A DNA stretch of 45,391 nt from Solirubrobacterales bacterium (GTDB taxonomy: Bacteria > Actinomycetota > Thermoleophilia > Solirubrobacterales > 70-9), in NCBI GenBank assembly GCA_036561205.1, contig DATBPT010000059.1, positions 1-45,391 of the forward strand, in the 5' to 3' direction. Under the pieces are notes generated by a model that was given only the letters and a program-made list of their open reading frames with translations, was not told where the DNA came from and ran no database searches. The translations under genes were made by a program, and so were the position numbers. Below, in pieces: positions 1 to 45,391 of the stretch (position 1 is the first letter of the stretch; the number at the start of each line of letters is the position of its first letter).

Positions 1-1
1 A

Positions 2-202
2 CATGGCTCGGTCACGGTCGCCGGCGTCAGCCTCACCGTCGCGGCGCTCGGCGACGACTGGGTCGAGGTCTCGCTGATCCCCGAAACGCTCGAACGGACA
101 ACGCTCGGCGCGGCGGCGGAGGGCACGCGGGTCAACCTCGAGGTCGACGTGATCGCAAGGTATGTCGAGCGCCTTCTACGCTTCAAGCAGAAAGGGAGCT
201 GA
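2..202 (+). CDS. ribE: Riboflavin synthase alpha chain, C-terminal fragment (5' end outside window)
   Basis: Hand translation from nt 2 gives [66 protein letters not shown], a typical second lumazine-binding repeat. The TGA at 200-202 overlaps the ribBA ATG at 202. It sits in rib operon context. Confidence 0.85.
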
Positions 203-1488
203 TGTCCGAGGCAGCAACGCAGACCGCGTTTTCAACGATCGAAGAGGCGATCGACGAGATCCGCCGCGGGCGAATGGTGGTCGTCTGCGACGACGAGAAC
301 CGAGAGAACGAGGGCGACCTGACGATGGCCGCCCAGTTCGCGACCCCGGAGGCGATCAACTTCATGGCCAAGGAGGGCAGGGGGCTGGTCTGCCTGACCC
401 TGACCGGCGAGCGCTGCGACGAGCTCGGCCTCAACCTGATGGCGGCCAAGAACGAGGCGCCGCTGCAAACCGCCTTCACGGTCTCGGTCGAGGCGCGCGA
501 GGGTGTCACCACCGGGATCTCGGCCGCCGACCGCGCGCACACGATCCAGGTCGCGATCGACCCGCGCTCGACCCCCGAGTCACTCGTTCAGCCCGGCCAC
601 GTCTTCCCCCTGCGAGCCAAGGACGGCGGCGTGCTCGAGCGCGCCGGCCAGACCGAGGCCGCGGTCGACCTCGCCCGGCTCGCGGGCCTCAACCCGGCGG
701 GCGTGATCTGCGAGATCATGAACGACGACGGGACCATGGCCCGGGTCCCGGATCTCGTCCCATATTGCGAGCAGCACGGCCTGAAGATGATCACGGTCGC
801 CGACCTGATCGCCTACCGGCGCCGCACAGAGCGCCTGGTCGAGCGGGTCGTCGCGACCAAGCTGCCGACCGCGTTCGGCGAGTTCACGGCGGTCGGCTAC
901 CGCTCGCTGCTAGACGACAAGCACCACGTGGCGATGGTCAAGGGCAACGTCTCCGGGGCCGAGGACGTGCTCGTCCGCGTGCACTCCGAGTGCCTCACCG
1001 GGGACGTCTTCCATTCGCTGCGCTGCGACTGCGGCGAGCAGCTCGAGGCGGCGATGGCGATGATCGAGAAGCAGGGCTCGGGTGTGCTCCTCTACCTCTC
1101 CCAGGAGGGGCGCGGGATCGGGCTGCTGAACAAGCTGCGCGCCTACAAGCTCCAGGAGGAGGGTCTCGACACCGTCGACGCCAACCTCAAGCTCGGCCTG
1201 CCGGCCGACCTGCGCGACTACGGGATCGGCGCCCAGATCCTCGTCGACCTCGGCCTCACCAGCATCCGCATCCTCACCAACAACCCGAAGAAGATCCACG
1301 GGCTCGAGGGCTACGGGCTCTCGGTCGCCGAGCAGGTACCGATCCAGTCGATCCCCAATCCTCACAACGAGGAGTACCTGAACGCGAAGCGCGACAAGAT
1401 GGGCCATGTCCTCCACCATCAGGGCCTGCCGCTCGACGAGGAGCTGCTCCACGACGAGCACGAGCGCGACGAGGAGAGCGGTGTCTGA
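202..1488 (+). CDS. ribBA: Bifunctional 3,4-dihydroxy-2-butanone-4-phosphate synthase / GTP cyclohydrolase II
   Basis: 428 aa. The N-terminal half has the DHBP synthase signature ([16 protein letters not shown]...[17 protein letters not shown]). The C-terminal half has the GTP cyclohydrolase II zinc motif ([24 protein letters not shown]) and LLTNNPKK-like ILTNNPKK. Confidence 0.97.
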
Positions 1489-1918
1489 GTACGCGATCTG
1501 CGTCGCGACCTTCTACGAGGACCTGGCGGAGCGGCTCGTCAACGGCGCGACCGAGGCCTTCGTCGACCACGGCGTCGGCGCGGCTTCGATCCAGGTGTTC
1601 GAGGTTCCCGGCGCCTTCGAGCTGCCCTACGCGGCCAAGCTCTGCGCCGACAGCGGCCGCTTCGACGGGGTGGCGTGCCTCGGCGTCGTGATCCGCGGCG
1701 AGACCGACCACTACGAGTTCGTCTGCTCCGAGGCGGCCCGCGGGATCCAGAACGTGCAGCTCTCGACCGGGGTTCCCTGCGCCTTCGGCGTGATCACCTG
1801 CGACACCCGCGAGCAGGCGGAGGCGCGGGCGGGGGGCGACAAGCGCGACCAGGGTCGCCACGCGGCCGAGGCGGTGCTGCGCTCGGCCGAGCTGCGCGCC
1901 TCGCTGAGCCCGAACTAG
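1481..1918 (+). CDS. ribH: 6,7-dimethyl-8-ribityllumazine synthase
   Basis: An in-frame GTG at 1481 overlaps the ribBA stop. [23 protein letters not shown]...[15 protein letters not shown]...[14 protein letters not shown] is the classic lumazine synthase core. The upstream part of track ORF 1406.. is Ser/Thr/Arg-rich overlap with ribBA and was rejected. Confidence 0.93.
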
Positions 1919-1938
1919 CCGCTACCATCCCGCCCGCA

Positions 1939-2130
1939 ATGGCCAAGGTTTGCTTCAGCTGCGGCAAGGGCCCGGCGTTCGGGAACTCGCGCAGCCACTC
2001 GATGGTCGCCACCCGGCGGCGCTTCAATCCGAACCTGCAGAAGGTCCGCATCGACGACGGCGGGCGCCCCCGCCGGGTCTACGTCTGCACGCGCTGCCTG
2101 AAGGCCGACAAGGTCACCAAGCACGCGTAG
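1939..2130 (+). CDS. rpmB: 50S ribosomal protein L28
   Basis: 63 aa, MAKVCFSCGKGPAFGNSRSHSMVATRRRFNPNLQKVRI..., a typical L28. ATG at 1939 lies inside the longer track ORF 1675..2130. Confidence 0.95.
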   Translation: MAKVCFSCGKGPAFGNSRSHSMVATRRRFNPNLQKVRIDDGGRPRRVYVCTRCLKADKVTKHA

Positions 2131-2159
2131 GTCCCGGCTGGGAGTAAGGTCCCCGCGCC

Positions 2160-3794
2160 GTGCCGGACTCTTCCATCGTTCGCTTTCGCCACGTGGTGGG
2201 CGTCGCGCTCGCCCATCTCGAGGCGAGGCGCGAGGAGATCAACGACCTCAACGTGTTCCCGGTCGCCGATGGCGACACCGGCGACAACATGGCACTGACC
2301 ATGCACCACGTGCTCGAGGAGCTCGACCAGCTCGAGCGCACCGCCGACGGCGACCCGCGCCGGCCGGAGATCGTGCGCGAGGTGGCGCGCGCGGCGCTGC
2401 TGGGGGCGCGCGGGAACTCGGGCGTGATCCTGAGCCAGATCGTGCGCGGCGCCGCCGAGAAGGTGGCGACGCCGCCCGGCCGCCTGATCGACCCGGAGCT
2501 GATCGAGGCCGCGCTCACGAACGCCAGCGAGGCCGCCTACGCCTCCGTGCGCGAGCCCGCCGAGGGCACGATGCTGACCGTGATCAGGGCGATGGCCGAG
2601 GCGGTCGCCGAGCGGCGCTCGCAATGGCTGCGCGAGCGCCTCGACCCCGATGCGACCGCCGAGGAGCAGAACGCGCTGCTCGCCGAGATGCTGGCGACGG
2701 CGCTGTTCGCCGGCGAGGAGGCGGTCCGCCACACGCCTGAGCAGCTCGACGTGCTTGCCGAGGCCGGGGTCGTCGATGCGGGCGCGCTCGGGCTCGTGGT
2801 GATCATTCGCGGGATGGTCTCCGGGCTCGCTGGCGAGCAGGTGCAGCTGCCGGAGATCCCCCACTACGCCGCCGCCCGCCTCGACCAGGTCCATCACGCC
2901 GACTCCGCCTACCGCTATTGCACCAACTTCATCGTCACCGGCGACGGCCTCGAGGGGGACTCGTTCGTACCCGGGCTCGAGCAGCTCGGCGACTCGGTCC
3001 TCGTCGTCGGCGACGAGGCAACGCTCAAGGTCCACGTCCACACCGACGATCCCGACGCCGCCAAGAAGCTGTTCGCCGGGGCCGGCGAGGTGACCCGCGA
3101 GGACATCGCCGACATGCACGAGCAGGTCGCCGAGCAGCGGGCACGACTGGGGGCGGGCCGGTCCGGGGTCGTCGCCGTCGCCAGCGGCGAGGGCATGCGA
3201 GCGCTGTTCGAGAGCCTCGGCGCGCTCGTCGTCGACGGCGGCCCGACGCTCAACCCGCCGACCAAGGACCTGCTCGCTGCGATCGACTCGTGTCTCGCCG
3301 ACGAGGTCGTCGTGCTGCCCAACTCGAGCAACGTGCTGATGGCGGCTGAGGAGGCGGCGCGGTTGGCGGGCAAGTCCGAGCGCAAGGTCGTCGTCGTCGC
3401 GTCGCAATCGCAGCAGGCGGCGCTCGCGGCGCTGGTCGAGTTCGACGAAGAGGACGACGCGGACGCGAACGCGAAGCGGCTCGAGCGCGGTCTGGCGACG
3501 ATCCGGGTCGGCGCGGTCGCCCCGGCCGCCCGCGACGATGCCGACGGCCGCTTCCGCCGCGGGGACTCGGTCGGCTTCGCCGACGGCGAACTCGTCGCCT
3601 GGGGCGGCGCCGGCTCGACCCTGATCGACACCGTGTCGGCGCTCGCGGACGGGGCCGAGATCGTCACCGTGATCGAGGGCGCCGAGGCGCCGCTGGCGCT
3701 CTCCGAGCTCGGCCTCGAGCTCGACGACGGCACCGAGCTCGAGCTGCAACGCGGCGGCACTCCGAACTACTCCTGGCTGATCGCGGTCCAATGA
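2160..3794 (+). CDS. DAK2 domain-containing protein, YloV/FakA (fatty-acid kinase A-like) family
   Basis: 544 aa. The N-terminal DAK2 motif is present (VFPVADGDTGDNMALT, ARGNSGVILSQ). It occupies the conserved position between rpmB and recG, as yloV/fakA does in Firmicutes. Confidence 0.9.
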   Translation: MPDSSIVRFRHVVGVALAHLEARREEINDLNVFPVADGDTGDNMALTMHHVLEELDQLERTADGDPRRPEIVREVARAALLGARGNSGVILSQIVRGAAEKVATPPGRLIDPELIEAALTNASEAAYASVREPAEGTMLTVIRAMAEAVAERRSQWLRERLDPDATAEEQNALLAEMLATALFAGEEAVRHTPEQLDVLAEAGVVDAGALGLVVIIRGMVSGLAGEQVQLPEIPHYAAARLDQVHHADSAYRYCTNFIVTGDGLEGDSFVPGLEQLGDSVLVVGDEATLKVHVHTDDPDAAKKLFAGAGEVTREDIADMHEQVAEQRARLGAGRSGVVAVASGEGMRALFESLGALVVDGGPTLNPPTKDLLAAIDSCLADEVVVLPNSSNVLMAAEEAARLAGKSERKVVVVASQSQQAALAALVEFDEEDDADANAKRLERGLATIRVGAVAPAARDDADGRFRRGDSVGFADGELVAWGGAGSTLIDTVSALADGAEIVTVIEGAEAPLALSELGLELDDGTELELQRGGTPNYSWLIAVQ

Positions 3795-4531
3795 CCCTCC
3801 TCGAGGAGGTGCTCGAGGCCCACGGCGGTCGCGAGCGCTGGGCGAGCACGAGGACTATCCGCGGCAGGGTGCGCTCGGGCGGCCTGCTGATCCGTACCCG
3901 AGTCCCGGGCAACGGCTTCCGCGACGGGCGGATCGAGGTCACGGTTGGCGACCCGGTCAGCTCCGCGGGCCCGTTCCCGCGCCAGGGCCAGCGCGGCGTC
4001 TTCGACCACGGCGCCGTTCGGATCGAAACCGAGGACGGCGAGGTGCTCGAGGCGCGCGAGCAACCCCGGGAGCTGTTCTTCGGCCGCCGCGGACTGCGGC
4101 GAAATCTGCGCTGGGATGCGCTCGACGCGATCTACTTCGCCGGCTATGCGTGGTGGAACTACCTCAACGTGCCCTACCTGCTCGCCCGCGATGGCGTCCG
4201 TGTGACCGAGGTCGAGCCGTGGCGGGAAGCGGACGGCGCGCAGACCTGGCGACGGCTCGAGGCGCGCTTCCCCGCGGAGCTCGACACGCACTCCGAGCGC
4301 CAGCTCTTCTACTACGACAGCGACCTGCGGCTGCGGCGCCACGACTACACGGCCGAGGTCGTCGGCGGCTGGGCGCGGGCGGCGCACATGTGCGCGGATC
4401 ACGTCGAGGTCGGTGGGCTCCTGTTCCCGACCCGGCGCTGGGTGCGCCCGGTCGGCCCCGGCAACCGCCCGCTGCCGGCGCCGACGCTGGTCTCGCTGCA
4501 ACTCTCGGAGATCGAGGTCGAGGGCGAATGA
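3791..4531 (+). CDS. Hypothetical protein, 246 aa, no motif recognised
   Basis: Balanced amino-acid composition. Its ATG overlaps the yloV stop (ATGA) and its own stop overlaps the next ATG (ATGA at 4528-4531). Aromatic-rich core IYFAGYAWWNYLNVPYLL. Confidence 0.6.
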   Translation: MTLLEEVLEAHGGRERWASTRTIRGRVRSGGLLIRTRVPGNGFRDGRIEVTVGDPVSSAGPFPRQGQRGVFDHGAVRIETEDGEVLEAREQPRELFFGRRGLRRNLRWDALDAIYFAGYAWWNYLNVPYLLARDGVRVTEVEPWREADGAQTWRRLEARFPAELDTHSERQLFYYDSDLRLRRHDYTAEVVGGWARAAHMCADHVEVGGLLFPTRRWVRPVGPGNRPLPAPTLVSLQLSEIEVEGE

Positions 4532-5292
4532 GCGAACGCAGGCCGCTGCTGTGGCACATCCCGGTCTCTCACTACAGCGAGAAGGCCCGCTGGGCGCTGG
4601 CCTGGAAGCGGGTCGAGCACGACCGCCGTGCACCGATCCCCGGCGCCCACATCGCATACGCCCTGTGGCTCACCCGCGGCGCCTACAAGACGTTCCCGGT
4701 CCTGCGCCTCGAGGGGCGCAACATCGGCGACTCGAGCGCGATCATCGCCGCGCTCGAGCAGAGCCGGCCCGAGCGCCCGCTGTATCCCGAAGACCCGGCC
4801 GACCGCCGCCGGGCGCTTGAGCTCGAGGACTGGTTCGACGAGCAGCTCGGCCCGCAGATCCGCCTGCTCGCCTGGCATGAGCTGCGGGCCGACCCGGCGC
4901 GGATGGAGGAGCTCGGCCACGGGATGATGCCGCGCGCGATTCGCGACAACCGGTTCGTCCGCGCGGCGTCCGGACGCTTCGGCTCCGCCTATGTGCAGCT
5001 GCGTTTCCGCGTCGCCGACGAGGGCAAGGCGGCCACGGCGAGGTCCGGGGTGATCGAGGCGCTCGACCGTCTCGAGGCCGAGCTCGACTCCGGCGGCGGC
5101 GAATATCTGGTCGGCGAGGCGTTCTCGGTCGCCGATCTGACCGCGGCGTCGCTCCTCTATCCGGTCGTCAACCCGCCCGAGGGGCCGCGGATCATCCCCG
5201 ACGGGAACCCGGCGCTGGAGCAGTTCTTCGGTCCACTCCGCGAGCGTCCCGGCGGCCGCTGGGTGAGCGAGATGTTCGCCCGCCACCGCTAG
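4528..5292 (+). CDS. Glutathione S-transferase family protein
   Basis: 254 aa starting at the internal ATG of track ORF 4150... The N-terminal thioredoxin-like part reads LLWHIPVSHYSEKARWALAWK...FPVLRLEGRNIGDSSAIIAALE. A helical C-terminal domain follows (GEAFSVADLTAASLLYP). Confidence 0.75.
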   Translation: MSERRPLLWHIPVSHYSEKARWALAWKRVEHDRRAPIPGAHIAYALWLTRGAYKTFPVLRLEGRNIGDSSAIIAALEQSRPERPLYPEDPADRRRALELEDWFDEQLGPQIRLLAWHELRADPARMEELGHGMMPRAIRDNRFVRAASGRFGSAYVQLRFRVADEGKAATARSGVIEALDRLEAELDSGGGEYLVGEAFSVADLTAASLLYPVVNPPEGPRIIPDGNPALEQFFGPLRERPGGRWVSEMFARHR

Positions 5293-5299
5293 ACGGTGG

Positions 5300-5776
5300 T
5301 CAGGCGATCTCGACGATCGCCTCGACCTCGACCGGGACGTCGAAGGGGAGCTGGGCGGCGCCGATCGCCGAGCGCGCATGGCGGCCGGCCGGATCGCCCC
5401 AGAGCTCGAGGATCAGATCGGTGAACCCGTTGATCACCGCCGGCGGCTTGTCGAACCCCGGCGCACACTGGACCAGGCCGAGCGCCTTCACCCATTGGCG
5501 CACCCGGTCGAGGTCGCCGAGCTCCGCCTGCAGCGACGCCAGGATCGAGAGCGTCGTCAGCCGCGCGGCCTCGATTCCCTGCTCGAGGTCGAGCTCGCCT
5601 CCGACCCGGCCGGTGGCCAGGACATCGGGGCCGTCCATCGGCAGGTGGCCGGAGACATAGGCGAGATTGCCATGGACGTGGACCAGGTCGAACTTGAATT
5701 CGACCCCGGGGGGCGCCGCGAACGGCCGCGGCAACTCGAGCCCGAGCTCGCTCAGCCTGTCGGTGATCCGTCCCAT
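5300..5776 (-). CDS. RidA/YjgF-like (endoribonuclease L-PSP family) protein
   Basis: 158 aa. ...NLAYVSGHLPMDG...ARLTTLSILASLQAELGDLDRV...RHARSAIGAAQLPFDVPVEVEAIVEI is the typical RidA-fold family pattern. Confidence 0.85.
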   Translation of the reverse strand: MGRITDRLSELGLELPRPFAAPPGVEFKFDLVHVHGNLAYVSGHLPMDGPDVLATGRVGGELDLEQGIEAARLTTLSILASLQAELGDLDRVRQWVKALGLVQCAPGFDKPPAVINGFTDLILELWGDPAGRHARSAIGAAQLPFDVPVEVEAIVEIA

Positions 5777-5805
5777 CCCAACCGGAATCTAGCCTGTGCG
5801 ACGAG

Positions 5806-8800
5806 GTGAGCATTCCACGAGCCATCGGTACAGGTGAGGAGCAGGATCGAAAGTCGTTGCGCGGGGCCGAGCTGCGTAGCCTGCCGCGGCCGAGTCGCCT
5901 GGCTACCCCGATCTCCTCGCTCAAGGGTGCGGGGCCGAAGCTGACGGCGGCCGCCGCCGCGATTGGGATCGAGACCCTGGAGGACCTGCTCTGGCACGTG
6001 CCCCATGGTCACCGCGACCGCGCCGGCGTCCGCGAGGTCGCCGATCTGCGGATCGGCGAGGAGGCGACGGTGATGGTCTCCGTCCGCTCGGCCCGAGTGC
6101 GGCCGACCAGGCGGCGCAACCTGAGGTTGGTCGAGGCCGCGGTCTCGGATTCGAGCGGGCCGATGAAGGCGGTTTGGTTCAACCAGGCCTATCTCGCCGA
6201 GCGGCTGCAACCGGGCACCCGCCTGCTCCTCAACGGCAAGCTCGATCGCTCCGGCTTCCGGGTGGCCACCCACGAGATCGTCGCCGGCGGCGGGCCGGCG
6301 CCGGCAAAGGCCGGGCTCCACACGACCGGGATCGTCCCCGTCCACAACGCCACCCGCGAGCTCTCCGCGAACCGGCTGCGGGAGTGGATCTGGCAGGCGG
6401 TCGGCCGGGCCGGCGACGCGATTGAGTCGCTGCCCGCCGAGCTTCGAGTCCGTCGCCGCCTTGCCTCGCAGTCCGACGCGCTTCGCTGCGCCCACTTCCC
6501 GGACTCGCCGGAGCAGGGAACTATGGCCCGGGACAGGCTCGCTTTCGAGGAGCTCTGCTTACACCAGGCGGCGTTGGCGATGCGCCGTGGGGCCCGTCGT
6601 GACGCACGGCCCGGGATCGCCTTCGAGCCCGCCGGCGAGCTGGTCGCCGGCTGGCTCGATTCGCTGCCGTTCGAGCCGACCGCGGGTCAGCTCGGCGCCT
6701 TCGACGAGATCGACGCCGACCTCGCGGCGGGGCGGCCGATGCAGCGGCTGCTGATGGGAGAGGTCGGCAGCGGCAAGGCGCAACCGCTTGATGCGCTTGT
6801 TCTGACGCCCTGCGGGTTTCGGACCATGGGGTCGCTCGAGGTCGGCGATGCGGTGACGGCGCCGGATGGCACGGCCGCGGAGGTCGCCGGGGTCTTCCCG
6901 CAAGGGGTCCGGGATGTTTGGCGGGTTTCGTTCTCGGACGGGACGTCGGCCGAGTGCGACGCCGATCACCTTTGGGAGGTGCAGACGAGCTCCGCGCGAT
7001 GGCGCGGAGACGCGAGGAAGGTCATGACACTGCGAGAAATCGCAGCTGACATGCTTCGGCCGTCTGGGAGTCCAAAGTGGCACGTGGAGCTTCCAGTTGC
7101 GGCCGACCTTGACGGGGCCGGTCCTAGGCCGTTGGACCCGTACTTGCTCGGTCTATTGCTTGGTGACGGGGGGCTGTCGATCCCGGATCGGGTCCGCTTC
7201 AGTAGCGCTGACGGCGAGCTCGTAGAGGCCGTCCGCCAACTGATTCCCGATGGGTGTCGGCTTCGGCGCGAGGCGACCCGACAGTACGACTGGCTCGTGA
7301 TGGGTGCCAGGCTCGCGGTTGACAAGGCCGCGCTGCGCCGTGCACGGCGCGGCGATCGGGTCTCCCTGGCAGCTGCCTATGACGGCGGGGCTAGCTGCGA
7401 GATGATCGGAGAGCGGATCGGCCTCGGCCCTGGGACTGTGCGTTACCACCTGCTTCGCCATGGCGTCCGAATGCGAACCCCGCATCGCTCGATCAACGTG
7501 GTCCGCCAGGCGCTTGACTCGCTCGGTTTGATGGGTAAGCGATCAGCTGCGAAGTCCGTGCCGAGGCCTTACCTGGTCGCCCCCGTCATCGATCGTCACG
7601 CTCTGCTGCAGGGCCTTCTGGACACCGATGGAACGCTGGATGCGAAGAGCGGTTCCAACGTGAGTTTTACATCAGCCTCTCGCCAGCTCGCGGAAGACGT
7701 CGCGTGGCTTGTCCGTTCACTGGGCGGGCGTGCACGTTGTCGATCGGTAACAAAGGCTGGCGGGGAGTATTGGACGACAAGTGTTGCCCTCCCCAACGAG
7801 TATCCGCCGTTTCGGCTGCGCAGGAAAGCGCGCCTAGTTCGGCCGCGAACGAAGTACGCGCACCCAGCAAAAGGGATCGTCGCTGTCGAGCCCGTTGGGC
7901 GGAAGCGGGTGCAGTGCATTGCGATCACGCACCCGAGCCAGCTCTACATCACGGATGGGTTCACGATTACCCACAACACCGTGGTCGCCGTCTACGCGAT
8001 GCTGCGGGCGCTCGAGGCCGGCCGCCAGGCGGCGATGATGGCGCCGACTGAGACGCTCGCCGAGCAGCACGCGGCGACGCTCGACGCCCTGCTCGCGCCG
8101 ATCGAGGGGATGGCGATCCCGTTCGCGCTGCTGACCGGGGCGACGCCGCCCGCCCGCCGCCGCGAGACGCTCGGGCGCCTGGCCAGCGGCGAGCTCGGGC
8201 TCGTCGTCGGCACGCACGCGCTGATCGAGCCCGACGTGCGCTTCGGCGGGCTCGCGGTATGCATCGTCGACGAGCAGCACCGCTTCGGTGTCCGCCAGCG
8301 CGCGGCGCTCGACGCCAAGGGGCCGGGGGAGGCGGCGCCGCACGTCCTCCACATGACCGCGACGCCGATCCCGCGAACGCTCTCGCTGACCGCCTACGGC
8401 GACCTCGACGCGACCACGATTCGGGAGCTGCCCGCCGGTCGCCGGCCGGTAAAGACCTGGGTCGTCGGCGAGGAGAAGCGCGCCGGTGCCTACGAGTTCA
8501 TCCGCGAGCGCCTGCGGGAGGGGCGCCAGGCATACGTCGTCTGCCCGCTGGTCGCCGACTCCGAGAAGTTGCGAGCGAAGGCGGCCGGGGCGGAGGCCGA
8601 GCGCCTGCGCGCCGGCGAGCTGGCGGACTTCCGGATCGGCCTCCTGCACGGCCAGATGTCGTCGCGAGAGAAGGCCGAGGCGATGGACGAGTTCGTCGCC
8701 GGGCGCACCGACGTGCTCGTGGCGACGACCGTGATCGAGGTCGGGATCGACGTCTCCAACGCGACCGTGATGCTGATCGAGGGCGCCGAGCGCTTCGGCC

Positions 8801-9180
8801 TCTCGCAGCTGCACCAGCTTCGCGGCCGGGTCGGGCGCGGCGAGCACGAGAGCCAGTGCATCCTCTTCGCCGACCTCGAGGGCCAGTTCGCGAAGCGCCG
8901 GATGGAGGCGATCGAAGGCAGCAGCGATGGCTTCGAGCTGGCCGAGGTCGACCTGGTCCTGCGCGGCGAGGGCGAGATCCTGGGCACGCTCCAGCACGGT
9001 CTGCCGCGCTACCGCGTCGCCGAGCTGCCCGAGGACGCCGAGCTGCTGGCGGCGGCGCGGGCCGAGGTCCTGGCGCTGCTGGAGCGATACGGAAGCCTCG
9101 ACGTTCCCGATCTCGGGCCCTTGCTCGACGCCGCCCGCGCCCGCTTCGGCGACGAGCGGGTCGAAGGGATCGCGGCTTGA
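5806..9180 (+). CDS. recG: ATP-dependent DNA helicase RecG precursor, interrupted by an in-frame intein
   Basis: 1124-aa ORF with a wedge/OB region at the N-terminus. The Walker A motif is split: LLMGEVGSGK | 400 aa | TVVAVYAM. DEQH box (IVDEQHRFGV), motifs TATPIPRTL and QLHQLRGRVGRG, and a C-terminal RecG tail are present. Exteins sum to 724 aa, a normal RecG size. The GTG start at 5806 is the most upstream candidate and is uncertain. Confidence 0.95.
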   Translation: MSIPRAIGTGEEQDRKSLRGAELRSLPRPSRLATPISSLKGAGPKLTAAAAAIGIETLEDLLWHVPHGHRDRAGVREVADLRIGEEATVMVSVRSARVRPTRRRNLRLVEAAVSDSSGPMKAVWFNQAYLAERLQPGTRLLLNGKLDRSGFRVATHEIVAGGGPAPAKAGLHTTGIVPVHNATRELSANRLREWIWQAVGRAGDAIESLPAELRVRRRLASQSDALRCAHFPDSPEQGTMARDRLAFEELCLHQAALAMRRGARRDARPGIAFEPAGELVAGWLDSLPFEPTAGQLGAFDEIDADLAAGRPMQRLLMGEVGSGKAQPLDALVLTPCGFRTMGSLEVGDAVTAPDGTAAEVAGVFPQGVRDVWRVSFSDGTSAECDADHLWEVQTSSARWRGDARKVMTLREIAADMLRPSGSPKWHVELPVAADLDGAGPRPLDPYLLGLLLGDGGLSIPDRVRFSSADGELVEAVRQLIPDGCRLRREATRQYDWLVMGARLAVDKAALRRARRGDRVSLAAAYDGGASCEMIGERIGLGPGTVRYHLLRHGVRMRTPHRSINVVRQALDSLGLMGKRSAAKSVPRPYLVAPVIDRHALLQGLLDTDGTLDAKSGSNVSFTSASRQLAEDVAWLVRSLGGRARCRSVTKAGGEYWTTSVALPNEYPPFRLRRKARLVRPRTKYAHPAKGIVAVEPVGRKRVQCIAITHPSQLYITDGFTITHNTVVAVYAMLRALEAGRQAAMMAPTETLAEQHAATLDALLAPIEGMAIPFALLTGATPPARRRETLGRLASGELGLVVGTHALIEPDVRFGGLAVCIVDEQHRFGVRQRAALDAKGPGEAAPHVLHMTATPIPRTLSLTAYGDLDATTIRELPAGRRPVKTWVVGEEKRAGAYEFIRERLREGRQAYVVCPLVADSEKLRAKAAGAEAERLRAGELADFRIGLLHGQMSSREKAEAMDEFVAGRTDVLVATTVIEVGIDVSNATVMLIEGAERFGLSQLHQLRGRVGRGEHESQCILFADLEGQFAKRRMEAIEGSSDGFELAEVDLVLRGEGEILGTLQHGLPRYRVAELPEDAELLAAARAEVLALLERYGSLDVPDLGPLLDAARARFGDERVEGIAA
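6778..7977 (+). mobile_element. Intein (400 aa) with LAGLIDADG homing-endonuclease domain, inserted in the RecG P-loop
   Basis: Block A-like AQPLDALVLTPCGFRTMGSLEVGD follows GSGK directly. Block B is GTSAECDADHLW. The LAGLIDADG motifs are YLLGLLLGDGGL and LLQGLLDTDGTL. Block F is RVQCIAITH and block G is GFTITHN, followed by +1 Thr, which restores GSGKT. A/T content is visibly higher than in the flanks: 34/60 G+C in 7021-7080 versus 48/60 in 8161-8220, hand counted. Confidence 0.9.
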
Positions 9181-9713
9181 GGGTCACCGGCGGGCGCCTC
9201 GGCGGCCGCACGTTGCTGTCGCCGCCGGCGCGCTCGCGCGACGTTCGCCCGACCTCCGATCGCGCTCGCGAGACCCTGTTCTCGGTCCTTGGCGACGTCT
9301 CCGACCTCAGCGTCCTCGACCTCTTCTGCGGCACCGGGGCACTGGCGATCGAGGCGATCTCGCGCGGCGCCGACTCGGCCGTGCTCGTCGATCGGGCACC
9401 GGCGCTGGCGCGGCGCAACGCCGAGGCGCTCGGAGTAGCGAACCGCTGCGAGCTCGTCCGCGCCGACGCCGTCCGATACCTGGAGCGCAGCGAGGAGCGC
9501 TTCGGGCTCGTCTTCTGCGACCCGCCCTATAAACTCGCCGCCCGCCTTGAGCCGGAGCTCGCGAAACACCTGCCCCCGCGTCTCGCCAGGTACGCCCGCC
9601 TCGTGGTCGAGAGCTCGGCGCGCCGCCCGCTCGAGATCGAAGTGCCGAAGCTGCAGGCGGTCGACGAGCGGCGGATCGGCGAGGCGTTGATCAGAATTTA
9701 CGAGAGCAGATGA
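9177..9713 (+). CDS. rsmD: 16S rRNA (guanine966-N2)-methyltransferase RsmD
   Basis: A TTG at 9177 overlaps the recG TGA. LRVTGGRLGGRTLLSPP...RPTSDRARETLFSVL...LDLFCGTGALAIEAISRGA...FCDPPY is the RsmD signature. The upstream 918 nt of track ORF 8259.. is an Arg/Gly-rich alternate frame of recG and was rejected. Confidence 0.85.
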   Translation: MRVTGGRLGGRTLLSPPARSRDVRPTSDRARETLFSVLGDVSDLSVLDLFCGTGALAIEAISRGADSAVLVDRAPALARRNAEALGVANRCELVRADAVRYLERSEERFGLVFCDPPYKLAARLEPELAKHLPPRLARYARLVVESSARRPLEIEVPKLQAVDERRIGEALIRIYESR

Positions 9714-10210
9714 ACGGGAGCGCAAAGATCGCCGTCTGCCCGGGTAGCTACGACCCGGTCACCAATGGCCATTTGGACATCATCGGCCGCACCTCGCGCG
9801 TCTTCGACAAGGTGATCGTCGGCGTCGTCGGCCAGGGGATCCGCAAGTCGAAGTCGCTGTTCAGCGCCGAGGAACGGCGCGACTTCCTGGTCGAGGCGAC
9901 GGCGGACCTGGACAACGTCGAGATCGAGATCTTCACCAACCTGGTCGTCGACTTCGCCCGCGAGCACGGCGCCAGCGTGATCGTCAAGGGCATCCGCGCG
10001 ATCTCCGACTTCGAGTACGAGCTCGAGATGAACCAGCTCAACCGCAAGCTGGCGCCGGAGATCGAATCGGTGTACGTGTTCGCCTCGCCGGACTACAGCT
10101 TCCTCTCTTCGACCGGGGTCAAGGAGATGGCGACCTTCGGCGCCGACATCGGCGACCTCGTCCCGGCGCCCGTGGCCGCGGCACTCAAGCAGCGCGCCCA
10201 GCGCGACTAG
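9710..10210 (+). CDS. coaD: Phosphopantetheine adenylyltransferase
   Basis: 166 aa. AVCPGSYDPVTNGHLDIIGR (HxGH nucleotidyltransferase motif) and ...VKGIRAISDFEYELEMNQLN. ATGA overlap with rsmD. Confidence 0.95.
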   Translation: MNGSAKIAVCPGSYDPVTNGHLDIIGRTSRVFDKVIVGVVGQGIRKSKSLFSAEERRDFLVEATADLDNVEIEIFTNLVVDFAREHGASVIVKGIRAISDFEYELEMNQLNRKLAPEIESVYVFASPDYSFLSSTGVKEMATFGADIGDLVPAPVAAALKQRAQRD

Positions 10211-10307
10211 CGCCCCACCGCGCCTGGGCAGGAGCTTGCAACGGGGCGCCGAAAACCGCCTCTAGCGGCCGATCCGTGCACGGCCGCGTAAGCTTCCACG
10301 ACCGTTT

Positions 10308-10775
10308 ATGGACGTCCTGGTCCTGATTGACAAACTCGACGACCTGATCCACAACGCGCGGCCCGTGCCGCTCACGGATCAGGTTCGCGTCGATCGCGAG
10401 GAGATCTACGATCTGCTCGACCAGATGCGTGCGACGATCCCCGAGGAGATCAAGCAGGCGCGCTGGATCGTCAAGGAGCGCCAGGAGATGCTCGCCGAGG
10501 CAAAGCGCGAAGCGGAACGGGTGGTCAAGGAGGCGCGCGAGCAGTCCGAGCGGCTGATCTCCGACGAGGAGGTCTACAAGCAGGCGGAGCGCGCGGCCGA
10601 GGAGATCATCGAGGACGCCCGCGAGACCGAGCGCCAGATCCGCCTCGGGGCCGAGGACTACGCCGACGAGATCCTCTCCACGCTCGAGGTCAACCTCGAG
10701 AAGTTCCTCTCCGCCGTGCAGCGCGGCCGCGACCGGCTCGCCGGCCGCGACGAAGAGCCGGTCGAGGTTCAATAA
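10308..10775 (+). CDS. Coiled-coil protein of unknown function (E/R/A-rich, ATP synthase b / V-ATPase G-like heptad region)
   Basis: 155 aa. The N-terminal DVLVLIDKLDDLIHNARPVPLTDQVRVDREEIYDLLDQMR is followed by a long charged helix (EIKQARWIVKERQEMLAEAKREAERVVKEAREQSERL...). No catalytic motif was seen. Confidence 0.7.
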   Translation: MDVLVLIDKLDDLIHNARPVPLTDQVRVDREEIYDLLDQMRATIPEEIKQARWIVKERQEMLAEAKREAERVVKEAREQSERLISDEEVYKQAERAAEEIIEDARETERQIRLGAEDYADEILSTLEVNLEKFLSAVQRGRDRLAGRDEEPVEVQ

Positions 10776-10826
10776 CCCGGGCGTCCGCGACTAGGCTCCG
10801 CTCGAACGACGAGCGGAGGTGAGACC

Positions 10827-11543
10827 GTGCCCGAACGGTGGTTCTCGGACGATCAGCTGGCGGAGATGTCGCGGCCGACGATGGAGCGGGCAATCGAGGC
10901 GATCGAGGACGGAGATCCCGAGCGCGCGAAGCAGCTCTGCGAGGCGATGAAGTGGGAGTCGCAGTTCATGCACGACCTGCTCGTCGACGGGGTCGCCGGC
11001 TTGATCTCGTTCGTGCAGGAGAAGCTCGGCGACGCCGGCGTCGAGGAGGCCTGGGAGTACTCGCTCGAGCGCAGCTGGCGCAAACCGGTGGAGACGATCG
11101 ACAAGCTCGACCGGAAGACGGTCGCCGAGGCGCTGGCGGCGACCTGGCGCGCCCACTCGACCAGCGGCGTCGGCCCGAACCCGGGCGCCTTCGTGATCGA
11201 GGAGGACGAAGAGAAGCTCACCTTCACGATGAACCCGTGCGGCTCGGGTCAGCGCCTGTGGCGCAACCGCCGCTACGGGCCCGAGGGCTGGGGCGTCACC
11301 GACGAGGCGCACGACTGGAGCTACGGCCGCGAAGGCTTCCCCCTCTACTGCACCCATTGCGCGTTCATGAACGAGACCCTGCCGATCCGCTGGATCGGCC
11401 ACCCCGTCTATCCCTCCGACCCGCCCGAGGACTTCGATCGCGATCCCTGCACCTGGTACTGGTACAAGGACCCGGCCGAGATCCCCGAGCGCCACTTCTC
11501 GCGCCATCGACTGGCGCGCCCGGAAGCCGAGAGTGACGGCTGA
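10827..11543 (+). CDS. Hypothetical Cys-motif protein (putative metal-binding), 238 aa
   Basis: It has balanced composition, unlike the Arg/Gly-rich competing frame 10838..11536. The four Cys lie in NPCGSGQR (SEC-C-like PCGSG), YCTHCAF (CxxC) and DPCTWYWY. GTG start. Confidence 0.7.
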   Translation: MPERWFSDDQLAEMSRPTMERAIEAIEDGDPERAKQLCEAMKWESQFMHDLLVDGVAGLISFVQEKLGDAGVEEAWEYSLERSWRKPVETIDKLDRKTVAEALAATWRAHSTSGVGPNPGAFVIEEDEEKLTFTMNPCGSGQRLWRNRRYGPEGWGVTDEAHDWSYGREGFPLYCTHCAFMNETLPIRWIGHPVYPSDPPEDFDRDPCTWYWYKDPAEIPERHFSRHRLARPEAESDG

Positions 11544-12519
11544 GGCACCGGACGTATCCCGGGTTCGCGAGGTCCTGGCCGAGGTCGGCGAGGACCCCGG
11601 CGAGCTCGAGCTCGCGCCGATCGAGGGCGGCGCCTCGCGGCAGACGTTCGTGGTCGAGGCCGGCGGTGAGCCGCGCTTCGTGCTCCGGCGTGAGCCCGCC
11701 GAAGGGATGTCATTTGCATCGCTCGCGCTCGAGCTGCGCGCGATTGCCGCCGCCGATCTGGCCGGTGTCCCGGTCGCCCGGACGGTTGCCGCCGAACCCG
11801 CGGGCGGGCGCTTCGGCGACGGCGCCGGTTACCTGATGGAGTTCGTCGCCGGGACGTCCGTTGCTCCCCGGGTCCTGCGCCGCGACGAGCTCACGACCGC
11901 CCGCGAACGACTGCCCGCACAGCTCGCCTCGGCGCTGGCGCAGGTCCACTCGGTGGCCGCCGACGAGGTCGAAGGCCTCGCCGGTGGCAGCGACCCCGCG
12001 CTCGCTGCCTGCGAGCTGTGGGAGCGCGCTCTGGACGAGATCGGCGAGCCGTTGCCCGGGGTCGAGGCGGGGCTGCGGTGGCTGCGACTGAACGCGCCGC
12101 CGGCCGCGCCCGCAACTCTGGTTCATGGCGACTTCCGGCTCGGCAACCTGATCGTCGACGAGCACGGGCTTGCGGCGGTGATCGACTGGGAGCTCTGCCA
12201 CGCCGGCGACCCGGTCGAGGATCTCGCCTGGCTGACGATCCGCTCGTGGCGGTTCGGCAACGACGACCTGCCGGTCGCGGGAGTGGGGGAGATCGAGCCC
12301 TTCCTCGCCGCCTATGAGGCCGCCGGCGGAACGCGGCCCGAGCCCGAGCGGCTGCGCTGGTGGGAGGCGATGGGCAACGTCAAGTGGGCGGTGATCTGCG
12401 CCCGCCAGGCGCACGACCACCTCACCGGTGCGCGGCCCAGCGCCGAACTGGCCTCCCTCGGCCGCCGGATCTGCGAGCCGGAGTGGGACCTGCTCCAGCT
12501 TCTCTCGGAGAGCGCCTGA
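11533..12519 (+). CDS. Phosphotransferase (aminoglycoside phosphotransferase/APH-like kinase) family protein
   Basis: 328 aa. The catalytic loop and metal site LVHGDFRLGNLIVDEHGLAAVIDWELCHAGDPVEDLAW are typical of the APH/choline-kinase fold. It overlaps the preceding gene by 11 nt. Confidence 0.85.
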   Translation: MTAEAPDVSRVREVLAEVGEDPGELELAPIEGGASRQTFVVEAGGEPRFVLRREPAEGMSFASLALELRAIAAADLAGVPVARTVAAEPAGGRFGDGAGYLMEFVAGTSVAPRVLRRDELTTARERLPAQLASALAQVHSVAADEVEGLAGGSDPALAACELWERALDEIGEPLPGVEAGLRWLRLNAPPAAPATLVHGDFRLGNLIVDEHGLAAVIDWELCHAGDPVEDLAWLTIRSWRFGNDDLPVAGVGEIEPFLAAYEAAGGTRPEPERLRWWEAMGNVKWAVICARQAHDHLTGARPSAELASLGRRICEPEWDLLQLLSESA

Positions 12520-12896
12520 TGCAGGACCGGCCGACCGCCCCCGAGCTGCTCGACGCGATGGCGGCGCAGCTGTTCACCGAGGTCCGCGAATGGGTGCCGC
12601 GCGAACGCCGCTTCCAGATCCTCGTGCTCGCCAACCTCTGCTCCGTGATCGCCCGCGAGTTGCGGGCGGGGGAGGCGCCGTCGCTGGAGGACACACGGCT
12701 GTTCGTGGACCTGCTCGGGGAGGAGGGCGGCGCCGACCCGCGCGGCGCGGCCGAGCTGCTCGCGCGGCGAATCAGGGCCGGAGAGCTCGACGAGCGGCTC
12801 GATCGGACGATCGACCGCCTGCGCGACCACGCCCGCCGCAAGCTCGAGATCGCGCGCCCGGGCTACGCGGACGCGGGACCGGGCGGGGGCTCGTGA
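12519..12896 (+). CDS. Small helical protein of the kind that habitually follows APH-like kinases (DUF6285-like, name tentative)
   Basis: 125 aa from the internal ATG at 12519, which overlaps the kinase TGA. Sequence MQDRPTAPELLDAMAAQLFTEV...FQILVLANLCSVIARELRAG. Confidence 0.6.
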   Translation: MQDRPTAPELLDAMAAQLFTEVREWVPRERRFQILVLANLCSVIARELRAGEAPSLEDTRLFVDLLGEEGGADPRGAAELLARRIRAGELDERLDRTIDRLRDHARRKLEIARPGYADAGPGGGS

Positions 12897-13336
12897 CCGA
12901 ACGGCCGGTCGCACACGGCAGGCTGTTCACCGTCGGGCTCGTGATCGCCGTGGTCGCCGGTGTCGCGATCTCCCTGGCGATGACGCTGTTTCAGGTCATC
13001 CATTGCACCGACGGCGACGGCGGCGCGCCGTACGTGGCGGGCGACTCGCCGCAGGCGGATGTCTGCGGCGCGAGCGGCGACGGCCTCCTGCTGCTGCCGC
13101 TGGCGCTGATCCTGGTCGCCGGCGCCGCGCTGCTCGCCCGGCGCGCGTTCGCGAAGCCGGCCGGAGACGGCGGGCGGACGGTGGCCGTGGTCGCCGCCCT
13201 GCTGCTCGCCCCGGCGCTGCCCTTGCTCGCCCTGCTGCTGATCAACGCGCCCGCGGACGTCTGCTCGGACGAGCAGCTGGCCGCAAACGACGCCGCCGCC
13301 CCCGGCGAGGCGCCCTATTCGTGCGATCACTACTGA
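12893..13336 (+). CDS. Predicted membrane protein, about 3 TM segments, four Cys in loop regions
   Basis: 147 aa from the GTG at 12893, which overlaps the previous TGA. Hydrophobic segments are LFTVGLVIAVVAGVAISLAMTLF, LLLLPLALILVAGAALLA and VAVVAALLLAPALPLLALLLI. The Cys sit in HCTDGDGG, DVCGASGD, DVCSDEQ and YSCDHY. Confidence 0.55.
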   Translation: MTERPVAHGRLFTVGLVIAVVAGVAISLAMTLFQVIHCTDGDGGAPYVAGDSPQADVCGASGDGLLLLPLALILVAGAALLARRAFAKPAGDGGRTVAVVAALLLAPALPLLALLLINAPADVCSDEQLAANDAAAPGEAPYSCDHY

Positions 13337-13339
13337 ACG

Positions 13340-13894
13340 CTAGTCGTACGTCGCCCGGATGACCGCCAGGTCGTCGGCCTCCCAGACGACCTCGCCGCCG
13401 CACCACTCGGCCTGCTCGGCGGCGGAGTCGGGGAAGTCGAATCCCTCGGTGAGCGAGGCGACCCGGTGCTCGGGGGCGACCTCGACCACGTCGCCGATCA
13501 CCAGCGACCGGGCCTCGGTGCGCACTCGCCGAAACAGATCCTGCTTGCCCTCGCGGTCGAGGTGGTGGACCGAGAGCACCGCGATCACCAGATCCCAGGG
13601 CCCGTCCGGAAGCGGGTCCTCCATACGCCCGAGCCGCATCTCCTCCCAGCCGAGCTGACGCGCCTTGAAGACCATCTCCGGGGTCGAGTCGAGCCCGGTG
13701 ATCCGGGTCTCGGGGAAATGGTCGAGGAGTCGCTGCGTGGTCTCCGCGGTACCGAAGCCGAGCTCGAGCACGCGCTTGGGCGCGAACGGGATCGCCTCGA
13801 TCGTTCGCCGCTGGAGCTCGTCGTAGCGGGGGATGTCCGCGCGGATCATCTCCGCGTAGGTCTCGGGGGTGAAGTGGAACTGGGCGCCGGGCAT
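13340..13894 (-). CDS. Class I SAM-dependent methyltransferase
   Basis: 184 aa. Motif I is RVLELGFGTAETT, followed by ITGLDSTPEMV and DLVIAVLSVHHL. Confidence 0.8.
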   Translation of the reverse strand: MPGAQFHFTPETYAEMIRADIPRYDELQRRTIEAIPFAPKRVLELGFGTAETTQRLLDHFPETRITGLDSTPEMVFKARQLGWEEMRLGRMEDPLPDGPWDLVIAVLSVHHLDREGKQDLFRRVRTEARSLVIGDVVEVAPEHRVASLTEGFDFPDSAAEQAEWCGGEVVWEADDLAVIRATYD

Positions 13895-13937
13895 GGTTTG
13901 AAGGCTGATCTCGCTCGCTACTCTCGAAATCGATCGA

Positions 13938-14450
13938 ATGGCGGCTTATACAACCATCGAACTGGCTCGGATTGCGCCCAGCCCCGGAGACGGCCGGCGG
14001 CTCGAGCTGGCGCTCGACCCCGGCGGGGTCGTGCTCGGCGGTCACACCTATGAGATCTCCCCGCCGCTGGTCAACGGGCGGCTCGAGGTCTCACGCACCG
14101 CGGCGGGCTATGCCCTGCGCCTCGCTTTCGCCGGCGAGATCGCCGGGCCCTGCATGCGCTGCCTCGCCGAGGCCCGGGCGCCGCTCGAGGTCGAGTCGCG
14201 CGAGGTCGACCAGCCGGGCACCGACGACGAGGAGCTGCGCAGCCCCTACGTCACCGAGGGCGAGCTCGACCTCGGCGCCTGGGCCCACGACGCGCTCGTG
14301 CTCGCGATGCCGCAGCGGCTGCTCTGCCGCCCCGATTGCGCCGGTCTCTGCGCGGTCTGCGGCAAGTCGCTCAACGACGTCGAGCCGGGCGCCCACGACC
14401 ACCCTCGCGACCCGGACCCGAGATGGGCCAAGCTCCGAGAGTTGCAGTAG
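13938..14450 (+). CDS. yceD: YceD/DUF177 family protein (large-subunit rRNA accumulation protein)
   Basis: 170 aa. CMRCL...CRPDCAGLCAVCGKSLN is the YceD Cys cluster. It lies immediately upstream of rpmF, as is usual. Confidence 0.9.
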   Translation: MAAYTTIELARIAPSPGDGRRLELALDPGGVVLGGHTYEISPPLVNGRLEVSRTAAGYALRLAFAGEIAGPCMRCLAEARAPLEVESREVDQPGTDDEELRSPYVTEGELDLGAWAHDALVLAMPQRLLCRPDCAGLCAVCGKSLNDVEPGAHDHPRDPDPRWAKLRELQ

Positions 14451-14468
14451 CTACCATTCCGCGTCGCC

Positions 14469-14678
14469 ATGGCCGTCCCGAAGAAGCGAACCTCCTCGCA
14501 GCGCCGAGACAAGCGGCGCGCCACCCACACCGCGGCGAAGCCGCGCCTGAACGAGTGCCCGCGCTGTCACAGCCCGCGCCTGCCCCACCGCGTCTGTCCG
14601 GTCTGCGGTACCTACGCCGGGCGCGAGGTGATCTCGCACGAGATCGGCGAAGCCGACTCGCCGGGCGCTCCGGAGTAA
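14469..14678 (+). CDS. rpmF: 50S ribosomal protein L32
   Basis: MAVPKKRTSSQRRDKRRATH...CPRCHSPRLPHRVCPVCGTY is a typical zinc-ribbon L32. Confidence 0.95.
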   Translation: MAVPKKRTSSQRRDKRRATHTAAKPRLNECPRCHSPRLPHRVCPVCGTYAGREVISHEIGEADSPGAPE

Positions 14679-14682
14679 CTCC

Positions 14683-15711
14683 GTGACAACGGTCGCGCTC
14701 GATGGGCGCGGGGCCGAGCAGGGGTCCGAGGCGATCGTCGCCGGCGCCCGCGCCGCCGCCGCCGACGGGATCGGCGTCCGCGTCTTCGGCGACCCGGCCG
14801 CCCTCGGCGAGCTCGCCGCCGTTGCCAGGGTCGAGCTGATCGAGGCCGCGGGTGAGATCAGCAACGACGAGGACCCGGTCGGAGCCGTTCGCGAGACCGC
14901 CGATGCCTCGATCGTGCGCGCCGCCGCCGACGTCGCCGAGGGCCGCTCCGAGGCGCTCGCCAGCGCCGGCCCCACCGGAGCGACGATGACCGCGGCGCTG
15001 TTCGCGCTGCGGCGCATGCACGGGGTTCGCCGCCCGGCGCTCGCGGTGCAGCTCGTCGTTCCCGGCCGCGACCAGCCGCCGAGCCTGCTGCTCGACGTCG
15101 GCGCCAACACCGAGGTGCGAGCCAGCGACCTGGTCCAGTTCGCCTACCTCGGGGCCGCTTTCAGCCGCGCCGTCCTCGGCGTCGACTCGCCCCGCGTCGC
15201 CCTGCTCTCGGTCGGCGAGGAGTCGAAGAAGGGCACCCAGGACGTCGTCGATGCGCACGCCGAGCTCAGCGGGGCCGGCGAAATCGACTTCCGCGGCAAT
15301 GTCGAGGGCCGGGACCTGCTCGGTGACGTGGCCGACGTGATCGTCACCGACGGGTTCACCGGCAACGTCGCCCTGAAGACGATCGAGGGCACCGCGCGGA
15401 CCGTCGCCGCCGCGGCCGGCGCCGCCGCACGCTCGAACCCGCTGGCGGCCGTCGGCGGGCTGTTGATGAAGCCGGCGCTCGGCGGCCTGCGCCGTCAGAT
15501 GGACCCAGACACCACCGGCGGCGCGATCCTGCTCGGCCTGCGGGGGGTCGCCGTGGTCGGCCACGGGAGCTCGGGCCCGGACGGGATCGCGAACGCGATC
15601 CGGCTCGCCGCACGGGCGGTCGAGGTCGGCGCGGTTGAGCGCACCGCAGAGCTGCTCGACCGCTCTGGGACTACAAGAGCCGCAATGCGTGATAGGAAGG
15701 AGGCGCAATGA
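14683..15711 (+). CDS. plsX: Phosphate acyltransferase PlsX
   Basis: 342 aa. VTDGFTGNVALKTIEG and ...GGAILLGLRGVAVVGHGSS are PlsX signatures. It occupies the conserved rpmF-plsX position. GTG start. Confidence 0.9.
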   Translation: MTTVALDGRGAEQGSEAIVAGARAAAADGIGVRVFGDPAALGELAAVARVELIEAAGEISNDEDPVGAVRETADASIVRAAADVAEGRSEALASAGPTGATMTAALFALRRMHGVRRPALAVQLVVPGRDQPPSLLLDVGANTEVRASDLVQFAYLGAAFSRAVLGVDSPRVALLSVGEESKKGTQDVVDAHAELSGAGEIDFRGNVEGRDLLGDVADVIVTDGFTGNVALKTIEGTARTVAAAAGAAARSNPLAAVGGLLMKPALGGLRRQMDPDTTGGAILLGLRGVAVVGHGSSGPDGIANAIRLAARAVEVGAVERTAELLDRSGTTRAAMRDRKEAQ

Positions 15712-15959
15712 CGCTGAACCGCGATCAGGTGATGGAGAAGGTGCGCGAGCATCTGGCGACCGAGTTCGAGCTCGATGCCGCGGTGATCACGGACGAGACC
15801 AGGTTCAAGGAGGATCTCGACGCCGACTCGCTCGACCTCTACGAGCTGGTGATGGAGCTCGAGGACTCATACGGGGTCTCGGTCTCGCGTGAGGAGACCG
15901 CGAAGATCACCACCGTCGGCGACGCAGTCGACTTCGTCATCGAGCGACTGCCCGCGTAA
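15708..15959 (+). CDS. acpP: Acyl carrier protein
   Basis: 83 aa with the phosphopantetheine attachment motif DLDADSLDLYELVMELED. ATGA overlap with plsX. Confidence 0.95.
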   Translation: MTLNRDQVMEKVREHLATEFELDAAVITDETRFKEDLDADSLDLYELVMELEDSYGVSVSREETAKITTVGDAVDFVIERLPA

Positions 15960-15962
15960 GCG

Positions 15963-16697
15963 ATGGCGCGCGGAATTCGCAGGCTCGGTCTGGGGGGCCG
16001 AAGCCGCCGCACGCTCGAGGAACGCGAGCCCGAGTCGCTCCAGGACCTGCTCGACGCGCTGCCGCTGACCCTGCGCCGCCAGGCGCTCACGCATTCGTCC
16101 TGGGTCGACCACCGCGCCGACTCCTACGGGCGTCTCGCCTTCCTCGGCGACAGCGTGCTCGGGCTGGCGATCGCCGAGCACCTGTTCAGCCGCTATCCGC
16201 GCGCGGACATCGGCCGGCTGACGAAGATGCACGGCCAGGCCGTCAGCGGCCGCGCCTGCGCCGAGGTCGCGATCGAGCTCGGGGTCCCGGAGCTGCTCCG
16301 CGAAGCGGCCCCGGAGAGGGTCGAGGGCGGGATCGAGGTCGATGCCCTGCTGGCCTCCGAACGAGCGCTGGCCTCGGTCTGCGAGGCCGTGATCGGCGCC
16401 TGCTACATGCATCACGGGTTCGAGGTCACCAGCCGGGCGACGGTGGCGGCGTTCAGGAACGAGATCGAGATCGCGTCGGAGCGCCTGCTCGACTTCAAGT
16501 CGGCGCTGCAGGAGCGCCTCGCCCGCGAGGGAGCCCGCGTAAGGTACGAGGTCACCGGCGAGTCCGGGCCGCCGCACGACCGGGTCTTCGAGGTCGCCGC
16601 GAGCGTCAGCGGCGAGGTCGTCGGTCACGGTTCCGGACGTTCGAAGAAGGCGGCGGAGCAGGCGGCGGCAGAGCGGGCGATGGAAGCGCTCGCCTAG
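15963..16697 (+). CDS. rnc: Ribonuclease III
   Basis: 244 aa. RNase III signature LTHSSW...ERLAFLGDSVLGLAIAEHLF. The C-terminal dsRBD ends GSGRSKKAAEQAAAERAMEAL. Confidence 0.93.
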   Translation: MARGIRRLGLGGRSRRTLEEREPESLQDLLDALPLTLRRQALTHSSWVDHRADSYGRLAFLGDSVLGLAIAEHLFSRYPRADIGRLTKMHGQAVSGRACAEVAIELGVPELLREAAPERVEGGIEVDALLASERALASVCEAVIGACYMHHGFEVTSRATVAAFRNEIEIASERLLDFKSALQERLAREGARVRYEVTGESGPPHDRVFEVAASVSGEVVGHGSGRSKKAAEQAAAERAMEALA

Positions 16698-16752
16698 CTG
16701 CGGAATTGTCGTCCGGCCCGCCCGCGAGGCTTCCCGGAGCGCCCCCACACGC

Positions 16753-19134
16753 ATGCATCTGAGCTCGATCACGATCAAGGGCTTCAAGTCCTTCCCCGAG
16801 CGCACCAAGCTCGTCTTTTCGCCTGGCGTAAGCGTGATCGTCGGGCCCAACGGCTGCGGCAAGTCGAACGTCACCGACGCCGTCCTCTGGGCCCTCGGCG
16901 AGCAGAGCCCGCTGAGCGTCCGCGGCCAGTCGATGCAGGACATGGTCTACGCCGGCGGCGAGGGCGTCGGGCCGAGCCGCTACGCCGAGGTCGAGGTGGT
17001 CTTGGATTCCGACGGCGACGACGCCGCGGGCTTCAGCGAGCTGGCGATCATGCGACGGCTCGAGCGCGGGGGAGAGGGCACCTACCGGATCAATGGCGCC
17101 CGGGCACGGCTCGCGGACGTGATCGAGGTGCTCTCGGACGCGAACCTGGGGCGGGAGATGCACTCGGTGATCAGCCAGGGCCGGGTCGAGGAGATCGTGC
17201 TCTCGGCGCCCCGCGATCGCCGGCTGCTGGTCGAGGAGGCCGCCGGGCTCGGCAAGCACCGAAAGCGCCGCCGGCGAGCCCAGCTGAAGCTCGAGCGCAC
17301 CCGCGACAACCTCGATCGCGCGCTCGACGTCGAGCGCGAGGCGCGCAAGTCGCTGCGGCCGCTGAAGCGCCAGGCCGAGGCCGCCGACATCCACGCCCGG
17401 CTCGAGCGCCAGGCGGCCGAGCTGCGGGCCCGGCTGCTGGCCTCGGAGCTGCACGGCCACGACGACGAGCTCGCCGCCGCCGAGCGGACCGCCGAGGTCG
17501 CGCGCGGAGCCCGGGCGGAACTCGACGCGAAGCTCGCCGAGGTCGGCAAGCGCCGCGCCTCGATCGAGGAGCAGCTGGCCGCGCGCGAGAGTGAGCGCAC
17601 CGAGGCCTGGGGCAGGCTGACAGCGGTCCGCGCGGCTCACGAGCGGATCAGCGTCCGCGCCGAAGCCCTCGCCGCGCGCCGCAGCGAGCTCCTGCGCGGC
17701 CTCGAGCGCCGCCGGGCGGCGCTCGGCGCGCTCGCCGAGGAGCTCGCCGAGGCGACCGGCGCCCGCGCCGGCGACGACCCGGCCAGCGCCGGGATCGAGC
17801 GCATCGGCGAGTCCCTGCAGGCGGCGATCGCGGCGCTCGACCGCGCTCGCGAGGCGGGCGCCGACGGCGAGCGCGGCGCCGAGCTCGCCAGGGTGCGCGA
17901 GGCCGCCGATCGGGCGGCGCAGATGGCCCGCCGGATCGAGGACATGCTCGGCAGCCGAGCCCAGGACTCGCTCTCGCAACGGCTCGAGCGCGAGGCGGAG
18001 CTGGTCGGCGCGCTGGGCGAGCTCTGCGAGGCGGCCGCCGACGCTCGCGACGCCGCCGGCGAACGCGCCGCGGCGCTCGAACAGCGGATGCTCGGCGAGA
18101 GCGGCGAGGACGCGGTCACCGACCGCCTGCGCGCCTGCTCGCGAGAGGAGGCCGAGCTGCAGACGCAGCTGCGCGGCGCCGGCGAGCAGGTGACCGAGGC
18201 CGAGGTCCGCGTCGCCCACCTCGGCGACCGGCGGGCCGAGGCCGCCGCCGAGCTCGAGCGGATCGCCGCCACCCTGGGCCGCGAGCTGAGCGCCGCCGAG
18301 CAGGTCCTGGGCGAGGAGGAGCGGCTCGAGATCGAGGTCAAGCTCGAGCGCCTGGGGCGCCGGCGCGAGCAGCTCGGCCCGGTCAATCCGCTGGCCGAGA
18401 GCGAGTACGAGCAGGCGCGCGCCCACGTCGACAGCCTCGAGACCCAGCGCGCCGACCTGGAGACGGCGCTGGCGGAGCTGCAGGGGCTGATCCGCGAGAC
18501 CGACCGCAAGATCCACGCCGCATTCGAGCAGACCTTCGACGCCACCCAGCGCAACTTCGAGGAGCTGGTCGAGCACCTGTTCCCGGGCGGACGCGGACGC
18601 CTGCGCCTGGTCGACGACCGCCGCGGGCCGAAGCCGGTGCTCGGCGGCGCGGAACTGGACGAAGCTCAACCTGGGGCAGACCCGGCCGCCCCCGGAGGCG
18701 AAGCCGAGGAGGCGGACGGCTTTGACTCGGGTGATGAGTTCTCCAGCCAAGGGGTCGAGATCGAGGTCACCCCGGCGGGCAAGGCGACCCGCCGCCTCTC
18801 GCTGCTCTCCGGTGGCGAGAAGGCGCTGGTGGCACTCGCCTTCGTCTTCGCCGTCTTCCTCGCCCGGCCGTCGCCGTTCTACATCCTCGACGAGGTCGAG
18901 GCGGCGCTCGACGACGCCAACATCGACCGCTTCCTGCAGCTCGTCCAGCGCTTCTCCGACCGCGCCCAGTTCATCATCGTCACCCACCAGAAGCGGACGA
19001 TGGACGCCGCCCACGTCCTCTACGGGGTCTCGATGGGCAAGGGCGGCGTGACCAAGGTCGTCTCGCGCAAGTTCGAGACCGAGGCCGGCCAGCCGCAACT
19101 CGACCAGGGCGACGAGGCGATCGAAGCCGCCTGA
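16753..19134 (+). CDS. smc: SMC-family chromosome partition ATPase, unusually short (793 aa), no hinge recognised
   Basis: The N-terminal head is ITIKGFKSFPERTKLVFSPGVSVIVGPNGCGKSNVTDAVLWALGEQS. The neck is EEAAGLGKHRKRRRRAQLKLERTRDNL. The C-terminal head has LGPVNPLAESEYE, signature LSGGEKALVALAF, Walker B FYILDEVEAALDD and D-loop/H-loop IIVTHQKRTM. It sits in the canonical rnc-smc-ftsY position. Confidence 0.9.
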   Translation: MHLSSITIKGFKSFPERTKLVFSPGVSVIVGPNGCGKSNVTDAVLWALGEQSPLSVRGQSMQDMVYAGGEGVGPSRYAEVEVVLDSDGDDAAGFSELAIMRRLERGGEGTYRINGARARLADVIEVLSDANLGREMHSVISQGRVEEIVLSAPRDRRLLVEEAAGLGKHRKRRRRAQLKLERTRDNLDRALDVEREARKSLRPLKRQAEAADIHARLERQAAELRARLLASELHGHDDELAAAERTAEVARGARAELDAKLAEVGKRRASIEEQLAARESERTEAWGRLTAVRAAHERISVRAEALAARRSELLRGLERRRAALGALAEELAEATGARAGDDPASAGIERIGESLQAAIAALDRAREAGADGERGAELARVREAADRAAQMARRIEDMLGSRAQDSLSQRLEREAELVGALGELCEAAADARDAAGERAAALEQRMLGESGEDAVTDRLRACSREEAELQTQLRGAGEQVTEAEVRVAHLGDRRAEAAAELERIAATLGRELSAAEQVLGEEERLEIEVKLERLGRRREQLGPVNPLAESEYEQARAHVDSLETQRADLETALAELQGLIRETDRKIHAAFEQTFDATQRNFEELVEHLFPGGRGRLRLVDDRRGPKPVLGGAELDEAQPGADPAAPGGEAEEADGFDSGDEFSSQGVEIEVTPAGKATRRLSLLSGGEKALVALAFVFAVFLARPSPFYILDEVEAALDDANIDRFLQLVQRFSDRAQFIIVTHQKRTMDAAHVLYGVSMGKGGVTKVVSRKFETEAGQPQLDQGDEAIEAA

Positions 19135-19150
19135 GTAGCCTCCCGCCCCG

Positions 19151-20128
19151 ATGGAGTGGGAGGAGCTGATCCCGAGCTCGGCCGGGCCGCCGCCGGCCGC
19201 CGAGCCGGAGCCCGAACGCCAGGGCCGCTTTGCGCGCCTTCGCGAGCGCCTGCAGAAGAGCCGCCAGGCCCTGGGCGCGGAGCTTTCGGCGAGCCTGTTC
19301 GAGAAGATCGACGCGGAGACCTGGGAGCGGCTCGAGGAGGCGCTGATCCTCGCCGACGTCGGCGCCAAAGCCACCGCGGAGGTCGTCGGCAGGCTCGAGG
19401 CGGAGGTCGAGGCCGGTGAGGTGAGCGGGCCGGAGGCGACCCGGGCCCGGCTCGTCGAGCTGCTGGCGGGATTGGCGGCACCCGAGCCGCCAACGATCGA
19501 TCTGGCGGCCAAGCCGACCGTGATCATGGTCGTCGGCGTCAACGGCACCGGCAAGACGACGACGGTCGGCAAGCTCGCGGCGGTGCTCAAGGAGCAGTTC
19601 GGCCTCGAGGTGATCGTCGCCGCCGCCGACACCTACCGCGCCGCGGCGATCGAGCAGCTCGAGACCTGGGCCGAGCGCGCCGGAACCGAGATCGTCAAGG
19701 GCAACGCCGGCGGCGATCCCGGGGCGGTGGTCTTCGACGCGCTCGCCGCCGGCGAGGCGCGCGGCGCCGACGTGGTGATCGTCGACACGGCGGGCCGCCT
19801 GCACACCCACGACAACCTGATGGAGGAGCTGTCGAAGGTGCGCCGGGTCGCCTCGAACCAGCTCGCGGGCGCGCCGCAGGAGACCCTGATCGTGATCGAC
19901 GCGACCACGGGCCAGAACGGGCTCCGACAGGCGCGCGCCTTCGCCGACGCGGTCGACGTCACCGGGGTCGTGCTGACGAAGCTCGACGGCACCGCGAAGG
20001 GCGGGATCGCGCTCGCGATCGGCGGCGAGCTTGGGATCCCGGTGAAGCTGATCGGGGTCGGCGAGGGGCTCGAGGACCTGCGCCCGTTCGACGCCGAGGC
20101 CTTTGCCCACGCGCTCCTCGACGAGTAG
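19151..20128 (+). CDS. ftsY: Signal recognition particle receptor FtsY
   Basis: 325 aa. NG domain motifs are VVGVNGTGKTTTVGKLA, DTAGRLH and TKLDGTAKGG. Confidence 0.95.
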   Translation: MEWEELIPSSAGPPPAAEPEPERQGRFARLRERLQKSRQALGAELSASLFEKIDAETWERLEEALILADVGAKATAEVVGRLEAEVEAGEVSGPEATRARLVELLAGLAAPEPPTIDLAAKPTVIMVVGVNGTGKTTTVGKLAAVLKEQFGLEVIVAAADTYRAAAIEQLETWAERAGTEIVKGNAGGDPGAVVFDALAAGEARGADVVIVDTAGRLHTHDNLMEELSKVRRVASNQLAGAPQETLIVIDATTGQNGLRQARAFADAVDVTGVVLTKLDGTAKGGIALAIGGELGIPVKLIGVGEGLEDLRPFDAEAFAHALLDE

Positions 20129-20133
20129 ACGCG

Positions 20134-20598
20134 ATGGAGATCGAGCGCAAGTTCCTGGTCGGCGATCCGCCCGATCTGGGCGGCTACGAATCGGACCCGA
20201 TCGAGCAGGGTTACCTGGCGCTTGCCGACGACGAAGGCGGCGCCGAGGTGCGGCTGCGAAGCCGCGCCGATCGGCTCACGCTGACGGCGAAGAGCGCCGG
20301 CGGCGAGGTTCGCGAGGAGGAGGAGATCGGGATCGATCGCGACCAGTTCGAACGGCTCTGGCGGCTGACCGGGGGCCGCAGGCTGGCCAAGCGCCGATAC
20401 CTGATCCCCTACGAGGGCCTGACAATTGAGCTTGACGTCTACGCGGGCGGGCTCGCGGGCCTGATAGTTGCCGAGGTTGAGTTCGCGGACGAGCGGGCGG
20501 CCGATCAGTTCGTACCCCCGGGTTGGTTCGGCGCCGAGGTGACCGGGAAAAGTGAGTATCTGAACGAAACGCTGGCAACCGAAGGGAGGCCGCGATGA
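20134..20598 (+). CDS. CYTH domain protein (triphosphate tunnel metalloenzyme family)
   Basis: 154 aa. It begins with the CYTH hallmark MEIERKFLV (ExExK). EVRLRS, LTLTAK, ELDVY and VAEVEF strands fit the tunnel fold. Confidence 0.85.
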   Translation: MEIERKFLVGDPPDLGGYESDPIEQGYLALADDEGGAEVRLRSRADRLTLTAKSAGGEVREEEEIGIDRDQFERLWRLTGGRRLAKRRYLIPYEGLTIELDVYAGGLAGLIVAEVEFADERAADQFVPPGWFGAEVTGKSEYLNETLATEGRPR

Positions 20599-21500
20599 GT
20601 GCCTTCAGGCTGAAGGCGAGGGAGTCCGAGGCGGCGGGGATCAGGCGGGTCGCCCACGAGCGGATCGAGGATGCCGTCGGGCGGCTTCGCGACCGGTCGG
20701 CGGATCCGGCGAAAGCAGTCCACGAGGCGCGCAAGGACGTGAAGAAGCTGCGCTCGACGCTGAGGCTCGTGCGCCCGGTGATCGGCGATTCGGTCTACCG
20801 GCGCGAGAACGAGCGCTTCCGTGACGCGGCGCGGGCGCTCTCCGACGCGCGCGACACCCAGGTCCGGGCGCAGACAACCGAGGCGCTCGGCGAGCGCTTC
20901 GCCGACGATCCGCCCCCTGGTGGCTGGGCGGCGCTGAGGGCGGCCGTCGCCGGTGGCGAGCAGACCGCCAGCGGGGAGCTGGGGCGGCTTCGCGAGCAGG
21001 CCGCTGCCGAGATCGAGCGCGGGGACGAGGAGGTCGAAAGGTGGCCGCTCGGCGACGATGGCTTCGAGCTGCTGCGCCCCGGGCTCGACCGCGCCTACGC
21101 GCGCGGGCGCAAGTCCTTCCGGGCGGCCCGAGCCGAGCCGACCGATGAGGCGCTGCATGAGTTCCGCAAGCGCTCGAAGGACCTCTGGTACCACCTGCGA
21201 CTTCTGCGGACCGGCTGGCCGCAGGTTCTCGAGGCGACCGCCGAGCAGGCACACCGGCTCACCGACCGGCTCGGCGACGATCACGACCTGGCCGTGCTTG
21301 GCGCCGACCTCGAGCGCGGCTTCGAATCGCTTACCGCCGGACAGCGTCAGCATCTGCGTGGTCTGCTCGAGAGGCGCCGGCGCGAGCTCCAGGGCCAGGC
21401 GTTCGGCTACGCGGAACGGCTGTTCGCCGAGAAGCCGAAGCAGTTCGTGCGGCGGATCGAGGCCTATTGGGAGGCGGAGAAGCTGTTGAACGCGGTCTAA
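20595..21500 (+). CDS. CHAD domain protein
   Basis: 301 aa, all-helical. It has the repeated basic CHAD motifs VHEARKDVKKLRSTLRLVRP and LHEFRKRSKDLWYHLRLL. ATGA overlap with the CYTH gene. Confidence 0.8.
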   Translation: MSAFRLKARESEAAGIRRVAHERIEDAVGRLRDRSADPAKAVHEARKDVKKLRSTLRLVRPVIGDSVYRRENERFRDAARALSDARDTQVRAQTTEALGERFADDPPPGGWAALRAAVAGGEQTASGELGRLREQAAAEIERGDEEVERWPLGDDGFELLRPGLDRAYARGRKSFRAARAEPTDEALHEFRKRSKDLWYHLRLLRTGWPQVLEATAEQAHRLTDRLGDDHDLAVLGADLERGFESLTAGQRQHLRGLLERRRRELQGQAFGYAERLFAEKPKQFVRRIEAYWEAEKLLNAV

Positions 21501-21513
21501 GCTGGACGGGCAG

Positions 21514-22851
<1,338 letters not shown>

Positions 22852-22872
22852 CCGCTAACCTCTCGCGCCGCA

Positions 22873-23124
22873 ATGGTCAGAATCAGATTGAGAAGGGTTG
22901 GTTCGCGAAAGAACCCGATCTGGCGCGTCGTGGTCGCCGACAAGCGGTCGCCTCGCGACGGCCGGACGATCGAGACGATCGGCCACTACAACCCCCAGAC
23001 CGATCCCTCGGTGATCGTGATCGACGAGGAGCGCGCGCGCCACTGGCTCGACCACGGCGCACAGCCGACTCGCACGGTTGCGACCCTGCTGCGCACCAAG
23101 GGCATCGAGGCCTCGGGCACCTAG
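22873..23124 (+). CDS. rpsP: 30S ribosomal protein S16
   Basis: [41 protein letters not shown] is a typical S16. Confidence 0.95.
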
Positions 23125-23146
23125 CCCCCGGGCGCGGCGCTGGCGG

Positions 23147-23383
23147 ATGCGCGACCTGGTCGAGTTCGTCGTCCGCTCGCTGGTCGAGGACCCCGACGCG
23201 GTGCGCGTGACCGAGCTCGAGGAGCAGGAGGGAACGGTGCTCGAGGTGCACGTCGCCGACGGCGACCTCGGACGGGTGATCGGCCGCGAGGGGCGGGTCG
23301 CGAACGCGATCCGCACGCTCGCCAAGGCCGCGGCCACGGCGCAGGACGCGGGCCGCGTCATGGTCGAGATCGTCGAAGACTAA
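23147..23383 (+). CDS. KH domain RNA-binding protein (YlqC family)
   Basis: 78 aa from the internal ATG at 23147. MRDLVEFVVRSLVEDPDAVRV...GDLGRVIGREGRVANAIRTL carries the KH GxxG motif. It holds the conserved position after rpsP. Confidence 0.85.
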   Translation: MRDLVEFVVRSLVEDPDAVRVTELEEQEGTVLEVHVADGDLGRVIGREGRVANAIRTLAKAAATAQDAGRVMVEIVED

Positions 23384-23425
23384 GAAAATGTCCGCCGGCT
23401 ACGCCGTCGGGCTTGCGAGGTATCG

Positions 23426-24091
23426 ATGAGACTGGACGTCTTCACCCTGTTCCCGGAGTGGTTCGAGTGGTTTGCGGCTCAGCGCCATGTCCGCAACGCG
23501 GCCGAGCACGGCTCCGAGCTGCGGCTGATCAACTACCGCGACACGACCCCGCTCAGCGGCGGCCAGGTCGACGACTCGCCCTACGGCGGCGGCGCCGGGA
23601 TGGTGCTGCGGGTCGACGTCGTCGACGCGGCCCTGCGCGCCGTGTACGGAGAGGGCCCGGCGCCGGCACGCGTGATCGTGCTCGCGCCGACCGGCCGGCA
23701 GCTCGACGACGCGCTCGCCGACGAGCTCGCGGGTGAGCAGCACCTGGCGCTGCTCTGCGGCCGCTACGAGGGCATCGACGAGCGCGTCCGCGAGCATCTC
23801 GCCGACGACGCAGTCTCGGTCGGCCCCTACGTGCTCTCCGGCGGTGAGCTGGCGGCGATGGTCGTCGCCGACACCGTCCTGCGAAAGCTCCCGGGCGCCC
23901 TTGGGCACGCCGAGAGCGCGGTCGAGGAATCGTTCTCTCCCGCGCTCGGCGGGGCGCCCGAGTACCCGCACTACACGAGGCCCGCGAGCTACCGCGGCTG
24001 GGAGGTGCCCGAGGTCCTGCTCTCCGGCGACCACGCCCGCGTACGCGAGTGGCGCCTGCGCCAAAGCGGCGAGGCCGCGGACGGCGCTTAG
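23426..24091 (+). CDS. trmD: tRNA (guanine37-N1)-methyltransferase TrmD
   Basis: 221 aa. [55 protein letters not shown]. Confidence 0.95.
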
Positions 24092-24129
24092 GTCGTCTTC
24101 AGCAGCGAGTTGTCTACTATCTGACGCCC

Positions 24130-24159
24130 GCGCGGGCCTCCCACGGCGCCGCGCTTTTT
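24130..24159 (+). terminator. GC-rich hairpin plus T5 run (intrinsic-terminator/attenuator-like) ending 4 nt before the rplS ATG
   Basis: GCGCGGGCC-TCCCAC-GGC(G)CCGCGC forms 9 bp with one bulged G and a 6-nt loop (24130-24154). TTTTT follows at 24155-24159. T5 runs are rare in this sequence. Confidence 0.4.
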
Positions 24160-24162
24160 CCT

Positions 24163-24726
24163 ATGAGCACGATCATCGAGAGCATCGAGCAGCGTCAGCT
24201 GAAGCAGGTCCCGCGCTTTGCGGCCGGGGACCGGGTGCGCGTGCACTTTCAGGTGATCGAGGGAACGCGCAAGCGCACCCAGGTCTTCGAGGGCATCGTC
24301 ATCGCCCGCCAGGGCAGCGGCGCTCGAGAGACGTTCACGGTTCGCAAGCAGTCCTTCGGCGTCGGCGTCGAGCGTACGTTTCCGGTCCATTCGCCGAAGA
24401 TCGAGCAGCTCGAGGTCGTCGCCCGCGGCGACGTGCGCCGGGCGAAGCTCTACTACCTGCGCGGCCGGGTCGGCAAGCGCGCCCGGGTGGCGGAGCGCCG
24501 CTGGGGGATCGAGGACGACCTGGTGATGGCCACGGCCGAGGAGCCGGTCGCGGTCGACTCCGAGGGCGTCGCCCAGGAGGAGGCCGAGCCGGTCGCCCCC
24601 GAGGAGGGCGCCGACGAGGGTTACGGGGACGCGCCCGCGGAGGCAGCGGCCGATAGCGACGGCGAACCGCAAGAGGCCTCCTCAGAATCCGACGGCGAGG
24701 CCGCGGATTCCGAGGAATCCAGCTGA
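24163..24726 (+). CDS. rplS: 50S ribosomal protein L19 with a long acidic C-terminal extension
   Basis: 187 aa from the ATG at 24163. The canonical N-terminus is [34 protein letters not shown]...[18 protein letters not shown]. About 65-70 further D/E/A/S-rich residues follow the L19 core. Confidence 0.92.
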
Positions 24727-24776
24727 TTCCGAAGCCGACAACGGGCCGCGGTGCGATCGTCGAGCTGGTCGTCATC

Positions 24777-25337
24777 GTGGCGCTCGCGATCGGGCTCGCG
24801 CTCGGCATCCAGGCCTTCGTCGTGAAGCCGTACCAGATCCCCTCCGAGTCGATGGAGCCGACCCTCGACGTCGGCCAGCGGGTGCTCGTCAACCGGGTCT
24901 CGACCCGGCTCGGCAGCGACCCGAAGCCAGGCGACGTGGTCGTCTTCCATCCGCCCGAGGGAGCGGTCAACGGGCGCAACTGCGGCGGCCCGAAGGAGCC
25001 CGGTCAACCGTGCCCGACCGAGACCCCCGAAGAGGCGAGCGAGAACTTCATCAAGCGCGTCGTCGCCGGGCCCGGCGACACGCTCTCGATCAAGGGCGGG
25101 ATCCCGATCGTCAACGGCGAGCCGTTCGAGGGTGACTTCGATATTCGCCCATGTCGCGGGATCGGCGGCTGTGATTTCCCCAAGGAGATCACCATTCCAC
25201 CCGATCACTACTTCATGATGGGCGACAACCGTGGGGCAAGCGACGACAGCCGCTACTGGGGACCCGTCCCCCGAGACTGGATCATCGGCGAAGCCTTCTT
25301 CACCTACTGGCCGCCGGACCGGATCGGCTTCCTCTAA
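24777..25337 (+). CDS. lepB: Signal peptidase I
   Basis: 186 aa. Catalytic Ser box IPSESMEPTL, Lys box FIKRVVAGPGD, and GDNRGASDDSRYWGPV. The GTG at 24777 is the first canonical start in frame. Confidence 0.9.
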   Translation: MALAIGLALGIQAFVVKPYQIPSESMEPTLDVGQRVLVNRVSTRLGSDPKPGDVVVFHPPEGAVNGRNCGGPKEPGQPCPTETPEEASENFIKRVVAGPGDTLSIKGGIPIVNGEPFEGDFDIRPCRGIGGCDFPKEITIPPDHYFMMGDNRGASDDSRYWGPVPRDWIIGEAFFTYWPPDRIGFL

Positions 25338-26055
25338 CCCGGCGCCTCAACAGCGGGGCGGCTCGGCTACGCCTCGCAAGCCCTCTGCGGCGGCGGCGAA
25401 GGCGGCGAAGCGCCGCCGGCGCAAGGCGGCGAAGCTGTTCAAGTTCGACCGCGAGCTCGGCTGCCGGTTCGTCGCCGGCGCCGACGAGGCGGGGCGGGGG
25501 TCGCTGGCGGGGCCGCTGGTCGCCGCCGGGGTGCTGCTCGACTACGAACGGCTGAGCATGCGCGACCGCCGCGCGCTCGGCGACCTCGACGACTCGAAGC
25601 AGCGCACGGCCGAGCAGCGCGAGGCCCTCTATCCGGTGGTGATCCGGGCGGCGGCGAAGGTCGCGGTGACGATCCGCTGCGTGCGCGGGATCGACTCCCG
25701 CGGCCTGCACGTCACCAACCTCGAGGCGCTCGCTCGCAGCCTCGAGCGGGTGGCTGTCCCCGGCGCCGCCTGCCTCACCGACGGCTTCCGGGTGCCCAGG
25801 TGCCGGGTCGAGCATCGAGCCGTGATCGACGGCGACGCCCGCAGCGCCGCGATCGCCGCCGCCTCGGTGATCGCCAAGGTGACGCGAGACCGCTTCATGC
25901 ACCGGATCGCCGGCGAGTACCCGTCCTACGAGTGGGAGGGCAACGTCGGCTACTCGACCCCCGAGCACCGCGCAGCGATCATCGAGCACGGCCCCTCGCC
26001 GCTGCACCGCCGCTCATTCGCCTCGATCGCGTACTCGCAGCTGAGACTGGGGTAG
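25231..26055 (+). CDS. rnhB: Ribonuclease HII (start codon uncertain)
   Basis: The core is FVAGADEAGRGSLAGPLVAAGV...DDSKQRTAEQRE...SAAIAAASVIAKVTRD...GYSTPEHRAAI. The only canonical in-frame start upstream of the core is the GTG at 25231, which overlaps lepB by 107 nt. Confidence 0.85.
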   Translation: MGQATTAATGDPSPETGSSAKPSSPTGRRTGSASSNPAPQQRGGSATPRKPSAAAAKAAKRRRRKAAKLFKFDRELGCRFVAGADEAGRGSLAGPLVAAGVLLDYERLSMRDRRALGDLDDSKQRTAEQREALYPVVIRAAAKVAVTIRCVRGIDSRGLHVTNLEALARSLERVAVPGAACLTDGFRVPRCRVEHRAVIDGDARSAAIAAASVIAKVTRDRFMHRIAGEYPSYEWEGNVGYSTPEHRAAIIEHGPSPLHRRSFASIAYSQLRLG

Positions 26056-26065
26056 GGGTCGCCGC

Positions 26066-26428
26066 TCAGGCGTCGACGATCACCTCGAAGCCACCGAAGA
26101 ACATCCGCCCCGGGTCCATCGGCGGGTCGTCCTCGTCCATCATCTCCTTCATCCGCGGGTCCGCCATCACCTTGGCGTTGACCTCGTCGCGCTTCGCCCT
26201 CGACTCGTAGGTGATCCAGGAGAAGACAACGACCTCGTCGTCCTCGAGCTTGACGCTGCGCGGGAACGAGGTCGACTTGCCCGCGTCGACGTCGTCGGCG
26301 ACGCACTCCTTGTACTCGAGCGCCCCCAACTCACGCCACAGCGCGCCGGCCTTTTCCGCCAGCGCCCTGTAATCGTCGATCTTGTCCTTCTTCACCGGAA
26401 CCACGAATCCATCTACGTACTCGGCCAT
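26066..26428 (-). CDS. DUF1428 family protein
   Basis: 120 aa. MAEYVDGFVVPVKKDKIDDYRALAEKAGALWRELGALEYKECVADD...FSWITYESRAKRDEVNAKVMADPR matches my recollection of DUF1428. A GAGGAG Shine-Dalgarno lies upstream on the minus strand. Confidence 0.8.
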   Translation of the reverse strand: MAEYVDGFVVPVKKDKIDDYRALAEKAGALWRELGALEYKECVADDVDAGKSTSFPRSVKLEDDEVVVFSWITYESRAKRDEVNAKVMADPRMKEMMDEDDPPMDPGRMFFGGFEVIVDA

Positions 26429-26495
26429 GGAATCTCCTCATCGGGTTGACGTTTCGATGCTTATGACCGGCGGCGCCGGTGAAACTCATCGCGCG

Positions 26496-26882
26496 CTAGA
26501 AAGCGCCGCGCAGGTGCTCGTACTCGGTCAGCCGCCCGCCCGCGTCGAGCCGCAGGCCGACGACGTCGAAGCGCAGTTCGCGGTGGCGGGGGACGTCGTA
26601 GCCGCGGTCACGTAGCCAGGCGGCGGCGAGGCCCCGCAGCTTTGCCCGCTTGCGCGGGCCGACCGCCATCGCCGGGGTCTCGGGGCCGAGCGCGGAGCCG
26701 GCGCTCCGGGCCTTGACCTCGACGAAGACAAGGGCCGGCCCGTCGAGCGCGATCAGGTCGATCTCGCCGCGGACCTCGCTCGGGCGGGCGTTGCGCGCGA
26801 CGATTCGCCAGCCGTCGCCGTGCAGGCGTTCGGCGACGAGCCGCTCGGCCGCGCGTCCGAGGTTCTGGCGGGCGAGCGTCAT
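26496..26882 (-). CDS. yraN: YraN family (UPF0102) endonuclease-like protein
   Basis: 128 aa. GRAAERLVAERLHGDGWRIVARN...GEIDLIALDGPALVFVEVKAR...LRFDVVG is the YraN PD-(D/E)xK-like pattern. Confidence 0.85.
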   Translation of the reverse strand: MTLARQNLGRAAERLVAERLHGDGWRIVARNARPSEVRGEIDLIALDGPALVFVEVKARSAGSALGPETPAMAVGPRKRAKLRGLAAAWLRDRGYDVPRHRELRFDVVGLRLDAGGRLTEYEHLRGAF

Positions 26883-26988
26883 CGCTCGCCACCGTAGGCC
26901 GCCCAGGCGCGCGCGTGGCGCGCCAACCGCGTCGCATTCGTGACCCTTTGCGGGCCACCGGCGAAAGCGGCCGGCCTACGGTCGCCCG

Positions 26989-28473
26989 GTGCTCGCCGCG
27001 GCCCGCACATTCACCCTGCTCGGCGTGCACGCGCGCGAGATCCGGGTCGAGGTCGACGTCCGCCAGGGCCTGCCCGCGTTCACCCTCGTCGGCCTCCCCG
27101 ACGCGGCCGTGCGCGAGTCCCGCGAGCGGGTCCGGGCCGCGCTCGCCAACTCCGGGTTCGAGTTCCCGCAGCGGCGGATCACCGCCAACCTCGCGCCCGC
27201 GGACCTGCGCAAGGCCGGGCCCGGCTTCGACCTTGCGATCGCCGCCGCGGTGCTCGCCGCAACCGGGCAGCTCCCCGCCGCGGCGCTCGCCGACGTCGCG
27301 CTCGCCGGCGAGCTGGCGCTCGACGGCTCGATTCGCCCCGTGGCCGGCACCCTGGCGATGGCCGAGAGCGCCGAGCGCTCCGGCATGCGCGCGATCGTCG
27401 TCCCCGCCTCGTGCGGTGCGGAGGCGGCGCTGATCGCCCCCGGCAGGGTGATCCCGGTCGGGCGGCTGGAACAGCTTCGTACCCTCGGCGGCGACTCCGA
27501 GCCGGCGTCCCCGGCGTCGGCGGGCACGGATGCCGACGCGCCTCCGCCGCTGCCCGACCTCGCCGACCTGCGCGGCCAGCCCGGGCTTCGCCGCGGGCTC
27601 GAGGTCGCGGCGGCCGGCGGGCACAGCCTCCTGGTCAGCGGCCCGCCCGGAGCGGGCAAGTCGATGGCGGCGAGGCGGCTGCCCTCGATCCTGCCGCCGC
27701 TGGGGCATGCGGAGGTGCTCGAGGCGGCGCGGGTGGCGAGCGCCTGCGGGCGCCCGGTCGAGCCCGCCGTCGCCGGGCGGCGGGCGTTCCGGGCGCCGCA
27801 CCACACGATCTCGACCGCGGGGTTGATCGGCGGCGGCAATCCGCCTCGCCCCGGCGAGGTGACGCTCGCCCATCACGGCGTCCTCTTCCTCGACGAGTTG
27901 CCGGAATTCGGGCGCGGCGCGCTCGAGGCCCTGCGCCAGCCGCTCGAGGACGGCTCGGTGAGGATCGTCCGTGCCCGCTACTCGGTCGAGCTCCCCTGTC
28001 GCTTCCAGCTGATCGCGGCGGCCAACCCGTGCCCGTGCGGGCGCGGCCCGAGGTCGGGTCAATGCACCTGCGATCCCGCCTCGGTGCGCGCCTACGAGGC
28101 GAAGCTGACCGGTGCGCTTGCCGACCGCATCGACGTGTCGATCCTGGTCGAGCAGCCGGATCTGAGCTCGTTCAACGAGCCCGGGGAGAGCTCGGCGGCG
28201 GTCCGCGACAGGGTCCTGGCGGCGCGCGAGCGCCAGCGCGCCCGCGTTGCGGACGGGCGCCCCAACGCGGAGCTACCAGCGGCCGGGATCGCGATCGGCG
28301 ACGGGATCGAGCGGCTGCTCGCCGGCGCCGGCCTGACGGCCGGGCTCAGCGGCCGCGGGCGCGAGCGAACGATCCGGCTGGCGCGCACGATCGCCGATCT
28401 CGAGGGCTCGGCCGACGTCCGGCCCGACGATGTGCAGGAGGCGTTTGCGCTGCGCAGGCGGGAGTCGCGGTGA
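26989..28473 (+). CDS. comM: YifB/ComM family Mg-chelatase-like AAA+ ATPase
   Basis: 494 aa. The N-terminal Lon-protease-like part contains GLPDAAVRESRERVRAAL and DLAIAAAVLAATGQ. Walker A is SGPPGAGKSM and Walker B is GVLFLDELPEF. A zinc-like NPCPCG...CTC follows. GTG start. Confidence 0.92.
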   Translation: MLAAARTFTLLGVHAREIRVEVDVRQGLPAFTLVGLPDAAVRESRERVRAALANSGFEFPQRRITANLAPADLRKAGPGFDLAIAAAVLAATGQLPAAALADVALAGELALDGSIRPVAGTLAMAESAERSGMRAIVVPASCGAEAALIAPGRVIPVGRLEQLRTLGGDSEPASPASAGTDADAPPPLPDLADLRGQPGLRRGLEVAAAGGHSLLVSGPPGAGKSMAARRLPSILPPLGHAEVLEAARVASACGRPVEPAVAGRRAFRAPHHTISTAGLIGGGNPPRPGEVTLAHHGVLFLDELPEFGRGALEALRQPLEDGSVRIVRARYSVELPCRFQLIAAANPCPCGRGPRSGQCTCDPASVRAYEAKLTGALADRIDVSILVEQPDLSSFNEPGESSAAVRDRVLAARERQRARVADGRPNAELPAAGIAIGDGIERLLAGAGLTAGLSGRGRERTIRLARTIADLEGSADVRPDDVQEAFALRRRESR

Positions 28474-29381
28474 GCACCGCCGCACCGTGGCGGATCGAGC
28501 GCGGCTCGCCCGGCTATCCGGCCGGCCTGCTCGACCTCGACCTGCGCGAGCGGCCACGGCTGCATGGGGTCGGGGACCGCGGGCTGCTCGGACGACTGCA
28601 GGACGAGCCCGCGGTGACGATCGTCGGGGCTCGCCGAGCGAGCTCCTACGGGCTCAGGGTCGCCGAGACCCTCGCTCGTGATCTCGCCACCGCGCGGGTA
28701 CCGGTGGTCAGCGGGATGGCGCTGGGGATCGATTCGGCGGCCCACCGGGGAGCGCTCGCCGGTGGCGGCTCGACGATCGCGGTGCTCGCCGGCGGCCCCG
28801 ACCGCGCCTCGCCGCCGAGCAACTTCGAGCTCCATCGCCGGATAGCCGTGTCGGGCAGCGTCGTCTCCGAGCATCCTCCCGGCAGTCGCGTCGAGCCCCG
28901 CCACTTCGCCCAGCGCAACCGGATCATGGCGGCGCTCGGGCAGGTAGTGGTGATCGTCGAGGCCGCACAGCCCTCGGGCAGCCTGATCACCGCCGACGTG
29001 GCGCTGAAGCTCGGGCGCACGGTCGGGGCCGTACCGGGCCAGCTCGGCGTCCGGGTGGCGGAGGGGACCAACGACCTGCTGCACGAGGGCGCGCACCTGA
29101 TCCGCGACGCCCGCGACGTCCTCGACCTGCTCTTCGGCGTCGGCGCGTCCGGCGATCTTCCGGCCGGAGATCCGCGACCGGGCCCGGCGCTGGAGCGGGA
29201 GCCGCGCGAGCTCTTGGAGCTGGTCCGATCGGGAGCGGCGACCGTCGACCGGCTCGCGGTCGAGAGCGGTCTCGGATCCCGCCAGGTAGCGATCGCGCTC
29301 GCGCGTCTGGAGTTGCTCGGCTACGTCAGCACTGACGCGCTCGGCGCCTACTCGGTCACCGGGTTGCGGGCGCCCGAATAA
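28470..29381 (+). CDS. dprA: DNA processing protein DprA
   Basis: 303 aa from the GTG at 28470, which overlaps the comM TGA. It has IVGARRASSYG, VVSGMALGIDSAAHRGAL, FAQRNRIMAAL and a C-terminal winged-helix-like tail. The upstream part of track ORF 26940.. is an alternate frame of comM. Confidence 0.9.
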   Translation: MSTAAPWRIERGSPGYPAGLLDLDLRERPRLHGVGDRGLLGRLQDEPAVTIVGARRASSYGLRVAETLARDLATARVPVVSGMALGIDSAAHRGALAGGGSTIAVLAGGPDRASPPSNFELHRRIAVSGSVVSEHPPGSRVEPRHFAQRNRIMAALGQVVVIVEAAQPSGSLITADVALKLGRTVGAVPGQLGVRVAEGTNDLLHEGAHLIRDARDVLDLLFGVGASGDLPAGDPRPGPALEREPRELLELVRSGAATVDRLAVESGLGSRQVAIALARLELLGYVSTDALGAYSVTGLRAPE

Positions 29382-29393
29382 CGTGTCGGGGCA

Positions 29394-30224
29394 ATGCCGG
29401 AGCATCGCGTTCCCACCTGCCTTTCGATCGCCGGCTCCGACTCCGGCGGCGGTGCCGGGATCCAGGCGGATCTGAAGGCGTTCGCGCGCTGCGGCGTCCA
29501 CGGGATGACCGCGATCACCGCGCTGACGGCCCAGAACACGGTCGGGGTCGAGATGGTCGAGGTGGTCGCGCCGGAGATGATCGTCGCCCAGGTGCGGGCC
29601 GTCGCAACCGACATCGGTGTCGACGCGGTCAAGGTCGGGATGCTCGCCGACGAGCCGACGATCGGCGCGGTGCTGGAGGGCCTGAGCCTGGTCGGCGACG
29701 CGCCGGTGGTCGTCGATCCGGTGATGATCTCGGAGAGCGGCGCCACGCTGCTCGACCCGAACGCGAAGGCGACCCTGATCGAGCGGGTGCTGCCGCGGGC
29801 CGACGTGGTGACCCCGAACGTGCTCGAGGCGCGGGCCCTCTCCGGGCTCGGCGAGGGCGCCTCGCCGGTGGAGCTCGGCGAGGCCCTGCTGGCGCTCGGC
29901 CCCGGCGCGGTCGTCGTCACCGGCGGCCACGCCGATGACGGAGCCGACGTGTTGGTCGAAGCGTCCGGCTCGCTGCGGATCGATGGGCCGCGCTACCCGG
30001 ACGGAGCCGCGCACGGCTCCGGCTGCACCCACTCCTCGGCGCTGGCCGCCTTCCTCGCTCACGGCGCGGAGCTCGCCGACGCGGTCCGCTGGGCCCGCGA
30101 GATCGCCTCCGAAGCGGTCGGCCACGGCCTCCGCGAGCTCGGGCGCGGCCCCGGCCCGGTGGACGTGTTCGGGCTGCCAAGACTGGCGCCAGACGTGGCG
30201 CCGCGTAATAATCAACGGCGATGA
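29394..30224 (+). CDS. thiD: Hydroxymethylpyrimidine/phosphomethylpyrimidine kinase
   Basis: 276 aa. LSIAGSDSGGGAGIQADLKAF...TALTAQNT...VKVGML...VVDPVM...GSGCTHSSALAA. Confidence 0.93.
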   Translation: MPEHRVPTCLSIAGSDSGGGAGIQADLKAFARCGVHGMTAITALTAQNTVGVEMVEVVAPEMIVAQVRAVATDIGVDAVKVGMLADEPTIGAVLEGLSLVGDAPVVVDPVMISESGATLLDPNAKATLIERVLPRADVVTPNVLEARALSGLGEGASPVELGEALLALGPGAVVVTGGHADDGADVLVEASGSLRIDGPRYPDGAAHGSGCTHSSALAAFLAHGAELADAVRWAREIASEAVGHGLRELGRGPGPVDVFGLPRLAPDVAPRNNQRR

Positions 30225-30463
30225 AGCTCGTGCGGATGAGGTCCGGGCACGGCGACGTCTTGCTGGCTGAGGGTGATCCAGAGGTGGCCGCGGACGAGGA
30301 GCGCCTCGTGGCCGAGTTCCGCCGCCAGCTCGAGCGGGGAATGTGGGCTGCCGTGCCGACCGCTGAACGTGGGCACCGCGAGGCGACGATCGTGCGCGAC
30401 TTCGCCGAGGTCCCGCGCGAGGCCGAGCGGGTCATCTTCTTCCCCCGCGCCGCGGGAGGCTGA
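30221..30463 (+). CDS. Small protein (80 aa) with ThiS/MoaD-like C-terminus ending Gly-Gly; putative beta-grasp ubiquitin-like/sulfur-carrier protein
   Basis: ATGA overlap with thiD. The C-terminus EAERVIFFPRAAGG* resembles the MoaD (..DEVAFFPPVTGG) and ThiS (..DQILLFQVIAGG) tails. By eye the alternation fits a beta-beta-alpha-beta-beta-beta pattern. GC3-rich codons. Confidence 0.5.
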   Translation: MKLVRMRSGHGDVLLAEGDPEVAADEERLVAEFRRQLERGMWAAVPTAERGHREATIVRDFAEVPREAERVIFFPRAAGG

Positions 30464-30468
30464 GAGCC

Positions 30469-30843
30469 GTGGATCCGGCGGAGGAACGGGCGCGCGAGCT
30501 GATGCGCGCCGTCGTCGGCGAGCGCGACTTCGAGGCCTACGAGCGGCTCGGCTTCGTCTCGGTGACCGGCAAGAACCCGCGCTACGCGTATCTCGTCTAC
30601 CCGTTCCGGCCGCTGGTCGCATACGACACCCAGACCGGCGAGCTGCTGGCCGAGTACTGCGTCGGCTTCTCCGACGACGGCGAGCGCCTGCCGCCGGCCG
30701 ACGACGTGCTCGCCAAGTGGATGACGCTGCGGGGGATCGAGGACGACCTGATCTCGGAGGCGAACCTGAACCTGCCCGGTCACCAGGTCGATCCCGACCA
30801 CGCCCGCCGCGACATCGCCCGCCTCCGCGAGCTCGGCTGCTGA
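30469..30843 (+). CDS. Hypothetical protein, 124 aa
   Basis: The GTG at 30469 lies 9 nt after a GGGAGG Shine-Dalgarno and 5 nt after the previous stop. It has balanced composition and contains NPRYAYLVYPFRPLVAYDTQTGELLAEYCVGF. No family was recognised. Confidence 0.55.
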   Translation: MDPAEERARELMRAVVGERDFEAYERLGFVSVTGKNPRYAYLVYPFRPLVAYDTQTGELLAEYCVGFSDDGERLPPADDVLAKWMTLRGIEDDLISEANLNLPGHQVDPDHARRDIARLRELGC

Positions 30844-30865
30844 GCGCCCTAGACTCCCGGCCCTG

Positions 30866-32563
30866 ATGGCCGCGGACGACGCAGACACGCAGGTCGCGCT
30901 GCCGCGGCCGCGCTCGGCGGCGGTCTTCGACGGTCCCGACCGCGCCGCGGCGCGCGCGTACATGAAGGGGATCGGCTACGACGACGACGCCCTCAGCCGC
31001 CCGACGATCGGGATCGCCAACACCTGGACCGACGCGATGCCCTGCAACTTCGGCCTCCGCGCGCTCGCCGAGCACATCAAGGAGGGCGTGCGCGCGGCCG
31101 GCGGCACGCCGATGGAGTTCAACACGGTCGCCGTCTCCGACGGGATCACCATGGGCACGGCGGGCATGAAGGCCTCGCTGGTCAGCCGCGAGGTGATCGC
31201 GGACTCGATCGAGCTGATGTGCCGCGGATACCAGTTCGATGCGGTGGTCGCGCTCTCCGCATGCGACAAGACGATCCCCGGTGCGGTGATGGCGCTGGCG
31301 CGCCTCGACATCCCCGGGGTGATGCTCTACGGGGGCTCGATCGCCCCCGGTCGCTGGCACGACAAGGACGTCACCATCGTCGATCTGTTCGAGGCGATCG
31401 GCGCCCACGCCGCCGGCGACATGTCCGACGAGGAGCTGCGATCGCTCGAGGACGTCGCCAGCCCCGGGTTCGGCGCCTGCGGCGGCCAGTTCACCGCCAA
31501 CACGATGGCCTGCGCCTTCGAGGCGCTCGGGATCTCGCCGGGCGGTTCCTCGATGGTCCCGGCGGAGGACGACGACAAGGCGACCGTCGCCGAGAAGGTC
31601 GGCGAGCTGGTGATCCGGGTGCTGGCCGAGGACCTGCGCCCGAGCAAGGTGATCACCCGCGATTCACTCGAGAACGCGATCGCGATGGTCTGCGCCTCGG
31701 GTGGCTCCACCAACGGCGTCCTGCACCTGCTCGCCGTCGCCCGCGAGGCCGGGATCGAGCTCGAGATCGACGACTTCGAGCGGATCTCACGCAAGACGCC
31801 GCTGCTCGCCGACCTGAAGCCGGGCGGGCGCTTCGTCGCCACCGACCTGTACGCCGCCGGCGGCGTCCCGGTGATCCTCAGCCGCCTTGCCGAGGCCGGG
31901 ATCCTGCACAGCGAAGCGATCACGGTCAGCGGCCGGACGATCGGCGAGGAGGCCGCCGCGGTGACCGAGACGCCCGGGCAGGAGGTCGTGCGCCCGCTCT
32001 CCGACCCGCTCAAGGCCGCCGGCGGGCTCGCGATCCTGCGCGGCAACCTCGCCCCCGAGGGCGCGGTCGTGAAGCTCGCGGGCACGGAGCGCAAAGGGCA
32101 GACCGGTCCCGCCCGTGTATTCGAGTCGGAGGAGCAGTGCTTTCGCGCGGTCAAGGCGCAGGAGATCAACCCCGGCGACGTGATCGTGATCCGCAACGAG
32201 GGCCCGGCCGGCGGCCCGGGGATGCGCGAGATGCTGCAGGTGACCGCGGCGATCGTCGGCGAGGGCCTCGGCGAGCAGGTCGCCCTGCTCACCGACGGGC
32301 GCTTCTCGGGCGCGACCCGCGGGATGATGGTGGGCCACGTCGCCCCGGAGGCGGTCAAGGGCGGCCCGATCGCGGCGCTGCGAGAGGGCGACCAGGTGAC
32401 GATCGACGTCGACGCGCGCGAGCTCTCGGTTGACCTGACCGGGGAGGAGATCGCCGAGCGCGTTGAGGCCTACGAGCCTCCGGAGCCCGCGTACACGAGC
32501 GGCGTGCTCGCCAAGTACGCGGCCTCCGTCGGCTCCGCCAGCCACGGCGCGATCACCGGCTGA
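30866..32563 (+). CDS. ilvD: Dihydroxy-acid dehydratase
   Basis: 565 aa. IGIANTWTDAMPCN, VSDGITMGT, SACDKTIPG, TDGRFSGATRG. Confidence 0.97.
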   Translation: MAADDADTQVALPRPRSAAVFDGPDRAAARAYMKGIGYDDDALSRPTIGIANTWTDAMPCNFGLRALAEHIKEGVRAAGGTPMEFNTVAVSDGITMGTAGMKASLVSREVIADSIELMCRGYQFDAVVALSACDKTIPGAVMALARLDIPGVMLYGGSIAPGRWHDKDVTIVDLFEAIGAHAAGDMSDEELRSLEDVASPGFGACGGQFTANTMACAFEALGISPGGSSMVPAEDDDKATVAEKVGELVIRVLAEDLRPSKVITRDSLENAIAMVCASGGSTNGVLHLLAVAREAGIELEIDDFERISRKTPLLADLKPGGRFVATDLYAAGGVPVILSRLAEAGILHSEAITVSGRTIGEEAAAVTETPGQEVVRPLSDPLKAAGGLAILRGNLAPEGAVVKLAGTERKGQTGPARVFESEEQCFRAVKAQEINPGDVIVIRNEGPAGGPGMREMLQVTAAIVGEGLGEQVALLTDGRFSGATRGMMVGHVAPEAVKGGPIAALREGDQVTIDVDARELSVDLTGEEIAERVEAYEPPEPAYTSGVLAKYAASVGSASHGAITG

Positions 32564-32573
32564 GCCCGCTCCG

Positions 32574-33788
32574 ATGGCCAGCGAGGCCCGCCCCCACGTG
32601 CCGCGGATCACCGCGGCGATGCGAGAGACCGACCAGGTGACGCCCCTGGAGCTGTTCTTCGACCTCGTCTTCGTGCTCGCGATCACCCAGTGCACGCAGC
32701 TGATGTCCGACGAGCCGACCTGGGCCGGCCTCGGCAAGGGCGTGCTCGTGCTGGCGGTGCTCTGGTGGTCGTGGGTCGGCTACTCCTGGCTGACCAGCGT
32801 CGTCGATCCCGAGGAGGACGCCGTGCGGCTGGTGATGTTCGCGGCGATGGCCGGGCTGCTGCTCTGCGCCCTCTGCGTGCCGGAGGCCTTCGGCGACCTC
32901 GGGCTCACCTTCGCGCTCGCCTACGGCATCGTCCGCCTCGCGCAGCTCGGGCTGTTCACGATCGCCAGCCGCGGCGACGAGAGCCTGCGGCGCTCCGTGA
33001 TCGGGCTGGCAATCAGCACCGCGATCGGGATCGGGCTGCTGATCGTCGCCTCGTTTCTCGACGGCTGGGCGCAGGCGTCGGCCTGGGCGCTGGCCCTGGC
33101 GGTCGACATGGGCGGTCCCTACCTGTTCGGGTCCGAGGGCTGGAAGCTGATGCCGTCGCACTTCGCCGAGCGCCACGGGCTGATCATCATCATCGCGCTC
33201 GGTGAGTCGATCGTCGCGATCGGGGTCGGGGTGACCGGCGAGCTCACCTTCGACCAGGGGCTCGCGGCGGTGATCGGGATCGCGATCGCGGCGGCGCTCT
33301 GGTGGCTGTACTTCGACGTCGTCGCACTGGTCGCCTCGCGGCGCCTACAACGCGCCGAGCCGGGCCGGGAGCAGAACGAGATGGCGCGCGACTCCTACTC
33401 GTTCCTGCACTTCCCGATGGTCGCCGGGATCGTCCTCGTCGCCCTCGGGTTGAAGAAGACGCTCGCCCATGTCGACGACCCGCTCGACGTCGTGCCGGCG
33501 TTCGCGCTGCTCGGCGGCATGGCCGCCTACCTGCTCGGCCACGTCGCCTTCCGCTGGCGCCACATCCACACGGTCAACGTCGAGCGCACCCTGCTCGCGG
33601 GCGCCTTCGTCGCCTCGCTGCCGCTCGCGGTCGAGATCCCCGCTCTGGCCACGGTCGGCTACGTCAGCGTCGCGGTCTGGCTGCTGATTCTTCGCGAGAC
33701 CCGCCGCTACGGCGAGGGCCGCCGGCGCGTGCGCCACGAGGACTACGTCCCGACCGCCGCCGACCGCGAGGCGGCCGGCGCTAGGTAG
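32574..33788 (+). CDS. Low temperature requirement protein A (LtrA) family membrane protein
   Basis: 404 aa from the ATG at 32574. VTPLELFFDLVFVLAITQ is the LtrA N-terminal signature, followed by many TM segments. Confidence 0.85.
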   Translation: MASEARPHVPRITAAMRETDQVTPLELFFDLVFVLAITQCTQLMSDEPTWAGLGKGVLVLAVLWWSWVGYSWLTSVVDPEEDAVRLVMFAAMAGLLLCALCVPEAFGDLGLTFALAYGIVRLAQLGLFTIASRGDESLRRSVIGLAISTAIGIGLLIVASFLDGWAQASAWALALAVDMGGPYLFGSEGWKLMPSHFAERHGLIIIIALGESIVAIGVGVTGELTFDQGLAAVIGIAIAAALWWLYFDVVALVASRRLQRAEPGREQNEMARDSYSFLHFPMVAGIVLVALGLKKTLAHVDDPLDVVPAFALLGGMAAYLLGHVAFRWRHIHTVNVERTLLAGAFVASLPLAVEIPALATVGYVSVAVWLLILRETRRYGEGRRRVRHEDYVPTAADREAAGAR

Positions 33789-34752
33789 CCAGGAACTCTT
33801 CCAGCAGCCGGTTGAAGCGCACCGGCCGCTCGGCCATCGGCACGTGGCCGCACCGGTCGAAGACCTCGAGCCGCGAGCCGGCGAGGCGGCTCGCATAGCC
33901 GAGCGCGTCGGCGGGGGGGACGACCTTGTCCTGGCGGCCCCAGACGATCAGGCTCGGGACGTGGACCTCGCCGAGCCGGTCGAGGAAGTCGTAGCCGGCG
34001 AGGCTGGAGAGGGCCTCGACGAACGACTGGCTGCGCATCCCGCCGTCGAAGAACTCCCAGACCAGCTCCGGCCGCAGCTCGCCGGGGCTGTCGAAGATGC
34101 CGGAGAAGGCCATCGCCCGGGCGCGCGGGCGGCGAAAGGCCCGCGTCTGCGCCTTGAAGGCGAGCGGCGTCCCGGCGGCGATCATCCGCGCCGCGACCTC
34201 GGTCGGCTCGCGTCGCAGGCGGGCGCTGCTGACGCCCGCCGCGGAGACGAGCACCAGCTTCTCGAACCGCTCCGGCTCCGAGATCGCCGCCTCGGCGGCG
34301 ACGAAGCCGCCCATCGAGTTGCCGACCACGGCGCAGTCGCGGACTCCGAGCGCGTCGCAGAACTCGAGCAGCAGCCGCCCATAGGCGGGGATCGAGATCT
34401 CCCACTCCGGCACCGGCGAGGAGCCGAACCCGGGCAGATCGAGTGCGAGGACGCGATGTCGGCGGGCGAAGTGGGGGATGTTCTCGAGCCAGTTCTGCCA
34501 GCAGCCCGAGAGCCCGTGGACGAAGACGATCGCGAGCGGGTGCTGCTCGGGCTCCGGGGGCCCGATCTCCGCGTAGTGCACGCGGCCGCCGGCGACGTCG
34601 ACGTCGGCGAGGTGCTCTCGCCAGTCAATTCCGAGCCACTCCGGGTCCGGGTCGCCGTAGGGGTCGGGACCGTCGGCGGGGGTGGGGTCGGGCTTCGGGC
34701 CGAAGGGCTCGAACCGCGGTCGCCGCCGGGTCTGCGGAGGGTTGGCGCTCAT
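33781..34752 (-). CDS. Alpha/beta hydrolase fold protein
   Basis: 323 aa from the internal Met (MSANPPQ...). It has HGLSGCWQNW, the nucleophile elbow GNSMGG, and a C-terminal DRCGHVPMAE His. The upstream part of track ORF (to 35430) is the alternate frame of the neighbouring gene. Confidence 0.85.
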   Translation of the reverse strand: MSANPPQTRRRPRFEPFGPKPDPTPADGPDPYGDPDPEWLGIDWREHLADVDVAGGRVHYAEIGPPEPEQHPLAIVFVHGLSGCWQNWLENIPHFARRHRVLALDLPGFGSSPVPEWEISIPAYGRLLLEFCDALGVRDCAVVGNSMGGFVAAEAAISEPERFEKLVLVSAAGVSSARLRREPTEVAARMIAAGTPLAFKAQTRAFRRPRARAMAFSGIFDSPGELRPELVWEFFDGGMRSQSFVEALSSLAGYDFLDRLGEVHVPSLIVWGRQDKVVPPADALGYASRLAGSRLEVFDRCGHVPMAERPVRFNRLLEEFLAT

Positions 34753-35462
34753 GCGTATCCCATTCGTTCCAAAATAGGGATCTCGTGGATCTGCGGCGGC
34801 TGCAGGTGGTCCCAGAGGATGCCCCGGGGGCGGGCGTAGGCGCGCTCGACCTCGATCACCGCGCGCGGGGTCGCGATCACGTCGACGGGAAGGTCGTGGG
34901 CGATCACCGGCAGGTTCTCGCGCAGGATCTGGATCGGGTGGCAGGTGGTGGCGACGGCGGTGTGGTCGTCGATCTTGCCCGCCTCGATCAGGAGGCCGTA
35001 CTCGATGTCGGAGAAGCCGCCGCCCTTGCCGATCCGCGCCCCCTTGAGGTTGACCGCGACCGAGCCGCAGAGGACGAGATCGATCTCGGGCAGTTCGTCG
35101 TCGGCGACCACGCGACCGTGGCGCAGGGCGCCCTTGATCGTCGCCGCCTCGCGGATCTGCTCGGCGTTGAGCTGCTGCGGGTCGAGCAGCCGGAACGGGT
35201 GCGGGTCGCGCAGCCGCGGCACCGCCATCACGATCGTCTTGCCGTCCTCGAGCGCCCGCCGGCGGGCGTGGGTCTGCGGCGAGTCGGGATTGGCCTTGAT
35301 CGCCCGGGCGCGCTTCCAGGTGCGGTGGGCGGCGAGCTTCTCGGCCGCGGACTTGGCGCCGGCGAAGTTCGGGATCCGGCCCTCGGCACCGGGGAAGCGC
35401 GAGACGCCCTCGCGGTCCATCGCCCGCCACACCGCCCGCCTAACCTGGTCCTTGGAGCGCAT
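34749..35462 (-). CDS. 5-formyltetrahydrofolate cyclo-ligase family protein
   Basis: 237 aa. ...GRIPNFAGAKSAAEKL...IKANPDSPQ...VNLKGARIGKGGGFSDIEYGLL matches my recollection of the 5-FTHF cyclo-ligase-like fold. ATGA overlap with the hydrolase gene. Confidence 0.75.
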   Translation of the reverse strand: MRSKDQVRRAVWRAMDREGVSRFPGAEGRIPNFAGAKSAAEKLAAHRTWKRARAIKANPDSPQTHARRRALEDGKTIVMAVPRLRDPHPFRLLDPQQLNAEQIREAATIKGALRHGRVVADDELPEIDLVLCGSVAVNLKGARIGKGGGFSDIEYGLLIEAGKIDDHTAVATTCHPIQILRENLPVIAHDLPVDVIATPRAVIEVERAYARPRGILWDHLQPPQIHEIPILERMGYA

Positions 35463-35477
35463 CCGCCCGCGGATACT

Positions 35478-36410
35478 ATGGACCGCCTGACCCCAGAGCG
35501 AACATCCCTGTCACAGGCTCCTGAGGCCTCGGAGGACGGCGAGCGCGCCGCCGAAGCGCCGCTGCCGGTGCGCCGGCCGGGCGAGCAGATGCGCGACCTG
35601 CTGCCCGCGATCGAGCCGGAGCGGCGGCTCAACGACTGGGGCCGCTCGGAGCGGGTCGAGGGGTTCATGGACCAGACCCTGTACGAGTTCTTCTACCGCT
35701 ACTGGTTCAGGGCCGAGGTGGAGGGGATCGAGAACGTGCCCGCGGACGGCGGCGCCCTGCTGGTCTCCAACCACTCCGGCGCCCTGCCGCCGGACGCGGC
35801 GATGATCGCCAAGGCGATCCGCGAGGAGCACCCGAATCCGCGGCCGCTGTACCTCACGGTTGAGCATTTCTTCAAGGGGTATCCCGGGTTCTCGATGCTG
35901 ATCCCGAAGATCGGCGGCGTCGCCGCGCATCCCGCCAACGTCCACCGGCTGCTCTTCGACGAGCGCCAGCTGGTGCTCGTCTTCCCCGAGGGGCGCAAGG
36001 GGACCGAGAAGCTCTACAAGGACCGCTACCGGCTGCGGCGATTCGGCCGCGGCGGCTTCGTCGAGGCGGCGATGCGGGCCGAGGCGAAGCTGGTGCCCCT
36101 GTGTGTCGTCGGAGCTGAGGAGGCGGCGCCGATCTTCGCCCAGGTCTCCGCCCTACAGAAGCTCACCGGGCTGATCTACTTCCCGCTGACGCCGACCTTC
36201 CCTTGGCTGGGTCCGCTGGGGATGCTCGGCTACCTGCCGGCGAAGTTCAAGATCCGCTTCCTCGAGCCGATCGACACGGTCGAGCTCGGCGGCGCCGACG
36301 CCGTCCACGACAAGGCCCTGGTGCAGACCGTCTCGCAGGAGATCCGCGCCCGGATCCAGGAGAACCTGGATCAGATGATCGCGACGCGGAAGAGCGTCTG
36401 GTTCGGCTGA
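35478..36410 (+). CDS. Lysophospholipid (1-acyl-sn-glycerol-3-phosphate) acyltransferase family protein
   Basis: 310 aa from the ATG at 35478. It has the acyltransferase blocks LLVSNHSGALPPD and LVLVFPEGRKGT. Confidence 0.85.
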   Translation: MDRLTPERTSLSQAPEASEDGERAAEAPLPVRRPGEQMRDLLPAIEPERRLNDWGRSERVEGFMDQTLYEFFYRYWFRAEVEGIENVPADGGALLVSNHSGALPPDAAMIAKAIREEHPNPRPLYLTVEHFFKGYPGFSMLIPKIGGVAAHPANVHRLLFDERQLVLVFPEGRKGTEKLYKDRYRLRRFGRGGFVEAAMRAEAKLVPLCVVGAEEAAPIFAQVSALQKLTGLIYFPLTPTFPWLGPLGMLGYLPAKFKIRFLEPIDTVELGGADAVHDKALVQTVSQEIRARIQENLDQMIATRKSVWFG

Positions 36411-37492
36411 TGAGGGTCCTGATCACCGGTCTGGCGACGTACTGGGGCGGCAGGCTCGCGCAGGCACTGGAGGGCTTCGAGCAGGTCGAGACGATCATCG
36501 GCGTCGATTCACGCGATCCGCGCGTGGAGCTCGAGCGGACGGAGTTCGTCCGCGTCTCCAACCGGCACTCGCTGATCCAGAGGATCGTCACGGCCGCCGA
36601 GATCGACACCGTGATCGACACGCGGATGGTCGTCAACTCGCTCGGCGCCTCACCGCGCCAGGCGCACGAGAACAACGTGATCGGGACGATGAACATCCTC
36701 GCGGCCTGCACCGGCTCCGACTCGCCGGTGCGAAAGTTCGTCTTCAAGAGCTCGACCCAGTACTACGGCGCCGAGCAGGACGACCCGTCCTTCTTCACCG
36801 AGCGCATGGTTCGCCCGCACCCGCCGGGGACGCCGCTGGAGCGCGACATCCTCGAGGCCGAGCGGGCGGTGACCGAGTTCGCCGAGCGCCGCCCCGACAC
36901 CACCGTGACCGTGCTGCGCTGCGCCAACGTCCTCGGCCCCGATGTCGACACGGCGTTCACGCGCATGCTCGGCCTGCCGGTCGTGCCGATGGTCTTCGGC
37001 TTCGACCCGCGGCTGCAGTTCGTGCACGAGGACGACGTCGTGCATGCGCTCGAGCACGCGGCAATCAACGACCTGCCCGGGACCTTCAACGTCGCCGCCG
37101 ACGGCGTGCTCGCGCTCTCGGAGGCGATCTCGCTGGTCGGCCGCCGGCCGCTGCCGGTGCTGCCGCCGGTCGGCACCGGGATCGCATTCGGGCCCCTGCG
37201 ACGGCTCGGGCTCCGCGTCCCGACCGAGCTCACCAATCTGTTGCGCTTCGGCCGTGGGGTCGACAACCGGCTGTTCAAGGCGACCGGCTTCGACTACGGC
37301 TACACCTCGCGCGAGAGCGTGATCCGCCTCGGCGAGCACATGCGCCTGGAGCCGATCCTGCGCGGCCGCGGCGGCGAGGAGGGCTATCGCTACGAGCGCG
37401 AGGTCGAGGAGTTCCTGCGCTGGAGCCCGCACGTGCGCCGCGAGCGCGCCAGCGACGGGGTCGCCGCCGATCGCGAGCCGCTCGGAATCTGA
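36410..37492 (+). CDS. NAD-dependent epimerase/dehydratase family protein
   Basis: 360 aa. The ATG at 36410 overlaps the previous TGA. The Rossmann N-terminus is MRVLITGLATYWGGRLA, with SSTQYYG later. The acyltransferase-epimerase pairing is common in Actinomycetota. Confidence 0.85.
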   Translation: MRVLITGLATYWGGRLAQALEGFEQVETIIGVDSRDPRVELERTEFVRVSNRHSLIQRIVTAAEIDTVIDTRMVVNSLGASPRQAHENNVIGTMNILAACTGSDSPVRKFVFKSSTQYYGAEQDDPSFFTERMVRPHPPGTPLERDILEAERAVTEFAERRPDTTVTVLRCANVLGPDVDTAFTRMLGLPVVPMVFGFDPRLQFVHEDDVVHALEHAAINDLPGTFNVAADGVLALSEAISLVGRRPLPVLPPVGTGIAFGPLRRLGLRVPTELTNLLRFGRGVDNRLFKATGFDYGYTSRESVIRLGEHMRLEPILRGRGGEEGYRYEREVEEFLRWSPHVRRERASDGVAADREPLGI

Positions 37493-37557
37493 ACCTGTGG
37501 TTGCACCGTAGGAATTGACCAGGAGTCGGGGAAGGCTCTTCGTACACTCTTACGCCC

Positions 37558-38595
37558 TTGATTCGCAAGCTCCAAATCGCTGTCGTCTTCCTGGTCACGG
37601 TCATGCTCGTGGTCGCCGTCGGTGCCTACGCCTGGGACTCCTCGAAGTCCGACGAGATCGCCGAGGGGGTGACGATCGGCGGCGTCGACGTCGGTGGGAT
37701 GACCGCCGACGAGGCGACGCAGGCGGTCGAGGCCGAGCTCGTCGAGCCGCTGGACAAGAAGCTCACCGTCACCTACGACGGGGTCAGGTACCAGCTCAGC
37801 GCGGAGAAGCTCGCGGTCGACTCCGACGTCGACGGGATGGTCGACAAGGCGCTCGAGGAGAGCCGCGACGGCGGCCTGCCGACGCGCGTCTGGCGTTATG
37901 CCACCGGCGGCGAGGTCGACGTCGCGATCTCGCCCCAGCTCAGCTACTCGAACAAGGCGATCGACGAGTTCATCGCCAAGGTCTCCGACGAGGTCAACAC
38001 CCCTGCGGTCGACGCGACGATCGAGCCGACGACCGTCTCGCTCGAGGGAGTCGCCGGCCATGACGGCGTCGCCGTCGATGAGGCCGCGCTGCGGACGAGG
38101 ATCGAGTCGGTCGTGCAGCGGACCAGCGACCGCACCGTCTCCGTCCCGGTGAAGACGGTCGAGCCCGAGGTGACCAAGGCCGATCTGGCGGCCCGCTACC
38201 CGACCTACCTGACCGTGGACGAATCGAGCTTCACCCTGACGCTGTTCAAGGACCTCAAGGTCGCCGAGACCTACACGGTCGCGGTCGGTCAGCCCGCCTA
38301 CCCGACCCCGACCGGCCTCTACTCGATCCAGTCGAAGCAGGTCGACCCGGTATGGAGCGTGCCTAACTCCGACTGGGCCGGGGAGCTCGCCGGCACGGTC
38401 GTGCAGGGCGGCACCGCCGAGAACCCGCTGAAGGCGCGCTGGATGGGGATCACCGACGGCGCCGGCATCCACGGCACCGACGATGTCGGCTCGCTCGGCA
38501 GCGCCGCCTCGCACGGCTGCGTGCGGATGTCGGTCCCCGACGTCGAGGCGCTCTACGACCAGGTCCCGGTCGGGACGCCGATCTACATCGGCTGA
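37558..38595 (+). CDS. L,D-transpeptidase (YkuD domain) with N-terminal TM anchor and PG-binding-like repeats
   Basis: 345 aa. The catalytic region is GIHGTDDVGSLGSAASHGCVRMS (H...SHGC motif). The anchor is LQIAVVFLVTVMLVVAVGAYA. TTG start, uncertain. Confidence 0.88.
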   Translation: MIRKLQIAVVFLVTVMLVVAVGAYAWDSSKSDEIAEGVTIGGVDVGGMTADEATQAVEAELVEPLDKKLTVTYDGVRYQLSAEKLAVDSDVDGMVDKALEESRDGGLPTRVWRYATGGEVDVAISPQLSYSNKAIDEFIAKVSDEVNTPAVDATIEPTTVSLEGVAGHDGVAVDEAALRTRIESVVQRTSDRTVSVPVKTVEPEVTKADLAARYPTYLTVDESSFTLTLFKDLKVAETYTVAVGQPAYPTPTGLYSIQSKQVDPVWSVPNSDWAGELAGTVVQGGTAENPLKARWMGITDGAGIHGTDDVGSLGSAASHGCVRMSVPDVEALYDQVPVGTPIYIG

Positions 38596-38665
38596 GGGCC
38601 CAACGTCGCACGGGCGCTTGCCTGCGTGAGCAGGCGTCGATGCCGAGGCCGCGAAGCTACCCGGC

Positions 38666-39607
38666 ATGAGCGAGAGGACCGCGTTGCCGGCGCCGCCGGC
38701 CGAGGAACTGAAGCTGAGCCCGGCCTGGCGCCAGGCCCTGGACGGCTACGCGCGTGAGCTCACGACCCGCGGTGCCTCGGCGGCCACCATGCGCGCCTAC
38801 GGTCGTGACCTGCTCGAGCTCGCCGCCTGGGCGACCGAGCGCGGTCGCGAGCCGGGTGAGCTCGTCTATCGCGACCTGCGCGCCTACGCGGCGTCGCTTT
38901 CGGAGCGCCGCCTGGCGAAGGCGAGCGTGGCTCGCAAGCTCGCCTCGCTGCGGAGCCTGCACGCGTACTTCGTCGCCACCGGCTTCACCTCCAGCAACCC
39001 TGCCGACCTGTTGCCGGCACAAAAGCGCGGCTCGCGCCTGCCGCGCGTGCTCGCCCGCGACGAGGTCGGCTCGCTGCTCGATCGAATCCCGGCTCGGACC
39101 CCGCTCGAGGTCCGCGATCGCGCCCTGTTCGAGCTCGCCTACTCGTGCGGCCTGCGCGCCGAGGAGATCGTCTCGCTCGACCTCGGCGACCCCGACTTCG
39201 ACTCGGAGACGATCCGCGCCACCGGCAAGGGGGCGAAGACCCGTGTGGTGCCGATCGGGGAGCCCGCGCAGCGGGCGCTGCGGCGCTACCTCGAGGCCGC
39301 GCGCCACGCACTCGGGCCCGCCGCCGATGAGCCGGCGCTGTTCGTCAGCAGGCGGGGACGCCGGCTGTCCTCATCCGACGTCCGCCGGCGGCTCGAGAAG
39401 TGGGTGCGCGAGGCGGCGGTCGCGGGCAGGGTCTCTCCGCACACGCTGCGGCACTCGTTTGCAACCCACCTGCTCGAGGGCGGGGCCGACCTACGCTCGA
39501 TCCAGGAGCTTCTGGGACACTCCAGCGTCTCGACGACGCAGATCTACACCCGGGTCGAGCCATCGCGCCTGAGGCAGGAGTACGCAAAGTCTCACCCGCG
39601 CGCATGA
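38666..39607 (+). CDS. xerC: Tyrosine recombinase XerC/XerD
   Basis: 313 aa with an N-terminal SAM-like core-binding domain. Catalytic residues are in ...ELAYSCGLRAEEIVSL..., TGKGAKTRVVP, HTLRHSFATHLLEGGADLRSIQELLGHSSVSTTQIYT (RHR-Y). Confidence 0.9.
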   Translation: MSERTALPAPPAEELKLSPAWRQALDGYARELTTRGASAATMRAYGRDLLELAAWATERGREPGELVYRDLRAYAASLSERRLAKASVARKLASLRSLHAYFVATGFTSSNPADLLPAQKRGSRLPRVLARDEVGSLLDRIPARTPLEVRDRALFELAYSCGLRAEEIVSLDLGDPDFDSETIRATGKGAKTRVVPIGEPAQRALRRYLEAARHALGPAADEPALFVSRRGRRLSSSDVRRRLEKWVREAAVAGRVSPHTLRHSFATHLLEGGADLRSIQELLGHSSVSTTQIYTRVEPSRLRQEYAKSHPRA

Positions 39608-39662
39608 GGGTGCATGAGTAGCCTTCGCAACCGCGAGAGGATCTAGGTACCGGGAACCAGGT

Positions 39663-40436
39663 ATGGAGACGAACGTCAAGGCAGTCGAGCTTCGCGAACT
39701 CTGGCGGCGCTACAAGGTCGACGGCGACGAGAAGGCGCGCGAGCGCCTCGTGGTCGCCTACTCGCCGCTGGTCAAGTTCATCGCCGGGCGCATGGCCTCC
39801 GGGTTGCCGTCGCATGTCGAGGAGTCCGACCTGATCTCCTACGGCCTGCTCGGGCTGATCGGCGCGATCGAGCGCTTCGACACCGAGCGCGAGATCAAGT
39901 TCGAGACCTTCGCGGTCGCCCGGATCAAGGGCGCGATCATCGACGAGCTGCGCTCGCTCGACTGGGTGCCGCGCTCGGTCCGCGCCCGCGCCCGCGAGGT
40001 CGAGAAGGCCCACCAGTCACTCGAGGGCAAGCTTCAGCGCGCTCCGACCGACGAGGAGATGGCCGAGAAGCTCGAGATGTCGGTCGACGAGTTCCAGGGC
40101 GTGCTGCTCGAGATCGCAAACTCGTCGGTGCTGGCGCTCGACGACCTTTGGACCTTCGCCGACCCCGAGGGCGGCAGCCAGATCTCGGTCCTCGACACGA
40201 TCCAGGATCCGGGCGCGGTCGACCCCGAGTCCGAGGCACAGCAGTCGGAGGTCAAGGACCGGCTCGCCGACGCGATCGAAGGGCTGCCCGAGCGCGAGCG
40301 GCTGGTGATCGCCCTCTACTACTACGAGAACCTCACCCTGCGCGAGATCGGCGAGGTGCTCGGGGTGACCGAGTCCCGCGTCTCGCAGCTGCACACCAAG
40401 GCCGTGCTCGGCCTCCGCTCCAGGTTCACCCTCTAA
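39663..40436 (+). CDS. RNA polymerase sigma factor, FliA/WhiG (sigma-28) family
   Basis: 257 aa. Region 2 is DLISYGLLGLIGAIERFDTEREIKFETFAVARIKGAIIDELR. Region 4 is LPERERLVIALYYYENLTLREIGEVLGVTESRVSQLHTKAV. Confidence 0.9.
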   Translation: METNVKAVELRELWRRYKVDGDEKARERLVVAYSPLVKFIAGRMASGLPSHVEESDLISYGLLGLIGAIERFDTEREIKFETFAVARIKGAIIDELRSLDWVPRSVRARAREVEKAHQSLEGKLQRAPTDEEMAEKLEMSVDEFQGVLLEIANSSVLALDDLWTFADPEGGSQISVLDTIQDPGAVDPESEAQQSEVKDRLADAIEGLPERERLVIALYYYENLTLREIGEVLGVTESRVSQLHTKAVLGLRSRFTL

Positions 40437-40460
40437 CCGAGGTTCAATAGGGTTTGGGGC

Positions 40461-42554
40461 ATGCCGCCCAAGGCCCCCGACCGGATCCGCAACGTCGCGC
40501 TTGTCGGTCACCGGGGCACCGGCAAGACGAGCCTCGCGGAGGCGATCCTGTTCGAGTCCGGCGTCATCAACCGCCTCGGCAAGGTCGACGACGGCTCGAC
40601 CCTATGCGACTTCGAGCCCGACGAGCAGGCGCGCGAGATGTCGATCGGCGCCGCCGTCACCTCGTTCGAGCACGACGGGCGCAAGGTCAACATGATCGAC
40701 ACGCCGGGTGAGCCGAGCTTCGTCGCCGACACGCTCGGGGCGCTCCGGGTCGTGGACGCGGCGGTGTTCGTGATCGACGGGGTGATGGGGGTCGAGGTGC
40801 ACACCGAGCGCCTCTGGCGCCGCGCCGATGCCGAGGGCCTCGCCCGGCTCGTGTTCGTCAACATGCTCGACCGCGAGCGCGCCGATTTCTTTCGCTGTCT
40901 CGAGGCGCTGAAGGCGGCCTTCGGCCAGCACGTGGTCGCGACCGAGATCCCGATCGGCTCCGAGCACGAGATCCGTGGCGTCATCGACCTGATCGACATG
41001 ACCGCGTTCGAGTACGAAGGCGAGGGGCGCGATAATGCGAAACAGGTCGAGATCCCGGATGAGCTTCAGGCCCAGGCCGAGGAGTACCGCGAGAAGCTCA
41101 TGGACGAGGTTGCCGAGAACTCCGACGAGCTGATGGAGCGCTACCTCGAGGGCGAGGAGATCTCGCATGAGGAGATCGTCGTGGCGCTGAAGAAGGGGGT
41201 CAGCGAGGGGCACCTGTTCCCGGTCACCTGCGGGGTCGCGACCAAGAACCTGGGCACCAACCGGCTGCTCGAGGCGCTGGTCGAGGACCTGCCGTCGCCG
41301 GCGATGCGGGGGGCGATCCGCGCCCTCGGTGCCGACGACGAGCCGGTCGAGATCGAGCCCGACGCATCGGCGGACCTGCTCGCCTACGTGTTCAAGACCA
41401 CCGCCGACCCCTATACGGGCCGGATCAACATGCTGCGGGTCTACTCCGGGGTCCTGAGCTCGGACTCGCAGGCGCTCAACGTGACCCGCAGGGAGAAGGA
41501 GCGGATCGGCCAGCTCTCGGCGCCGGAGGGCAAGGAGATGACGCCGATCTCAGAGCTCGGGCCGGGAGACATCGGCGCGGTGGCGAAGCTGCGCGAGACC
41601 CGCGCCGGCGACGTGCTGGCGGCGAAGCAGACGCCGGTGCACTTCCCACCGCTCGACCTTCCGGCCCCGGTGATGGCGTTCGCCTACGAGCCGAAGAGCA
41701 AGGGCGACGAGGAGAAGGCCGCGAGCGCGATTCGCCGCCTCTCGGAGGAGGATCCGACCCTCGATGTCCATCGCGACTCGGAGACCGGCGAGCAGATCAT
41801 CGCCGGCCTGACGCAGATCCACGTCGAGGTGATCGTCGACCGGATCAAGGATCGCTTCGGGGCCGAGATCGAGCTCCACCCGCCGCAGGTCCCGTACCTG
41901 GAGACGATTCGCACCTCGGCCAAGGCTCACGGCCGTTACAAGAAGCAGACCGGCGGCCGCGGGCAGTTCGGCGATTGCCATATCGAGATCGAGCCGAACG
42001 AGCACGGCGAGGGCTTCGAGTTCAACAACGCGATCAAGGGCGGGGTGATCCCAGGCGGCTTCATTCCCGCGGTCGAGAAGGGGATCGTCGAGGCGATGGC
42101 CGGCGGCGTGCTCGCCGGCTATCCGATCAAGGACGTCAAGGTGCGTCTGTTCGACGGCCAGCATCACAACGTCGACTCCTCGGAGATGGCGTTCAAGATC
42201 GCCGGCTCGATGGCCTTCAAGCAGGCCGTGGCCGAGGCCGATCCGTACCTGCTCGAGCCGATCATGCAGCTGACGATCGCGGTGCCCGAGGATGCGGTCG
42301 GCGACGTGATCGGCGACCTCAACTCGCGCCGTGGGCATCCCCTGGGCATGGAGCCGCGCGGGTCGGCGACGGAGATCAAGGCTGAGGTACCGATGGCGGA
42401 GGTGCTCGACTACGCGCCCGATCTGCGCGCGATCACCGGTGGCCGCGGCGACTACACGATGGACTTCCTGCGCTACGAGGAGGTCCCGGGCCACATCGCC
42501 CAGAAGGTGATCGCGGAGGCGAACGCGGGCGACGAGCAGGGCGTCCGGGCGTAA
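40461..42554 (+). CDS. Elongation factor G paralogue (EF-G2-like), divergent G motifs
   Basis: 697 aa with five-domain EF-G architecture (G domain, then YVFKTTADPYTGRINMLRVYSG, later GGRGQFGDCHIEIEP and ...LLEPIMQLTIAVPED). G1 is GHRGTGKT, G3 is DTPGEPSF, G4 is NMLD. It is not in a str-operon context. Confidence 0.9.
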   Translation: MPPKAPDRIRNVALVGHRGTGKTSLAEAILFESGVINRLGKVDDGSTLCDFEPDEQAREMSIGAAVTSFEHDGRKVNMIDTPGEPSFVADTLGALRVVDAAVFVIDGVMGVEVHTERLWRRADAEGLARLVFVNMLDRERADFFRCLEALKAAFGQHVVATEIPIGSEHEIRGVIDLIDMTAFEYEGEGRDNAKQVEIPDELQAQAEEYREKLMDEVAENSDELMERYLEGEEISHEEIVVALKKGVSEGHLFPVTCGVATKNLGTNRLLEALVEDLPSPAMRGAIRALGADDEPVEIEPDASADLLAYVFKTTADPYTGRINMLRVYSGVLSSDSQALNVTRREKERIGQLSAPEGKEMTPISELGPGDIGAVAKLRETRAGDVLAAKQTPVHFPPLDLPAPVMAFAYEPKSKGDEEKAASAIRRLSEEDPTLDVHRDSETGEQIIAGLTQIHVEVIVDRIKDRFGAEIELHPPQVPYLETIRTSAKAHGRYKKQTGGRGQFGDCHIEIEPNEHGEGFEFNNAIKGGVIPGGFIPAVEKGIVEAMAGGVLAGYPIKDVKVRLFDGQHHNVDSSEMAFKIAGSMAFKQAVAEADPYLLEPIMQLTIAVPEDAVGDVIGDLNSRRGHPLGMEPRGSATEIKAEVPMAEVLDYAPDLRAITGGRGDYTMDFLRYEEVPGHIAQKVIAEANAGDEQGVRA

Positions 42555-42564
42555 CCTGGGAGTC

Positions 42565-43008
42565 GTGGAATTCGAGAGTTGCGCGGTCTGCGGGCGCACG
42601 ATCCTGCGCGGGGAGCAATCGTTCGACTACGTCGACGACGACGGCCAGGGGGCCGTTGTCTGCTCGCTGTGCAGGCAGCGGGCCGAGGCGACCGGCTGGC
42701 TGCCGGCCGCGCTGGCGACGGCGAAGCGAGAGCCGGCGCCGCTGGCGGTCTTCAACGCCAGCTCGGAGGTGCGCAAGGTCGCCGGGCTGCGCCGCTCGCT
42801 CGGTGAGCCGCGCGTCTGCGTGCGCCCCGAGGCGCGCGACGGGGGCGAGGTCGTGGTCGTCGCCTGGGATCTCTCCTGGTATCGCTGGAGCATCCGCGGC
42901 GACGCGGTCAAGCAGCTGGCCAAGGGCAATGAGATCTCCGAGCTGCCGGTCGAGGATCGTGCCTGGAACGCGACCGCGGCCGAGGACGGGACCCTGACGC
43001 GTGCCTGA
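42565..43008 (+). CDS. Hypothetical protein with N-terminal CxxC...CxxC zinc-ribbon-like motif
   Basis: 147 aa with a GTG start. The N-terminus reads MEFESCAVCGRTILRGEQSFDYVDDDGQGAVVCSLCRQRAE. It overlaps rnhA by 8 nt. Confidence 0.55.
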   Translation: MEFESCAVCGRTILRGEQSFDYVDDDGQGAVVCSLCRQRAEATGWLPAALATAKREPAPLAVFNASSEVRKVAGLRRSLGEPRVCVRPEARDGGEVVVVAWDLSWYRWSIRGDAVKQLAKGNEISELPVEDRAWNATAAEDGTLTRA

Positions 43009-43411
43009 GCAGCTCGTCGTCAACGTCGACGGCGGCGCCCGCGGCAATCCCGGGCCGGCCGCGATCGCCGCCGTGCTGGCGACCCCGGACGGCGAGGTGA
43101 TCGAGCGCCGGGGAGAGGCGATCGGCCGGGCGACCAACAACGTCGCCGAGTACAGGGCGATGCTGCTCGGGATCGAGCGGGCTCAGGCGCTGGGCGCGAG
43201 CGAGGTCGAGCTGATCGGGGATTCGGAGCTGGTCGTGAGGCAGGTCAAGGGCGAGTACCGGGTCAAGGACGAGGGTCTTCGGCCGCTGCACGCCGAGGTC
43301 CGCGCGGCGCTCGATTCATTCGACCGCTGGTCGATCCGCCACGTGCGCCGCGAGCACAACGCCGAGGCCGACCGCCTCGTCAACGAAACGCTCGACGAGG
43401 CGGCCGGCTGA
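43001..43411 (+). CDS. rnhA: Ribonuclease HI family protein
   Basis: 136 aa. DEDD residues are in VNVDGGARGNPGPAA, NNVAEYRAML, IGDSELVV and EHNAEADRLVN. Confidence 0.9.
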   Translation: MPEQLVVNVDGGARGNPGPAAIAAVLATPDGEVIERRGEAIGRATNNVAEYRAMLLGIERAQALGASEVELIGDSELVVRQVKGEYRVKDEGLRPLHAEVRAALDSFDRWSIRHVRREHNAEADRLVNETLDEAAG

Positions 43412-43424
43412 GGCGTGCTTGCGG

Positions 43425-44666
43425 CTACTCGGTTGCCGCCTGGAGCAGGTTGACGCGACCGAAGCCGAAGCTCGTGTCGCGCCCAGGTGCACCGAGGTCG
43501 TCGACCGCACCGTCGAGCTTGGCGACGATCTGCGCCGCGGTCGCCGACGGGTTGCGGGAGCGGATCAGGGCGACGACGCCGGAGACGTGCGGCGTTGCCA
43601 TCGAGGTGCCCGAGATCGTGTTGTAGGCGCCGTCGTTCCAGGTCGAGGTGACGTTGACGCCCGGCGCGGCGACCTCGACGTCCGCGTTCGCGTTCGAGAA
43701 GCTCGCCCGCTGATCACGGTTGTCGGTTGCCGCAACCGAGACCACGTTCGGGTACGCGGCCGGGTAGTTGAGCGTCGCGTCGCCGTCGTTGCCGGCGGCG
43801 GCGACCAGCACGGCGCCGTTCGCCGCCCCGTTCTTCCACGCGTAGTCGACGGCGTTCTTGAGCGTCGTCGAGGCGCCGCCCCCGAGGCTCATCGAGATCA
43901 CCTTGGCGCCCTTGTCGTAGGCCCAGGTGATGCAGTTGGCGACGTCGGCGGTCGAGCCCGTCCCGAGCGCTCCGCCCAGCGCCTTGCAGATCGCCAGCTG
44001 CGAGTTGAACGAGACCCCGGTGACGCCGATGCCGTTGTTGGCGTTGGCCGTGATCGTGCCGGCGACATGGGTGCCGTGCCCGTTGTCGTCGGCGCAGCTG
44101 CCCTCCTGGATCGTCCCCGAGAGGATCGGCAGCAGCCCCTGCGACCTGGCGCAGTTGGCGAGCTTGCCCGCCAGGTCGGGATGTGCGGCCTGGATCCCGG
44201 TGTCGACGATCCCGACCTTGACCCCGCCGGTGGACGGGAACGAGCCCAACCCGGCCGCGTCCCAGCCTTCGGGGGCGTCGATGTCGGCGTCGGGCGTGCC
44301 GCCGGTCTGGCCGGTGTTGTTGAGTCCGTAGAGCTGGCCGAAGAGCGGATCGTTGGGGATCGCATCGGTGCTCAGGGTCAGATTCGGCTCCGCATAGGCG
44401 ACCAGCGGCGAGCGCTCGAGGCGAGCGGCGACCGAGGCCGGATCGCCGTTGGTGGCGAAGACCGAGGCGCTCGAGTGGCGGATGGTGCCGATCTGGCTAC
44501 CGACGTCGAGGCGCTGGGCGAGCGAGTCGATCGCGTTGGCGCCGGAGGCGGCGCGGTACTTGACGATCACCGACTGCGAGTCGGCGCTCGATGCCGCGGC
44601 GGCGGGGGCGGCGGCGCAGAGCGCCACGGCCAAGCCGAGCAGCACCGTGTTCACGGTCCGGTGCAT
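43425..44666 (-). CDS. Secreted S8 family (subtilisin-like) serine peptidase with I9-like propeptide
   Basis: 413 aa from the internal Met at 44666, giving signal peptide MHRTVNTVLLGLAVALCAAAPAAAA. The catalytic triad is in GIVDTGI, DNGHGTHVAGT and SGTSMATPHVSG. An AAGGGG Shine-Dalgarno lies upstream on the minus strand. Confidence 0.92.
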   Translation of the reverse strand: MHRTVNTVLLGLAVALCAAAPAAAASSADSQSVIVKYRAASGANAIDSLAQRLDVGSQIGTIRHSSASVFATNGDPASVAARLERSPLVAYAEPNLTLSTDAIPNDPLFGQLYGLNNTGQTGGTPDADIDAPEGWDAAGLGSFPSTGGVKVGIVDTGIQAAHPDLAGKLANCARSQGLLPILSGTIQEGSCADDNGHGTHVAGTITANANNGIGVTGVSFNSQLAICKALGGALGTGSTADVANCITWAYDKGAKVISMSLGGGASTTLKNAVDYAWKNGAANGAVLVAAAGNDGDATLNYPAAYPNVVSVAATDNRDQRASFSNANADVEVAAPGVNVTSTWNDGAYNTISGTSMATPHVSGVVALIRSRNPSATAAQIVAKLDGAVDDLGAPGRDTSFGFGRVNLLQAATE

Positions 44667-44700
44667 GGTGGAAACCCCTTTCCCCGTTGGATGACCGTGC

Positions 44701-45222
44701 TTGACTACCCCCGTGGCCGACGATCTCAAACCCGGCGAGCCGATCGATCCGGGCGCCAGGATCGGCCACGTCCACCTCAAGGTCTCCGACATCGACCGCG
44801 CGCTCGGGTTCTACTGCGGTGTGCTCGGGTTCGAGCTGATGCAGCGCTGGGAGGACCAGGCCGCGTTCGTCTCCGCCGGCGGCTATCACCATCACATCGG
44901 GCTCAACACCTGGCAGTCGAAGGGTGGCGGGCCGCCGCCGCCCGGGACGACGGGCCTCTTTCACACGGCGATCCTCTATCCGACCCGGAGGGCGCTCGCC
45001 GTCGCCCTGCGGCGTGTGCAGGAGGCGGGGATCGCGCTCGACGGCGCCTCCGACCACGGAGTCAGCGAGGCGCTCTACCTGCGCGATCCCGATCACAACG
45101 GGGTCGAGCTCTACTGGGATCGACCGCAGGAGCAATGGCCGCGAGATCCCGACGACCCCGAAGGGGTGGCGATGTTCACCGCGCCGCTCAACCTCGGCGA
45201 CCTGCTGAGCGAGCTCGAGTAG
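44701..45222 (+). CDS. VOC (glyoxalase/bleomycin resistance/extradiol dioxygenase) family protein
   Basis: 173 aa. IGHVHLKVSDIDRALGFYCGVLGFEL...GGYHHHIGLNTW...SEALYLRDPDHNGVELYWD. The start is TTG 44701 or GTG 44713. Confidence 0.85.
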   Translation: MTTPVADDLKPGEPIDPGARIGHVHLKVSDIDRALGFYCGVLGFELMQRWEDQAAFVSAGGYHHHIGLNTWQSKGGGPPPPGTTGLFHTAILYPTRRALAVALRRVQEAGIALDGASDHGVSEALYLRDPDHNGVELYWDRPQEQWPRDPDDPEGVAMFTAPLNLGDLLSELE

Positions 45223-45228
45223 CTACAG

Positions 45229-45390
45229 CTAGGGCGCGCTCGGCTTGGGGCAGTTCTGGCGCCGGAACTTGAGCAGGCGTACGTTCGCCTGCGCGACCTC
45301 CTTCGAGGGCTGGCTCGAATCGCCGGCCTCGGCGCGCTGGCGAGCCGACTCGAGCGAGAGCTCGAAGTCGTCGCGGATCTCGGCCGGGGT
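45229..45390 (-). CDS. 3' end of an unidentified minus-strand gene (53 codons plus stop; 5' end outside window)
   Basis: It is not in the ORF track (too short). Hand translation of the reverse strand gives ...TPAEIRDDFELSLESARQRAEAGDSSQPSKEVAQANVRLLKFRRQNCPKPSAP*. Third-position G/C bias is strong. Confidence 0.35.
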   Translation of the reverse strand, partial: TPAEIRDDFELSLESARQRAEAGDSSQPSKEVAQANVRLLKFRRQNCPKPSAP

Positions 45391-45391
45391 G

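Follow-up and report, generated by a model that had tools for sequence, protein, structure and literature searches.

Inserted into the Walker A loop of RecG in a Solirubrobacterales bacterium is a 400-residue polypeptide that very probably is a class-3 self-splicing intein with a homing endonuclease, made as part of a 1124-aa precursor encoded by the chromosomal recG gene. The window analysed here is a 45,391-nucleotide stretch of contig DATBPT010000059.1, in which recG lies in the order fakA/DAK2, GST, ridA (minus strand), recG, rsmD and coaD. The features of the gene and of the insertion, in window coordinates, are as follows.

5806–9180, plus strand: recG precursor open reading frame, 1124 aa, GTG start, stop included
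5806–6777, plus strand: N-extein, 324 aa, comprising the wedge/OB domain (RecG_wedge, E 9e-15) and the start of helicase domain 1
6778–7977, plus strand: intein, 400 aa, Ala1 to Asn400 (precursor residues 325–724)
6778–7107, plus strand: N-terminal HINT (splicing) subdomain, approximately residues 1–110, aligned to 6bs8 residues 3–70 and to gp41-1; the end at residue 110 is approximate and taken from AF2 secondary structure
6778–6816, plus strand: block A, AQPLDALVLTPCG, inside the N-terminal HINT subdomain
6940–6975, plus strand: block B, GTSAECDADHLW, with Asp61 (B7), His64 (B10) and Trp66 (B12); DxxH motif
7144–7176, plus strand: LAGLIDADG motif 1, LLGLLLGDGGL, putative catalytic Asp130 at 7165–7167
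7324–7491, plus strand: insertion of about 55 aa between the endonuclease halves, predicted three-helix HTH (residues 194–202, 207–214 and 218–227)
7603–7638, plus strand: LAGLIDADG motif 2, LLQGLLDTDGTL, putative catalytic Asp284 at 7627–7629
7906–7962, plus strand: block F, RVQCIAITHPSQLYITDGF, with Cys380 (F4, at 7915–7917) and Tyr390 (F15)
7963–7980, plus strand: block G, TITHN followed by T, with Thr398, His399 and Asn400, and Thr+1 at 7978–7980
7978–9180, plus strand: C-extein, 400 aa and stop, aligned to 1GM5 residues 403–762

The host protein is identified as RecG by its wedge domain, its two helicase domains and a score above the equivalog cutoff when the insert is skipped: NCBIfam model NF008168 matches the precursor with 745.7 bits (cutoff 718) in two stretches on either side of the insert, and RecG_wedge, DEAD, Helicase_C and RecG_dom3_C are all detected. 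The N-extein ends with GEVGSGK, part of Walker A (6757–6777), and the C-extein opens with the Walker A Thr, followed by the remainder of helicase domain 1, Helicase_C and RecG domain 3. Thermotoga maritima RecG (PDB 1GM5) matches the recG product with an E-value of 4.5e-129; query residues 32–324 align with chain residues 113–402 and query residue 725 with chain residue 403, placing the insertion point precisely at the K402/T403 boundary in Walker A. A first-pass annotation of this DNA had read the insert as lying precisely after GSGK, such that removal of 400 codons would restore GSGKT and leave a 724-aa RecG; the alignment places it exactly there, and taking residues 325–724 out of the open reading frame does leave 724 aa with an unbroken GSGKT. 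No collinear non-intein domain occupies this position in close RecG orthologues. The exteins are under purifying selection, with pN of 0.053 and pS of 0.245 for the C-extein in comparison with L001, a related and syntenic genome of about 80% nucleotide identity that is the only other carrier found and has its intein at the same site.

The intein extends from AQPLDALVLTPCGF to GFTITHN, flanked by GEVGSGK and TVVAVYAM, and carries each of the residues that mark class 3. Residue 1 is Ala (GCC at 6778) rather than Cys, Ser or Thr, its placement being fixed by the alignment with the class-3 Mycobacterium smegmatis DnaB intein (6bs8), by the RecG junction and by an Ala at this position in 101 of 112 homologues. 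In block B, Trp66 stands two residues past the block-B His (His64-Leu65-Trp66); in block F, the catalytic Cys of 6bs8 is matched in the alignment by Cys380 (VRCVEV versus VQCIAI); block G contains Thr398-His399-Asn400, and the +1 residue is Thr, the Thr of Walker A itself. Among 120 homologues these residues are nearly invariant: besides Ala1, the His is found in 115/116, the Trp in 116/116, the Cys in 115/116, the Thr in 116/116, the Asn in 114/115 and a Thr or Ser at +1 in 115/115. A phmmer comparison with 6bs8 (E 1.7e-8) aligns both termini in register.

An AlphaFold (AF2) model of the intein (pLDDT 90.4, pTM 0.83) is consistent with this assignment. Its N-terminal HINT subdomain superposes on 6bs8 with an r.m.s.d. 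of 1.1 Å over 70 columns (38% identity) and also matches 6rix/6riy, while Foldseek retrieves the TliVMA intein (E 2e-17) and PI-SceI (TM 0.65–0.67) for the model and PI-SceI and I-DmoI for the endonuclease fold. As judged from sequence and predicted fold, the intein is thus homologous to experimentally characterised class-3 inteins. The first-pass annotation had proposed Hint blocks with Ala1, His at B10, Trp at B12, a block-F Cys, Thr at G5 and Thr+1, and from these a class-3 intein; all of the residues are present, and the homology adds to them. The window contains no second intein (tblastn), and no Rfam families or tRNAs were found in it.

Because the intein splits the Walker A loop (GSGK/T), the precursor is expected to have no ATPase activity. 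How class-3 inteins splice, and what each of these residues does, has been described (PMC2807308, PMC7664689, PMC6195587); class 3 is a mechanistic class, and it is from sequence that we infer splicing and a block-F branched intermediate here. Ala1 would be unable to start an acyl shift, and Cys380 would therefore attack the Lys(−1)–Ala1 peptide bond, probably with help from His64 (DxxH motif), Thr398 and Trp66, to give a thioester branched intermediate. The N-extein would then be transferred to the side chain of Thr+1, cyclisation of Asn400 would release the intein, and an O-to-N shift would restore GSGKT and with it the 724-aa RecG. Carrying the hallmarks does not in itself ensure activity: a class-1 intein onto which the Trp/Cys/Thr triplet had been grafted failed to splice (PMC7664689).

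The intein also contains a two-motif LAGLIDADG endonuclease. The model has a helix over residues 121–130 at motif 1. The motif 1 Asp is kept in 112 of 116 homologues and the motif 2 Asp in 116 of 120, and Pfam LAGLIDADG_3 matches with an E-value of 7e-12 (45.9 bits, cutoff 22.5; best stretch residues 275–329); two motifs, each with its acidic residue, and a family profile match are what is expected of a homing endonuclease. The first-pass annotation had described both motifs as keeping their acidic residue in an intact-looking endonuclease and had named a LAGLIDADG profile search as a check: Asp130 and Asp284 are confirmed, and the profile matched above its cutoff. Between the window and L001 inteins, pN is 0.19 and pS 0.75 (dN/dS of about 0.05); for endonuclease residues 241–345 dN/dS is 0.06, and for residues 111–182 pS is saturated and a finite ratio cannot be computed. 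Judged by its sequence, the endonuclease is intact, and purifying selection acts on it.

Between the endonuclease halves is the predicted HTH module. Its call relies on the AF2 model and on orthologous insertions that score above threshold: Pfam HTH matches for the window's own insertion are sub-threshold, the orthologous insertion of P0127 passes HTH_23 and HTH_58, and a search of the insertion sequence against the PDB returned only chance-level matches (E of about 0.7). The insertion is shared with P0001, P0002, P0005 and P0022, and also with P0121, P0123 and P0127; the distance between the LAGLIDADG motifs is 143–145 aa in the window copy and the first four of these, compared with 46–98 aa in 94 other homologues. 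The module is common to a subgroup of RecG inteins. Once freed, the intein would be a monomeric endonuclease with Asp130 and Asp284 in its two motifs and an additional HTH module, which, we infer, would cleave recG alleles lacking the intein where they encode Walker A; repair templated by an intein-bearing copy would then copy the element in. Homing of this kind would explain the patchy distribution of the intein, which together with the purifying selection on the endonuclease supports such cleavage indirectly.

The relatives of its RecG place the organism among the Solirubrobacterales. The Walker A GSGKT is uninterrupted in 48 of the 48 closest Solirubrobacterales species representatives, whose empty sites are identical to the window's flanks at 26–39 of 42 nucleotides. 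In the closest intein-less relative, L003, the recG site reads GGCGAGGTCGGCAGCGGCAAGACCGTGATCGCCGTTTACGCG. In a co-conversion test, identity to L003 falls from 0.91 to 0.75–0.81 around the junction, a dip that is only suggestive because similarity to other relatives is reduced in that region as well. The GC content of the intein is 0.650, compared with 0.720 and 0.736 for the exteins, and its GC3 is 0.72, compared with 0.88–0.95, placing it under the 5th percentile of the in-frame windows taken from the rest of the window. At fourfold sites, divergence from L001 is 0.08–0.58 in the exteins and about 0.7 in the intein, and across the C-junction it drops from 0.70 on the intein side to 0.08 immediately downstream. 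The intein's excess of synonymous divergence could be due in part to its weaker codon bias, and a separate history is not required to explain it. Horizontal acquisition had been suggested earlier from local G+C, and the counts given for it are exact (34/60 at 7021–7080, 48/60 at 8161–8220); it is now better supported than by GC alone, through the absence from all 48 relatives, the synonymous step at the junctions and the sliding-window composition, in which the intein is a GC3 outlier.

The element is well preserved and probably still mobile. It is rather unlikely that it splices but no longer homes, persisting as a vertically inherited passenger only because its imprecise loss would destroy Walker A. 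Such inheritance would be compatible with the intein at the same site in L001, and endonuclease decay does happen, as seen from mini-inteins of 234–283 aa that other lineages carry at this RecG site and from which the endonuclease has apparently been lost. The window copy, however, retains both catalytic Asp residues and the low dN/dS given above for residues 241–345 (with pS saturated in 111–182), the intein is present in none of the 48 nearest species representatives, and the sharp synonymous step at the junctions argues that intein and host gene differ in history. Far less probable still is an insert that does not splice, leaving recG a pseudogene or RecG with a permanent extra domain. This reading is prompted by L001, in which AAG (Lys) replaces the terminal Asn codon and the recG frame is broken by many 1-nt indels. 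If real, the Lys would mean that the lineage can lose splicing; the indels are contig-wide and look like assembly errors because neighbouring genes are also hit. In the window the open reading frame of 1124 codons is intact, and a pseudogene was rejected on these grounds; every splicing residue is present, the exteins are constrained, and close orthologues offer no instance of an extra domain at this position. There is likewise very little probability that splicing follows another route despite the hallmarks, for example a class-2-like one in which Thr+1 attacks the N-junction directly. We found no mechanistic test of any RecG intein in the literature, which leaves room for such a route, but in class-2 inteins the Trp/Cys/Thr triplet is missing and the nucleophile used is Cys+1 (PMC2807308), whereas the triplet and DxxH are present and conserved here and the nearest solved structures are of class 3.

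An improbable alternative, which could coexist with class-3 splicing and homing, is that the intein is kept as a stress-sensitive switch on RecG, oxidation of Cys380 pausing splicing. The class-3 DnaB intein of M. smegmatis provides a redox precedent (PMC6195587), shares the mechanistic class and occupies an equivalent P-loop site; the catalytic nucleophile is a Cys, Cys12 and Cys60 are also located in the splicing domain, and selective retention at P-loops has been argued for (PMC4760082). Against this, Val47 aligns with the partner Cys48 of Msm DnaBi1, and the patchy distribution (0/48 relatives) speaks against any advantage for the host. There is also a slim chance that the HTH module widens or retargets recognition by the endonuclease while splicing through Cys380 makes RecG maturation conditional on redox state or stress, which would place the RecG branch-migration helicase under post-translational control in these soil actinobacteria.

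Class-3 inteins at the Walker A of RecG are already known in kind, and the window copy is a new example; the finding leaves the understanding of inteins and of RecG unchanged. It documents a well-preserved class-3 intein with its endonuclease in the Solirubrobacterales, a soil lineage that has received little study, together with a natural comparison set of one carrier, one diverged carrier and 48 empty-site relatives that could serve for work on how inteins home and turn over at a P-loop. The intact endonuclease with its HTH module may be of interest to meganuclease engineers and for studies of the gain of DNA-binding modules.

The closest relatives of the intein are those in RecG of other actinobacteria. 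Public sequences contain them in Actinomadura, Spirillospora and Streptomyces (P0003, P0009, P0037 and P0043), and 10 further cluster representatives (P0121–P0209) have an identical RecG junction. Streptomyces avermitilis and Thermomonospora curvata reportedly had RecG inteins entered in InBase. The first-pass annotation had left open whether the site was catalogued: RecG was named among class-3 intein hosts by Tori et al. in 2010 (PMC2807308), and 12 RecG inteins in Actinobacteria were counted by Novikova et al. in 2016 (PMC4760082). A literature phrase search for ‘RecG intein’ returned no paper. The actinobacterial copies share the host protein, the junction (GSGK/AQP...THN/T) and the hallmark residues with the window intein, are 45–71% identical to it across the intein in full-coverage matches, and are its best-scoring relatives, and so form one allelic family with it. 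Unlike them, the window copy resides in a member of the Solirubrobacterales (Thermoleophilia) whose 48 nearest species representatives have no intein, and it belongs to the HTH-bearing subgroup of 398–400 aa, most RecG copies being 234–345 aa long.

Similar in their splicing residues are M. smegmatis DnaB intein 1 (6bs8) and M. chimaera MchDnaB1 (6rix/6riy), with Ala1, DxxH, Trp, the block-F Cys, Thr-His-Asn, a Ser or Thr at +1 and insertion after the Walker A Lys; unlike the window intein, they are mini-inteins without an endonuclease and are hosted by the SF4 helicase DnaB. The class-3 prototype, the DnaB intein of mycobacteriophage Bethlehem, is like the window copy full-length, with an endonuclease domain and a helicase host, and its blocks are spaced in the same way (His65/Trp67 versus His64/Trp66, and Cys320...Asn341 versus Cys380...Asn400; PMC2807308), but it begins with Pro1 rather than Ala1 and belongs to a phage. 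All phage relatives found of the window intein are below 60% identity, those covering its full length being about 26–31% identical. The overall architecture, a HINT domain with an inserted two-motif LAGLIDADG endonuclease, is that of PI-SceI and other VMA inteins (1vde, 1lwt, 7qsu; Foldseek E 2e-17 to 1e-13, TM 0.58–0.67). These differ from the window intein in being class-1 (Cys1), in their low identity to it (13–15%) and in their host protein, and they carry an extra DNA-recognition region in the splicing domain and no HTH between the endonuclease halves.

The recG gene of the window is a single long open reading frame, whose product and one internal segment are delimited as follows.

5806–9180, + strand: recG precursor ORF, 1,124 aa, single long ORF
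7324–7491, + strand: extra segment between the two endonuclease halves of the insert (approximately insert residues 183–238), from length comparison and the structural model

The precursor comprises the Pfam domains RecG_wedge, DEAD, Helicase_C and RecG_dom3_C, with a LAGLIDADG_3 domain detected at its centre, and it scores 745.7 bits against the NCBIfam RecG equivalog NF008168 (cutoff 718 bits) in two stretches that skip residues 325–724. In an alignment with Thermotoga maritima RecG (PDB 1GM5), precursor residues 32–324 fall on chain residues 113–402 and residue 725 falls on 403, placing the 400 extra residues (nt 6778–7977) exactly between the Walker A lysine and threonine, GSGK/T. The Walker A loop of RecG is thus split by the insert, and the reading frame, the skipped profile segment and the structural alignment all bear out the interruption by 400 codons described in the first-pass annotation, whose quoted motifs all lie where it had placed them and whose G+C counts (34/60 and 48/60) are both exact. 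The surrounding genes keep the usual chromosomal order of fakA/DAK2, GST, ridA (opposite strand), recG, rsmD and coaD. Searches of the entire 45-kb window (1–45391) detected no tRNA gene, no Rfam family at gathering score and no second intein.

The termini of the insert are homologous to solved inteins, with the top match to the class-3 M. smegmatis DnaB intein 1 (PDB 6bs8; E 1.7e-8) and further matches to the M. chimaera DnaB-1 intein, also of class 3, and to gp41-1. Intein residues 3–69 align with 6bs8 chain residues 3–70, and the C-terminal VQCIAI...THN with VRCVEV...THN. Built from an alignment of 12 sequences, the AlphaFold model of the intein is confident (pLDDT 90.4, pTM 0.83); in Foldseek comparisons its splicing subdomain superposes on 6bs8 (r.m.s.d. 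of 1.1 Å, 38% identity), and the whole model matches intein-homing endonucleases (TliVMA intein, E 2e-17; PI-SceI, TM 0.65–0.67). Class-3 inteins are marked by a non-nucleophilic residue 1, a Trp/Cys/Thr triplet and Ser or Thr at +1 (PMC2807308), by a Cys-His-Thr triad (PMC7664689) and by a block-B DxxH motif (PMC6195587). The full set is present here: Ala1, Asp61-x-x-His64, Trp66, Cys380, Tyr390 (the block-F aromatic), Thr398, His399, Asn400 and Thr+1. These splicing positions hardly vary among the 120 best homologues (Ala1 101/112, His 115/116, Trp 116/116, Cys 115/116, Thr 116/116, Asn 114/115), with Thr at +1 in 108 and Ser in 7. Both LAGLIDADG motifs retain their catalytic aspartates, Asp130 and Asp284, as do most of the best homologues (112/116 and 116/120, respectively). 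Judged by sequence and predicted fold, the insert is a class-3 intein that carries a LAGLIDADG endonuclease, in agreement with the original assignment.

Inserted between the endonuclease halves, the extra segment gives this intein about 50 residues more than most relatives have; the LAGLIDADG motifs lie 143–145 aa apart in the database homologues P0001, P0002 and P0005, versus 46–98 aa in 94 others. The segment is modelled as three short helices (194–202, 207–214 and 218–227), and its helix-turn-helix matches in Pfam are sub-threshold. The same insertion occurs in three RecG inteins of 398 aa (P0121, P0123 and P0127), and the P0127 copy exceeds the Pfam cutoffs for HTH_23 (26.5 versus 24.6) and HTH_58 (26.5 versus 23.8), with a weak NUMOD1 match. 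We read the segment as a helix-turn-helix module gained by one subgroup of RecG inteins, with a putative role in DNA binding.

A whole-precursor scan of one genome per species gave 80 loci, and those nearest to the window belong to Solirubrobacterales MAGs (best-segment identity up to 92%). These relatives each match over ~2.16 kb with GSGKT uninterrupted, tblastn with the intein sequence finds no match in any of them, and the 48 that carry LLMG[DE]VGSGKT have empty sites identical to the window flanks at 26–39 of 42 nt. Just one other carrier was found, the 294-kb metagenome contig L001 (ERZ25039533), which is syntenic over 5100–10100 with window positions 5306–10768, is ~80% identical in DNA and holds an intein of 70.5% amino-acid identity at the same site (6097–7296).

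Across 4.3 kb of exteins and flanking genes, L001 carries some 48 indels, mostly of 1 nt; its 1.2-kb intein has no net indel, and the terminal intein codon is AAG (Lys) rather than AAC (Asn). The indels are unevenly distributed; as they lie in CG-rich contexts and break neighbouring genes, they are likely to be assembly errors. Frame shifts a few codons past GSGK(T) in three intein-less long-read MAGs (L016, L057 and L074, locus position 2940–2990) are probably of the same error type. In a Thermoleophilaceae MAG (L076, DATMJO010000152, 2882–3152), RecG similarity ends directly after GSGKT, the insertion point of the window intein, and is followed to the contig end by ~250 nt without similarity to that intein, which may reflect another insertion or a polymorphic site at which the assembly broke.

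The intein has a G+C content of 0.650, and its GC3 is 0.718, versus GC3 values of 0.877 and 0.948 in the two exteins; its windows (GC3 0.685–0.74) fall below the 5th percentile (0.786) of in-frame 200-codon windows from the other ORFs (mean 0.91, s.d. 0.06). The L001 intein is likewise GC-poorer than its flanks (0.607 versus 0.735 and 0.757). Between the two carriers, Nei–Gojobori pS is 0.46 in the N-extein, 0.245 in the C-extein and 0.747 (saturated) in the intein, and fourfold-site divergence, 0.08–0.58 in exteins and 0.47–0.88 in the intein, drops from 0.70 to 0.08 at the C-terminal junction. Intein pN is only 0.19, with dN/dS of ~0.05 for the whole intein and 0.06 for residues 241–345 of the endonuclease; in the other half (111–182) saturated pS yields no finite ratio. 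The two intein copies thus greatly predate the divergence of their host genes, with constraint kept at the protein level, a pattern that repeated horizontal homing would predict and simple co-inheritance would not, although a somewhat higher synonymous rate could stem from the weaker codon bias of the intein. The GC3 outlier, the drop in L001 and the divergence step favour the horizontal acquisition first suggested from low G+C.

Relative to L003, the closest intein-less relative, identity across 5806–9180 is mosaic over spliced-gene nt 450–1200 (junction at 972), being 0.91 at the 5′ end, 0.75–0.81 to either side of the insertion site, and 0.87–0.94 towards the 3′ end, a pattern that a tract of co-conversion or recombination around the intein could produce, as could local rate variation.

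By the published mechanism, Cys380 would attack the Lys–Ala1 bond, the N-extein would be transferred to Thr+1 and Asn400 would cyclise, restoring GSGKT and an active 724-residue RecG; the free intein would cut empty recG alleles and then be copied in by repair.

The top database relatives share this junction and are likewise RecG inteins, from Actinomadura, Spirillospora, Streptomyces and further Actinomycetota. An exhaustive search of cluster representatives with a 600-aa junction query recovered ten full precursors, annotated as RecG by JGI, all reading GSGK/AQP...THN/T with inteins of 234–398 aa. The same family occupies GK/T in SNF2, CpaF, RecA, AAA_24 and terminase, and non-P-loop sites in PhoH (MRGR/T) and FtsH (NGY/S). 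The PhoH site (P0045, P0049) reads ...LAFMRGR/AQP...THN/TLNDAFIILDEAQ, directly before Walker B, and the FtsH-like site (P0015, P0024) ...TNGY/AQP...THN/SPAM. PhoH hosts most of the 120 best homologues, a word-indexed set in which RecG is undercounted: all are <700 aa, the window's own 1,124-aa protein is not among them, and full RecG precursors (1,030–1,360 aa) emerged only from the exhaustive search. Homologues also occur in 399 phage records, all at <60% identity. Tori et al. (2010, PMC2807308) already count RecG as a class-3 host, and in Novikova et al. (2016, PMC4760082), whose 12 RecG inteins all come from Actinobacteria, RecG is one of the 15 bacterial proteins richest in inteins. The insertion is confirmed and its reading as a mobile class-3 element supported; the window intein belongs to an already known kind, the RecG class-3 intein, to which it adds, modestly, a host lineage, a clean contrast of presence and absence, and a subgroup bearing a helix-turn-helix.
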